Source: Zancudomyces culisetae HAW-14-8
Taxonomy: Eukaryota; Fungi; Kickxellomycota
NCBI GenBank assembly: GCA_052426225.1
Contig: JBNJNM010000012.1
Location: 2,418,001-2,482,000, forward strand
Direction: 5' to 3'
DNA: 64,000 nt
The notes beneath the pieces were generated by a model that searched no databases, was not told the origin of the DNA, and was given only the letters and a program-made list of their open reading frames with translations. Positions 1-64,000 of the stretch are shown piece by piece. A program made the position numbers and the translations under genes. How positions within the stretch are numbered: the first letter of the stretch is position 1; each line of letters opens with the position of its first letter.

Positions 1-1
1 G

Positions 2-973
2 TTTGAACAAGCCTCTGCCTGCTACAACGAGGTATTCAATTCCTCCTCCGTCACACTTAATCAAAAGCTTGATATTACCTTTGGTCTGCTACAACTTGGC
101 TTTTTTTCAATGAACGTTAGCCTTGTATCCAAACAATTCGAAACCGCAAAGCAATTGGTCGATAAAGGTGGAGATTGGGAACGTCGTAACCGTCTCAAGG
201 CATATGAATGTATATGGTGGGCTTCGCAACGTGACTTTGACAAGGCTTCGCAGCTGTTCCTTGACTGTCTTTCGACTTTTGCCAGCCCTGAACTTATGCC
301 CTTTTCCGAATTTGTCAAAATTGGATGTGTTTCTGCCGCGCTCTCACTGAATCGTGCTGATCTCAAGAAAAAAGTTACTGCGGCTCCTGAAGTCATTGAA
401 GCTCTTTCACTGATTGAATCTGAACCAGAGCCAACACCAACAACAAACCCAAGTGCAACAGCAGAATCCAAGTCTGGATCAACCTCTACTTCTACTGCTG
501 CTGCTTCTGCTTCTGCTGCGACACAAGCTGCATCTCAATTGACTACAGGTCCTTCTAACACCTATATATCCGATCTGCTATCCAGCCTTTATGACTGCCA
601 GTACAGCAAGCTTTTTTATACTCTGCCAAAGCTTGAACAACAGTTCCTAAAACCAAATAGGTACCTCTACAAACACCGTAACTTTTACATTCGCGAAATG
701 AAGATCAAGGCTTATTCCCAACTACTCCAATCGTACCGTTCACTGACTCTTACCTCCATGGCCAATTCATTTGGTGTTACTGAAGAATTTATTGATCGCG
801 ATCTGTCCAAATATATTGCTTCTGGTAGACTCCATTGTGTTATCGATAAGGTTGCCAAAATTGTTGAAACCAACCGTCCCGACAACAAGAACGCTCAGTT
901 CCAATCTGTCATTAAAAAGGGCGATCTTTTGCTAAACAGAATTCAAAAGCTCTCTCGTGTCATCAACATTTAA
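2..973 (+). CDS. RPN7: 26S proteasome lid subunit Rpn7/PSMD6 (5'-truncated by window edge)
   Basis: GGDWERRNRLK motif, C-terminal PCI domain (QLLQSYRSLTL...IETNRPDNKNAQFQSVIKKGDLLLNRIQKL); frame open from base 2. Confidence 0.95.
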   Translation, partial: FEQASACYNEVFNSSSVTLNQKLDITFGLLQLGFFSMNVSLVSKQFETAKQLVDKGGDWERRNRLKAYECIWWASQRDFDKASQLFLDCLSTFASPELMPFSEFVKIGCVSAALSLNRADLKKKVTAAPEVIEALSLIESEPEPTPTTNPSATAESKSGSTSTSTAAASASAATQAASQLTTGPSNTYISDLLSSLYDCQYSKLFYTLPKLEQQFLKPNRYLYKHRNFYIREMKIKAYSQLLQSYRSLTLTSMANSFGVTEEFIDRDLSKYIASGRLHCVIDKVAKIVETNRPDNKNAQFQSVIKKGDLLLNRIQKLSRVINI

Positions 974-1258
974 TCTCTCCTCTCTTCTCTTTTTTTTTAA
1001 TATTTTCCATATTTTTATTATTACTCGATTGCCATATATATACTTTTATATTTGTCTATACACACAAAAGAATAAACACTATTTTTATCTGTCTTTCCTT
1101 TCTCCTGTTTTCTCAAAGTGTAAAATGAAAATAAAGAAGAGTGAACGTTTCTTTTTTATTCAACAAAGAGATTTTTATTCAAAAAATATATATATCAAAT
1201 CCATTCAAACAACAAAAAAAAAACAAAGGAGAGAGAAAATTGGCTAAAAGTTCATGTC

Positions 1259-2155
1259 TTATACAACTCCTCGTGCCTTAAAGATGGATGTAACATAGTA
1301 AACTTGCCATGCACACACTGTTATCAATGATAGAGATTGGATTACTGCCCACCAGAATACTCTTGATTGCAGACTCATCAATACTATTTTTATGTTTATT
1401 GCATTTAATATTTGTTCCTATTTCTCCTCTTGTAATAATGGGGATAAAGTAATACTTACTGGTTTCATTTTCAACTGTTCTTGACTGCATAAAACTAAAG
1501 TGATCTACTACATCTTCAATATTGTGTGACAGTTCTCTGATCGATTTGTCGATTCCGTCATCAGATACTATTTTGTTATTATTAGTATAGTTGTTAGAAC
1601 CCTGTTCTTTGTGGGTCAAAATTCCATCTTAAATATCAAACTTACTGATTTTGGTCAAGAATAGCTCCTCCTCGGGACTGTGAGGATTAAAGTTGACAAC
1701 CAAACCATAGTTATTTTGATTATCAAAGCAGTATTCGTATGGTCCGTTATCCAAGGCTGTTGTCCCAAAGTTTCCTTCTGTGGAATCCGCTCGTCGAAGA
1801 ATTTCTATTCTCTTGCTATTTCTCATCTATTTTTAATATTTATTGTTTATTGTTTATTTTTTTACTCGTTTACAATTGTGTACTGCTAAATGATATCAAT
1901 AAGAACAAGTAGTCTACTCTGCTCTTGTTATCTGTTGTGGGTAGTGAAATGACATCTAGTATTTACGTAAAAGGAACTTACAACAAAGGTGATTGGTTTC
2001 TTTCCAACAACTTCATAACTGATTGAGAAATGATCTCCCTTCTTCAACACTTCGTAGTAGCAATCCACAGTATTTGGAAGAACTATGGATGTAAACGCCA
2101 GTACGCTGCAAATAACGCTTAATAATACCACCGTCTTGCTTAGTATGTTGACCAT
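1259..2155 (-). CDS. EMP24: p24/GOLD family ER-Golgi cargo receptor, 4 exons (2155-1982, 1826-1646, 1567-1460, 1383-1259; 195 aa)
   Basis: Signal peptide; GOLD cysteines (DCYYE, YEYCFDN); three GTAAGT...AG introns rejoin the frame to give SRVFWWAVIQ-TM-QVYYVTSIFKARGVV*. Confidence 0.85.
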
Positions 2156-2639
2156 CTTTTTTCTCTTTATCCGTATATATTTTTATTAAAAAAAAGTGTA
2201 AATAGTAAATGGTTAATAGTAAATACTATCCCTTTATTTATTTAGCACAAGAAATATCCATTTATTTCCGCAAACAATAACAAAAAAATATACAAGTGTA
2301 ATAATGGAAACGTTATTCGCAAACAATGCACGTATTTTTTTTTTTTGTTAATTTTTAACATCCACTTTTTATTTTACGAGCAAAATGTGTGCACAAACGA
2401 CCAACTTTTATTATTTTTTGGCAAGTGAAGATGGGGAATTTAAAAGTAGAATTCCAATACTTTTACAATTATTCAAGCCCTTTTCCTTTTCCTTTTTGTA
2501 TTTTTTTTAGTATTTTACTTGTATTTATGTTATTGGATGTAAATCGACAATATATTTTATTGGCCTTGAACAAGGAAACTTGCTCAGTAAATTATCTATA
2601 TTATACATTTTCTTTTTTTTTCAACAAGGTTAGAGTGCT

Positions 2640-3190
2640 TAGGATTACAGTGTTGCCCCTCATAGGCATTAAATAATATACTGGTTCGGCTTGATCTATA
2701 GATAGTGTATCATTAAAATGTATATGCCCTTAACCACATTAACTACCGTCTAGCTGGCAATTATTATTCTAGTATTTAATTCAATGTCTTTGGTAACCAT
2801 ATCAGTTTAAAATACAAGTATAACAATCGTATCTATACTAGAAGAGTCTGTTCAGGTCACAGTGCTCTATTTATTAAAAAGACTCAAAAAGTCTTTATTT
2901 AACATTGGTATTGTTATCAAAGTAACAAGAAAAAAGTGGGCAACGAGTGGTATATTCCAGCAAAACACGAATGGCTGGATAACTGAGAATAAATGATTTG
3001 GGTCCAAGTTAGAACCCCAAATACCGACATTGCCGCAAATAGATATATGAATATCTATCCCAAAGGGATCATGGCTAATTAACCCAATGCTTTGGAATAA
3101 TGTCTATAATTTCACATTATTCCGGAGACACAGCAGTTCTAGCTGCGCTATGAGATTGTAACTTTTTGCGTTGATTACATTTTCCTGCCT
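2640..3190 (+). ncRNA. Highly structured RNA, candidate telomerase RNA (TER)
   Basis: Enclosing helix 2651-2658/2938-2945; hairpin closed by GGCAT 2665-2669/ATGCC 2724-2728 abutting TTAACCACATTAAC 2730-2743; crossing stems 2767-2775/2835-2843 and 2786-2796/2871-2883; three-way junction 3069-3153; Sm-like AACTTTTTG 3160-3168; G-U pairs mostly favour the + strand. Confidence 0.45.
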
Positions 3191-3783
3191 TTTTATTTAT
3201 TCTTGGGATGGAATGAGGTGTGGGAGAAGGGGGCGGCTGATCATTTAAAATCTTGTTTGTACTGCGGAATCACAACACTAAATTGTATTAGTAATACAAA
3301 TGGCTTTTCTATATTACCGAATAAAAAAAAATTTTCAGGCTATACTAAAAATTTTTTTATGATCCTGCCATAATACACACACAAAAAATTAGGCTGGAAA
3401 GTTAAGATATTTAATATACTAATACTATTACAAGTATTCAGCACAAATAACAGACTAGACTAAATTCAGAAACTTAATTCTAAGTCGCGAATAAAGCCTC
3501 ACTGATATACTAGAAACAAAAATACTGGAATTGTTGCGCAATCGGCATTTTCTGAACAAATATTAACATTTAGGTATTGCGAGCGTGTTTGAGTATTGTG
3601 TGCAAATAACCGCAGCTGGATTACTACCCCGAAAAAGATACTAATAGATAAAACAATTTGCGACAGAACTATTTTTGGCTTGCACCCTGTTTCGATTCAA
3701 AGATATTTTAAACGATCAACAAACTCCAAGATTCGGGTTATACAGAACTTTGCAATTAATTTGAAAAGTCAATAATAGAAAAA

Positions 3784-6013
3784 ATGCCACCAAGACACAA
3801 AGCCAATAATTCAGGCTTGGGTAGAGCCGTTATTAGAAAAAGATTCGAAGGGCAACGAAAGCCAGTTGATGGAGAAGTTATCAAGGTAAGAATTTTATTT
3901 AGACAAGTCTTATTATTATTTTGGTTATTATTTCTTAACCATGCTGCTCTTATTTAAATTTCATTGCATTTTATTAAACAACAATTGTATATTACAACTG
4001 GAAATTAGCACACTACCGAGCTGGACGATGGGGCGAAATGGGTCAAAATGCAGTCTATCACCCAACAGGGTGATTTGGAAGAATTTTTACACACAGCCCA
4101 GCTTGCTGATAAGGATTTTACAGCAGAAAAAAGAAACGTGAAAATTATTTCAAAGGCAGAAGCATCGTTAAACGGAGGAAATTTGTTCTTGCTATCAAAA
4201 GAAGAAGAGAGACAGGTTTTGGAAAAACATAAAGAAAATAAAAGCCGACTGAAGGTTCCTAGAAGGTAAATAAAACTTTGTATTTTCTTCAAACTCTTTA
4301 CTTTTTAACTAAATGTAAATATGGTTACTGATGGTCCACTGATACTACCATTTGAATAGACCCAAATGGACAAAGGAAACTACAGCAGACGAATTACACA
4401 AAATGGAGAGAGAAGACTTTTTGGAGTGGAGACGAGAACTGGCAATGCTACAAGAACAAGAAGGGCTGCTATTGACACCCTATGAACGAAATATCGAGGT
4501 ATGGAGACAATTGTGGAGAGTTCTTGAGAGATCACAAATAGTAGTTCAAATAGTAGATGCACGAAACCCATTACTCTTCCGCTGTGAGGATCTGGAAGTG
4601 TATTGTAAGGAAATAGATCCACACAAGAAATGTTACTTGCTTATAAACAAGGCTGATTTGCTTACTGAGAAACAACGAGAGTATTGGGCAGATTATTTTG
4701 AAAAGCACAATATTGAGTATATGTTTTTCTCTGCAAAAGAAGCAGTAGTAAAGCAGACAGAGGAACAAGAACTTTTAAAGCAACAACTCTCCAATAGCCC
4801 AGATCAGGAAGCAGCCAAGGATCAAGATCGAAAAGAAAATATTGACAAGGCTGAAGAAGAGCTAGAAAAAAGATTGTCTGAAATCAAGCTCACACAAGAA
4901 CGGGCAAGAACAAGCGTGCTTTCCCCAGAAGAACTTGTTTCGGTCTTAAAGAAATCTGTATTTGCAAAGAGCAGTGTTGAATCTCAGCCACAAAACAGAG
5001 TTGTGATTGGTTTGGTCGGTTATCCAAACGTCGGTAAATCTTCCACTATCAACGCACTTCTCGGCTCAAAAAAGGTATCTGTTGGTTCAATGCCTGGCAA
5101 GACAAAACATTTCCAGACCATCCTGCTTACCGAAAACATTATGCTGTGTGATTGTCCAGGGTTGGTATTCCCAACATTTGCAACCACCAAAGCCGACATG
5201 GTAATCAACGGTGTCCTACCCATCGACCAACTGACCGAATATACCGGTCCAGCTGCTCTGGTTGCTCAACGCATTCCTGCCTGGGTCATTGAAGCCACCT
5301 ATGGAATCTCTGTGTTTTCTAGCAAACCTGGTAACAACACTTCTTCAACTCCTACTGGTGAGGATCTGTTGGTTTCGTTTGCAGCTGCTAGAGGCTTGAC
5401 AAAGAGTGGCCAGGGAAATCCTGACGAATCCAGAGCTGCCCGTATCATCTTAAAGGACTATGTCACTGGAAAACTGCTCTATACTCATCCTCCACCCAGC
5501 GTCGATGCTCCTATCTTCAATGCAGAACTATTTGATCAGTCCCAATTCCTCAAGAAAAACTCCAAAAACTTTATAGATCCGAAGACTGGCTCGCTTGTTG
5601 TTCACCATCCTGCCTCCAACCGTCAAAATGTCACCAAAGTCCTCAACTCTTCCCTATTGTCGTCCTCCAATGCCTCCACAAATACTGCTGCCGAGATTGA
5701 CTCTTCCTTCTTCATTGACTCTCTGGCTGCTACCAACAAAGGCAATATCTCTTCTATGCTACCCAAATTCAAGGGCCAAAAACAGGGATACAAATCAGCT
5801 GTAACCTCTTACAAGGTTGACAACAGCGGAAACGCTCTTCCCGTCATCTCTAACGTTGAAAATGCCATTTCAATGGCTCAATCAATTAAACTCTCGTCTG
5901 CTGATGGTTCTACCACCTCCTCATCATATGGTAAAAACCTCCGCGACCCCACCAAAAATCATAAAAAGGGTAAAAAGAATATCAAAGTTAGAAGCGGCAG
6001 TATCTATTCGTAG
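3784..6013 (+). CDS. LSG1: Large-subunit export GTPase Lsg1, 3 exons (3784-3885, 4009-4265, 4360-6013)
   Basis: Circularly permuted GTPase motifs DARNP, NKAD, GYPNVGKSS, GKTKHFQT, DCPG; WRQLWRVLERS; two canonical introns. Confidence 0.95.
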
Positions 6014-6389
6014 ATTTTTTTATTTCACTCCTTCCTTCCTTTTTTAATTTTAAATGTTCCGTCTGCCTTTAATTATTATATCTTAGATTTCAATGTATAA
6101 ATCTTGGTTTGTTTGTTTTTTTTTTTTGCTTTGTGCTTTTTAGCTACTAAATTATAAATATACCTTTTACCAATACAAAATTGTTCACTAAGCTAAGCTT
6201 CATTCAATTGGATTTATTTGGTAATTTCTGCTTGCTAAGTGAAAAAATTTTTCATCATTCTGGTTTAAAAAAAACAAAAGCGCAAAAAAATATCTATAAA
6301 AGGTGTTTATTTTCCCATTTTTATATAAAACTAATTCACAACTCTAGTCTTTTGCAAAAAACTAAACTGTACCATCAAAAGTGCTTCTG

Positions 6390-6716
6390 GTAGGTGAAGA
6401 GCTGGGTGGAACGGTTTGAAATGTACAACGTAAGTATATTTTATTATAATTTTCATACCTTCAATTTACCAAGAAAAGAAAATGATGAATCTTTTTTTTT
6501 TATATTTGCACGTCAGTATGAATATAATACAATTTTTGTATGCCTTTGTGATTAAGCATATTTCTACAACGTATATATTCGTATATACAACATTCTGATT
6601 TTTCATTCTTTTGTACTCGAGTCATCCAGCTCTTGCTACTATTTTATACATTTTCCTGATAAATTATCCATAAACTAACCTTCTGTCAATTTACTATATT
6701 TCTCGAACTAGAATAG
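6390..6716 (+). other. Spliceosomal intron of an apparently non-coding snoRNA host transcript
   Basis: Donors GTAGGT (6390) and GTAAGT (6430), branch CTAAC (6675-6679), acceptors TAG (6711/6716); RRPE-like TGAAAAAATTTT at 6240; no convincing ORF. Confidence 0.65.
6477..6604 (+). ncRNA. Box C/D snoRNA, snR72-like (guides LSU Am876, yeast numbering)
   Basis: C box ATGATGA 6482-6488, D' ATGA 6518-6521, C' GTGATTA 6548-6554, D CTGA 6595-6598; guide ATTTGCACGTCAG 6504-6516 is complementary to conserved LSU CUGACGUGCAAAU; the +5 rule hits the A of CUGAC. Confidence 0.88.
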
Positions 6717-7345
6717 ACCGCCGCACTAGCTGTGTTAACTTTTCAAAATGTTCTTTTAGAATTCATTTGTTCCTTTCTTATTTTGTTTGATAATGTTCTT
6801 AATAAACTCATGTATAACTTGAAAAAGCATAAACTTTTGTTACATTACCACCAGAGTTGCACACTAGACTAGACGTCTGCTTTCAATACCTCAAAGTGCT
6901 GTTTCTCGCTCTTTTTGGCTTTTTAGCCTTTTTCACACTGTTCTAAGCGATTTTAAAATAGAATCGTACTTTTCGTTTAAAGTCCAAATTTCGACTAAAC
7001 AAATACTGTGAAAAATAAAGCTGAAAAAAAAAATAAACAATAAAATATTGTGATTTGGAGGTTTTGCAGGTATAGCTAGGAAAAATATATATATTCGAAG
7101 GAAAATAGTTGCTGTTATTCTTAAAAACTGAATACACCCAGCCTAATTTCCCAACGTAATATTGGTACAGTGGCCAGGATTATCTTTTTTTTTTTGGTTG
7201 TTCTACAGATTATTGCACCTAGTCCGGTAGATTAATACGATACATTAACCAAATCATAAAAATTGCAGAGTAGGGCGAAATTAGCAAATTACAAAAAAGG
7301 TGCCCCTTTAAACAACAATAACTAGAAAATATTCAGCCATACAAA

Positions 7346-10192
7346 ATGAGCAACAATAAGAAAAGGAAACCAGATAACTACGATCAAAATGATAATGCAT
7401 TTACAGCTACCACCCTGTCCACCCCAAAAGTGGCACCACCAGTTGGATCCGAATCTGGCTCTGGGGTTTCTAGATTACGTTTAAAGAAATTACATTTGGC
7501 TGATAAAAATGAGACTCAAGACAAAATTGATCTAGGAGGTGAAAATAGACAAAACAGAGCAACCATCACGACCAACGGTGGCTTTACAGCAGGGTTTGCC
7601 AGTAGACTTGCCAAACCGAGTTTAGCATTCCACAAACTTTTGAACAGCGAGAATAGCGAGTCAAAATTACGACTTGATCTTGATCAGAGCAAGACAGAGA
7701 ACATCAAATTGCAGTACGAAATATCCATGCTCAAGAACAAACTAGAGAAACGCGAAATGGAGGTTGAAACTCTGAAAAAAGACAGCTCCAATGCATTAGA
7801 TCATTCTACTCAAAAGATTAAAACCCTGGAAAATGAAAAGCAATTTTTATTTGATAGCGAACAAAAGTTGCAATCTCAGCTTGAAAATTTGAAAAAAAAG
7901 TTGGAGGCCCAGAATTTAAGCGCTGTGCGGGCTGAAAATAACTATAGACAACTACTGAGACAAAAGGAGGAAGAGTATATTCAACTTTCTGAAACCAGCC
8001 AGAATCGAAACTCTGAAGGTCACAGAGCAGTTCAAGAATTACAAGAAAAGTTGGTTGATGCAGAAAGCCGTGGAAAAATATTAGAGGCCCAGGTGTTGGG
8101 TCTTTATAACGAACTGAGTGTAGAGCACGGCGAGAGTCTAGTTGAAGGGGATACCATAGCGAGTATCAGAACACTATTTCACGCTAAACAAAAGAAAATC
8201 CAGGATTTAGAAGCATACATAACAAAAAATGAAATTTTGGATAATGCTGCTGGGGATGTAGAATATCAAGATTCTGACCAAACGGAAACGATTGAGAACA
8301 ATGAAACGCCTCTGCAGGAGGAGAATCCAGAGCAAATAACCTCAGATATAGACAATATTAAAAAAGAAACAACCGTAACGCCTTCGAAAAAGAAAAACGA
8401 CGCCTTTATTGCTGGTATGGAAAGGGAAATTGGTCGATTGCTAACACAGATATCGGAATTAACGAATGAAAATACTGAGCTTAGAAAAAAGATAGAGGAT
8501 GCCGAATCTAAAGTTAGGAACTGTCTGCTTTTGGAGGAAAAGATCGAAAGCCTGGAAAGTAAACTGCGGTTCACCGGGGAGTTGAAGTCCCAGTTTGCAG
8601 AGTTGGAGGCAAAGTACAACATGGTTGAACAGGAAAAGAGAGAGTGGAGCAAAGTATTTGCCGAAAATAATGCATTTGATTCGCCATACAAAGCAGCGGT
8701 GGAGGTATCCAAACTACAAGGTCAAATACAATCACTAACCACACAAGTGAAAGGGTTGTTAGAATCCACTCATACAAAGCAGGAATCTATAGATACATTA
8801 GAGGCGAAACTAAAGGAATGTAAAGCAATGTGTGAAACCTTTGTGAACGAAAACAAAATACTTTCTCGGAAAGTAGTGTTCTTAGAAAAAAGTAAAAATA
8901 GTTCAGGTAAAGAAATCGAGTTTTTAAGACACCAACTCAAATCCTACGATCTGGAAGAAGAAAGTCTTGCCGCTGATGGCTCATTTGATTCCGTTAAAAC
9001 CAAAAGAATACAAGACCTGGAAGAGTTGTTGATTACGCAACGCAAGTGGATTGAAGAGCTCGAAGGCAGTTTCAGTGCTAATCAAGCCAGCCAACCAACC
9101 GGTTCTGCCGACGCTCCTTCTCTTTCATCTTTCCCCTTATCTTCGGCGACTACAGCTTCTATCCCTCGCACTGGTGCCATATTCACTGGGCTAGAAAATA
9201 AAATAAAGCAATTATCTGTTGATTTAGAATCCAAATCCATAGAAATTGATGGCTTGAATGCCAAGATCAAAAGTCTATCAGATATGAAAAGCACTTTGGA
9301 AAAGACCATCGAAACCCACGAGACCCATATCCATTCTCTACAGCTTCAGCTCGGCAATGGTGGCTACAATCCTCTTACCACTCGCGTATTGATGTTGAAG
9401 GACAACCCTGCATCCAATGATTTTAAAATTCGAACCGAAACGTTGGAAAAGCTAAAAGCAGAAAACAAGTCTTTACTGGAGCAATTATTTAAAGTGACAT
9501 CATCAGAGCCAAACAATAAGAAAAGCACAACGTTATCTCTCGGATTTCCTATAGATCCACATACACCGCAGTCTGGAAACGAGCACGGATCGCAACAACA
9601 ACAACAACAACAACACATCGAAGATTCTTCAATGGAAAAAGTATCCGAATCGATATCGAAACCATCATCAGGATCAACACCAACATCATTATCAATCCAG
9701 CCTTCTACTCTTGTTTCCTTACGCCCTACTATCGACAATCTGAATCTTGAGATTTCTCAACTCAAGGAAAAGCTGGCAGACGAACAAAAACTCATTTCCA
9801 GGCTTCGCGAGGCGTTTAAAGAGGAGATTAAAGAATTCACACAAACCGTTGCAGATATTTTGGGTTATGATGTTGTTTTCAACAAAAACGGATCCATTAG
9901 GTTTTCATCTGTATACCTGAGGGATACTTGCTTTAATTTTGTAATTAGAAATTCTGGTGATGTTGGTGGTGGTAGAAATACTGCTGCATCGAGTGCAGAG
10001 GCTTCTGGTCCCTCTTCTACTGGTGGGAGGGGTAATGGTCGTGAAAGCAGGATTGAACTCATTGGAGGTGCTAGTAGAGAGTATATCCGGGGCTTAGGTA
10101 CTGACATCAAGCATTATATTTCCGACCTGGGAAGTATACCATGTTTTATGGCTAATGTTACATTACAAAACTTTAGGGGTCTTAGTGAATAG
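7346..10192 (+). CDS. MAD1: Spindle assembly checkpoint protein Mad1
   Basis: Long coiled coil; Mad2-binding region TRVLMLKDNP; RLRE (RLK-like) motif; C-terminal ILGY...SIPCFMANVTL. Confidence 0.88.
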   Translation: MSNNKKRKPDNYDQNDNAFTATTLSTPKVAPPVGSESGSGVSRLRLKKLHLADKNETQDKIDLGGENRQNRATITTNGGFTAGFASRLAKPSLAFHKLLNSENSESKLRLDLDQSKTENIKLQYEISMLKNKLEKREMEVETLKKDSSNALDHSTQKIKTLENEKQFLFDSEQKLQSQLENLKKKLEAQNLSAVRAENNYRQLLRQKEEEYIQLSETSQNRNSEGHRAVQELQEKLVDAESRGKILEAQVLGLYNELSVEHGESLVEGDTIASIRTLFHAKQKKIQDLEAYITKNEILDNAAGDVEYQDSDQTETIENNETPLQEENPEQITSDIDNIKKETTVTPSKKKNDAFIAGMEREIGRLLTQISELTNENTELRKKIEDAESKVRNCLLLEEKIESLESKLRFTGELKSQFAELEAKYNMVEQEKREWSKVFAENNAFDSPYKAAVEVSKLQGQIQSLTTQVKGLLESTHTKQESIDTLEAKLKECKAMCETFVNENKILSRKVVFLEKSKNSSGKEIEFLRHQLKSYDLEEESLAADGSFDSVKTKRIQDLEELLITQRKWIEELEGSFSANQASQPTGSADAPSLSSFPLSSATTASIPRTGAIFTGLENKIKQLSVDLESKSIEIDGLNAKIKSLSDMKSTLEKTIETHETHIHSLQLQLGNGGYNPLTTRVLMLKDNPASNDFKIRTETLEKLKAENKSLLEQLFKVTSSEPNNKKSTTLSLGFPIDPHTPQSGNEHGSQQQQQQQHIEDSSMEKVSESISKPSSGSTPTSLSIQPSTLVSLRPTIDNLNLEISQLKEKLADEQKLISRLREAFKEEIKEFTQTVADILGYDVVFNKNGSIRFSSVYLRDTCFNFVIRNSGDVGGGRNTAASSAEASGPSSTGGRGNGRESRIELIGGASREYIRGLGTDIKHYISDLGSIPCFMANVTLQNFRGLSE

Positions 10193-10505
10193 CACTAATT
10201 GTGTCCCTATATTCAATTTTTCTGATATTACCACTCTCCTTCCCTCCCTCCCCCCTCCCTCCAACTTTCCGTTCACTTTTGTTTAATTGTTTTTCTATAA
10301 TGTTGTTTTACCAATTTTTATTTAAGTAATTCATGCATTCCAATATTTCCTATATTTTGGATCAATATTTTTGTTTTTATAGTTATTCAATTCCTATTCT
10401 AGGAATATTCTAGAAACAAATATAATCAAAAGTAAACAGGAATAATGATGATATAACGATAATAAAACTAAGTAATAAACTCTTCCCGCGCCCCCTCCAT
10501 TCCAA

Positions 10506-11660
10506 CTAAAAATGTATTAGTGTCATAAATAGCAACCAAATCATCCCTAAACTTCCAAAAATTCCACTTGAAAACAGCATGCCAAGGCGACCAGTGCCTT
10601 TGCCAGTAAAGACATACTCCTGGTCTAAAAAGCTTGATCTGTTAACATTGGTAACTGCCGAAATCCAGTCTAAATAATAATACACGTTCGTATAGTATGT
10701 AGCAGTGTCACTTCTCCCACAAACGAATTGATCTTGACCGCTAGAACCCCCCGAGCTGGAAGATGAGAGTTCTAGAAATCGGATTGCACTGGTTATTCCA
10801 AGTAAATATGTGGAATCATGGTTGTTAACATCACGAACTGTTAGTGGTCCACCTGAATCGCCAAAGCATGGACCTATGCTATTCACGTTTGGTATGCAGA
10901 ACAGCGGCGTTGCTAAATAGTTATTTGAGCTCCATATGCTAGATAGCTGTGTACATAGATGATAACTGTTTCCAGTGCTTGTAATATTGGGCAACATGTA
11001 TGTAACGTATTTCAAGTTGCTAGAAACAACTCGTTTTGGTGAATCAACACCCCATCCAGCCACAACCAATTCCGCGTCTCTACTGACGCTCTTGCCGCTA
11101 TTTAAATTTGGTTGCTGCCATGTTACATCGTTGTTGATATTTAATTCACCATTAAATGCATTTATTGGTATTCCATTTTTTGACTCGATGGAAACAGTGA
11201 GGAATAGTATGGCTATATCAGCGAATCCTATACTCGGGTCATAGTTTTCATTTATAACTATTTTATTTGTGCCATAAATTCCATCAATCAAACCTGGTGT
11301 ACTTGAACTTGGAATGCTTGAAAGTCTGAGCTGTGTGGATCCTGCTGAGATATACAAATATTTCGTATCAATTGGCGTTTTACCATCTGAAATACTTGTA
11401 ACGCAGTGTGCCGCTGTAACAACTATATTTGGCTTCAAAAGAGATCCGGTGCAAATATCGATGACACCATCTTTTTCTAGTTTCTGGGATTCGGTATTGT
11501 ATATCGTCACCGCAAACGGGAAATCTACAATATTTGCATTGAATCCTCCAACTATTCTCTCTCCACTCTTTTTTGGGCCAGTATTTGGTTGTAAATCTGT
11601 TACATTATCTCCTAGGGCTTGTGAAATAGATAAATACCAAAGCAAAAGTGTGGATATCAT
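10506..11660 (-). CDS. Secreted S1 (chymotrypsin-fold) serine protease with C-terminal hydrophobic, GPI-like tail
   Basis: Signal peptide, RIVGG activation site, TAAHC, DIAIL, GDSGGP; Gly at the residue-189 position (non-tryptic pocket). Confidence 0.92.
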   Translation of the reverse strand: MISTLLLWYLSISQALGDNVTDLQPNTGPKKSGERIVGGFNANIVDFPFAVTIYNTESQKLEKDGVIDICTGSLLKPNIVVTAAHCVTSISDGKTPIDTKYLYISAGSTQLRLSSIPSSSTPGLIDGIYGTNKIVINENYDPSIGFADIAILFLTVSIESKNGIPINAFNGELNINNDVTWQQPNLNSGKSVSRDAELVVAGWGVDSPKRVVSSNLKYVTYMLPNITSTGNSYHLCTQLSSIWSSNNYLATPLFCIPNVNSIGPCFGDSGGPLTVRDVNNHDSTYLLGITSAIRFLELSSSSSGGSSGQDQFVCGRSDTATYYTNVYYYLDWISAVTNVNRSSFLDQEYVFTGKGTGRLGMLFSSGIFGSLGMIWLLFMTLIHF

Positions 11661-13145
11661 ATTGCTTGTATTATATATCTTGGCAGGTTTTGATCTTTAT
11701 ATATTGAGTTTCAACGCGGATACACTACTGTCATTAGATTCTGCAGCATAATGTACAGCCACTACCTATTGATTCTACTGTTGGTAGTTGTACTATTATT
11801 ATCATTAGTATATACCAATACAGTTGTATATTGGAATATTTCTACTTTTATAATCTTGTACCCTGTACAAAAAATCTATAAACTGCTATTTATTTAAAAT
11901 GTTTTAAAGGTACATGAATTTAATTCTCGTTTACGATACCGGGTTGAAAGGCAATCATAATAATAGTAAAACTTAGTATATCCTTTTTCTTCTCCTCCTC
12001 TTCCACTATCATCATCACCCTCTCCCTCCGTCCTCTATTTCTTTTTCCAAAAATAGAAATATGCGCCTTTTGCCTGGAGGTTTATTTTGTAACCTTTACA
12101 TTTGGAGAATTATGACTTTACCATACACACCATATCGTGCTGTTATTTTTTTCTAATAATACAATACCAATACATATATTCATGTATAGTTTTATTTATG
12201 CCAGCCGGCTCGTTGCTTCATCTTCAATTTAAATAGTAATAATGGGGGAGGAGAAAGATCCAGTTATTTGATAATCTTTTCCTCTTCTTTTTTTTTTCTT
12301 GTTTTCATTTTGTCTATTTATAGTTTGTTTGCTCAATGTATATGCACCCTGATGTCACTTGATGAATATATATATATATGTATATTACAAGCATTAACGC
12401 CACTGGGCTGTTGTTCGTCAACTCTGACTTTTGGATGATTGAATTTCTTGAACCTCTAAGCTTGATCTCATTTGAACTTAATTTTGGAATAGTTTATTTG
12501 GAAATACCGGCGAATTAGAACCAGCAAACCAACACCCTCCCTCTCATCCTCACCACATAACGAAACTATTTGTACACAAACTACACAAATAAAACCTGGC
12601 ATTTCAATACTTTGAAATATCATATGGCGAGTAAATGCCCGATATTCATGTTGTAATGACAGAAATGTTTTCGTAATAATCCATCACTAGCATTATATTG
12701 CATTTCAGAAGTGAGCAATAGATTAAAGAGAAAATATGAAGAGAAACACAAATAACATTCTTCTTCAGCATTACTGATTTCACCAGATCACACACACTTG
12801 TACACAATTTCATCACCCACCTTGCTCTCAACAGATTAGAAAAACGGACCCCCATCCGGGAGCTACAACATTTTTTGATATGTTTTTATTTTCTTTTTCT
12901 GGTTACGCTAACAGAACAGCTAATAGAACTCGAAGGAAGGAAAGAATACTAAAGTGTAAAGAAAAAACAAAAAACATAACGAGTTCCAAGAATTAGGGAA
13001 TGGGAGATACACCCTATGAATATGTTTAATAGTATGGGGTGTATAAATCATATAGTAAAAATATTTTTTTTACAAAAGTGCGTGACGAAACACGCCCTGG
13101 TTAACTAAAAAAAGAGGGTGGGAGGAGGGGGGTGGAGTTTTAGAG

Positions 13146-13616
13146 TTAAGGGTGTCCCTGAACTTTGGATTTAGCTGTCTTTGCAGTGTCCTTCATTCTC
13201 TCGTCGGCACACTCTGCGTTTTCCTTCATGTGTTGTCCTACATTCTCTGTGGTATCTCTTGCTTGTCTTCCCAAATCCTCTGCCTTATCCTTTACATTTG
13301 TTCCTGCTGTCTGACACTCCTGTTTTGCTGCTTGGGTGGAATCACCGGTCTTCCTTGAGGCATCTTTTGCAGTACCCTGAGCCTTAGCACCAGCCTTCTT
13401 TCCGGAGTCCTTCGCCACCTGTCCGGCATGCTCAGCGGTACCCTCCTTTCCTTGTCTCCTGTGTTTTCCACCTCGCTCAACCATGTTGTCATTTTTGAGT
13501 ACCTTACCGGCCTTCTCCTCAATCAAACCTTGAATGTTTATCATTCTATCTTTCAAAGATGGCTTTCTAGCCTTTGCGGCGTCTGTACCTGTCTTATCTT
13601 GGGTTTTTTCTACCAT
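13146..13616 (-). CDS. Hydrophilin / LEA-like protein with CsbD-like N-terminal motif
   Basis: 156 aa, rich in K/A/T/D/Q, 11-mer-like repeats; GLIEEKAGKVLKNDNMVERG resembles CsbD. Confidence 0.7.
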   Translation of the reverse strand: MVEKTQDKTGTDAAKARKPSLKDRMINIQGLIEEKAGKVLKNDNMVERGGKHRRQGKEGTAEHAGQVAKDSGKKAGAKAQGTAKDASRKTGDSTQAAKQECQTAGTNVKDKAEDLGRQARDTTENVGQHMKENAECADERMKDTAKTAKSKVQGHP

Positions 13617-16413
13617 TTTGTTTAAACTTCTTATTTAGCGTTAGTTGCTGTAATTCGCTTTATCACGTTTCTTTCTATTCTCCTTGTTACAATGGAATAA
13701 GAGACTACCAAAGTGTAAAAAAAGTTAGTTTTCAAAAAATCAATTTTAGGGGGAGTGGACTCATTGGAGCCTTAAATACACTTTTTTTGCGTACATAAGA
13801 GGGTGAGTGTAGAAATGATCATTAAATATACATAAACTTATAAAGCACCATTACCAATTTTAATCATGCAAAGTATAGAAATGCAATACGGTCACACTTA
13901 TAATTAACACACCACAAACAACTACATCGAATGGACCACTCTTCTGTCATTTCTACATAAACGCTAAGATCTTCATGTTTGTATAACCTCAATTTCCATT
14001 CGCTATCAGGCCCTGATATTCTAGTCACTTGTTCATATTTATTCCTTGTATTTTTATTTTTATTTTACTCTTTCCCACTTTATGCCTAGATAAAAGACTG
14101 TTAGCACCTATTTATAAATGATTATGCTATTGGTCGCCATTTGATAATATATTTGATTAACCATATAATATGTAATTTAATGGCTGTAACTTCCCTCCAC
14201 GCTCAGCATCCCAAACAAACTTTGGAACATGATAGGAGTTCTAATTATATTTTGTGATCAGCTGGAACAAAACAGAAAAAAGTTGGAGAAAAAAAGGCCT
14301 AACTAGACCAACAAAAAAAAGGTGGTTATGGAAATATAACTTTTGTCGTTTTTATTTTCTCCAGTAGGAAGCACGGCCAGATGTAAGAACTGATTCCATT
14401 TGACACATGATTTGATGTATCTAGGTAGTTATGAACTATATTACATGCATATTATATGCAGAGCTAGTGCCTCGATAATTTATCTGGCATGAAATTATGG
14501 CAGGTGCAGATATCTGCTCTGAATATCACTTTTTATGTATTCTATTACTTTGCTTTACAAAAAAAAACTGTTACATTAAACAGCAATTTCTCAGATATGT
14601 GGATAAATTTACGTTTTGACTATTTTGTTGACCTATCGATCCATTTTTTTCGGTAATGGCTAATGGACCTGGGGTGAAGGAAGTAGTACTTAATGTATAC
14701 AATCATTGACTTTTATCCCAATTGGAGCTTATATCAGCGCAAGTTGGCACGCATCTAACTGGATGTGTATTTTTTGTTTTGTTTATTAGCGGATGTCTAA
14801 TTTAAAACTCAGAAATAAAAATACGAAAAAAAATAAAATCGTAAGACTGCGGTAAAATTTTTATTGGTTGAATGAAAATTGTATCTAAAAGTTGATTTAC
14901 ACCCATAAGCAAAAGGGGTACCACGCTGGTGTCATACGGTGGGGCATAGATAAGTGCGGATGTATGGATGTATAAGTGGACAGGAAAGAAAAAGAGAAGA
15001 CGGGAAGGAAAATAAAGAAAAGAAAAAGCACAGTTAAACAAGCGGGAACAGTACTAAATGAGGACAGCTCTTCGTAGACATCCCTGGATGATGGTGACTT
15101 TTTTCGAATAAAGCTGAATCGGATTTAAGTAAAATTGAGAAGATTGGTTTCCGGGCATGCAGTCAAATACCACTTATGTGCAATCTGAGTAAATGATAAG
15201 ACGTATTTGAAAATACACCCTTTTTTTGATGAGCGGAAGGTGGCATAAACAAAAATGATAAAGCGTTTTTGAAGCACTCTTAAATGGATGTTGTCAGAAT
15301 CATCTCAGTAAATGTAATATGAGCTGATCAACATAATCCATTTAATCTTCACCCTTTTGAAATATTTGTGAGAGGTGCTCAAATGAAACAAATGGGGGCA
15401 TTCAAAACGCCAATTTGATTACTTTATTCAATAGCTTTTTCTTTTTCATTTTTACAAGGGTATCATGATTACATATTACTTGTAGCTCGTAACTTAAATT
15501 AAACTATTCGTATCTGCAGTAATTTTTATTGTGTAGGTGATAGTGATAGCAAGGATAATTAGATATAAACTCTTTATACCAAAAGCCATATCCAAGCAAG
15601 TGTCAGTTGGATCTGTGAGCTACTTGTCTTGTTCCTAAAACCAACCGGATTATGAGGATTTGAGTTGTTGAATTTAAAAATTGGAACACACCTGCTCTCA
15701 CTAAACAACTAGATGCATAAACTTATTTGTAACAATACAATTCAGAAGTGTTAATATGGGAAGGAGGGAGAGGAGAGTATAATAAATCAAAAGATGGCTA
15801 ACAAAAAAAAAACCCCCCGAGTCATCTTGGTAGTGGTACTTTGATTATACTGCTTTCGGGTTCTTTCAAAAGAGAAGTGTCACTGGTTTGTGTACTGAAC
15901 CGGTTTAAAATCAATTAAGTTTTTTGGTGTGACTCTCCCATCCAGCTTTTTATTTGAATGTTAGTATAAAATATACAGAGTATAGAGATGCACTTTGATC
16001 AGAAAACTGGTCTAAAGAATGAACCCCTTCCGCGAATCTCAGCAAAAAAATCTAGCAAATCTTGAAATGATTATCTGGTGATTATTGGCTGAATTGCGTT
16101 TCATTTGGTAATACAAATACAAAGCTCATACAAAAAAAAATTTTATTAATTGAAAAAAATGAAAAGATAATATTTAAAGTCGGATTCAAAGGCTAAATAA
16201 AAAGTATCTTTATCTTTTTCTAAACTTAAAACAAAGTAAGTATTGTTAAATAAGCCATTTCATTTGTTCTTGTGTATATTATACAAGTTAGCACAGTATT
16301 GTAATCATGCTTGTATGATGTGGTCTCGAAAGCTAATCTAACAATGATTTTTTGTTGATAAAAATTAGAATCTTTAAATTTCAGAGATTGAAACCCATTG
16401 AACACATACAACG

Positions 16414-17585
16414 ATGTCAAAGGGAGAACGTAAAGCCGAATACTTTGATCGCCTCAAGAGATACTTGGAGACCTACAGCTCCATCTTCATTGTCGATGTT
16501 GACAACGTAGGCTCCAACCAGATGCATCAGATCCGTAAGTCCGTCAGAGCTCACGGTGAGATTCTTATGGGAAAGAACACCATGGTCCGTCGTGCCTTGA
16601 AGGTTCTCGGCCCATCAAACCCAAACTACGAAAAGCTTTTGCCTTACATTAAGGGAAACATTGGTTTTGTATTCACCAACAGTGACCTCAAGGAAGTTCG
16701 TGACTTGGTTGTCGCAAACAGAGTATTGGCTCCAGCCCGTGCTGGTGCTATTGCTCCAGTTGATGTCTTTGTTCCAGCTGGTAACACTGGTATGGAACCC
16801 GGTCAGACATCCTTCTTCCAGGCCCTCGGTATCCCAACCAAGATTTCACGTGGTACTATTGAAATCACCAACGACGTCCATCTTGTCAAGGTCGGAGAGA
16901 AAGTCGGACCATCCGAAGCCACACTTCTTAACAAGCTCAACATCTCACCATTTACTTATGGTATGAGCATTGTCGAAGTATACGACAACGGATCCATCTT
17001 CAAGCCATCAGTCTTGGATATCACCGATGATGACTTGCTCGCCCACTTCACCCAAGCTATCACCGAAGTTGCATGTGTCTCTTTGGCCGCCAACATTCCA
17101 ACTCTTCCAGCTGTTCCACACATGCTTATCAACGGTTTCAAGGATCTCTTGTCCATTTCAGTTGCCTCAGAATATACTTTCAAGGAATCAGAATCGGTAA
17201 GTAGCATATTCAATACATTTCGAGTATTTACTGTTGATACATGATGTCTATGAACAATCAATGAAAAGCCTAAATCGGCCTATTTGATTTCAACCATTTA
17301 CCAACACTTTAATTTTTTTCTGATTATCAACCAACTATGATTTTAAATTTGTTTCTCTCTGTAATTAATGGCGAGTTACTAACATCTCTTGTATATGTTG
17401 AAAATTGATCATAGATCAAGGAATTGCTTGACAACCCAGAGGCTCTCGCTGCCGCCGCTGCTGCTGCTGCCGCCTCCACCACTGCCGCCAGCGGATCAGG
17501 TGCCTCAACCGCTGCTGCTGCCGCTGCTGAACCAGAGCCAGAGGAAGAGTCTGATGACGATATGGGATTCGGTTTGTTTGATTAA
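16414..17585 (+). CDS. RPP0: 60S acidic ribosomal protein P0, 2 exons (16414-17196, 17415-17585); probable 5'-UTR intron ~16236-16384
   Basis: VDNVGSNQMHQIR, GKNTMVRRA, TGMEPGQTSFFQAL; spliced C-terminus EEESDDDMGFGLFD*. Confidence 0.97.
17233..17331 (+). ncRNA. Intronic box C/D snoRNA in RPP0 intron, double guide
   Basis: 7-bp terminal stem GTTGATA/TATCAAC; C box ATGATGT 17241-17247; D' ATGA 17261-17264 preceded by TGAACAATC (LSU A-loop GAUUGUUCA); D CTGA 17320-17323 preceded by AACACTTTAATTTTTT (SSU AAAAAAUUAGAGUGUU). Confidence 0.88.
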
Positions 17586-18094
17586 GCTTCTTGTACTAAA
17601 TAAACTGTTTCTTCCTCTTTGGACTTTTTTTCATGATTTATTAGTTTTATTTGTTAGCTATCAGTCTCTTACGAATAAAATTGTTTAATCTTGTATATTT
17701 TGTTGTAAAATCCCTTCTGTTTTTTCATTTGTATCTTTGGGTTCGATGCAGTTCCGGCATGTATAGCCATATCTTTGATCTTACCATTCTTCCGGTTTTT
17801 TTTTTTTTTGCATAATCGACCTATTTATGATTAGTCATCCTTTCCGATTTTTTCGGATGCATAATTTTTTTCACATTCGCAAAATGTATTTTGGACTCGT
17901 AAGCAAAAAACCAGCACAAAGTACCCCTGAATATTTCAACGCTCAAAATTTCTCGGAATAAATGAACACACCCCCTCCTCTTGGAATCCTGGTATATCCC
18001 AGATATATAAACCATTCCTATCCTCAAGTTGCAAAACACATTTGTATAATTCGCATTTATTTTTTTCACTGAGCGGAAACGAGATAATATAAAC

Positions 18095-19150
18095 ATGATT
18101 AAAGCCTGGGCTTGTAATGAACCAAAAGGGAAATTGGCGGAGTGGAGCTATAAACCAAGAGAACTCGGTTCGCAAGACGTTGAGATAAAAATTGATTGTT
18201 GTGGAATATGTGGGTCTGACGTCCATTACCTTGACGGAGACTGGGGAAACAGCAAGTACCCCGCAGTGGTTGGCCACGAAATCATAGGACAGGTTGTTTC
18301 CAAAGGTGCAGAAGTCACTCACCTTTCGCTCGGAGATAGAGTTGGTGTAGGGGCGCAGGTCTTTTCTTGCATGGAACCCGATTGCATATCCTGCTCAAGA
18401 GATCTGCACCCACACTGCAAAAAGCAAGTTCTTACCTATGGCGGCAAATACGCTGACGGGGAACAATCGCGTGGTGGGTATGCTGAGGCTGTAAGAGTGA
18501 ATGCACATTTTGCCTTTAAGATCCCGGAGAAGCTGAGTTCCGCTGAAGCCGCACCACTGATGTGTGCTGGTACAACTGTTTTTACACCAATGATCAGGTT
18601 TGGATTGAAGAAGGGTGATCGTGTGGGTGTTGTAGGAATAGGCGGGTTGGGCCATTTGGCTTTGCAATTTGCGAACGCTCTTGGATGCGAAGTGACTGCG
18701 TTCTCTCATTCACCAAACAAGAAAGAGGAGTGCCTGAAGCTCGGTGCTAACAAAGTTGTCATTACCACCGATGAGGAAGAAGTTAGAAAGTGTGCAAGAT
18801 CATTGGATTATCTATTTATTACCTCCAACGCAAAGACGAGCGATTTCTCTGCATACTTCACATGGGTAGACTTTGGAGGGAAAATCTGTCTCTTGGCGGC
18901 ACCTGCATCAAAACTAGAATTCAGTCCAGCATTGTTTATTCATAATGAGGTGTACATTGGTGGTTCGGCGATTGGTGGGATAGAGACCATCAAAGAAACG
19001 CTGGATTTTGCTGCAAAGAATAATGTCCGCCCAATTATCGAAAGACTTCCCATGAGCAGGTGTAACGAGGGGGTTGAAAGAGTAAGGGATGGAAAGGTTA
19101 GATACAGAGTTGTTCTTGAGAACCGACCTATAACTTCATCAATGCTTTAA
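18095..19150 (+). CDS. NADP-dependent zinc alcohol dehydrogenase (CAD/ADH6 family)
   Basis: CGICGSD, GHE, structural Zn cysteines, APLMCAGTT, GIGGLGHLA, RYRVVL. Confidence 0.93.
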   Translation: MIKAWACNEPKGKLAEWSYKPRELGSQDVEIKIDCCGICGSDVHYLDGDWGNSKYPAVVGHEIIGQVVSKGAEVTHLSLGDRVGVGAQVFSCMEPDCISCSRDLHPHCKKQVLTYGGKYADGEQSRGGYAEAVRVNAHFAFKIPEKLSSAEAAPLMCAGTTVFTPMIRFGLKKGDRVGVVGIGGLGHLALQFANALGCEVTAFSHSPNKKEECLKLGANKVVITTDEEEVRKCARSLDYLFITSNAKTSDFSAYFTWVDFGGKICLLAAPASKLEFSPALFIHNEVYIGGSAIGGIETIKETLDFAAKNNVRPIIERLPMSRCNEGVERVRDGKVRYRVVLENRPITSSML

Positions 19151-19405
19151 TATTGTGGGCTTTTGTGTTGGTATATAGTTTTTGGGCATGCTTTTATGAA
19201 TTTTTTTTTTCCGGTAGTATTTGAATTTTACAAATTAAAAGCCGAGGTAGTCAATCAATTATAAAAAGCAGCATATCTGAGTGTTTTTTTTGTCTTGTCG
19301 TCCAAGTTGAGCTAGAGTGTAGTCGTTAATGTACCAGCCGTATTTCTTGGAGCAGTGAAACCACCAACAAGCATTTCAATAAAAAAAAGGCAAGGGGTTA
19401 TGAGT

Positions 19406-19994
19406 TTAAATGTAATTGCCAAGGCCATGCTCAAGAAATGACCAATTGTAGCTTTCGGCGTAGCCATGTATATCAACCAAGTGCCTCTTTCTCTCCTCAA
19501 TTGTGTTAAACGCCATGGCGCACTCTGGGACCATGCATTTGTACTATTTTAGAAGCAGTAATTCAAAATATCTTTATCTACCAATTTCTACACTAACTTC
19601 CATTCAAATGTATATAACATATGGTAATTAGAAGAAATACCATATTCAGTCCCTTGGCTACACAGGCAGCGAAATAAGAGTCATGAAATTCAGAAATGTG
19701 CAAATCGAGCAAATGGGGACTCGAAAAAATGGCATCGCATGAGCTACATTCAAAACGATGAACCAAATCGTAGTGAGCCTCATAAGATTTCAGGGTTCTA
19801 AAGGGTTCTAGATTATCGCATGATGGCAGAGAGCATTTTATGCTAAATTCATATCCTTCACGGTTTCTATGTTCATACAAAGTGTAGAATGTTATCACTG
19901 TTGCCGCTCAAATAGCCTAATTTACAATCCTACTCAATTACCCTGTATGGGTGTCGTCCTGAAGCATAGTATTATCGGCTTTTCTCTTTCGCAT
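19406..19994 (-). CDS. C2H2 zinc-finger protein, ZNF511-like, 3 exons
   Basis: Spliced product MRKRKAD...CSLPSC...YEAHYDLVHRFECSSCDAIFSSPHLLDLHISEFHDSYF...YKCMVPEC...RKRHLVDIHGY...*; GT-AG introns at ~19941-19868 and ~19640-19544. Confidence 0.8.
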
Positions 19995-20494
19995 GTTAGA
20001 TTCGTAATTCGATGGATCGGCAAGTATGAATTTAAAAGGGATCTTGTATTTAATTATTGTTCTTTATAAACTCGATTTATCGGTTTACAAAGTACAAAAA
20101 ATAAACAAATAAACAATTAGTAAATTAAAAAGCGATCATAGTTTGGTTAAAAAGTGAGATTTTTGTGAGAAAACTAGATTACACATAACATCAAAACATG
20201 CAGCTAAAAACTATCTTCCTCAAAAATCAGTTGATGGATTGGTTGAGTGGTGCTATAATGGTTGAACTCGTGACGGATGAACATACATAGTCATTCTATA
20301 TACCCTGAATATATAGAAATTTGATTTTAGCGCTTGGTTTTCAATTCTCGTGTAATAAAATAACATGTGTATATGAGTTGAAAGTTGAGTATAAAAAAAT
20401 GTGATCAAAACTTAAAAAATCAAATATAGAGTTGATAATCAGGTATATAAAAAAAACACGAGGAGAGGGTAGCAAGCAAAGTGAAAAGGTGAAT

Positions 20495-23016
20495 CTATTT
20501 AGAAGGCTGGGCTGTCTCGGAATCAGAAAAATCAAACTCAGATTCAGAAGAAGAGTCCTCGTTTTGATCAGGAAGTTCCAAAGAACCACTAAATTTATAC
20601 GCAGACTCGGGATTAGGACTGCCTCTTGCACCATACAGCTTGGTAAACAGATCCGCAGTATTTTTGCTAAGTGGCTGAGAAAGAGGTGACCCAGTTGATG
20701 GTCTATATAAGGGGGCGGAGTCTGTGGTAGCAATGGCCTTATTGAGAGGGCTAGAACTAGAACTCGCTAAATTAAAAACGTCTGATCGTTTAGAAGTGGG
20801 CGAAGTAGATTGAATAAAGGGCGAATCAAACCCAGAAGCTGATGGTGCATCTAACCCAAAGATAGATTCAAATTTATCGGAGGGAACATTTTTATCAGGA
20901 ATAGGAGCCGAGGATGAGGCCGCAGCCTGTGAAAGCTGTGAAGTTTGAGAGAGGTATGACGACTGTGAGTGTTGTAGGGGCTGTGATGGTCGTATAGGCT
21001 CTGTAGATGTAGTGGGTATAGTGGATGTGGTAGGCGTAGTAGACTCTGGAACTAGAGAAACACCCAGAGCACGTTGCCTTTCAAGAAGCCTTTGTTCAGC
21101 AAGTTTCTTTAAAGCTTGTGCCCTCTCCTCGGGATTTTCAATCGAGGAAAGCCGAGGTGATGATGAATTTATAGCCCTTGCAGCTGAAGTTGCAGTTATA
21201 GAGGTACGAGAATGGATGGGTGATGAGATAAATGGTGATACAGATCTATTTGCAGGAAGTAAATCCAAAAGCTTGATATTCAGCTTTCTAACGGAGGAAA
21301 GCTGATCGACCAAGGCAGAAACCTTGACATTGTCTTTTTCAGAGCCCAGCTCAAACATGTTCCAGTTTTGGCTGTTTTCTAGTTCCAAATAGTTGGGATC
21401 TGAAAATAGCTCCTTTGACTCTTTACAGGTTTCTATTATTTTTTTTTTGAGTTCGTTAGCCTCCGCTTTAATAGCCTCAATTCGAGACACGTGCTTCTTC
21501 AATACGCTTGAATTGAGCGGTGTTGCTCTGCCCTGGTTTTCAAACGGGCTTGGTGCTTCGGATAAGGAGCCCATCTCAAAAGTCTGGCCAGTCAATTCCT
21601 TCATTCGCTCAAATAACATTGCCGTTGCACGTGAAGTCCTGTCAAGTTCGTTTGTGCTCGCCACTTGCTTCGGCTTTTTTGCCTCACTTCTCAGCTTTTG
21701 AGTTAGCAGATCAACCTTTGAGCTGTATGTACTCAAATCTCTGCTCAGTTCCGCATACTTAAGCAAAAGCTTTACCAGAGCCTGCGCCTCCTTAACCGCA
21801 AGCCTTTCTGCTACACTTAGACTACGTCCGTTGAGTTCAATATCGCCCCTGTCCAGGTCTTGCTCGGCGAATGCAACCAGATCGTGGGTGATAGTATGCT
21901 CTTTTTTAATTTCTCGTCCATACCATTGCTCATCTTTTGTTTCAGCTGCTGGTGATGCCTTGTAGCTTTTCGTTGGATTCACATCGGTCCGTACTTTGGT
22001 GTCGTATCCACTAGTACTGGTAATAACATTAGCGGCTCCCCTAAAAGACATTGTCTCTTTGTTTGTATTCGAACTCGAAATAGCTGGTGGATATTGGTTG
22101 CCGTACGATATTGGATCTTTTTTTTCGTCGGTTTTTGATTTCCCGTAAAGCACTTCACGTCGCATTTCCTCTGCTGCCACTCCAAATTCTAGTTCTGCTG
22201 GTAGTGTTTTGGGTATTTCCTTTCCTGCTTTTCTTTCCTCAATGATTTTAAACGCCAAAACGAATTCCTCTTTATTCAACTTTCCTTTTTTCTTACTATC
22301 AACCAACTCCCAAATCTGTGACAAATCTTCTGGTTGAAGCCCGGTTTGCAGAAAAATATCTCGCAACTCAACTCCATCTATTTCTCCTTTGTTTTGATAA
22401 TCAAGACCTGTGAATATCTGTTCGTACTTTCTTCTTTCTCTCTCGGAAAGGTCCCACTTGTTTGAAAATGAACCACCACGAGATTTAGTTTCCAATGTAA
22501 ATACAGAATCTCCCGAGGGCTTGGATTTTAAATTTGGATTGATATCCTCATTCCCGGAAACGTGTAGCAAAATCATCTGTTCAAGAGATTTACTTCTGTA
22601 TTCACTCCTTTAGATCCCCTTAGACTGTAACTAGATGTCCTACCATATATATTCCTTGCTCTCGGAGTGGGCATCGCCTGTAGTTGCACTTGCCTCTTGG
22701 ACTCTTCCATCAAGCTCTAGAATCTCTTTTTTGACCGCTTCTGGTAACACGTCAGGCAGTTCAGCACCGCTCATCGCTGTTTTGGCTAAATGAAGTGCCA
22801 TTGCAAACTCATCTTGGTAAGAGCTCCATTCTTGCTGTATGTCAGACAAGCTCCATATTTTGTGTAGAGTTGAATTGGGTAATCCTGATTTTACAAGCAC
22901 TTCTCTTGCTTTCAAACCAGCAACCAGATTTGAATTTGCCTCCTTACAACCATCAAATGTTTGTGAGTATACTGCATAGGCCTCCGGTGGATAAAGCTCG
23001 GTTGTTTGCTCGACAT
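20495..23016 (-). CDS. PAN1: Pan1-like EH-domain endocytic scaffold (frameshifted at 5' end in this assembly)
   Basis: Two EH domains (AREVLVKSGLPNSTLHKIWSLSD; IFLQTGLQPEDLSQIWELVD); Pan1-type motifs RATAMLFERMKELTG and EERAQALKKLAEQRLLERQRALG; ATG at 23016 needs several indels to join. Confidence 0.75.
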
Positions 23017-23029
23017 ACTGCTTGGTGCT

Positions 23030-23065
23030 TTATTCTTATTCTTATTCCTATTCTTATTCTTATTG
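23030..23065. repeat. (TTATTC)6 hexanucleotide microsatellite just upstream of PAN1-like start
   Basis: Directly visible; 2 variant units. Confidence 0.85.
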
Positions 23066-25779
23066 CTTGTCTTTTCTCTTTGAAACCCTATTGTCGCTCA
23101 CTTATGATATCGCTTTTAAGGCTTTCATATATAATACAAGGTGATTAGTATCAACTTGGTGTTTAAATATTTGGTGTAAAATTTAAGAGGCGAAAAAGAG
23201 GGGCTTCTTTCAATGAAATTGGAATTAATACCTTATCCAAATTAGAAGCAAATAAAAGCGAGGGAAGGGAAAGAAACATTGTGCTTTGAAATTCAGATAA
23301 AATTATTCCATTTTATGTAACATTTGCGCTCACCTCCAAAACTAACATCTAAAAAAAAAGAGTAAGGAATAATGCTAGCAGCTATTTTTCTATGTGTGGT
23401 CGTTAATTAAAAGATGGCAATTTTGGTGCCTGGCTAATTGAGCGTGTACAGAGTGATGAATATTGTTGTTTTGTTGGTGATAAATGAAAATGCATAAAAC
23501 AATAATAATAATAATAGAAATAATAGTAATAATAACGAACTTTCTAGGGTAATTATAAATGCTAATATTGCGTTATGAACACTTTACTTTTTTACTTATT
23601 TTTTGTAGTGGTTATATGGCGATAGAAAGGCCAATCATATTAATCATTGGCGCTAGTAGAAATCAAATGGTGGTATATTTTACTTATTGGCAACATATTT
23701 TGTTATTACTTTACATGTTTAAAATAAAACTCGTCAAAGGTGCAGCTCATTTGTTATTGAACTCCCACCACCCTCTTCACTGAGCCCAGTTATTTTGTCC
23801 ATTTGTTCAACACGTTTTTTTTTCTTTTCTCTTCAGGCCATGATAGAGAATGGATGGTTGGGAGGTGCGATAAGCTAATTGCGGTCTAAATATAAACGAT
23901 CTGTAGCGCCACCTACGCCTCTCCGAATCACCACTATTCTCTACTACCCGTACAAGGCTAACTAAGAGCTAGTTGTGATCTTTTGTCTTTCGCTTCAAAC
24001 AGTAGCAGACCAGCATCCAACTATTTGCTTTTAGTTCATTAATATTTATTTATCTTTAAATAGATTACCTAACAGTCAAACTGATGTATATCTAATTGGA
24101 AAGCTCTCTTAAAACTACCCACTTAGAGCAAATTCTATAATAAAAAATATTTTTTTATCTTGCCCAATAATTATCTGATTAATCCAAATCGTCGATTTAT
24201 CTTTAGGGGAAAATAGTTGGAGGTCTTGGAAACATGAGATAAAAGAAACTCGCTTTTAGTAGGTTTCTCCCCCCCACTTTTGATTTTTTAATTTTTCCTC
24301 CTCCCATAAACTTGATTAACGTAGCCGAAAAAAAAATTACTCAAAATCACTCAGACAAGGCCTGTTTTTTAAGGCGCCTAAAAAAAAAAACAAAAAACCT
24401 ACTAGTTAAAGCAATAGCCAAGACCTTTTTAACTTGTGATCTATTTGCTTCCGCCTGAATTATCATTCAACATTGATAGACACTAATAGATAGAACAACA
24501 TTCTATACGAAACGATATACACTTACTCAATACCTAATTGCTAATTGATTGTATAAATGGCCAGACAAATTAGATCACCTGGGCAGTCGATAGATCGGAG
24601 GATCTCTACAGTTCCATTCCAATATTGGAACCCAATGTCATCTTGAAAGCCTTAAATGAGCATAGGGGAAGAATTAATCTTCCTAAATCCAGGGCAATTT
24701 CGATCACTAACAAGGATTCAAGGTATTTATGTATACGATTCATTCCATTTTATCTTGGATTTTTTAAACGACTCAATCAAGTTAGAGTCATAGCATACCC
24801 AAACGTATATTTGTTCTTGGAAGTAATTGTGATCTAAAGGGATCCACATTACGAAATATCAGAGAAATCGAGCAGCACAATGCATGCAATAAATCAGTAT
24901 TGAAATACTATATACTAAATATCTAAAATAAATCAAATGATACTCATAGCTACTTTGTTATCAAACTACTACATATGACGGGAGGGAAGAGCGATCATAC
25001 AAAGATTTTGTCGCCAACTTTCAGGTTATGCACACATTTCAGCTAGGTATAGCCAGGAAAGAAACCATCAACTTTTACTTTGCAGCAGTTTTTCCGCGAT
25101 TGATCGGGGGTAAATAAAAATCCGTATTTTATTTAATGATCCTATTATGCTTATTTATCTACATAGTAGTTACTATTTATATATACTTACAATACAGTAA
25201 AGTAACAACAAAAGGAAAAGAGGTATAAAGAGGATTCACAAAAAGAATATAGACTCTATTGATGGAACTATGGATTAGAGAAGGTAATCTGCAAGGAAGG
25301 AGTACATTATTACTTTACACCAAATCTGGTTGATGAGGGATCAGGATTCAAGTAATGCAAAAGGATGAACATTCAGTGTTCAAGCAGAACCGAATACGAT
25401 GGATGGATGATTACATTGTAACTCAAAAATAACAAACCCAATCTGTTACAGAAGGAAAGGCGGTTTGCACTGAGCTACTTACAGTCAATCACAAAGGATG
25501 TCTGGGCTGCCGGAGCAGAGAGATATGGGACTAAAAGCCATATCCAAAATACCAGGAGCTGCCACATCTCAGGCAATTAGATATACCCAGATGACAATCC
25601 GTATGGGGTAGCACAAGCTCAAGGAACAAATATACTAACAGCCATCTACTGGCGCAAATCAGCAGCTAGTCGATGCCTGTGCAGAGCTACAAGTTCTCAA
25701 ATGCAAACGCAAGGACGACGCGACGCAGTGTGTACTGTCGGAACCAAAAATGATTCGCTCAGCTACGGTTACCTGAGCA

Positions 25780-26921
25780 CAGATCGAGACAACACCTTTA
25801 AACGTCAATGCTCTTGAAGAAAACTTGCTACCAGGATTATCGTTTTTGATTTCTGGTGATATCGACTATGCCCAGGGCGAAAATAAGTTAGGTGTTGGTT
25901 TTGCAACTAGGAGGCTAGAGGCAAGACGGCTTCTGGGTGAAGTCGTGAACATTTCTTTTATTTCCTTAACAATCCTTGAGGTTCCATTTTTTTTTGTTAT
26001 AGCGCTAATGTTCTCAGTACTGATTAATATACTCTTTATCTTCAAAGCATTCTCCTCCCTTTCCGCAGCAATTCCATTCGTACGCCATTTCGTGCCCACT
26101 ATTTGGATGTAGGCAGTGGCGATAAACGCCACGCCGAAAACAATTGTACCTCCGCCACGACGCTTTCCTATAGTGGTTACTGGGGAGTCGTCACCATGAC
26201 CCTGTAGGGGTGAGAGTATCGTTGGCCCTATAGAATGTATCCAGGGGTACGGTGGGTAACGGTCGGTGAGTAGTGAGTTTTCCTTCGACCACTATCTGGT
26301 CCATGTTAGATTATCTTCAGATGAATAGGTGACTATTCTCAACCAAGGAACATCAAACTGGATGACGTAACATCAGCACTACCAGTGATATCAACACAGC
26401 CGCAATTTGCTCCCAACTTCTACGCAATGCCAATACTGTCCACCTTTACGCTTTTAATTGGGTTTCCCTAACTGGGTACAACTGGAAAGAACCCTAAATG
26501 CTTTCAACACTCGAATATACTGTAAGGGTACCACTGTTTCTTTTTTTCCAATCACCACCAAAAAAAACATTTCTATAAATAACGGTAGCGTTGTGACCAA
26601 ATCAAATATATTGTTTCCCTTTAACACAAATCTTATCCGCTTATTACTCGAGTATAGTTTGAGAATATATTCTCCAAAAAACAGGATCGACAGCAACAAA
26701 TCGGCAACGAACAAACCTGCTACCCAAGCCTTGTTTGTATGTATTGTTGAAACTGTATGTAAACAATACAATCCTATGTATACCGTTACTGCTACAGCAT
26801 GAAGTAGCAAATAACCCTTGGGCTTCTGCATTTCTATTCTCTGATAAAAACTCCTTATAGCTTTTTTCAGCCTTCTTTCACTTTTTCCACCGCTTGGGCT
26901 TGATCCTAGTTCCATGTACAT
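25780..26921 (-). pseudogene. Six-TM voltage-gated K+ channel (Kv-like), broken by many indels (pseudogene or consensus error)
   Basis: S1-S4 in ORF 26454-26921 (FFGEYILKLY, NIFDLVTTLP, IRVLKAFRV); S5-like LALRRSWEQIAAVLISLVV, pore remnant G-HGDDSPVTTIGK and S6 TIVFGVAFIA in shifted frames; 3' end uncertain. Confidence 0.7.
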
Positions 26922-26970
26922 TTCGATTTTGATTTCGATTTCGGCTTCAAATTTGCTTTGACTCTTGGAG

Positions 26971-27060
26971 TTTGAGTTTGAGCTTGAGTTTGAGTTTGAG
27001 TTTGAGCTTGAGTTTGAGTTTGAGTTTGAGTTTGAGTTTGAGCTTGAGTTTGAGTTTGAG
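26971..27060. repeat. (TTTGAG)15 hexanucleotide repeat with 3 CTTGAG variants
   Basis: Directly visible; reads as (Asn-Ser)n in frame with the channel ORF on the minus strand. Confidence 0.95.
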
Positions 27061-28037
27061 TTTGGTTTTGGCTGTGGTCCGTTCTGCTTATGTTCTTAGC
27101 ACAGCTCTTTGTGTATTTTTCTTTCTTGGTGGTTTTTGTCTGTATGAGAATACATAAAAATATAACTGCGTTTTTGGCTTTCTTGTTAAATCCTGCTGCA
27201 AAAACACACAATTCCTGATATTGTTTATTTTTTTTTCATTTGTTTATTATTTTTTGTTCTGGGAATTCTGATTAGCCACAGATAATTCTGTTCGTGGACG
27301 CATATTCAAACCTCACACAATTTGTTACTAGACCTTAAAACGAACTAAAAAAATACAAAAACCACACATATTGACGAAAATTTCTGGGATTCTTCATATT
27401 GGAGGCTCAACCTTTATACTTGCAGGATTTTGCGGAATAGGAAATAGCATAGTTGTTACCAATACCAGCTTTAGAAAGGTAAGCTCATAGCAAACACAGT
27501 TGGAACAGAAAGTGGAGGGGGGGTGAGAGTCAAAAGAAAGAAGACTTGGAAGGATGGGACAGCGCGTTGTAAATATGGAAGCACGACTATCGATTTTATC
27601 TTACTCCATACCAACTTTTATCCATTTCCCGTCAAAACTCACCATATTCTCATTTGGATAATTTACTAGTCTTTGCAATTTTGATTCCAAAGGGATTTTG
27701 GCATTCAGAACAGTTTAATTTTAATTTTTAATTTTGTAAAGGCTATTTTGTACCAACCTTGAAAATTTGAATAAAAAAAATTTTTTTCAGTAAAGCAAGG
27801 TAGGGTTTGAAAAAAAAAAGCTAGCAACTTATTTGTTTATGGTTGGGGGGAAAAAAAATTACAACTACGATATTTACAAGTTCATTTTTTATTCTTCTAA
27901 CGAGGCACTGCCAATTTGCGACGGTTGACTCAAGATTACGAATTTAATTCATTCCTCAAGGAATTTAGAAAAAAAAGGCTAAAGATACATTAGTATTCTC
28001 TGGATTTGTAGGCAAAATCAATCAGTTATAGTAAATC

Positions 28038-29046
28038 ATGAGACCAATCTTATTAAAAGGGCATACCAGACCAATAACCCAAATCAAATACAACAGGGAA
28101 GGCGATCTCCTGTTCACAGTGGCGAAGGATATGGTTGTAAACGCATGGTATGCGCACAACGGCGAGCGGCTCGGAACATTCGATGGACACAAGGGATCAG
28201 TTTGGTCTATTGCTGTAGATTCAAGCTCCACATTGTTGGCCACCGGATCTGCAGATAACACTGCAAAGATTTGGCGAATTCGAGACGGCAAATGCTTAGA
28301 AACACTAGAATTCAATGCTGCAGTCAGAAAGGTGGAATTCAGCACCGATGACAAATATTTGAGCGTGATGTTGGATAACCATATGGGACAAAAGAGTGAA
28401 ATTTTTGTGTACAGAGTAGTAAGAAGCGGAAGTGGAAGCAGTGAAGTCTATAGGATGGTTAGACCAAATGTTGCTGAACATGGTAGAGCAACAGTCCAGG
28501 CCTGGGCCTACTACAATAAATATATAATTGTAGGACACGTTGATGGAACAGTCTGCCAATACGAATTCTCTCCATCTGATCAACAGCAATCCGGCTCACT
28601 AAAGCTTTTAAAGAGCAAGAAGATTCATAACGATGAAATCACCGACCTGCAATTCTCTGCCGATCGGTCTTACTTTATTCACATCTTCAAAGGACAAAAC
28701 TGCAAATCTTGTTGATGTAGAAACCCTGGATATTCTGAAAATCTACAAAAGTGATACATCACTAAACACTGCTGCTCTGGTTGCCAAGAAGGATTACATT
28801 GTAGTTGGTGGTGGTCAAGCTGCTAGTGAAGTAACTACCACTGGTGCTCGCCAAGGCAAATTCGAGGCCCGATTCTTCCATATGATCTTTGAGCATGAAA
28901 TTGGTCGTGTCAAGGGTCACTTCGGTCCCATTAACACACTTTCTGTTGAACCAAATGGTCTCGGCTACTCAAGTGGCGGAGAGGATGGTTTTGTTAGAAT
29001 TCACTACTTTGATGATGATTACTTTGGCTATAAATATGATTACTAA
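28038..29046 (+). CDS. TIF34: Translation initiation factor eIF3 subunit I (one extra base at ~28678)
   Basis: [26 protein letters not shown]...GKFEARFF...[12 protein letters not shown]...[10 protein letters not shown]; removing one T restores YFITSSKDK. Confidence 0.95.
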
Positions 29047-29652
29047 AATGTTTTATTGTTCTAGTCTCTCTTTTTTTATTATAATCTTATACTTTGTATC
29101 CTCCATTCATTTTTTTTTTTACCAGACATAAATTAGGTACAAACTTGTTTCAATGTCTCAACATACTAATTACCAAGGCCTATAAGATAGCTATGAGCAA
29201 TGTTAGTGTGTAGGCAATAATTTACACAGATAGATACGTTTATGACCATTCCATTGAGGTTCGGTATACGCAGCATATTGACTGGCTCTTGGAGTAAAAA
29301 GAAAAAATAGAAAAGAAAAATACAAAAGAGCTTCAACAGACTCATCCTGTTAGCTTTGAGGTTTACATCGTCTGTATACTTGAGTTAAGAGTGTATTGTT
29401 GAATATAACGAATCCCATTTGTTTAAACGTCGGGTTCAAGTTTATTAGGGTAAAATAATACCCTTTTGTTGGGAAACAATCCCTGTACCAAAATTAAAAT
29501 TATCAAAGCTATGTAATAACATCGTCACATTACCCTCAAATCAAACCAACTAAAGAAACTTTAAAATTCAAACTAGTCTCTTTCAGCCGTTATTTTTACA
29601 TTTGAAGCGTTAAAAAAAAATGATAGACTGCAGCGCTGGTGAACGTATTCAT

Positions 29653-30150
29653 CTAGTTCTGTATTGGAGTGTTAGGCACAAATGGTCCCGCAACAAATGA
29701 ACCAAGAAACTTTTCAAAAAATCCTGTACTGCGAGTTTTACTGTCTGAACTAGCATCTTCCGAATTTGGCACAGAACTTAACGTCGATTCTGGTTGTGGC
29801 GCTGTTTCTGATGGTAGCGCCGGTGGAGTTGATACTGGAGCCCCCTCGGAACTTGTAGCGCTGGGTATGTCTTGGTTGTTGTTTGGATCTTGTGTTGGTT
29901 GATCTCCCAAGCTGTCTTGAACACTCGAGTATGGTGGAGTTTCTGAGCTAATTGAGAATCGGAGTCTTTCTTTTACAGTTGTTTGTACATTCTCTGCGCT
30001 GTTTGGAATTATCATGTTAAAATCATCGTCATCTCTTTTTACTGGATTGTATCGTACACTCTCATCTTGCCCTATTATATTATTTCTTGCAAATTCCTCT
30101 GCAAATACTGATACTAATACGAATATCACTATTAAAAGTATTTTGTACAT
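29653..30150 (-). CDS. Secreted Ser/Thr/Pro-rich protein of unknown function
   Basis: Clear signal peptide MYKILLIVIFVLVSVFA, KR dibasic site, low-complexity body. Confidence 0.7.
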   Translation of the reverse strand: MYKILLIVIFVLVSVFAEEFARNNIIGQDESVRYNPVKRDDDDFNMIIPNSAENVQTTVKERLRFSISSETPPYSSVQDSLGDQPTQDPNNNQDIPSATSSEGAPVSTPPALPSETAPQPESTLSSVPNSEDASSDSKTRSTGFFEKFLGSFVAGPFVPNTPIQN

Positions 30151-32303
30151 TTATACTAATAGCTTTGAGTGTTGATGTATATATTGTGGTTGTTAGCTGT
30201 GTTAAATTTGCTATTGTTCCAAAGCTATGACTTGATAGTTAATGTGAGATTTAATGTATTATGACAAATATGATGTATGTAAATAAATGTTGTTATTAAT
30301 ATAAAACTATAAAATGGAAATGCTAGTATGTCATAATGGAATTTGAATGTATTATTGCAACCTTATATACAAAAATCTTGTATAAACTAATAGTGCCATC
30401 CGTTTTTAATTTAATATCATTTCATGTACACAAATACATTTTTGAGCACTAAACGCCTCATTACGTATCGTTGATTAGAGTATTTTCATTGAGAGGGAAA
30501 GGGGCAATATATTAAGCGTAGACTAATCCATAGTATAACGAGCTTGAATTGTGGATCACTCAGCAAAATGATCCAGTTTTTTGGGTTTTGATATAAGTAT
30601 AAATCTTCAGCATTTTGCATACAAAATAGAATTCGGTGATTGGGGATGAGCTACCTAGCTAGCTATTTCGCTGTGTAAGCGGCTAAAACTATGCATTTTT
30701 TTGTTTCTGCAAACTTTTCACAACTAAAACTGCTTAATGTGAATATTTTCAAACAGAATGCAGCTTTCTGGCATAGGCATACTACCAGATAATTATATAT
30801 ACGCATACACATACTCGTATACACGCAAAATGCACTTCGACTTTTGAGTAGAGCAGACAAATGACACTAACCCCTTCCCTATAAAAAAAAATGCTGTTTT
30901 TTCAATGTAAAAACTAGACGTAGAGATTAATATCACCATGATCTTACATTGGAATGCACCAAGTGATAAACTTAATAGATAAGCCCCTTTTTTTCGTAAA
31001 AAGTAAGGTTTTTTTACTGCACAAAAAATAAAATATTGTTTTACTCATGTCGAAACGATGTACGCATACGCCATGCACCCCTTCTCCATTTTGACCCGAA
31101 AAAATATTGGTAACGCAAAACAAAGCAAAAATCAAATGATTCCAGAATTGTGCCAAGCACATGTGATGATATTATGATAGTATTATCTTTGTGTGTCAGT
31201 GTATGTCAAAGATGACATTACATGACTCTCATAAATAAATGTTTGCTTTTTCCAAATAAATCACAGCAATGACCCTATATATTTATTGAAATGAACTATT
31301 CTTTTTGTAGTAATTAGTTTGAGATAGAACCATCAGAGTAAAACAACTTTACACTTTCTCACCACGACTACCGCTACCACTCCCAAAAAGAGTAAGGGCA
31401 GAGCAACAATGGAATGTGGTTAGAATCGCCTATTCACATCGCTAACTACGAAGCAAATCTGACTTGGACTGTTTATCTTTAAATAAACACCTTGAACGAG
31501 AAAGATAATGTATTATAGTTTATAGTACGCACTAATATATAGACATGAGAACGGATATTTCTCGTTAGCTGATGCATCCAGAATACTACCGTAACCACAG
31601 CTGGGAAGTTGTAGCGTCAATGGTTAGCACCGTTTAAAACCAATGAATATGTATATTTTCCATGTCGTTTATTGACAAAACCGGTTTATGAATATATTCA
31701 ACCTACTACCATTTACATTTGGGTTTTGTACCCCCTAGTAAAGGTCATAGAACTGAAAAATTTACACCAAAGCGCATATAGTTCTGGTAAAAGTAATATG
31801 GAGGACTACTAACTGTCATTTGTAAAAACATGTGAAGAAAATCTAGCTGCTCGTAGTAGAATATTGGTGGATGAAAGTGGCGGGTGTACAATTCACGAAT
31901 GGTTTATTTTTACACTTGTTTGTTGCGCGTGCATAAAATCAGGGAATCCCGTAAAGTGGTGCCAATTGGTCAAGCATTTGTGAGTAAATATTACAGCACG
32001 AATATTTTCTAGAACCTTGTGAAATGTAGTTTTATTGGGAGCTAGTATATTTTCTGCAATGGAGATATAAAACCTTAAACGTATAAACGCCAATAAGGTC
32101 AAAAAAGTATTGAATTCGAATCGGAATGTTTATCGGCTAACCCATTCAATAAAAGAAAATGAGCACAAAATTACAAATCAAGCATATCAAGGTATTGACG
32201 GTGTATTAGCATAATAACATAACAATAAAGCATTATTTACAAAAAAAAAGAGGTGTCAACACAATTAAATCAGCAGATTATAATAAATAAGGGCAAATTG
32301 AAA

Positions 32304-32762
32304 ATGAGCAGCAGTAATAACGACAAAAAAAAACGGGTCGAAGAGCCTAACACACAAAAAAAAGTATACAAGGAAGATTCTGCACTATTATCCAATAATA
32401 TAACACCAGATTCAGTAGCAACCATGAATGGAGGGACACCGAAAACCACCGAAATGGATAAGATGACTAGCGAGATACTTGGTAATGAGGGCACAAATAA
32501 GATCAACACAACAGGATATAATGGAGCTTTTATAGACGAAGAGCAAGATCCAATGGAAGGGATGCATATAGTGTATGTGAGAACTGATGGTAGCGGAACA
32601 TGTGTTGATGGGCGAGAGCATGAGTGGAGGGAATCGGGGTTAATAGGAGGCTTTTGCTGTGGAGCATCAATCTGCTTTAGAAATCTCGGAAGAATATGCT
32701 ATACTTCACACAAATGTGTAAAGTGTGGTATCAAGATTCAAAGAAGTAGCTTAGTAGCTTAA
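32304..32762 (+). CDS. Brain protein I3 (BRI3)/LITAF-like Cys-rich small membrane protein
   Basis: C-x5-H ... hydrophobic CCG..IC ... CxxC at the C-terminus; first ATG at 32304. Confidence 0.6.
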   Translation: MSSSNNDKKKRVEEPNTQKKVYKEDSALLSNNITPDSVATMNGGTPKTTEMDKMTSEILGNEGTNKINTTGYNGAFIDEEQDPMEGMHIVYVRTDGSGTCVDGREHEWRESGLIGGFCCGASICFRNLGRICYTSHKCVKCGIKIQRSSLVA

Positions 32763-32870
32763 AAGAAAAATGATATTGTTAAAAAACGTAGAAAGGAGAA
32801 AAAAAATACATACAAAGCTCAATAGACAAAAGACATGTACAAATATTTCAATTAAAATAAATAAAAAATG

Positions 32871-34838
32871 CTAAGATAAAAGATACGAGTATAGAGTAAC
32901 AGGAATATCTAACGATAAATAGTTGAGATAACAGAATAACAGGCTTGGTAGCGAGTAAATATACCTCAACAAAGGACTTGAAGCGTTGTAGTGAGATTGG
33001 TAGAATGAAAGGATATTTGATCTGGCAGAAGTGTATAAATACGCCAAACAATAGTGGGAGAGTATTAACCATGATTGGGTACAAGCGCGAGTTTGAGACG
33101 CAGGAGGGAGGTTTACAAATAGGGAACGGTCAATCAAACGCAACAAATCGTTAGTTTTTATGAGAAGGATTAGGTCGGGGGGTACTGCAGCCATTACCCT
33201 AGAAATATCGAAGAAGAATGTTTCAGACTGAGAAAGGATAGTTGTGGCATCAAATTTAGTGGCGCTTATATTTGTGCGAGAAAGGTTTCCGGACACAACA
33301 TTGTCCCAGCTCTGACCAGTAAGAATACAGGACAAAACAACATGCAGGTCAGCCTTATTTGATGAAGGGGGTATAAATCTACGAGATAAAAGATCAATTT
33401 GTTCTTTATCGCCGCGTAGTAGAGACGACCAAAGTCTGGCATAGTCTAATCGAAAATCGGGGCTCAAGCGGCGATAAAGACCGTGATCTAGTAGCACTAT
33501 TTCAAAATTTTCTCGTGGAGGAAAACCAAAGAAAGACCAGAACCAGCTCTTGGGGGGCACAGAAGGTCGGATGAGAAGATTTCCTGGATGAGGGTCACAG
33601 TGAACCAATCCATCGTTAAATGTCATTTCGCCAAAAATCCGTGCAATCTGTCGGCTAACTCTTGCAGGTTTGATATTGTGTCTATCCAGGCTTTCTATAT
33701 TATCTAGACGAAATCCCTCAATAAATTCCATTATTAAAACGCGAGGCGTAGCGCTTATCACACGAGGAATCTTAAGAGGTATATCTGTTCTATTTTTAAA
33801 GTTATTTTCAACTTGTTCAGCGTTGTTCTTTTCATTTACAAAATTCATTTCAATTGGAAGCGATTTTTTCATTTCATCAGCCAGCCACATGAATTGAAAC
33901 TCAGGAAACACTTTGTAGATCAGACGCACCAATGCCGACACAGTAATGATATCTACATGCGCATACTTACGAACATCCTGGTGCTGGACTTTGATTGCCA
34001 CTTCCTCTCCTGTCTCACGTAGCCGTCCGCGATGCACTTGCGCAAGGGACGCTACACCCAGTGGTTCAACCTCAATTTCACTAAATATTTCACTAGCCGG
34101 CCTTCCCATTTCGGCCTCAATCACTTTTTTGAGGGATTCAATACTCGACTGTTCGCAGCTATCCTGCAGTGGCTTCATTGTTTCGGTCCACTCCTCTGGC
34201 AGAATGTATGACATTGCTGAAATATGCTGTCCAAATTTTATATACACACCCCCGTTTTTCAGCATTCCCTCCCTAACTTTTTCGGCACATTTCAAATGCG
34301 TTTCTTTCCGCTGATTTATTCTTCTCAACTGCTCGTCAAGATCCTTCTCTGTAAAATTTACCAAAAGCTCGGGAAAATAAAAATAATAACGATTGATGAC
34401 GTATATCCCCACATCAATGGCCACTCCTATGCGACGCATTGACCATAAAGTGTTTTCCAACCTCCCCTTTTCACCACTTTGCTCATTCACATCTATTGCC
34501 ATAGGTTCTTCCAATTCTAGATCTTTTGAAAGTTGGAATGCCGCTACACTCATCAACATTAGCACACCGGCGGCTATAGTTTTTTTGGGTTTTCTACTTT
34601 TCGTTTTCGGACGACCATTTCCTTTTGTTTTTAAACTATTAAACCTTGGTATGCTCGTATAGCCTCTAGAAATCGCGTTATTTGTGTCAAGTTTCTGATT
34701 GTGATATTTGATTGTTGTACTATACGAGGATTTACATTTTGATCGTGTTATGGTTGTAAATGATGGCTTTGAAGTTATGAGAGAAACTGAATTTTTACCA
34801 TTTTTTACAAGGGTAGATATAAAATGTGGTCTGTACAT
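32871..34838 (-). CDS. ABC1/UbiB atypical kinase, ADCK1/Mcp2-like, mitochondrial
   Basis: GGVYIKFGQ, ASLAQVH, VAIKVQ, HCDPHPGN, LLDHG; basic presequence. Confidence 0.92.
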   Translation of the reverse strand: MYRPHFISTLVKNGKNSVSLITSKPSFTTITRSKCKSSYSTTIKYHNQKLDTNNAISRGYTSIPRFNSLKTKGNGRPKTKSRKPKKTIAAGVLMLMSVAAFQLSKDLELEEPMAIDVNEQSGEKGRLENTLWSMRRIGVAIDVGIYVINRYYFYFPELLVNFTEKDLDEQLRRINQRKETHLKCAEKVREGMLKNGGVYIKFGQHISAMSYILPEEWTETMKPLQDSCEQSSIESLKKVIEAEMGRPASEIFSEIEVEPLGVASLAQVHRGRLRETGEEVAIKVQHQDVRKYAHVDIITVSALVRLIYKVFPEFQFMWLADEMKKSLPIEMNFVNEKNNAEQVENNFKNRTDIPLKIPRVISATPRVLIMEFIEGFRLDNIESLDRHNIKPARVSRQIARIFGEMTFNDGLVHCDPHPGNLLIRPSVPPKSWFWSFFGFPPRENFEIVLLDHGLYRRLSPDFRLDYARLWSSLLRGDKEQIDLLSRRFIPPSSNKADLHVVLSCILTGQSWDNVVSGNLSRTNISATKFDATTILSQSETFFFDISRVMAAVPPDLILLIKTNDLLRLIDRSLFVNLPPASQTRACTQSWLILSHYCLAYLYTSARSNILSFYQSHYNASSPLLRYIYSLPSLLFCYLNYLSLDIPVTLYSYLLS

Positions 34839-35395
34839 CTCTCAAAGAATCTTTTAGACAAAGTAAGGTAATAAAATGGATTTGAAACCTTTTCTAAAAT
34901 CTATAAAGGTTTATTTCGTAAAGCATTGCATTAAAATAGTGAACATTCTCCATCAAATTAAGGTTTATCTAATAACCTTAAAGAAAAATGCACGATAACC
35001 CGGTCAAAAAAAAAATTTTTTTTCTCCAAACTAGGGGGAGTTCCATAAAACCAGTCAAAATCTTGTTATCAGTTAAAACATGCAAAGCAAACAAGAGAAA
35101 AGCAGATACTAGTTGTACACACAAGGTCACAATAAAAAAAAGAGATAAGCACATCAGGGCAAATCTCGCCGAGAAACTGGAACATAGGATGTCATTGATA
35201 TAGCATACAAATGCGGATTTATTCCTAATAAGAACATTATTGACCTTCATCTAAGAAAGATAATAAACACTTAAAGAAAGAGTTGTAAGACCCAAGTCAG
35301 AAAAGTAAAAGGTTCAACCAAAACAATAAATGAAGCAAAAGATAAAGGCTGGCAGTGGAAACCGGCTAATAAAAGAAGTATCACATCGGAAAAGT

Positions 35396-36649
35396 CTATT
35401 CTCTCTCAAAAATACCACACATTCCCATTCCTGTACCCATACACATTGAAATTGCTCCTACTCTCTTGTTTTGTCGTTTAAGTTCGGTCAAAAGTGTTGA
35501 TACCAATCTGGCTCCAGTACATCCCAATGGATGTCCAAATGCAATTGCTCCTCCCTTTGGATTTACTCTGTTTGGATCCAATCCAAGTTTCTCAATGCAG
35601 TACAATGCTTGTGATGCAAATGCTTCATTAAGTTCAACAACGTCCAAGTCATTGATAGTGATTCCTGCCTTCTTAACTGCTTCTGGAATTGCATACGCTG
35701 GTCCAACTCCCATAATACTTGGTGGCACACCTACCACAGCCGAGGTGATAAACTTACCAATGATTGGAAGTCCCAATTCTGTAGCCTTCTTACGCTTCAT
35801 AAGCAATACTGCAGCTGCTCCATCTGATACTTGTGATGAGTTACCTGCTGTTGATGCACCATCTGGTTTGAAAGCTGGTTTCAATGAACCAAGGCTTTGA
35901 AGAGTGGCATCGTGGCGGATTCCATCATCCTCTGATACAATTACTTCCAATACATTACCCTTAGCATCCTTGACTTTTGTTTTTACAGGGAGAATTTCTT
36001 CTTTGAAGAGACCGTTCTTTTGAGCATATGAGGCCTTCTGGTGAGATCTGAGAGCAAACTGGTCTTGCTTTTGACGGGAGACACCGAATTGGGTGGCAAC
36101 GTTTTCTGAAGTGATACCCATTGGAAGCAGGCAATCTCTAACAGCTGGTGTCTTCAACATCTCTTGGTCATAGTAGTTTTCAGCTCTCTTGTTATCACCA
36201 AAGCTTGCTGTCATGCTTTCAGCTCCAGCTGCAACACCAATTTCAATAGTTCCATCTCTGATAGCTGCGGCTACCTGAGCAACTGCTTGCAAACCACTTG
36301 CACATTGTCTATTGAGTGCCATAACACCGGATGCTTCTGGATATCCAGCGTGCAACATAGCCATACGTGCTTGGGCTGCACCACCACCTGGTGGAAGAAC
36401 ATTTCCGACAACTACGTCGTCGATAAGAGCTGGGTCGATTCCGGACTTCTCAACAATGCCCTTCAAGACAACTGAGAGAAGATACTCGTGTGTAGTGTCT
36501 TTGAATCCACCGCGGCGGCCTCTGGTAATTGGTGTTCTGAGCGCGCTAACAATTACAACGTCCTCTGGGTTTTTGACACCAATTTGCACTGATTGCGAAC
36601 CTGCTCCAGCGAAATGCGATGTGATTTGGTCAAGTCTGTTTGAAGCCAT
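35396..36649 (-). CDS. POT1: Peroxisomal 3-ketoacyl-CoA thiolase, copy A
   Basis: PTS2 RLDQITSHF; NRQCASG, NEAF, GHPLG, CMGTG. Confidence 0.95.
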   Translation of the reverse strand: MASNRLDQITSHFAGAGSQSVQIGVKNPEDVVIVSALRTPITRGRRGGFKDTTHEYLLSVVLKGIVEKSGIDPALIDDVVVGNVLPPGGGAAQARMAMLHAGYPEASGVMALNRQCASGLQAVAQVAAAIRDGTIEIGVAAGAESMTASFGDNKRAENYYDQEMLKTPAVRDCLLPMGITSENVATQFGVSRQKQDQFALRSHQKASYAQKNGLFKEEILPVKTKVKDAKGNVLEVIVSEDDGIRHDATLQSLGSLKPAFKPDGASTAGNSSQVSDGAAAVLLMKRKKATELGLPIIGKFITSAVVGVPPSIMGVGPAYAIPEAVKKAGITINDLDVVELNEAFASQALYCIEKLGLDPNRVNPKGGAIAFGHPLGCTGARLVSTLLTELKRQNKRVGAISMCMGTGMGMCGIFERE

Positions 36650-38835
36650 TTTTCTCTTTTGTATGGTTTAGTATTCTCCTGCTGTTACAACAATGTAGTT
36701 TTAGTTTTATTATGTTTACTGAAAATCAAAAGTAAAATTTTTTTGTACTTTGTAGGCGTTTTATATTTTAATAAAGAATTTCGAATATTAAAGTGCCAGC
36801 AATAAACTGTCCTTAAATGATTGTTTTTTATGCTTTTATTCTTTGCTGTTTCATGTAATTTGAACTGTGCTCATGAAAAAATCAATTTCAGCTTCGTTCA
36901 TTTTATTTTTTGTGTGATGTTCACAAGCCAACATTAAAGGAAACCAATTTCACGCATCCAATGAGCAGGGCTAGTGGTACTCTGCATTTTTCATTCGCCA
37001 AAGCCATGAATAAGCAAGCTTTTTTTCTCCACTTTTTTGTGGTATGTTCTGAATTTCCTGCAATTGATTCTTTTTACTAGAACTAATGTCAAATTCCTAA
37101 TTCCAGAATTTGCAAACAATGGCCAAATAAATTTTCACATGCGCATTTAATAATAATTATCTTGTAGCTTGTACTGATTCAGGATCTGTCTGTTTTATAA
37201 TGGCAAATATAGTTTTGCAACACAGCTTTGGATTTGAAATAAAGTTGATAAGAATGTGAATGGTAGGGGTAATTGGTTATGTTATAGGAGCATCATTTGA
37301 AATTTAAAAAAAAACAGGACCTTGCTATTAATATTCTCTAGTAGTTAGCCCGTCTTGCTAGAGGCCCTAGATTCTTCGAAACAGTTGTAAACAAACTTGT
37401 AGCTAATGTACGCTTTCGTATCAACCATAAACTATATGAATGTGTTATTTCAATATATTTAACAATTTCTAGAGGGGAAAATAAATAACCTTGATCATGG
37501 CTTGGCTAACAGGCAATTTTGATTAAGGACCAAGTCGAAAACAGTGTAAACAGGCTCAATGGATAGGTAAATGAAGAATAACAGAATATCTTTGAATAAA
37601 GTGCGACGAATAGAAAAATGCCGTTGTTGGACATACATAGAAGCTGGATTATCCGAACTTTCTGGGTACAGTATACGCTGCAACCTCAGTTAAATAAAAT
37701 AGGACAGTGTTTATTAGTTATTTAAAACTTCAAACCTACCATATAGGTTCGTATACACATGTTGCATAAAATATATTTGATAAGTAGGCATAAAGTAGTA
37801 TCAGGAAAATTTGTAATGTGCATCAAACCCGAAAATTGTTGAAATTTTATATTGAAAGTAGCTAAATGAACATATTTAAACCTTTTTAAACACATGCATT
37901 AGCCCCCCCCTCCTCCCCTTCAGCATTGTACAAATATATATTTCTTGAAATAGTACTAGCATGAATACCGCTATAAATATCTCCGAAAAAGGATCATATG
38001 TATTTTGATAAATAATAATGGTCTGGAAAACATAAGCCCCCTATAAAGTGTTGGTATTTCGAACAACTTTAAATGTAAATTCACAAAAAGCTTGTCAATG
38101 TGACAAGTGTTAGTGTCTCGGAATTCTAGTATATTTGGATCACAAATAATAGAAATTTGATATGAAATACTATAATATTACACAAATTAGTACAAGCAGA
38201 CAGAACAGAAAAGGGGTTGTAGTACTTTAAAATATAGTCACCCATATTCGCCATAAATAATGGGGGAAGGAGCATCCGCTTAGATGTATGAGTTTCAAAA
38301 ATATATAGCCTGAAATTTAATGTACTGAACCAGAATTCTCACTTGTTATGTTGTAACTATCTAATCGTATATATTATTAAACTTGTGTACTAAATAATAT
38401 TGCACAGACTATCAACTTAAGTAGGGATTCAGTTCATGTGGTTTTAAATGTACTTTTTTATAGAGTCACTTTTCTAGCGCTAATAATAAATGAAATATTT
38501 GGTTGTAAAAAAGAAAAAAACAGACATACACATAAACATACCAGAGTATTCGTGATGTCCATTTCGTATATTTATTGCTAAGAGATGTAAAAAAAGCCAT
38601 ACCATGAAATATCGTACTTCATTAATGCGGAAAATTATGCTCCTCTCAATTTATATATATTATTAGACCCGAGTATTCGATATCAAAACAAACCACAAAA
38701 AAAAAAGTTGATGCCCCCAAACAAAGGTACTTGAAAATATGTATAAGTCTGAAAATACGAGAAGCGACCATGTTAAATACATTATTAAATATATGTATAT
38801 ATTAATTAATAAACCTACGTTAAAAATACCTAAAG

Positions 38836-40089
38836 CTACTCCCTTTCAAAAATACCACACATTCCCATTCCTGTACCCATACACATTGAAATTGCTCCTA
38901 CTCTCTTATTTTGTCGTTTAAGTTCGGTCAAAAGTGTTGATACCAATCTGGCTCCAGTACATCCCAATGGATGTCCAAATGCAATTGCTCCTCCCTTTGG
39001 ATTCACTCTGTTTGGATCCAATCCAAGCTTCTCAATGCAGTACAATGCTTGTGATGCAAATGCTTCATTAAGTTCAACAACGTCCAAGTCATTGATAGTG
39101 ATTCCTGCCTTCTTAACTGCTTCTGGAATTGCATATGCTGGTCCAACTCCCATAATACTTGGTGGCACACCTACCACAGCCGAGGTGATAAACTTACCAA
39201 TGATTGGAAGTCCCAATTCTGTAGCCTTCTTACGCTTCATAAGCAATACTGCAGCTGCTCCATCTGATACTTGTGATGAGTTACCTGCTGTTGATGCACC
39301 ATCTGGTTTGAAAGCTGGTTTCAATGAACCAAGGCTTTGAAGAGTGGCATCGTGGCGGATTCCATCATCCTCTGATACAATTACTTCCAATACATTACCC
39401 TTAGCATCCTTGACTTTTGTTTTTACAGGGAGGATTTCTTCTTTGAAGAGACCGTTCTTTTGAGCATATGAGGCCTTCTGGTGAGATCTGAGAGCAAACT
39501 GGTCTTGCTTTTGACGGGAGACACCGAATTGGGTGGCAACGTTTTCTGAAGTGATACCCATTGGCAGCAGGCAATCCTCTACCAATGGATTTTCTAGCGA
39601 GCTTTCGTCACAATCTTCTCTCAATAGCTTGATTTTCTGAAAGTAACTGGTCATGCTTTCAACGCCAGCAGCTATTCCCACCTCTGTAGTTCCATCTCTG
39701 ATTGCCGAAGCAAGCTGGGTAACTGCTTGCAAACCACTTGCACAATGCCTGTTTATTGAAACGACGCTTGCTGAATCGGGAATTCCGGCATGCAACATGG
39801 CCATGCGTCCCAAAGCTACACCACCTCCTAATGTGTTTACGGTACCTATAACAAGCTCAGTAATTATCTTTGGATCAATCCCAGCCTGTTCAATAACACC
39901 GCTTATGATACAGTAGAGCAGACGTTCAACTTTTGTGTCTTTCAATCCACCCTTATATGCTCTTGTGATGGGTGTTCTGAAGGCAGAAACAATAACTACA
40001 TCCTCAGGATTTTTAAACCCTATTATAGTTTTTTTTGTTTTTTTGTTTGCAAAATGCTCGGACAACTGATCCAGTCTCTGTGTGGCCAT
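38836..40089 (-). CDS. POT1: Peroxisomal 3-ketoacyl-CoA thiolase, tandem copy B
   Basis: PTS2 RLDQLSEHF; NRHCASG; C-terminal ~245 aa identical to copy A. Confidence 0.93.
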   Translation of the reverse strand: MATQRLDQLSEHFANKKTKKTIIGFKNPEDVVIVSAFRTPITRAYKGGLKDTKVERLLYCIISGVIEQAGIDPKIITELVIGTVNTLGGGVALGRMAMLHAGIPDSASVVSINRHCASGLQAVTQLASAIRDGTTEVGIAAGVESMTSYFQKIKLLREDCDESSLENPLVEDCLLPMGITSENVATQFGVSRQKQDQFALRSHQKASYAQKNGLFKEEILPVKTKVKDAKGNVLEVIVSEDDGIRHDATLQSLGSLKPAFKPDGASTAGNSSQVSDGAAAVLLMKRKKATELGLPIIGKFITSAVVGVPPSIMGVGPAYAIPEAVKKAGITINDLDVVELNEAFASQALYCIEKLGLDPNRVNPKGGAIAFGHPLGCTGARLVSTLLTELKRQNKRVGAISMCMGTGMGMCGIFERE

Positions 40090-41511
40090 CTTGTCGTTTT
40101 AAACAGCAACTTGTTTTAATATGCTAATTTATACTCTTTGGTTGGGTCTTTTTGTTTTAACTAAACACGCCTTATAATTATATTTTATGTGTTGAAGAGA
40201 TATGGTTTGTTTTTGTTTTTTTTTTGGAGTGGATGTATCGTTACTGGTACTCTGTCACCAACGGTTTTAATCTTATCTAAAAATGTATATAGTTGTATTG
40301 GTACAACTAAAAACGATATTGATTAGTAACTATATATAAGCTTTTCAGGAGTATTTGAAATGCAAACACAAAAAATATATATAAAAGGAAAAGGCAAAAG
40401 GTAAAACTGGGATATTTTTTGAAACCAGTTGGCGTGTTCATCAACTTGGGGGTTAGTTGTTTTAAAGGGGGCATTTATCGCCACGATTTTATCACCACTA
40501 TTCTGTTCATGCTGGAAAACAATTATACAGAGTGAAACCAAATCGCACTCGTGAATAGTAAGTATTCTGCAATAATACTCTTGAAATTTTGGCCTAATGG
40601 ATGGAAAAGAAGGGGGAAGGAGAGGTAAGGAGAGGAGGTAGGGTTATAAAATAAATTGTAATGTATTTTTGTTCAGTGAGCGTGCAAAAATTCCTACTTT
40701 CCAAAACAGAACGCATAACGGATAAAAGAAAGAATAAATGAGAAAAGGTAGTGAAAAAGACAGTTGGGAGAGTTTCAAGGCACAATCACATTTACTTGGT
40801 AGATTTCACATGTGATATTAACACTTCCGTTTCATACCTGGGGGTTTTTTGTTGTTCAAATTAAGTGAGAAAAACGCGTAAACCAAAGCCTCATTCTAGC
40901 CTACTACAAAACTTATTGCCAAAATAAACACTCTTGTAAGAATTTACTTGATACATTAGCATTTATTCGCAGTATTTTATATGCTATTTTCATCCAAGTA
41001 GGTTGAAATATAAATTTTTGTTAAGCAAAGCTCTGGAGGTTCAGGTTAAAAAAGTAGATGCATGTATAAAACTGCAGATGCTTTTTTGTAGACTAGTTAG
41101 TGTTCAACAAACGACATGTATGAGGTTGTTGTGTTTATTCTGTCCCTCCTTTCAGCAAAAGTGTGCTCTATAAGTGTTGGGTTTTCTTACTGGTGGTTTG
41201 AAGCCAAGGAATAATGTAGACTCTGTAAAGAAGTCAGGGGTGTGTATGTAGTTATCACCAGCTTTGTAAATCGTTCAGACAATATTGCTGCTGGTTTTAC
41301 AGCGTCAAGTTATATCTCCAGTGTTCGAGCACCACCAAAAAATCGGTTTTGAAGTTGCAATCAATTTTCCAACACCATTCACTAAAATTTTTTTTCCTTC
41401 TGTTTTGTTATCCGATTTCGGAATGTTGTCAATTTGGGACTATTTTTTTCCCTAGATATATTAATTAGAAAAACACTAAAAAGTAGAAAAAGAGGCTGAA
41501 AAAAGGGCAAA

Positions 41512-42141
41512 ATGCATGGATTAACACAAAATGCCCGAGTAGCTAATAGAATCCTACAGAGAGAACTTATGAGAAAATGCGGTTTTAAAGATTTAGGGCG
41601 AACTCGCAGGCAAAGGCAGATAAGCTGTATGGTAATTCAGAGTCGAGAAAATTGTGTATTTCCTAATAGATATAACTGGAGTATAAAAGAAGAAGTCCTG
41701 GGAGTTATTAACATCAAAGATCAAGTAGGCAAATCTAAAGGCGAAGAAAACCCAGTGAGTGTTGACAAAATATTTGCAATGAGTGGACTTGTACAACTAC
41801 CTACAGGCACAAAGAAGGGAAATGGATTAATGGAAAAGCAATCCAGTACAGTGCAAGTAGGAAGCACTGCTGGTGCAGACCCAGATGCGTATAGTAGCGA
41901 TATTACCGATCTGATAAAGTTTGTAGAATACATAAAAGAGGTAGACTTGACAAATGTGGAGCCTCTTGAAAGCCTGAGCATGGACTGCCATGTTGAATTG
42001 CATGAGGCCGAATGCGATATAGACCAACAATTCAGTAGCCATAGCGTGGAAGAGGAGGTGGCAGGCACAGCATTGATGGATATGCTAACCGAAAACAGCA
42101 AAAGCAAGAGAGAGGGGAATTATTTTGTAGTAGAAACGTAA
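41512..42141 (+). CDS. Mitochondrial Glu-tRNA(Gln) amidotransferase subunit C/F-like
   Basis: Arg-rich presequence; DITDLIKFVEYIKEVDLTNVEPL and terminal REGNYFVV resemble GatC. Confidence 0.65.
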   Translation: MHGLTQNARVANRILQRELMRKCGFKDLGRTRRQRQISCMVIQSRENCVFPNRYNWSIKEEVLGVINIKDQVGKSKGEENPVSVDKIFAMSGLVQLPTGTKKGNGLMEKQSSTVQVGSTAGADPDAYSSDITDLIKFVEYIKEVDLTNVEPLESLSMDCHVELHEAECDIDQQFSSHSVEEEVAGTALMDMLTENSKSKREGNYFVVET

Positions 42142-42286
42142 AGTGAAAATGTTTTGCAAATTGGTAATCAAAGTAGAATTGATCAAAAAAGAAAGAAATA
42201 AAAGATAGACTTCTAGATACAAATATTGAACATACGTTTATAAAACTAATAACAAAAATAAAACAGAGGGGGGGGGAGGGGAGGAA

Positions 42287-43513
42287 TTACTGTTGGGCGC
42301 ACTGGACGCCAGGACCACCGCGGTGTGGACCATCATCCTCATCCATATCGTCAGGGTTCTTTGAGTAGAAAGAGCGAGCGCGTGGGTCCATGTCTGACAG
42401 AACAACCTCCTCAACGGAGTAGCCAGAAGGAACGCTGGGCAATGCGATTGGAGGAGGGAGGAGAGCGGCAAGCTTCTCCATGTTTTCTGGAGAAGTCCAG
42501 TTGCTTTGAGGGAAAACAACGTCGAATTTGACATAAAGACTTCCGGTTGGCTCGTGACGGTATCCAGGCATTCCTTGGCCGGTGATAGACTTCATTTCTT
42601 GGTGGGAAATAACTTCACCTGGAATGATATCGACAGCCAAGACACGCTTGTTGAGATGTTCAACATGGAAAGTTCCACCAGTCAAAGCAGTGACAAGGTT
42701 GATTTTAACCTCAGTAATCAAGTCATTTTCTCTTCGTTTGAAGCGAGGGTGAGGTTTTTCCTCAATGATAATCACAATATCACCAGGGATGGTGTTTGGA
42801 GCTTGGTCAGATTCTCTTTCAAAGACGATTCTCTGGCCATCGCGCATGCCAGGCTCGATAACTACATCCAACTGCTTGCGCTCAGTGATTACCTTGTCTC
42901 CATTGCATTCACGGCACTTGTCGCGTTCGTTGATGATTTCACCGGCACCACGACATACATGACACTGCTGCTGGATCTGTTGTAGCATTGGTCCAATCTG
43001 TCGAGTAATTATTCGTGAACCTGACCCTCCACAAGTACCACATGTTCTGACGGCTCCCTCTTTTCCTCCTTTTCCGTCACACTTCTTACATATCACTGCT
43101 CTTGTTACCTGGATCTTTGTAGTCTTTCCGCTGTACAACTCTTCAAGATTTACCTTCAGTGTGTGTGACATGTCTCTGCCCTTGCGTGGTCCGTGATTTG
43201 CTCTGCTATGTCCTCCTCCAAATACTCCTGCACCAAAGAATTGTGAGAACAAATCTTCGGCTGACATGCCTCCCTCTCCAGCATCTCCACTTAATCCTGC
43301 CTCTCCGAATCTGTCATATCTTTCTCTTTTGTCTTGATCTGACAATATTTCATATGCATGTGATATTTCCTTGAATTTTTCTGTAGACTCTGCGTCTGAG
43401 TTCTTGTCTGGATGATATTTAAGTGCCAGCTTTCTATATGCCTTCTTAATTTCTGTCAATTGAGCAGTTGGCGAAATCTCAAGCAAGTCGTACAATCTAG
43501 TTTCAACAGCCAT
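42287..43513 (-). CDS. YDJ1: Type I Hsp40 co-chaperone Ydj1/DNAJA
   Basis: J domain HPD, G/F region, four CxxCxGxG-type motifs, CAAX box CAQQ. Confidence 0.96.
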
Positions 43514-45300
43514 TTTTTTAATTTTCGTTCTTTTAATGTTCTTTCTTTTCTGATATACGTTCTACAAATAGCCGAAAACTCGTTAAGCAATTGAAAATAC
43601 TAGTGTATTTAACTTGAAAGAAGTTTTTATCTGAACACTATGGAAAAGTTGAAAGAAAATTTTTTTTTTACTTTTGCTCTTTATATGTTTTGCGTTTTTT
43701 TTTCTTTTGGTAATTCGCAACCTGTATTTACTCTAAACAATGGATATTGCTTTGGCAAAATGTGTTGTTTTTAAGATTTGTAATGAATATGGTAAAAAAA
43801 AATTTTTTTAGCTAAAATTTCAAATTATTTGAAACTACCCCCATAGAAGGAATGAAAAAGAATTGTACATCAAAACGAATGATTAAATGTTCCATTCCCC
43901 TTGCACCCCCCAAGCTTTTCCTGAAAAATAGTGCAATTTACTCTGGTATTTAGCAAGTTGGCACAAAGCTTTAAGGATTGCTGAAAGATTTTGCCTACTT
44001 ATCAGTGGAGTTAATGACTGTAAATTATGAAGAGTAAAAGTTTGTACCAGGTCGTCGTGACTATGGTATATTTTGTTTACTCTCTTGTAATTTCTAGCTT
44101 TTGATTATGAGCCTAGTGTTTTCTACTTATCAGCTTTCTGAACCTTATCCATGCATTATTGTTGTTCTTGATTTCGATTTTCTAATCATGCACAGAATAA
44201 AAGAAAGAGGTAGAAAACGGTGGAGAAGTTGGTGGTAGTCATGTGTTATGCCCTAAAATCACTGAACTGGGATGGCGAGGATAATTATTAATGCATTATT
44301 ATCGCTGGCCGGCAATACTACTGTTACTGATGCTGTAAAGTGCTTTGTAGTTTGCATGCATTGGGCTTGTGGTATTTTCAATGCGGGAGGTTTCAGGTAA
44401 CCAGTCCATAAGTTCATTGCTGCACCATGTGTTTCCTGACAAAGTTTACGGGGTTATGAAATCTGTAATTGCGCTTTTTTGTTGTAATAGAACAGTAAAT
44501 GATTTCTTTACTATTTCAAGATTTTGAGAAAATAAATGGCATTTTCCATTTGTTCCAGCCAATTAACAACGATTATTTTGAAGAATTTCCATTAGATTCT
44601 TTTGGTTTCCATTTCTTTATAAAAGCAAAAGATAAGTGATGATGAAAGATTATATAAATTTTAGAAAGTTGGTGTTTTCCAGAAAAAAAAAGCAATAATA
44701 AAGCGAACCAATATTTTGTTCGTTTTTACCAATTTCGGCTATCTTTGCCACATTACACTGTGATTGGTGGAAGAATACAGTGAACAACCTAAAACCAATC
44801 CTTTGGCATTATAATTTGATCTTGTAGAAATGATAATTCCCTCATTTTTACTCGTGGTAAACTAAGGACAAAATATTGTTGTTCTAATTTTAGCTTAGAA
44901 AAGGGCCAGCTAGCCAAAAAAAGTCAAATATTGAGCTAGCAAAGGGTATAGAGCCGATTAGAGAGTATTCGGTAGGCTCAAACTTTTATGTAAATGACTA
45001 CATACACAAGCAAAAGGTCGTGGCTGTAGTGATATCACTTTTAGAGCATTGCTCATCAAAATTGTTTCATAAAAAGTTGTTGTTTGGTTGCATACACCAT
45101 TGGTTTATGGGCGCAGAATTGAATGATTGCACATTTAATAATCGGGGTCATTCTGTTGTTTTTGTTCAATCTTCAAAAGGTGAACCTAGTCAACAGAAAG
45201 CATTATAGAAAGAACCCGCAAATGAAAATTATAATGTTTGGGTATAACAAACATCATTCTTTTGGATGCAAAAAAACAACAACAACACAAATGTCAATAA

Positions 45301-45337
45301 TGATATCGATATTGATATTGATATTGATATTGATATT
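45301..45337. repeat. (TGATAT)6 microsatellite
   Basis: Directly visible. Confidence 0.8.
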
Positions 45338-45936
45338 TTTATTGATATCGGTTATGTATATACTCCCACAAGGGCCGCCTTCTATCTATCATCTTTAAAT
45401 TTATAAATGAATCAGGATATAATTCAGTCATAACACCAAATCACCCTGAACCTCCTAACATTCTCAAAAACAGCCAAATAGAAAACAAGGTATTGAAAGA
45501 ATGCAAAACCCGCGGTGTATAACATAATATAATGGACAGTTTTGATGATTGTACACCCATCTAAAAACTACAAAATGGTGTTTAAGATAAAGGGGGCGGG
45601 GCGGAGGAGGCTCTAGTGGTAGTGATGTTGATTTTGGTATTTACTAGCTTTGATCATTCTTGGATCGGAAAAAAAATTTTTTTTTCCAGCAAACTCTTGA
45701 CATTTAGAAAATTTTTTTTAGGCCAAATCAGATTGAAACCAGGGAAATATTAAAAAAATTTTTTTTTTGTTTAGCAGTTTGTATATTCTAGTTGCAATTG
45801 AATGTGAAGGATTTCACGCCTACTTACACTAAATAAATATATATTCATACATAACTACATACATAATCTAAGGCTATAAAGCAGGAAAAAAAGAATATAG
45901 AAGATAGTAACATAAGGAAAGCAAAACAAAACAAGG

Positions 45937-48552
45937 ATGGCAGAAATAGTTCAGTACAGACTTGAGTCCATGATTCCAGAATTGGAGGATCTGGAAAGGA
46001 AGGGTTTGTTTAGTTCCGAAGAAATAAAACAAATAGTTAAAAAACGAGGTAGATTTGAGTATTTAATTAAAAGAAGGCAGCCACCAATCCAAGATTTTCA
46101 GAGGTATATAGAATACGAGAAAAATCTGGAAAAGCTGAGGATATGGAGGAAAAGGAGACTAGGTGTGAAGGACCGAAGACAAACAATAAGCGACAGAGCT
46201 ATAAGACAAAGGATAGAAAGTATATACGAAAGAGCGATACTCAAACATAAGGGTAAATTAGAGGTATGGCTGGAGTATATTGAGTTTAAAAAAGAGGAGG
46301 AAGAACGAGAAGAAAAGAAGAGCAAAAAAGTACAACAAGGCCAAGTAGGGGCAGGAAAAGAGGTCAAAAAATTAATGTCGAGAGTTATTCAAGTGTTTCC
46401 ACAAAACGCGAGTCTCTGGATAGAAGCGGCTCGAATGGAGTATGAAGAAGAGGGTGACGTAGAAAAAGCGAGAAAACTGATGCAAAGAGCGATAAGAATA
46501 AACAAAGATGATATCAGTGTGTGGATAGAGTACTGTAAGATGGAATTATTGTATATAGAAAAAATTAAACAACGAAGAAAGGTTTTGGGTATTGATGAAC
46601 TCGAGAAGAGCGAAAATGGTCAACAAGAGAACAACGCAGGTGAGAAATCAGAGTCAAGTGAGAAAAAGCAACAGGAAGGAGATAAGGAAAACCACAAAAG
46701 TGGCAATGATTCAGATACTAACGAAGATGAGCATTTTTCAGACGATGTGATTAAGTTTGATGTAGAGAAAGAGAATCCGGATGGAGAACAGAGTGAAGAA
46801 AGTGATGAGGAGGAGAGAGAGTTTGAAAAAATACAAAATGAGGAATTCAAGCAAGCGATGGAGATAGTTGAAAGAAGATACAACAAAGAAAAGGAAAACA
46901 AGCGAAAAAGGTCCAGATTGGGGCAAGAAGAGGAAGAGGAAATCATTCGACAAAAGATGGAGGTATCCAACAATGAGTACTTGCAGGGCAAAATAGCACT
47001 AGTGGTATACAAATATGCAATTCAAAGTGTCAATACCTTGGAGATGCGAAAGCAGTTTTATGACTTGTTTTCAAAGTTTAAATTTAACGAGGGAGTACAA
47101 CAAGTGCTTGAAGAAACCGTTGAGCATTATGTATCAAATAATAAAGATTCTGTGACTAGTATTGAAAGTTTGAGAGAGAGGGTTGAGGCTTTGATATTTG
47201 TACATAAGAGTCAGATCGACCAAGCCAATACATTCTCTGTGAATGCTTTCAGCGTTGATTGGCTTAAAAACTATTCAAAGGTATACAAAGAAATTGAGGA
47301 TAATTTAGAATCGGGATCTGATAACAAGGAGTTTGTTTATTTATATTGGATCTCAAGCATAGGAATGTTAAAAGACGTTTTATCTGAGTTTGTAGAATCC
47401 ACCAGTGGAGGAAATACAAACAGCACGAGATCTTCCAGGCGAAAAAGACAAAAGTCATCCACACAAAACAGCAATAATAACCAGCAACTTGAAAATGTAA
47501 AGAAATACATAGTCAAATCAATTGTATTGCTTTATGAAAAGGTTTTGACCAAAAATGAATTGTACGACTCCATAGTTTCAGAAAGCGATTACATTGAGTA
47601 CATTGAGTTTGGATTGGAGAATAATGCTATGGACAAGAGTTCTGTCCAGGAACGTGTGGATCAAGGAATCGAACTTTATTATGAAAATAAAAATAAGGAG
47701 AGTGCCAGTGGCAAGCTTCTGCTTTTCAAACTGAAGCACATATTCAACTCCTTTGTAGATACCAGCGAGAACGCTAATGAGTACATTGCAGAGTTTGAAA
47801 AGGTATACAAAGTCTTCTTGTCAAAATCTGTGCTGATTGGAGATATCAAAGTGGCAGAGGAAATTTTTGCTTTGTATTTGGATTTCAAAGATAGTTTGTA
47901 CTATGCTAAAATCGTTGATACATATGACCTGGAAATGTTATCAAGTGATTACATTGCTACTATGACCAAACTCGTTTCGTTTTTTATTTCTCAACCTCTG
48001 AACAAGGCACAATTAAATGCAAGTGATGCTCAGATCAACAAAGATAATGGAAACGCTGTTCTCAGTGTTAAAAAGGATGATAACAATGCCTCCGCTAGCA
48101 TCAGTGACGTGTTGGAGTCGTTGCTTGTTCGCTATTTGAACCTTTTTTCCAGCGGAGATATTTCAACTTTCCGTTCAAAGTTCACTAATTCCATCCAAAA
48201 AAATAACTTTCTTTCATACCTGACCTCTACTGTAAATGTCGTCGCTTTAGTCATTCAAACCGAGTCCAATTATTTGCTTTCAGAACTAAACTCAAAGTCA
48301 CATCTCCCCTTAACCAAAAAGCTTGCGTATATCAAAAGCACTCCTGATTTGCTTTCCTGCTACAGCCATATCACTTCTCTGTACAATTCTCTACTTTCCA
48401 GCAACTCCTCCGTTTTCCAACTATGGTCTGATCTCGTTTCTTTCCATCTTGCTTGCGGCGACCTAGTTTCTGCCACTAGTTGCCGTCACTCCGCACTGCT
48501 ATCCAACAATAACAATCCATTACTGGTCCAGATGTTATCAAAGCTTTTCTAA
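45937..48552 (+). CDS. UTP6: U3 snoRNP-associated protein Utp6
   Basis: MAEIVQYRLESMIPELEDLERKGLFS..EIKQIVKKR..FEY; HAT repeats (LWIEAARMEYE, WIEYCKMEL). Confidence 0.92.
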   Translation: MAEIVQYRLESMIPELEDLERKGLFSSEEIKQIVKKRGRFEYLIKRRQPPIQDFQRYIEYEKNLEKLRIWRKRRLGVKDRRQTISDRAIRQRIESIYERAILKHKGKLEVWLEYIEFKKEEEEREEKKSKKVQQGQVGAGKEVKKLMSRVIQVFPQNASLWIEAARMEYEEEGDVEKARKLMQRAIRINKDDISVWIEYCKMELLYIEKIKQRRKVLGIDELEKSENGQQENNAGEKSESSEKKQQEGDKENHKSGNDSDTNEDEHFSDDVIKFDVEKENPDGEQSEESDEEEREFEKIQNEEFKQAMEIVERRYNKEKENKRKRSRLGQEEEEEIIRQKMEVSNNEYLQGKIALVVYKYAIQSVNTLEMRKQFYDLFSKFKFNEGVQQVLEETVEHYVSNNKDSVTSIESLRERVEALIFVHKSQIDQANTFSVNAFSVDWLKNYSKVYKEIEDNLESGSDNKEFVYLYWISSIGMLKDVLSEFVESTSGGNTNSTRSSRRKRQKSSTQNSNNNQQLENVKKYIVKSIVLLYEKVLTKNELYDSIVSESDYIEYIEFGLENNAMDKSSVQERVDQGIELYYENKNKESASGKLLLFKLKHIFNSFVDTSENANEYIAEFEKVYKVFLSKSVLIGDIKVAEEIFALYLDFKDSLYYAKIVDTYDLEMLSSDYIATMTKLVSFFISQPLNKAQLNASDAQINKDNGNAVLSVKKDDNNASASISDVLESLLVRYLNLFSSGDISTFRSKFTNSIQKNNFLSYLTSTVNVVALVIQTESNYLLSELNSKSHLPLTKKLAYIKSTPDLLSCYSHITSLYNSLLSSNSSVFQLWSDLVSFHLACGDLVSATSCRHSALLSNNNNPLLVQMLSKLF

Positions 48553-48706
48553 TTCATTTTTTTTTCTTTACCATCTTGACTTATTTCACTTTTCAAATTT
48601 ATTTTTAGACTATACTATATATATAATCGTATATATATTCATTTTCTTTTCGAGTTTTTATAAAAATAAAATACATAAAAAAAAGAAAAGAACTAAGCAA
48701 ACCATC

Positions 48707-49798
48707 CTATGATTTTTCGTCTGCTATCTTGTCAAGCGCCTTTTGTGCATTTTCAACCTGTTTTTTCAATGTTTCGATCTCTACTGCTTGTTTCTTTCTT
48801 TTCTCAATTGCTTTCTTCAACTCCTCAATATCTGCTTTTACTTTTTTCATCTCTACCACCATCTTTAGACACTTTGCTTCTTCTTCAGACACTGACAGCC
48901 TTGTTACTGACTTCATGTCCTTGAGTTCTGTCTTTGCTGCAAACACCTCAAGTAGGATTTTCTTTGTTAATAGTAGTACCAATCCCAATACCAATGTAAT
49001 ACCACAGAGGTAAAAGTTTCGTTGGGCATATATCCTTGTGACATTATTTGAAAGCTTAGAAATTATGTTTTCAGACCCAGTGTCTTCGCTTTCCAGTCTC
49101 ATCACTCTGTATATCGAATCTATGTCAAAATATTTCATTATAAACAAAAGTATTTTGACTATCCTAGCAGTTGTAGCAATGTTTTATTATAATTCTTGAG
49201 AGCTGACTTACCAGCAAATAGGATACCCACAAAGCTATTTTGTCCAGATAAAATAAATATCAACAGGTTAAACATATACATACTATCTACACTTTTACAT
49301 TATATTAAACTACTAATAGCTATGAGCACTAGCTATATTACTAGAAAAATTAATTGTGACTTACAGGTAGATAAATCCCAGGAATTTTATTACACTTTTG
49401 ATCTATTAAAATTTAAACACTCGCTTTCAATTATATTCATACAAGATAGTGTTAAGAATTTTAAATGTTGAATGTTGTGATGATTACCCCTTCGCTTTTG
49501 CTTATCGCTTTCAAGACTCCATTTCGCCATCTATCAGGGAACGGAATCTACGTAATTTTCGTTCAATTCAAATTAAAAGCCCCAGCCGATTTTATTTTAT
49601 CTTTTTCAACTTTTCAAACATAGGTATAAAGACTACTTACCATCAATAGGCCAAATATTGCTATCTATATTTATATACTTAAAAGGTTTAGAATGCATTT
49701 CGAATACGGATAAAAATGTATAGTAAGAATGGGACTTTTGTTTTTCCTACCTCCGTCAGCATTAGCGAATAGACCAATGTAAATTGTACTGAAGCCAT
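48707..49798 (-). CDS. BAP29/BAP31 (Yet3-like) ER membrane protein, 6 exons (49798-49751, 49664-49641, 49547-49488, 49402-49365, 49234-49212, 49119-48707; 201 aa)
   Basis: Spliced MASVQFTLVYSLMLTEIAIFGLLMIPFP...FADSI; YAQRNFYLCG motif; coiled-coil tail; all junctions GT-AG and in frame. Confidence 0.85.
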
Positions 49799-50817
49799 TG
49801 TACCTTTCAGATATCTTTTTTAATCTTTGTGTTGTACTTTTTTAAACTGTTCTTGACAAGTGTGGAGGGTGGTTTAATCTCAGAACTCTAGAGGTTATAA
49901 ATGTATTATCTTTCTACTAAGAGAAAATTGAGTTTGGGTTTTTGAATGGGGGGTTTTTATTTTATTTCTTGACTGTAAAATCGAAACTTTCTTTAAATTT
50001 CCGAAAATATTGGCAGAAACTAGAAAATAAATCGGAGAGTCTAATCGAGTCAGCTTATTTCCAAATACACACTATTTCCAATCCAAAATTATCCACCAAT
50101 GGAAATTCTCGACATTTAGTATGGTATTTTCACCCATTTATTTAATTCTTTTCAATTCAATTTTTTTTTGATTAACCAAAAGTAAAATAAATAAACTTGG
50201 AAAGTTGGGCTGTTTGAGAATCAGACTAAATGCTGTCGAGCTCGTTACGTATGTTTTGAAAAGATAGGGATGTTCAATCCAAAATTTGAGACCAAAGCAA
50301 CCATTTAGTGAGCTAAATTAGTTGAATAAATGCGGTTAGCAACTTGGAGTGGACGTATTTCCGATTGATATTCCAAATAACACCATGTTCATTTGCAAGG
50401 AGTTGCGGCGTAAATATGCTGTTCCTCTCAAGATACAAGTCCTAGCTGATACCAATGCCTTCTTTATATTTCGACATTCCGTCATAACAGAAACCATTTT
50501 ATTCACAAACATTTTTGCATCGATGATGATGATGTTCTCTAATCACTAATCTTTCTCGAGAGCACTTTCTAGAAAATTACAAAACAGTCTTATATATATA
50601 AAAAAACCAACTAGAAAAAAATAAAAATAAAAATAGATGTAGCACTAGAATTAGTATTTAACCGTATGGATGAAATACCAAGAGATGTTTCTGTGGTATG
50701 AACGACATAAAAACAGCCCAGTCCCTGCAAGTAACAGCAACAACGTTAACAATGTCAACATCAAGGTTAATACCAATAGCGTTGGCAAGACAACAAAACA
50801 AAACAAAACAATCACTC

Positions 50818-52172
50818 TTAGAGTGTTTTCTTATTCACATTTGTGTACCCAGTACCTACACAGGTCAAATCTACCATTCCTGGATACGCTTTGCTTTGCT
50901 GAACCCTGAATGTAACATTGAAAAAATCTCGCAAATCCCGCAAATACTGCACCGTGAATGGATTCAGTTCTCCAACAATAGTCTTGGAAACATCCTCTGA
51001 ACTTAGTGTCATAAACAGTAACGGAATCCAATGATGGTATGTGTCAAAGTAACCGCCTTTTGACACTTCAGATAAGAGCATATGGGCACATTTCTGGCCG
51101 AGGTCTTCAGGCGTCTCCATGGCTTCCGCGCATAACTCGGCAGAATAATACGCACCTGTATCGCTTTCAGCTACTAGTGAAAGTCCATACCCTGGTGATA
51201 AACCAGATTCTGCCCCCTTGTATACATCTGTGTATAAATATATATCCTGCGAATATTCACCCAAGACTCTTTTTGCTGCATCCACCATTCTATTTGCTGT
51301 TTGTGGTGAAACTCGTGTACTATATGCTATTCCACGAATTCTTTTAATATGGCCGCAGTCTATCAGCTCTGTTGGCTCTATTTTCCGTATTGATGGGCAC
51401 ACAAGTTTTACTTCACCTCCCCCCAAAGGTGGAGCACCTCTCTTTATAACCGACAATTCTAACCCTTCTAAAATCCCAAAATGCTTAAATTGTGGAAGTG
51501 TTACTGTACGAATCGTATCTACAGTTAAATCTACATTGTTGTTTGTGACACCTTTTAAAATAGCTGTTACAGTTTTTTTCGCAAATGGCGCCAGTGCCAA
51601 AATGAACTCCAAATAATATCCTATCCCACGTGATACAGGACAGCTATGCTCTATTCTTCCTCCAATAATAACACCCGGTTTAAATAGAACCGTTGTACCT
51701 ATTACAAGTACGTATATATGTGCATATTTAGTGAATTATTCTGTATCGTCTGAATTTAACTTTGAAGAAAACGCAATCTCATGTTAATAAATCGCACCAA
51801 CTTTGGTTCTGACGTTATTATGTTTATACACACATGTATATATATATATCTCCCGGTTTCATTTTTTAAACGCTGACTTACCAGTATAACTGATATCTAT
51901 CACGGTTCCGTTTGTTAACTTTTCTGCAATTTGAAGTAGTCTTATTTCAAAATCTATAGAGTTGATTCCTTTATTTAGCATCTTGTAAAATCTTATATAT
52001 CATACGTCAACATATATAACAAGAATGAGTGTATACCTTTCAAGCCCGGATTTTCGTCCTCAGAGCGTATTTCGTCTATTCTTACAGGAATTGCACTGAT
52101 CAAAGACATTACTACTCGCTCTCGCAAAAATTCATGCCCTGCAAATCGTCTAATCTCCTTTTCTTTTATCAT
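50818..52172 (-). CDS. RCL1: RNA 3'-terminal phosphate cyclase-like protein Rcl1, 3 exons
   Basis: Spliced N-terminus ...IRSEDENPGLKDFE...TNGTVIDISYTGT..FKPG; RGAPPLGGGEV, IRGIAYSTRVSP, PEDLG. Confidence 0.95.
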
Positions 52173-54591
52173 TATTGCAAACTGATTTTACGCTACTATC
52201 GATGTTTAGAGTTCGCTTTTGGTTAATATTTGAAGCGTTTCATTAATATATGTTTTTGCTTCTTTAGCCTGAACTTGTTGAATCAAATTCCATCAACTAC
52301 AAAAAAAAAATTTTTTTTTTTCAGTTCACTGAAATGCGAATAAATTGGCCAATGAGGCTATGGTTAATTCTCCATAATAATTATATGATGGATTTATATT
52401 TAACATTTAAAAATTAAAGTTGGAAAGTGTGAACGTAAAGGTGGTAGAGGAAGGAAAAGATGTGACAATACTAAAATAGCTCTTTACAGTATACAAAAAG
52501 AAAACAAGAAGTGAGCTATTTTTTGAGGGGAATAGGTGTGGGGATTCAGCTATTCTAATTCTGTACTGGTGGGTACCAAATAGCTGATCTTGTCCAGCAA
52601 CATATCTGCCGTTTTGTAATTTTGATCAGATCGATGACACTTTTGTTTAGTCAATAGTGTCGCAAAAATGGAATAGTAGTAAATGATGAGTGAAAATACG
52701 AATGGTTGGTAGTGTGTATATTCTGCTAAATTAATAACCAAACTATTTAAAATATTTGCACATTTATTTGTTTTTGTGCGTTCGTAAAATGATTAAACGC
52801 TGCAACAATAGAGAGGAGGGAGGTCATGTTTTTTGAAAGAAGAGCAACAGACGGTACGCATTCGATGTGATATACTTGTATCTTAAATGTAGTTTCTTTT
52901 GTCAAAAACCACAATTTGTTGAATTACGAAAATTTCCATTCATTTGATTTATCACAAGAAAATCAAATGACATGAACACTCATGGTTTTATTTAAATCAC
53001 GTTTGCTTTACTGCACTACCAAGCCCCCCCCCCCCCCCCATCAAAAAAAAAGTATCAGTAGATAAAAAAGCTGCAAAAGCAAAAATATCATGAGAAAGTC
53101 TAGAGATTTACCAAAGGTCATCATCCCATTCACACTTCAATAAAAAGGGACAGCTTGCTATATCTACATATTGTTTGGTAAATAAGATATTTGGCTATAG
53201 AGTGCATGTGAATCACATTTTAGGTATCACAATAGAATGGCACATCCTCTGACACCTTTGTGGTTTGCTCATATACATTTTTAAAATTTGCAACTATTTC
53301 AGCACTACAACCTCGGTAAATAGTAGGCATTAAAAATTGTGCAATAAAAAGGGTATACATTCTCAGGTTGCACTGTAAGGAAATTTAAAGACGAGACTAG
53401 TTTACCAAAGACCGATACACAAATCACCAGCGTATAGTCCCACAGCCTGTAGTATGCATTTCATGGGTCAAAAACCTGCTGCTTGTTCTTTTAGAGGGCG
53501 GGCGGGATGCTATTTCTTTTTGCAAGCTAACAAGCACAATCAGGTAAATTCGGGTGGCGACCCCCATGATTGTGATTTCTCAAAATGCTGTAAATGGGGA
53601 GGTGTTTATTTATCGTCATTTTTAAGAGCACGTATGGTTTTATTTGCGGAATTGATTAATATGTTTGTGGTAAGAATGCTTCGATAATAATGATATCTTG
53701 TGTTACGGCTCGAAAAGGTATGTATATCTATTTTTAGACCATTATCCGGCTAAACAAAATGCCAATTAAAATTGCATCTTTTTTCCTTTTTGCGGATACA
53801 AAATTCCATAGGTCATTAAAATGTGCTAAATTAAACCACAACTCTACTCAGAGCCATTAGCTACATGTCCCTGGCAAGACGTAAATAAAACATCATTACA
53901 AGATACAGGCATTTCCCAGCCCCGGTCCCAATCTTTCAAAAAAGAAAAAGCGAGTGAACCGATGAAGATCTTAAGGTTTAATACCAATTACACAATAGGA
54001 TTCGGTTTTTAGGTATTTATCCACTCCAAACCACCCAAATGATTTATATAGGTGAACAGTAACACACCCATTTGGCATTCACAAGTATGCTTGTCATGCA
54101 TTATTGTATATCTCGGTTGGACTTATTTATGACTTGAACGGGGAAAAGTGGTTGATACCCAATGAATAAATGTGTGATGTAAATAAACAAAATAAATCTT
54201 TATTAACTATTGGCTGTGAAGGCGTTTTGGTAAGCTGAGAAAACCGAAATTCAGCACTTGTGGAATGTATTCAACATCAAAAGCTTAAACAAATTATTAG
54301 TGAAACTAACTTCATGCTTTTCTTTCATAGTTGTCAAAAAGCTCCACTTGCCAAGGGAGAATAAACAACATAAAACCTAGAAACACAGGCAGGTGATTAA
54401 TTTTCGACTTTATTTCTTTTTTTTACTTTTGTTCCTTGAAATATATTTGGTTGAGGTTTAAGCAGTTTATTAAAGACGAGTTTATAACCTTTTATTCACT
54501 CGTTTTTTTTGCCAGTCTAACGATAAAGCTATAAAAAGTAAAACATAGTATAGAAATTCGCACATAAGCTACTAGTAAATAGGTTTCAAAA

Positions 54592-55628
54592 ATGAATGAT
54601 TTTAAAAAGTACCAATCAAGCAAAGGAAGAGGCATGAGAGAGGAAACACCCTCCAAGCCAACATTTGCCGACGCTAACGAATCTGATGAGGAGGTAGATG
54701 CAATCAAAACCAGAATATATGAAACCAAACAGGACAGTTTGAGATCAACCAGAAATGCACTCAGACAGGTTAGAGAAACGGAGGGTACGGCCGCAAAGAC
54801 CATGGTAAAGTTGGGGGAGCAGTCAGGTCAGTAGAGTTTCCACTACCTTTATTGTATTTCCGTCATATCGGTTTATTTATATTTTGCAAGGGTCCAAACG
54901 GCTCTTCTAGTTTTCTTTAGCTGGCTTGCAGAATTACTTTATTCAAGCTATTCTTGAGAGAGTTTGCCGCACTAAACTTCACTACATTAAACCATCATTG
55001 CTTTAATATTTTACTCTTACCTTTATCATTCGATGATATATTATCCTTGTATTTTAGAACATAAAGTAACACCATAAATATTATTTTATATAAAATAGCT
55101 CAACTTAATAAGATTGACAAAACAGTTGAACTCACAAACGTACATGCACAGGACTCGATCGAAAAGACTAACAAGCTGAAGACCCTTAACAAGTCTATTT
55201 TTGCAATCAGCATAGGTAACCCATTCTCTAACAAGAAAAAGCGCCAAGAAGAGCTCGAAAAAGCTAAGCTTGCTCATGAAAAGAGTGTAGAAGAAAATGA
55301 GAGAATAAGAAAACAGAATTACGACTCCAAGAAACGAGTTGAAGGTGTCACAAAGGAGGCAGGAAGATTTGCCTCTGGAAACTCCAAACTTTCTGCTGAG
55401 GATAGGGCAAGATACACCTTCGAAGATGAAGATCCTGATATGGAGGACGAAATAAACGAAAATCTTAACGAGATCGGTGATGCTGTCGGTGGCTTGAAGC
55501 GGATGGCTCTTGGAATGGGCGAAGAGCTAGAAGCACAAAACAAAACTCTTGACCGTGTTCAGAAGCGTACAGATGATACTTCTGCCAAGATTGCTGTTTC
55601 ACAACACGTGCTCCGAAAGATCAAATAA
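54592..55628 (+). CDS. SEC9: Qbc-SNARE Sec9/SNAP-25, 2 exons (54592-54826, 55099-55628)
   Basis: Two SNARE motifs (KQDSLRSTRNAL...LGEQSAQL; EDEINENL...LKRMALGMGEELEAQN), LNKSIFAI. Confidence 0.92.
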
Positions 55629-57092
55629 GCCTATGCGCTTGTTTTATCCTCCAAATGGCTTTAACAAGTGTAGATTGGTGTTTTGTAATTTATTTTTCGT
55701 AATCTTTTTTTTTCTCAAGATTTGCAACACCATTCAGCCGCTGTTAACTATTTATTACACCTTTACTATTACTTTTTTTTATTTTTTTTTGTCTTTACAG
55801 AATAATGTTTTATAATTATGTTATAGTTGAGAAAAAAGCGTAAGGAAATGGTGCTAGATTAAATAACAAGGAACACTGCAGCAACCGAGTATTGTGAACT
55901 TCATGTTCTTCTTCTATTTCTCTTTACCATCGTTTTTTGTGGATTTGGTACGCTATTGATGTTTTATGTGAAGTGTGAAATGTTAGAAGTGAAACACAGG
56001 ACCCATGGACATTATGAGTTTGAAAAGCACAAAAGTTGTATGTATCACAAATTGTACTTTCACCATGATGTGTACATATGTATGAATTAGTACTTTCTGT
56101 TAGCAACCCTAAAATTCAATCCTGTATGACGATGGTTCACTAGCTAAATGGGGGCGGGTTTACAAGGGGGGAGTTCGTTTGGTGTTGACTGTATTGGTAA
56201 TTCCACAACTGCTATTGGACATTATTTTAGACATGTGAAGCATAAAAACACAAAAATAGGAATGATCGAGAAAGGTTTGTTTTGTTGTTTTTTTTTGGGG
56301 GGGGGGTGTTACCTTATATTTACCCGTATTATTTTCCAACCCTTTTAAAAGTAAACCAACCGTCTAGTATGGTAAAAGCACAGAAAGCGAAAAAATTCAC
56401 CCACGCACACGTTTCCCGCCCCCAAATTTCCTCTCTAGCTTCGATCCAGCTAATTAAACATGGTACTTAATGTTCTATTATTTATCAGTTTTATCACTAA
56501 ACCGAGGGGAATTTGCTCATTTGCGCACCTATAGTTAAATCTTAATAAACACCAAGAAAAAAAAGATATTTTTGTTGGCCGAATGCTGGCATAAAGAAAA
56601 GACCGGGAATTTGATTTATAAAATGACAGTATTTTTGACCTGTATTCAACATTTCGTATGCCAATTTAAAGCACTCAAGAAACCCCCCCAAAAAAGTATT
56701 CCAGTATATCAATATTTTGGCCTAAGCGGATTATTAGCTTACAAACCAAGTTTTGTTTGTGTTAAAATAAAGAAAAGATGAACGAACTCTTTCTTTTTTA
56801 AATCTTGAAACAACCTTAAATATACAACACCCGAAGCAAACTACAATGTCTCACTAAGTATACAGTGTATTGCAAATATTAGAATTTTAATATCTAGAGT
56901 TCAAAGAGTTTATTACACTTTAGTAGTCTGTTACCTAACAAAAATACTGATTGTGATAGTTGTGGGGTGGGTTGTCCGATATAATCAATACAAGATTTTC
57001 ACTTTTCTCGATATATATATATATATATTACTAATTATACCTTTAAATTATTGAAAAACACACTTCGCTAGCTACAATAGTCGTAAAATAAG

Positions 57093-58103
57093 ATGGATCT
57101 GAAGAGCCTTATTTCTTTGCTGCTCTTTCAACTTTTTGTGGTAAATGGGGATCAGCAAGTAAAAAGAGATAACTCCAGTGAATCAATCAGTAAATTCGAC
57201 TTGACGTCCAACCAGCGGGTTGTTAATGGAGTGCCAGCCCTTATAAACGAGTTTCCCTACGCCGTTTTCATATATATCGACTTGGGAAGTTCAGGCGAGG
57301 TTTGTACAGGATCATTAATCTCTGACTCTGTGGTTGTTACCGCAGCACACTGTCTATTAAAAGACTTGAAAGAGCCTTATTCACCATCAAAATTTCTTGT
57401 CAGCGCGGGAAGTATAAAAAGCATTGATACGAATACAAACAGATTCAAAGTAAAAGCAACATATTCTCACCCAAAGTTTAATAAAAATTCTCTAGCGAAT
57501 GACATTGGTTTACTTGTACTTTCATCACCCGTTCCCAGCAGTATTGCGACTCCAGTTTCAATTTATGACGACGTTGTGGGGGATGGGATGAACGTTACTG
57601 CTGCGGGTTGGGGAGTTACTTCAAACAACGCCAATGCCAGCGCATCCAAGGTTTTAAATAAGGTTCCCCTCATTGTTTCCTCTTCTAGTACGTGTAAGAC
57701 GCTTAACCCATTTTGGAAAAATAATAACGACTACAGTATATGTACAGTAAATGTTAAAAACCAGGATACGTGTTACGGAGATTCAGGTGGGCCACTGACA
57801 TACATAGAAGACGGTGCTCATTTACTAGTTGGTCTGACAAGTATGGGGAATGCACCTGGAGATGATACAACATCCTCGTTATGTGGAGTGAATGGCGGCG
57901 CAGCTTATTACACACACGTGTTTTATTTTATTGACTGGATATCCCAGACAACAGGGATCAAAAAGGAGGATCTTTTGGATAAAACATCACGATCTAACCT
58001 TCAACCGCAGACTTCTGCTGCGACTCGGAAAGGATCACAAGTTTTCTTGCCTATTTCGTTCTCTTTATTATTCATTGCTTTTACTTTACTGCTATTTATG
58101 TAG
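57093..58103 (+). CDS. Secreted trypsin-like S1 serine protease with C-terminal hydrophobic, GPI-like tail
   Basis: Signal peptide, RVVNG, TAAHC, NDIGL, DTCYGDSGGP (Asp189, tryptic pocket). Confidence 0.93.
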   Translation: MDLKSLISLLLFQLFVVNGDQQVKRDNSSESISKFDLTSNQRVVNGVPALINEFPYAVFIYIDLGSSGEVCTGSLISDSVVVTAAHCLLKDLKEPYSPSKFLVSAGSIKSIDTNTNRFKVKATYSHPKFNKNSLANDIGLLVLSSPVPSSIATPVSIYDDVVGDGMNVTAAGWGVTSNNANASASKVLNKVPLIVSSSSTCKTLNPFWKNNNDYSICTVNVKNQDTCYGDSGGPLTYIEDGAHLLVGLTSMGNAPGDDTTSSLCGVNGGAAYYTHVFYFIDWISQTTGIKKEDLLDKTSRSNLQPQTSAATRKGSQVFLPISFSLLFIAFTLLLFM

Positions 58104-58205
58104 GTATTAAGAGGATGTAGCTAATTGACAGAAAAATAGAACAAGTTACTTTTTTATAGACTTTTCTTTATTATATTATATATTAGTAAACAAATAAATA
58201 TGAAA

Positions 58206-61200
58206 CTATTTAGCCACTGAAAGAGCTACAACTTGCATACAGTCAAAGACAATGTTCAGCTCTATCGTGTTGATTCCAATACGCTCAACCAGTTCTGCCA
58301 ACTTGTTATAAAATTTTACAGAAGCAGCTATATAGGTGTCATCGCTGGCTATGTCCTCAATCTCAATGTCAATTAGAGGCGCTGCAGCTCCTTTACTCCA
58401 AAGTTCCACATTGGAACCGTGTTGATCATTAAAACTTGTTATAGCTTTTATTGTTGCTTCTTTTGCGCACCATAGCATTGTAAAGCCTGATGCGATAGAG
58501 GATTGAGTCTTGCAATACTCTATTTCCTTTTTAGTAAAGTTTCGGGTGATAAAGTTTTCATTTTCCACATTTAGCGAGGATACTGGTTCAATATCAATAC
58601 CAATACCACATATCTGCTTTTTATCAATGTTCTTTATAATTTTATCAAGTGCAAGAACTGTATTATTTATAATCAAGTCATTGATAGATCCAGACTCGGG
58701 TTCGGTTATCTGGTCAAATCTGTTGAACGAATAAGTCTCAGATACCGGGTCAAACGAAACTCTAGCATTGGGATTCATATATACTAGCTCTTCCATTTCC
58801 TTGGAAAACGGAGGATCGGACTTTATTTTGACATGCTTTTTGAGCCCAGTTAAAGTGTTTTGGTAATATCTGTTAGCTTTGATCTGCCTTTGATTCCGTT
58901 TTTTCAAATATGACGCGTATTCGTGTCTATCTAGTGATGCTAGCAGATAATCTGGATGCACAACAATCATTTCACCGCAATCTTTAGACTTTCCATATGA
59001 TCTTAATATTCCTGCCTTAACCATGGGTCTCTTGTAGGATTCGTATGGGAAAAAAGTAAAGGTGTAGTCTTTATAATCGTTGGAAATGTTGTCAGAAATT
59101 CTATTCCCAGGAATGATCCCAGTGTTAATAGATTGGATAAGCCCAGTCAGCTCGATAACTGAAGATGCGCTTTTTGTGTGTCCAATAAGCCCCTTTTGTG
59201 AAACAACGGGGCAAATATTGCCAGGTGTTCTTCCCAAATAGTTAAACTGAATATCTGCTATTTTTAGCTCCATATGGTCCATACGACTTATTGAACTCGA
59301 ATACATGCTAACAACATCGATATCATTAATATCCAACCCAAAACAAGATAGAGCCCCTCTAATAGGAGAAATGGTTTTATCACTTCTCCAAAACTCATTT
59401 GTCCAGAAGCTTATTGCCTCTTTTCTTAATCTGTTTTCTTGATTTGATATGCTATTGATAACTTCTGTAATCAAATCCAGCTTACTTTGTGAGGTATTGC
59501 TGCTCAAAAATAAATCTCTGTCAGATACGAGACCATTTGATCCAAAATTATCAGTTTGGAAATATTCATCAAATCCCGTAGATGTAATGTAAGAGTACTC
59601 TTCGGTTGCCCATTTTTTGATCTCCAAAAGTCTTTTTTCTAGCTGGTCTTTCCGATAGCTGATATCTAAAATAGGGTTGGGCATATTTGTAATGGGATCA
59701 CATTCACGAGAATTGGATAGTACTCCGTACCCAACATATTCCCTATAGGTAGCATAACTTGATGTGTTGGTCTGGCAAAAGGCAATTATTGCATATATTG
59801 GCACACCCATTTCTAGTGCAGTCCTGGCAGACATTAGAACCATAGTTGATGAGCCGATACTTTCAACAAAACCATCGCTAGTATTTGTAAATGGCCGAAA
59901 ATGATCTTTTACAGTTCTTCCCGCCTTTTGTTCTTTAGATGCCGTCACTAGCTCTTTATTAAGGAAAAGTTCGAGGTTCATTTCCTCGTCTACATCATCT
60001 TGACCCCCAGCAATCATCACCTTTGCCTTGCCCATCTGAATACTCTCAACAGCAATCGAAACAGATGCTAATCCATTGGAATAGGATGTGCTTGGAATTT
60101 TTATAGGCCCGGCGGACGACAATAGCAGCAAGTTTATCCATCCCGACATTGATGAGGGAAATGTCTCTTGTAATATATCCTTTTGTACATCTTCGTCTCT
60201 TAGTCTCCCCAGACATGTTTCTAAAAATGACTCAACACCACCCACAAATGAGCCCACCGAATTTCCAACTTCAGTTAGATGTACGTATTTGTAGAATTCG
60301 TATGGATCCTCAATTCCAGCCCGCATTAACGAATCACATGTGGAAACTAGGGTCAGGAGAGTCAAATAATCTACTTGGTTAATGGTATCTGTGTCTATCC
60401 CATATCTTTTTGCCGACCATCCCTTTGGAAGTAATCCTACAGTGTTAGAGTCGATTTTAGTTGCCTTGGGAAAGTACAGTTTTGCTCCGGGCAAGAACTG
60501 TACAGACCACGTTTCGTCACCATTGCTCCAAATCTTTACCTTATCTTCATTTCGCAGTTTAAAGTGTTCGGCTTCCACCTGTGTCGTAATTATCGGATGC
60601 ATTTTTTCTTGGATTTCGATTTCCTGTATAGTGACTCGTTCATCTGGATTGTATCCACGCATTAACTCTGGGTCAATGTTTCTTATTCTGGAGTTTTGAA
60701 CAATCTTCATCTCATAAATACTCCTAATTCTTTTCTCTTCAATTGGTTGTTTGGTTTCACAGTCTATCCATCCATTATAATAGCGACCATCCTTTTGCTT
60801 TCCGTTGAAATATTCTATATATCCCATGATCCAAGCCAAGACAATGCAGCTTTCTGTAGATAAGTTTTCGTCAACTTCAAAATCCCATCTAGTTTCTGCA
60901 GTACCGTACGGAGTAACTTCACCATATCCAACTAAAACCACTGTTTTGTCCAGATCCAGCATATTCTTCATGTAGTTTAGATTTTCAAGCTCATCATACG
61001 TTTTGGTTTTAGGAAATTCCAGCCAAAGCTTAGACTGTGGGATAGCTTGGGTGGTTTTATATAGACGTTCCACGTTTTCTCCCTCAATCATATTGAAATC
61101 AAATGAGGTTTCCGCAACAATTTTCTTTTGCAACGAGCTCTGAAACATTAAGTTGTTTCTAATCTTAACGCATCTATCATTAAAGTCCATCATAATCCCG

Positions 61201-64000
61201 AACCCACCGCTAATGTCAACATACATGGGGCCGCTGTTTGATACTTGTGACAATCGCGGATGCAAGAGACCCATCACGTTAAGTGCAATCTCATCAGGCG
61301 AAAACGTCTTTCCTCCTTGTTTCTCCATTTCTTCCGCAACAATATCATTTTGGTTCATCAGTGATGTACCTCTTGCCCAACCCACAACTACACCAATTAT
61401 ATTTATGATTCCGCCCCATGATTCAGCTCTCCACTTATCAAATAACGTTTCAAGTCCGATTTTACTTTCGGCGTACAGACCATCGTATCCAAAGCCACCA
61501 TGATTTAGTGATAATGGTACCACTACTCTGGTAGGTCTGAAAACACTATTTAGCTCGTTCTTATTCTTTACAATTCTGCCAACCATCCTTATAATATTGA
61601 TAAGCATTGTACGATGACTCAATTCCGAGTAGGAATCTATGCAAGTGATATCCCTATTTATTTCTGACATCGCTGCAAACGGGATAAATAGATCCAAATC
61701 TAACCCAAGCCCTCCACTTGCCTTTGGTTTGTAAATAAAATCAACCAAGTTGTTAATATCAGTTTGTGAAGATTGATTAAACGGAACAACAGTTAGTGAA
61801 GATTTTTTAGACCCATGCTCCTTATAAACCTTTTCATACATCCTTATATTATCGTATTTGAAATTCGATGTTGTCGCAATGACGTTTGCACCAGATACTA
61901 GTAATGCCTTTACAAGAGATAAACCTATAGAATTCTTCCCACAACCTGTAACCAAAACGTTCTTACCACTATATGAAATACCATGTTTTGAAATATCCAA
62001 TATAGCAGCCATATACACTGAAGTCGAATCAGGGTCATAGTTCCATATTTCATGTGAAAACCTGGTTCGAAGGTGAAGAAACGGAATTCTGTCTTTTATG
62101 AGAATTTGTTTGGAAAATTGTTGAAAATCGTCAAACTCTCTCATATCTTTTTCAAGTTGACTAGTTTTATCGGACTGATCAGTGTGTGCTTCCCTTTTTC
62201 TAGTTGCCAGTTCTGACAGCAAGGCTGAAATTCTATTAAGGTCCAATGTCTTTTCACCACCACCACTATTACTATTTATAAAATCAAAAATTTCTTCAAC
62301 CTTTAAGCCACTCGATATATCACTATCTTGGGTTCGACTAGCCAGATTAGGTATGCCCTTTACCATTGATTTCAAATAATCAACACAGCTATTTACTCCG
62401 GCTCTTGGAGTTTCTGTATATTGAATTTCCCCCTTGTTGCTAACAGTTGTCCTTGGACCCACAAATTTCTCCAAACCCTTATACAATGGATCTAATTCAA
62501 CATTTGCCTCGCAAACATTTACTAGATCCCTCAATAGCTCAATCTTTGCTGCCAACTCCTTATTTTCATGGGTTAGACTGTTTTCTTGTTTTAATATCTG
62601 CAATTTGTATTTTAAAAAGCCAACCAACTGAATGCTAGAACAGTTTACAAGATGTCTGAACTCGTCCATTAGAGTTTCCTTTATTTTTTCGCTATTCATT
62701 TCCACCATTCTATAGAAAAGCGAGTCTGCCCGTGCCAAAGACCAGTTCCAGTATGAGTCAAAGACTCTAACTTTTTCTTCCTCAAAAATCGATTTTATTC
62801 CTTCAATAAACACCTCTCCCTGCTCACTAAGTAAATAATCAATCTGAGCTTGAACTTCACCCAGTTTGTTTGTTGTTTCCTCCAACGCTTCGTGGCTCTT
62901 GCTATAGCTTACACCGAAATAATCGTTCAAAGATTCAAGATGAGAATTCAATAATGTATCTTGCTTTTCCACTAGACTGGTGAATTCTTTTGAATTTATT
63001 ACTGTGGTACTTTTTCCTGCACTAGAAGACACACTTAGTTGAGAATATTGTATTCCAAATATTTTAGCATATTGATTGGCAACTATTTCCAACCACGAAT
63101 TCATGTCCTTTTCATTTGCCAATCGGTTTTCAGGCTCAAATGTAGTTCCCAGCAAAAGCAAACAGTCAGCACGCAATGGACCTAGTCCGTACTTTTTGTT
63201 TAGCATTTCCTTGATCTTGGGAATGGTAAATCCACCCGGCATCTTTGAGTTTACCAACTTTGACACCCTTACAGATGAAAATGGTCCCAGTCCGCCAGAA
63301 GAGTTATTAAGTTGGCCAAAAAGCTCAATCAGTGGCATTTCCTCAGCCTTATCAGGTAGTTGATTTTGAAACTCCTTTTGTAAATCACTGATTATTTCAT
63401 TTTGCATTGCTGATTTGCCATTGACTAGGTCCTTAATAGATTTGGAATCGGAAATATCAATGTAACTTTTTTTCAGCTTTTGAGCAACTATAGAGGTAAT
63501 GATTTCACGAGCTGTGATTTTTACATCTTCTATTTGTGCAGCTACTCCTTGAGATCTATGCCCATCGCCAGAACTGTTTTCGAGAGCAGGGCTGTAATGT
63601 AGATCAGCTGGTGTTGCTGTTGGTATTTCAGCTGGTTTGGTGACTTGTTCACTTGAACGAGACGTTGAAGTCTGTGTGTCTGCAGCTTCACTTTGTTTGT
63701 CGGTAGAGAGCTTTTTACTGGATATTGGAAGAGAGGCGTTTGATTCTTGAGGTTCGTTGGATTCATTTTGTCTGTTGGCGTGATAAATGAATTCTTTATC
63801 GCTAATACAATGTAGTATAGTACGCTGGATTCCCTCCAAATCGTCTTGATCCTTGAACTTGGCATGTATCGTTCTTGTTGCCATTCCAACCAACACGGAA
63901 CTGGGCCCGACCTCAATAGCTTGTTCAATATTACAGTCTCCGAATATGGTATTTTGAGTTTCAATCCATTGAACAGGGCTGGCAAATTGATATGACAACA
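58206..64000 (-). CDS. FAS2: Fungal type I fatty acid synthase, alpha-type region (ACP-KR-KS-PPT), 5' end outside window; KS catalytic residues degenerate
   Basis: YQFASPVQWIETQ, ACP GKSAMQNEI, KR TGCGKNSIG/YAESK, PPT GIDIE/WCAKEA; KS reads GPIKIPSTSYSN and VSMYSSS. Confidence 0.93.
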   Translation of the reverse strand, partial: LSYQFASPVQWIETQNTIFGDCNIEQAIEVGPSSVLVGMATRTIHAKFKDQDDLEGIQRTILHCISDKEFIYHANRQNESNEPQESNASLPISSKKLSTDKQSEAADTQTSTSRSSEQVTKPAEIPTATPADLHYSPALENSSGDGHRSQGVAAQIEDVKITAREIITSIVAQKLKKSYIDISDSKSIKDLVNGKSAMQNEIISDLQKEFQNQLPDKAEEMPLIELFGQLNNSSGGLGPFSSVRVSKLVNSKMPGGFTIPKIKEMLNKKYGLGPLRADCLLLLGTTFEPENRLANEKDMNSWLEIVANQYAKIFGIQYSQLSVSSSAGKSTTVINSKEFTSLVEKQDTLLNSHLESLNDYFGVSYSKSHEALEETTNKLGEVQAQIDYLLSEQGEVFIEGIKSIFEEEKVRVFDSYWNWSLARADSLFYRMVEMNSEKIKETLMDEFRHLVNCSSIQLVGFLKYKLQILKQENSLTHENKELAAKIELLRDLVNVCEANVELDPLYKGLEKFVGPRTTVSNKGEIQYTETPRAGVNSCVDYLKSMVKGIPNLASRTQDSDISSGLKVEEIFDFINSNSGGGEKTLDLNRISALLSELATRKREAHTDQSDKTSQLEKDMREFDDFQQFSKQILIKDRIPFLHLRTRFSHEIWNYDPDSTSVYMAAILDISKHGISYSGKNVLVTGCGKNSIGLSLVKALLVSGANVIATTSNFKYDNIRMYEKVYKEHGSKKSSLTVVPFNQSSQTDINNLVDFIYKPKASGGLGLDLDLFIPFAAMSEINRDITCIDSYSELSHRTMLINIIRMVGRIVKNKNELNSVFRPTRVVVPLSLNHGGFGYDGLYAESKIGLETLFDKWRAESWGGIINIIGVVVGWARGTSLMNQNDIVAEEMEKQGGKTFSPDEIALNVMGLLHPRLSQVSNSGPMYVDISGGFGIMMDFNDRCVKIRNNLMFQSSLQKKIVAETSFDFNMIEGENVERLYKTTQAIPQSKLWLEFPKTKTYDELENLNYMKNMLDLDKTVVLVGYGEVTPYGTAETRWDFEVDENLSTESCIVLAWIMGYIEYFNGKQKDGRYYNGWIDCETKQPIEEKRIRSIYEMKIVQNSRIRNIDPELMRGYNPDERVTIQEIEIQEKMHPIITTQVEAEHFKLRNEDKVKIWSNGDETWSVQFLPGAKLYFPKATKIDSNTVGLLPKGWSAKRYGIDTDTINQVDYLTLLTLVSTCDSLMRAGIEDPYEFYKYVHLTEVGNSVGSFVGGVESFLETCLGRLRDEDVQKDILQETFPSSMSGWINLLLLSSAGPIKIPSTSYSNGLASVSIAVESIQMGKAKVMIAGGQDDVDEEMNLELFLNKELVTASKEQKAGRTVKDHFRPFTNTSDGFVESIGSSTMVLMSARTALEMGVPIYAIIAFCQTNTSSYATYREYVGYGVLSNSRECDPITNMPNPILDISYRKDQLEKRLLEIKKWATEEYSYITSTGFDEYFQTDNFGSNGLVSDRDLFLSSNTSQSKLDLITEVINSISNQENRLRKEAISFWTNEFWRSDKTISPIRGALSCFGLDINDIDVVSMYSSSISRMDHMELKIADIQFNYLGRTPGNICPVVSQKGLIGHTKSASSVIELTGLIQSINTGIIPGNRISDNISNDYKDYTFTFFPYESYKRPMVKAGILRSYGKSKDCGEMIVVHPDYLLASLDRHEYASYLKKRNQRQIKANRYYQNTLTGLKKHVKIKSDPPFSKEMEELVYMNPNARVSFDPVSETYSFNRFDQITEPESGSINDLIINNTVLALDKIIKNIDKKQICGIGIDIEPVSSLNVENENFITRNFTKKEIEYCKTQSSIASGFTMLWCAKEATIKAITSFNDQHGSNVELWSKGAAAPLIDIEIEDIASDDTYIAASVKFYNKLAELVERIGINTIELNIVFDCMQVVALSVAK

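What the first reader, a model, noticed from the sequence alone, without database searches (positions are those of the whole stretch)
58206..64000. Fatty acid synthase with an intact ORF but a catalytically dead ketoacyl synthase
Seen: 1930 uninterrupted codons, with the ACP serine (GKSAMQNE, codon 63411-63413), KR (TGCGKNSIG, YAESK) and PPT (GIDIE, WCAKEA) conserved. Aligned by eye to yeast Fas2, the KS motif GPIKTPVGACAT reads GPIKIPSTSYSN (catalytic Cys to Tyr, codon 60081-60083). ASFHGTST reads VSMYSSSI (His to Tyr, codon 59301-59303), and SFGFGQ reads SYGKSK. Only the second His (GHTK) remains. Known: the Cys-His-His triad is required for condensation. Inference: erosion confined to the KS active site in an otherwise preserved gene suggests a pseudo-KS subunit. 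It could be a structural or regulatory partner in mixed FAS barrels, a chain-length-factor-like module, or a reducing/acyl-carrier/PPT donor, and it implies an active paralog elsewhere.
Basis: partly seen in the sequence, partly recalled or inferred. Interest (0 to 1): 0.85.

Follow-up and report, generated by a model that had tools for sequence, protein, structure and literature searches.

The report
Fatty acid synthase paralogue that cannot condense
The gut fungus Zancudomyces culisetae keeps a full-length 4033-residue fatty acid synthase copy whose chain-starting and chain-extending sites are destroyed although the gene is still under selection, so it is probably a non-condensing partner of an active sister enzyme.

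Summary
The KS catalytic Cys (60081-60083) and first His (59301-59303) are Tyr, and GFGQ reads GKSK. An independent public assembly of the same species shows the same changes.

The window ORF is only the C-terminal 1930 residues of a 4033-residue single-chain fungal FAS (AT-ER-DH-MPT-ACP-KR-KS-PPT) of Zancudomyces culisetae. Erosion is not confined to KS. The AT site outside the window is also dead (GHSQG reads GFGCG), and the PPT has lost its C-terminal Ser/His motif.

The gene is a lineage-specific duplicate of a Harpellales-specific second FAS (clade B). Its active sister lies on contig 11. Codons 488-946 and 1013-2423 (ER to ACP) are about 99-100% identical in DNA to that sister, which indicates gene conversion. 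The rest is saturated at synonymous sites.

No stop occurs in 2163 paralogue-specific codons. KS dN is 0.55 where dS is saturated (2.8 in KR), within-species dN/dS is 0.22-0.27, and both dead domains still model as FAS folds. These argue for a maintained pseudoenzyme.

The sister's PPT lacks the catalytic Glu and Lys but keeps the Ser/His motif, a complementary pattern. Co-assembly into mixed barrels is my inference. The scan's first-stage notes had flagged the same KS and AT loss, here and on contig 16.

The parts
58206..64000 (-). C-terminal 1930 codons plus stop (58206-58208) of a 4033-codon single-chain fungal-type FAS. The whole CDS is G000:C12:2476209-2488307 and the start Met lies outside the window.
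63039..64000 (-). 3' end of the gene-conversion tract (end of MPT, linker, ACP). It is 98-100% identical in DNA to the contig-11 paralogue. The tract ends 3 codons after the end of the ACP Pfam match.
63048..63530 (-). ACP domain (PF18325). The phosphopantetheine Ser codon is 63411-63413.
62355..62969 (-). FAS type I helical domain (PF18314). It is paralogue-specific and, with the adjoining ACP and linker segments, carries most of the within-species amino-acid differences.
60948..61997 (-). Ketoreductase. The glycine motif TGCGKNSIG and the Ser (61509-61511), Tyr and Lys (YAESK) are kept, and 74 of 86 family-invariant columns are kept.
58719..60947 (-). Ketoacyl synthase domain with the fold retained and the active site destroyed.
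60081..60083 (-). Tyr codon (tat) at the position of the KS nucleophilic Cys.
59301..59303 (-). Tyr codon at the position of the first KS His (HGTST reads YSSSI).
59178..59195 (-). Retained KS Lys (59193-59195) and second His (59178-59180) in QKGLIGHTK.
58983..58997 (-). The KS loop FGFGQ reads YGKSK.
58209..58607 (-). AcpS-type PPT domain. The Asp/Glu motif (GIGIDIE), the catalytic Glu (58458-58460) and Lys (58446-58448) are kept. The C-terminal Ser-x-Ser-His strand is lost, with His replaced by Phe at 58245-58247.

Best explanation
**What the gene is (shown).** It is a Zancudomyces-lineage duplicate, here called FAS-B2, of a second, fast-evolving fungal-type FAS found only in Harpellales (clade B). 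It encodes one 4033-residue chain with the order AT-ER-DH-MPT-ACP-KR-KS-PPT.

**What is lost and what is kept (shown).**
- The two sites needed to start and extend a chain are destroyed. In AT, GHSQG reads GFGCG and FGGQG reads FDGYIS. In KS, Cys and the first His are both Tyr and GFGQ reads GKSK.
- The reading frame is intact.
- The AT and KS folds are retained in models.
- The ER, DH, MPT, ACP and KR motifs are kept.
- The metal-binding and catalytic half of the PPT site is kept.
- Codons 488-946 and 1013-2423 are held near-identical to the active sister gene FAS-B1 on contig 11 by gene conversion.
- The paralogue-specific parts evolve under purifying selection.

**How it most likely works (inferred).**
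- The protein is a non-condensing subunit that pairs with FAS-B1 through the KS dimer and central wheel, giving mixed barrels.
- Its ACP, identical to the sister's, is served by the sister's AT and KS.
- Its own KR, ER, DH and MPT contribute to the cycle.
- Its PPT supplies the Asp/Glu/Lys half-site that FAS-B1 has lost, while FAS-B1 supplies the Ser/His half-site that FAS-B2 has lost.
- Fewer KS and AT sites per MPT site could also shift product release towards shorter chains.
For: **Anatomy and paralogues**
- The dead KS is shown, and the dead AT.
- Clade B is ((C12,C11),(Furculomyces P0003, Smittium mucronatum P0122)). Support for the C12+C11 pair is 92/93 on KR-KS and 99/98 on AT.

**Gene conversion**
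- The conversion tracts have sharp edges.
- Both Illumina contigs of the public assembly break inside the tract, as expected for a true two-copy repeat.

**Selection**
- No stop occurs in 2163 paralogue-specific codons. Since 4.86% of single-base changes would create a stop, only 2% neutral divergence would give 6.3 expected stops (P = 0.002).
- Against contig 11, KS dN is 0.55 and KR dN is 0.35, while dS is 2.8 or not computable.
- Within the species, KR-KS-PPT has dN/dS of 0.22-0.27, from 4 non-synonymous and 4-6 synonymous differences.
- The KR-KS branch is 0.74 for C12 against 0.58 for the active sister.
- C12 keeps 144 of 213 family-invariant KS columns and 74 of 86 KR columns. Its private KS losses cluster in five active-site loops.

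**Folds**
- The AlphaFold AT model has pLDDT 81.7 and pTM 0.86. It matches FAS beta chains at TM 0.75-0.77 with only 21-22% identity.
- The KS model matches FAS alpha at E 1e-58 and TM 0.69-0.71. Its low-confidence segments fall on the eroded loops.

**PPT complementarity**
- C12 keeps the Asp/Glu motif and the catalytic Glu and Lys but has His replaced by Phe. Contig 11 has Asp to Glu, Glu to Thr and Lys to Asn, keeps SISH, and no longer matches PF01648.
- In AcpS the CoA pyrophosphate is held by the Ser/Asp of one protomer and by Asp8/Glu57/Lys61 of its neighbour (PMC3447402).
- The fungal PPT is active only as a multimer, on a KS-dimer platform (PMC6972935).
- KS, AT and MPT are the chain-length-controlling domains (PMC5353594).
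Against:
- Co-assembly with FAS-B1 is inferred only.
- The two genes are on different contigs and are not clustered. Neighbours are housekeeping genes.
- FAS-B1 might have its ACP activated by another PPT. A weaker PF01648 match exists at G000:C7:908557 (26.6 bits, just over the 25-bit cut-off), and three Coemansia FASs in the motif table lack the PPT region altogether, with many more lacking a PF01648 annotation.
- Loss of the PPT His may only weaken rather than abolish activity. In human PPT, H111A keeps about half of kcat.
- The within-species selection estimates rest on few differences, and whole-gene dN/dS between the two copies is 0.43.
- No orthologue exists outside this species, so branch-specific dN/dS could not be computed.
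- The gene lies about 36-49 kb from a telomere, a region prone to duplicated and decaying genes.
Confidence: 0.55

Rival explanations
1. Stand-alone homomeric enzyme without condensation. FAS-B2 would form its own barrel and use MPT, ACP, KR, DH and ER to process acyl or 3-ketoacyl units loaded from CoA esters. Alternatively it would serve only as a PPT or holo-ACP donor, with no need for FAS-B1.
For: All motifs of MPT, ACP, KR, DH and ER are intact. The PPT keeps its Mg-binding and catalytic residues. The whole chain is under selection, not only KS and PPT. The gene is not linked to FAS-B1.
Against: No precedent was found for a fungal FAS barrel working without condensation. The PPT lacks the Ser/His strand that binds the CoA phosphates. 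The complementary losses in the sister's PPT, and repeated conversion of ER to ACP between the two genes, are better explained by a shared assembly.
Confidence: 0.15
2. Non-functional duplicate on its way to decay. It would be a subtelomeric copy whose open frame partly reflects repair by gene conversion and partly chance, with inactivation tolerated because FAS-B1 and FAS-A do the work.
For: The location is subtelomeric and there is a second 99.5%-identical copy or haplotig. There are no expression data. No orthologue exists elsewhere. The whole-gene dN/dS between copies is 0.43, and the helical and linker parts reach 0.4-0.6. The AT branch is twice as long as the sister's.
Against: Conversion does not cover the 2163 paralogue-specific codons, which carry no stop or frameshift although 2% neutral change predicts about 6 stops. 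The active-site motifs are replaced at dozens of positions, so inactivation is old. KS dN is 0.55 against a saturated dS. The KR-KS rate is similar to that of the active sister. Three sequenced copies all keep the frame. The dead AT domain still models confidently as an AT fold at 22% identity.
Confidence: 0.1
3. KS/CLF-like or KSQ-like module. The dead KS would act as a chain-length factor or a malonyl decarboxylase beside an active KS.
For: It is a KS paralogue without the Cys that probably dimerises with an active KS. This parallels the actinorhodin KS/CLF pair and the FabF-like pair reported for a ladderane producer (paper listed).
Against: The Cys position is Tyr, not Gln. One of the two His residues needed for decarboxylation is also Tyr, and the GFGQ loop is gone. 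The AT is dead too, which a pure chain-length-factor role does not explain.
Confidence: 0.1
4. Assembly or sequencing artefact, such as a chimeric contig or miscalled bases.
For: A 5.7-kb near-identical repeat shared with contig 11 could mislead an assembler.
Against: The independent assembly GCA_001969505.1 carries the same 1765 C-terminal residues, the same Tyr codons and the same downstream trypsin gene. Two copies in this assembly agree. The differences from active FASs involve hundreds of residues, not single bases.
Confidence: 0.01

Closest known systems
Fungal type I fatty acid synthase (yeast Fas1/Fas2; single-chain form of early-diverging fungi)
   Same: It has the same eight-domain order, 37-40% identity to solved alpha chains in the KS part, and a full-length match at E = 0. 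The ER, DH, MPT, ACP and KR motifs are kept.
   Different: The AT nucleophile and oxyanion motifs are lost. The KS Cys and first His are lost, so it cannot prime or condense. The PPT C-terminal Ser/His strand is lost.
FAS-B1, the sister gene on contig 11 of the same genome (G000:C11:5160891-5173082, 4064 residues)
   Same: It is the closest relative. Codons 488-946 and 1013-2423 are about 99-100% identical in DNA. The two share a clade-B origin.
   Different: FAS-B1 keeps GHSQG, the KS Cys-His-His triad and GFGQ. Its PPT has lost the catalytic Glu and Lys and no longer matches PF01648.
Chain-length factor (KS-beta) of type II polyketide synthases and non-elongating KS0 domains of trans-AT PKSs
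   Same: These are condensation-incompetent KS paralogues or domains kept for a structural or partner role beside an active KS.
   Different: A chain-length factor has Gln at the Cys position and acts in a small dissociated dimer. KS0 keeps the Cys. Here the dead KS sits inside a 4033-residue barrel-forming chain, has Tyr at two triad positions, and is accompanied by a dead AT. This comparison rests on general knowledge of those families.
Sfp-type (group II) phosphopantetheinyl transferases
   Same: In those enzymes two AcpS-like halves have divided the work. One half binds the CoA phosphates and the other carries the Mg-binding and catalytic residues (PMC3447402 and PMC2148441). The PPT domains of contig 11 and contig 12 show the same complementary pattern at motif level.
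   Different: Here the two halves would sit on two separate megasynthase chains rather than in one polypeptide, and their pairing is not shown.
Secondary-metabolite FAS pairs of Ascomycota (HexA/HexB, StcJ/StcK)
   Same: These are extra fungal-type FAS paralogues besides the housekeeping enzyme.
   Different: Those enzymes are catalytically complete and lie in biosynthetic clusters. This gene has no cluster context and is catalytically incomplete. This comparison rests on general knowledge.

Membership tests
Fungal type I FAS (structural membership) | Domain order AT-ER-DH-MPT-ACP-KR-KS-PPT with FAS-specific helical and meander inserts | tested here: met
   Pfam hits for FAS_N, SAT, Fas1-AflB-like_hel, FAS_meander, MaoC, Acyl_transf_1, Fas_alpha_ACP, FAS_I_H, adh_short, ketoacyl-synt N and C, and ACPS. 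Full-length match to solved FAS alpha chains at E = 0.
Fungal type I FAS (catalytic membership) | KS Cys-His-His triad | tested here: not met
   Cys is Tyr and the first His is Tyr. Only the Lys and the second His remain.
Fungal type I FAS (catalytic membership) | AT nucleophile elbow GHSxG and oxyanion FGGQG | tested here: not met
   These read GFGCG and FDGYIS, with an 11-residue gap in the loop before the PFHS motif. All 22 other sequences in the table that cover the Ser motif keep GHSQG.
Fungal type I FAS (catalytic membership) | ACP Ser; KR Ser-Tyr-Lys; MPT Ser/Arg/His; DH His; ER GGGH and GGHH motifs | tested here: met
   All are present. ER, DH, MPT and ACP are identical to the active sister because of gene conversion.
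Fungal type I FAS (catalytic membership) | Complete AcpS-type PPT site (Asp/Glu, Lys-Glu...Lys, C-terminal Ser-x-Ser-His) | tested here: inconclusive
   The first two motifs are kept, with PF01648 at 50.7 bits. The C-terminal SISH reads NIVF. The effect on activity is unknown.
Processed or unitary pseudogene | Frame-breaking mutations | tested here: not met
   4033 open codons in two copies plus 1765 in a third assembly. About 6 stops are expected after only 2% neutral divergence.
Processed or unitary pseudogene | dN/dS near 1 | tested here: not met
   KS dN is 0.55 and KR dN 0.35, against dS of at least 2.8. Within-species KR-KS-PPT gives 0.22-0.27 from few sites.
Processed or unitary pseudogene | No expression | not testable with these tools
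KS / chain-length-factor heterodimer partner | Gln (or another decarboxylation-competent residue) at the Cys position with both His residues kept | tested here: not met
   Tyr at the Cys position and Tyr at the first His.
KS / chain-length-factor heterodimer partner | Physical heterodimer with an active KS | not testable with these tools
   No reads, proteomics or complex modelling were available.
Split (Sfp-like) PPT site across two chains | Complementary retention of the two half-site motifs in the two partners | tested here: met
   The C12-only loss is His to Phe. The C11-only losses are Gly, Gly, Asp to Glu, Glu to Thr and Lys to Asn. The half-site assignment follows PMC3447402.
Split (Sfp-like) PPT site across two chains | Activity only when both partners are present | not testable with these tools
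   Needs an enzyme assay.

The most novel reading that the evidence does not exclude
Z. culisetae would run an obligate two-paralogue FAS. FAS-B1 (AT and KS active, PPT catalytic residues dead) and FAS-B2 (AT and KS dead, PPT catalytic residues alive, PPT Ser/His strand dead) would heterodimerise through their KS domains. They would build one composite Sfp-like PPT site across the two chains to activate their identical ACPs. They would then close into mixed barrels whose halved KS and AT content relative to MPT tunes chain length. Gene conversion would be tolerated only in the parts that must stay interchangeable (ER, DH, MPT, ACP). It would be excluded from the parts that have divided the labour (AT, a 66-codon helical island, and helical-KR-KS-PPT).
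Probability: 0.25. Interest if true: 0.85.

Novelty: new variant of a known kind. Interest (0 to 1): 0.64.

Why it matters
Fungal FAS is a textbook homo-oligomeric machine in which every chain carries a full set of active sites. I found no report of a natural full-length paralogue that has lost exactly the priming and condensing sites yet stays under selection.

If the paralogue co-assembles with its active sister, it would be a natural experiment in three things:
- how many KS and AT sites a barrel needs;
- whether an ACP can be served by a neighbouring chain's KS and AT;
- how site stoichiometry sets chain length, which engineers currently change by mutagenesis.

The complementary decay of the two PPT domains would also replay, on two separate chains, the step that turned trimeric AcpS into pseudo-dimeric Sfp-type transferases.

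The mosaic of near-identical and saturated segments is a clean example of domain-bounded gene conversion inside one gene.

Tried and rejected
- **Synonymous rates.** dS against the contig-11 sister is saturated, so exact dN/dS could not be computed for AT, KS or PPT.
- **Orthologues.** An exhaustive profile-free search found no orthologue outside this species. The best non-self hit is the sister type at 41% identity, so no branch-specific dN/dS was possible.
- **Frameshift in the canonical gene.** A third database search, meant to see whether the frameshift in the contig-21 FAS is also present in the public assembly, returned no Z. culisetae protein. That question stays open.
- **Literature.** Searches for a dead-KS fungal FAS, for Harpellales or Kickxellomycotina FAS paralogues, and for heteromultimeric FAS complementation gave nothing relevant. 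One search failed on a term that was too long.
- It was redone with alignment-column numbers only.
- **Biosynthetic cluster.** This context was rejected because the neighbours are trypsin, Utp6, RNA cyclase, DnaJ and a thiolase.
- **Another Cys or His in the active site.** This was rejected at sequence level because the motif alignment has no gaps and no Cys lies near the elbow. The tools give no coordinates, so it could not be tested on a structure.
Full report
**1.

- The minus-strand ORF 58206..63998 is open for 1930 codons and runs off the window.
Tyr (tat) is at 60081-60083 inside IKIPSTSYSNGL, Tyr is at 59301-59303 inside VSMYSSSI, and the ACP Ser is at 63411-63413.
- A HMMER alignment to the solved Pichia pastoris FAS alpha chain 7bc4_A pairs the motifs as follows: GPIKTPVGACAT with GPIKIPSTSYSN, SFHGTST with SMYSSSI, GHPK with GHTK, and SFGFGQ with SYGKSK.
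- Pfam finds Fas_alpha_ACP, FAS_I_H, adh_short, both ketoacyl-synthase halves and ACPS. The whole piece matches solved FAS alpha chains at E = 0.

**2. Organism and the whole gene**

- The best database hit, at 100% over the scored KS region, is a partial 'fatty acid synthase subunit alpha' of Zancudomyces culisetae (P0001). This is a Harpellales gut fungus of mosquito larvae.
- In the window's own 27.1-Mb assembly the ORF continues upstream to 4078 open codons, or 4033 from the first Met, at G000:C12:2476209-2488307.
- It is a single-chain beta-alpha FAS, as in other early-diverging fungi.
- The gene lies about 36-49 kb from a (TTAGGG)n telomere. Its neighbours are housekeeping genes, namely trypsin, Utp6, RNA cyclase, DnaJ and a thiolase. 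There is no biosynthetic cluster.

**3. Paralogues in the genome**

- **Contig 12** carries this gene.
- **Contig 16** carries a 4035-codon copy. The CDS differs at about 0.3% of bases. The 78-kb contig is colinear with the contig-12 subtelomere over about 74 kb at 97.7-99.5% identity. It may be a haplotig or a segmental duplicate, and I cannot tell which.
- **Contig 11** carries a 4064-codon gene with an intact AT (GHSQG) and an intact KS (Cys, His, His, GFGQ).
- **Contig 21** carries a canonical-looking FAS with every motif intact but one 1-base frameshift inside MPT.
- The only other KS in the genome looks like the mitochondrial type.

**4. Erosion is not confined to KS**

A 24-sequence motif table gives the state of each domain.

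| Domain | State in the contig-12 and contig-16 copies |
|---|---|
| AT | Dead. FGGQG reads FDGYIS, GHSQG reads GFGCG, and 11 residues are missing in the loop before PFHS. |
| ER, DH, MPT, ACP | Intact. |
| KR | Intact (glycine motif, Ser, Tyr, Lys). |
| KS | Dead. |
| PPT | Mixed. GIGIDIE and WCAKEA..K are kept, but the C-terminal SISH strand reads NIVF. |

No other sequence in the table that covers those motifs shows the AT changes, and none shows the KS changes. The 60 best homologues and about 147 representatives from an exhaustive search of 1.84 billion proteins add only two other deviants:
- P0149, a FAS-alpha-like protein with Cys replaced by Ala, sits in an NRPS/P450 cluster of an unnamed Logan assembly.
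- P0228 is a 746-residue Mycena fragment whose His motifs are off.

**5. Origin**

- Trees of the AT part, the middle part and the KR-KS part all give two Harpellales FAS clades.
- Clade A is canonical and contains contig 21, Smittium species and Furculomyces P0004.
- Clade B is fast-evolving and has the form ((contig 12, contig 11),(Furculomyces P0003, Smittium mucronatum P0122)). P0122 was named.
- The contig-12/contig-11 pair has support 92/93 on KR-KS and 99/98 on AT. Forcing contig 11 together with the other clade-B genes is rejected on AT (AU p = 0.004) but not on KR-KS (p = 0.11).
- The dead gene is therefore a Zancudomyces-lineage duplicate of the clade-B FAS. I call it FAS-B2, and its sister on contig 11 FAS-B1.
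- No orthologue exists elsewhere. The next-best hit in the exhaustive search is the sister type at 41% identity.

**6. Mosaic gene conversion**

- At DNA level, contig-12 codons 488-946 and 1013-2423 are about 99-100% identical to contig 11.
- Codons 1-487, a 66-codon island (947-1012, inside the Fas1 helical domain PF08354) and codons 2424-4033 are only 33-60% identical. The edges are sharp.
- The 3' edge lies three codons after the end of the ACP Pfam match. In the window the tract is 63039-64000, and 58206-63038 is paralogue-specific.
- Both Illumina contigs of the public assembly break inside the tract, as expected for a real two-copy repeat.

**7. Is it a pseudogene?** Several lines say no.

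- *Open frame.* The 2163 paralogue-specific codons carry no stop. Since 4.86% of single-base changes would create one, 2% neutral divergence predicts 6.3 stops (P = 0.002) and 10% predicts 31.
- *Age of inactivation.* The losses of family-invariant columns that are private to contig 12 number 43 in KS and 16 in AT. The KS losses cluster in five active-site loops. The sister's private losses are scattered and many are conservative. Inactivation is therefore old, far more than 2% neutral change ago.
- *Long-term rates.* Against the sister, dN is 0.35 (KR), 0.55 (KS) and 0.63 (AT), while dS is 2.8 or not computable.
- *Branch lengths.* The KR-KS branch is 0.74 for FAS-B2 and 0.58 for the active FAS-B1. 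Only AT is clearly faster (1.61 against 0.77).
- *Invariant columns kept.* FAS-B2 keeps 74 of 86 in KR and 144 of 213 in KS. The sister keeps 78 and 164.
- *Within the species.* Among contig 12, contig 16 and the public assembly, KR-KS-PPT shows dN/dS of 0.22-0.27, from 4 non-synonymous and 4-6 synonymous differences. The ACP-helical-linker segment shows 0.4-0.6. The counts are small.
- *Folds.* The AlphaFold AT model has pLDDT 81.7 and pTM 0.86. It matches FAS beta chains at TM 0.75-0.77 with only 21-22% identity. The KS model has pLDDT 69 and matches FAS alpha chains at E 1e-58 and TM about 0.7. Its low-confidence stretches coincide with the eroded loops.

**8. A complementary pattern in the PPT domains**

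- The PPT of FAS-B1 has a 9-residue insertion at the Gly-x-Asp motif. It also has Asp to Glu, loss of the second acidic residue, and KEA..K changed to KTA..N. It no longer matches PF01648, but it keeps SISHTD.
- FAS-B2 shows the reverse pattern.
- In AcpS-type enzymes the active site lies between protomers. In the Vibrio cholerae structure the CoA pyrophosphate is held by Ser111/Asp112 of one chain and by Asp8, Glu57 and Lys61 of the neighbouring chain. The two domains of Sfp-type enzymes correspond to two adjacent AcpS monomers (PMC3447402; PMC2148441).
- In human PPT, replacing the equivalent Asp, Glu or Lys lowers kcat about a thousand-fold. Replacing the His mainly weakens binding.
- The yeast FAS PPT is active only as a multimer, and the KS dimer is the platform on which the ACP is pantetheinylated (PMC6972935).
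- A FAS-B1/FAS-B2 KS heterodimer would therefore bring together one complete PPT site. This is inference from motifs. FAS-B1 could instead be served by another PPT, since a weaker PF01648 match exists at G000:C7:908557. Three Coemansia FASs in the motif table lack the PPT region altogether, and many more carry no PF01648 annotation.

**9. Most likely mechanism**

*Shown:*
- The chain cannot load acetyl or condense.
- It is otherwise complete.
- It is under selection.
- It is kept identical to its active sister from ER to ACP.

*Inferred:*
- It co-assembles with FAS-B1 through the KS dimer and wheel.
- Its ACP uses the sister's AT and KS.
- It contributes KR, ER, DH and MPT, and the catalytic half of the PPT site.
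- KS, AT and MPT are the domains that set chain length in yeast FAS (PMC5353594). Mixed barrels with fewer KS and AT sites per MPT could therefore release shorter products.

*Rivals:* a stand-alone non-condensing enzyme, a decaying duplicate, and a chain-length-factor-like module. The last is disfavoured because the Cys position is Tyr and one His is gone.

**10. What could not be done**

There is no RNA or read-level evidence, and expression is the main gap.
- The frameshift in the canonical contig-21 FAS could not be checked in the public assembly.

**11. Novelty**

- I found no paper describing a fungal FAS paralogue with dead KS and AT, or the clade-B FAS of Harpellales.
- The kind of thing is known, namely an inactive catalytic domain kept as scaffold, or a KS-like partner without Cys. 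This setting and combination appear new.
- First-stage notes of this scan had already flagged the same KS and AT loss on this stretch and on the contig-16 copy. I reached the AT result independently.

Noticed in passing
G000:C21:1242921-1254904 (+), break near C21:1249020: The canonical clade-A FAS has every catalytic motif intact but is split into two overlapping ORFs by a 1-base deletion inside MPT (FHSSFLL | AGVGPFRNF). It could be an assembly error or a very young inactivation of the housekeeping FAS.
   Followed up: partly
G000:C11:5160891-5173082 (-), C-terminal 200 residues: The active sister FAS-B1 has a degenerate PPT. The Gly-x-Asp motif carries a 9-residue insertion, KEA..K reads KTA..N, and there is no PF01648 match, only a faint 4PPT_N match (E 0.39) on its SISH strand.
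   Followed up: partly
contig-12 CDS codons 947-1012 (outside the window; G000:C12 about 2485270-2485470): A 66-codon island inside the Fas1 helical domain escaped the gene conversion that homogenised everything around it. It may contact a paralogue-specific domain.
   Followed up: partly
G000:C16:4003-78116 versus G000:C12:2435957-2510560: A 78-kb contig is colinear with the contig-12 subtelomere at 97.7-99.5% identity and carries a second intact copy of the dead FAS. Contig 12 ends in (TTAGGG)n. Whether this is a haplotig or a segmental duplicate is undecided.
   Followed up: partly
L019:10001-14485 (Logan SRR30710947 contig 4276), protein P0149: A 1494-residue FAS-alpha-like protein with Ala at the KS Cys position (both His kept) sits in a cluster with NRPS genes, a P450, a 4HBT thioesterase, an aminotransferase and an AMP-binding enzyme. 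It is a second, unrelated case of a Cys-less FAS-type KS.
   Followed up: partly
proteins P0009, P0016, P0048 and many other Coemansia hits: Kickxellales carry many FAS paralogues. P0009, P0016 and P0048 are all gaps in the PPT columns of the motif table, and many further Coemansia hits have no PF01648 annotation, so ACP activation by a separate PPT may be common in this subphylum.
   Followed up: no
protein P0228 (Mycena maculata, 746 residues): This FAS alpha fragment keeps the KS Cys motif, but its two His motifs do not align (AVQQDKHA, SLLGPSKG). It may be a mispredicted gene model or a pseudogene.
   Followed up: no
window 38836-40089 (-) and 57093-58103 (+): A thiolase gene lies 18 kb downstream of the FAS and a secreted-type trypsin lies 100 bases downstream. 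The trypsin neighbour is the same in the public assembly.
   Followed up: partly
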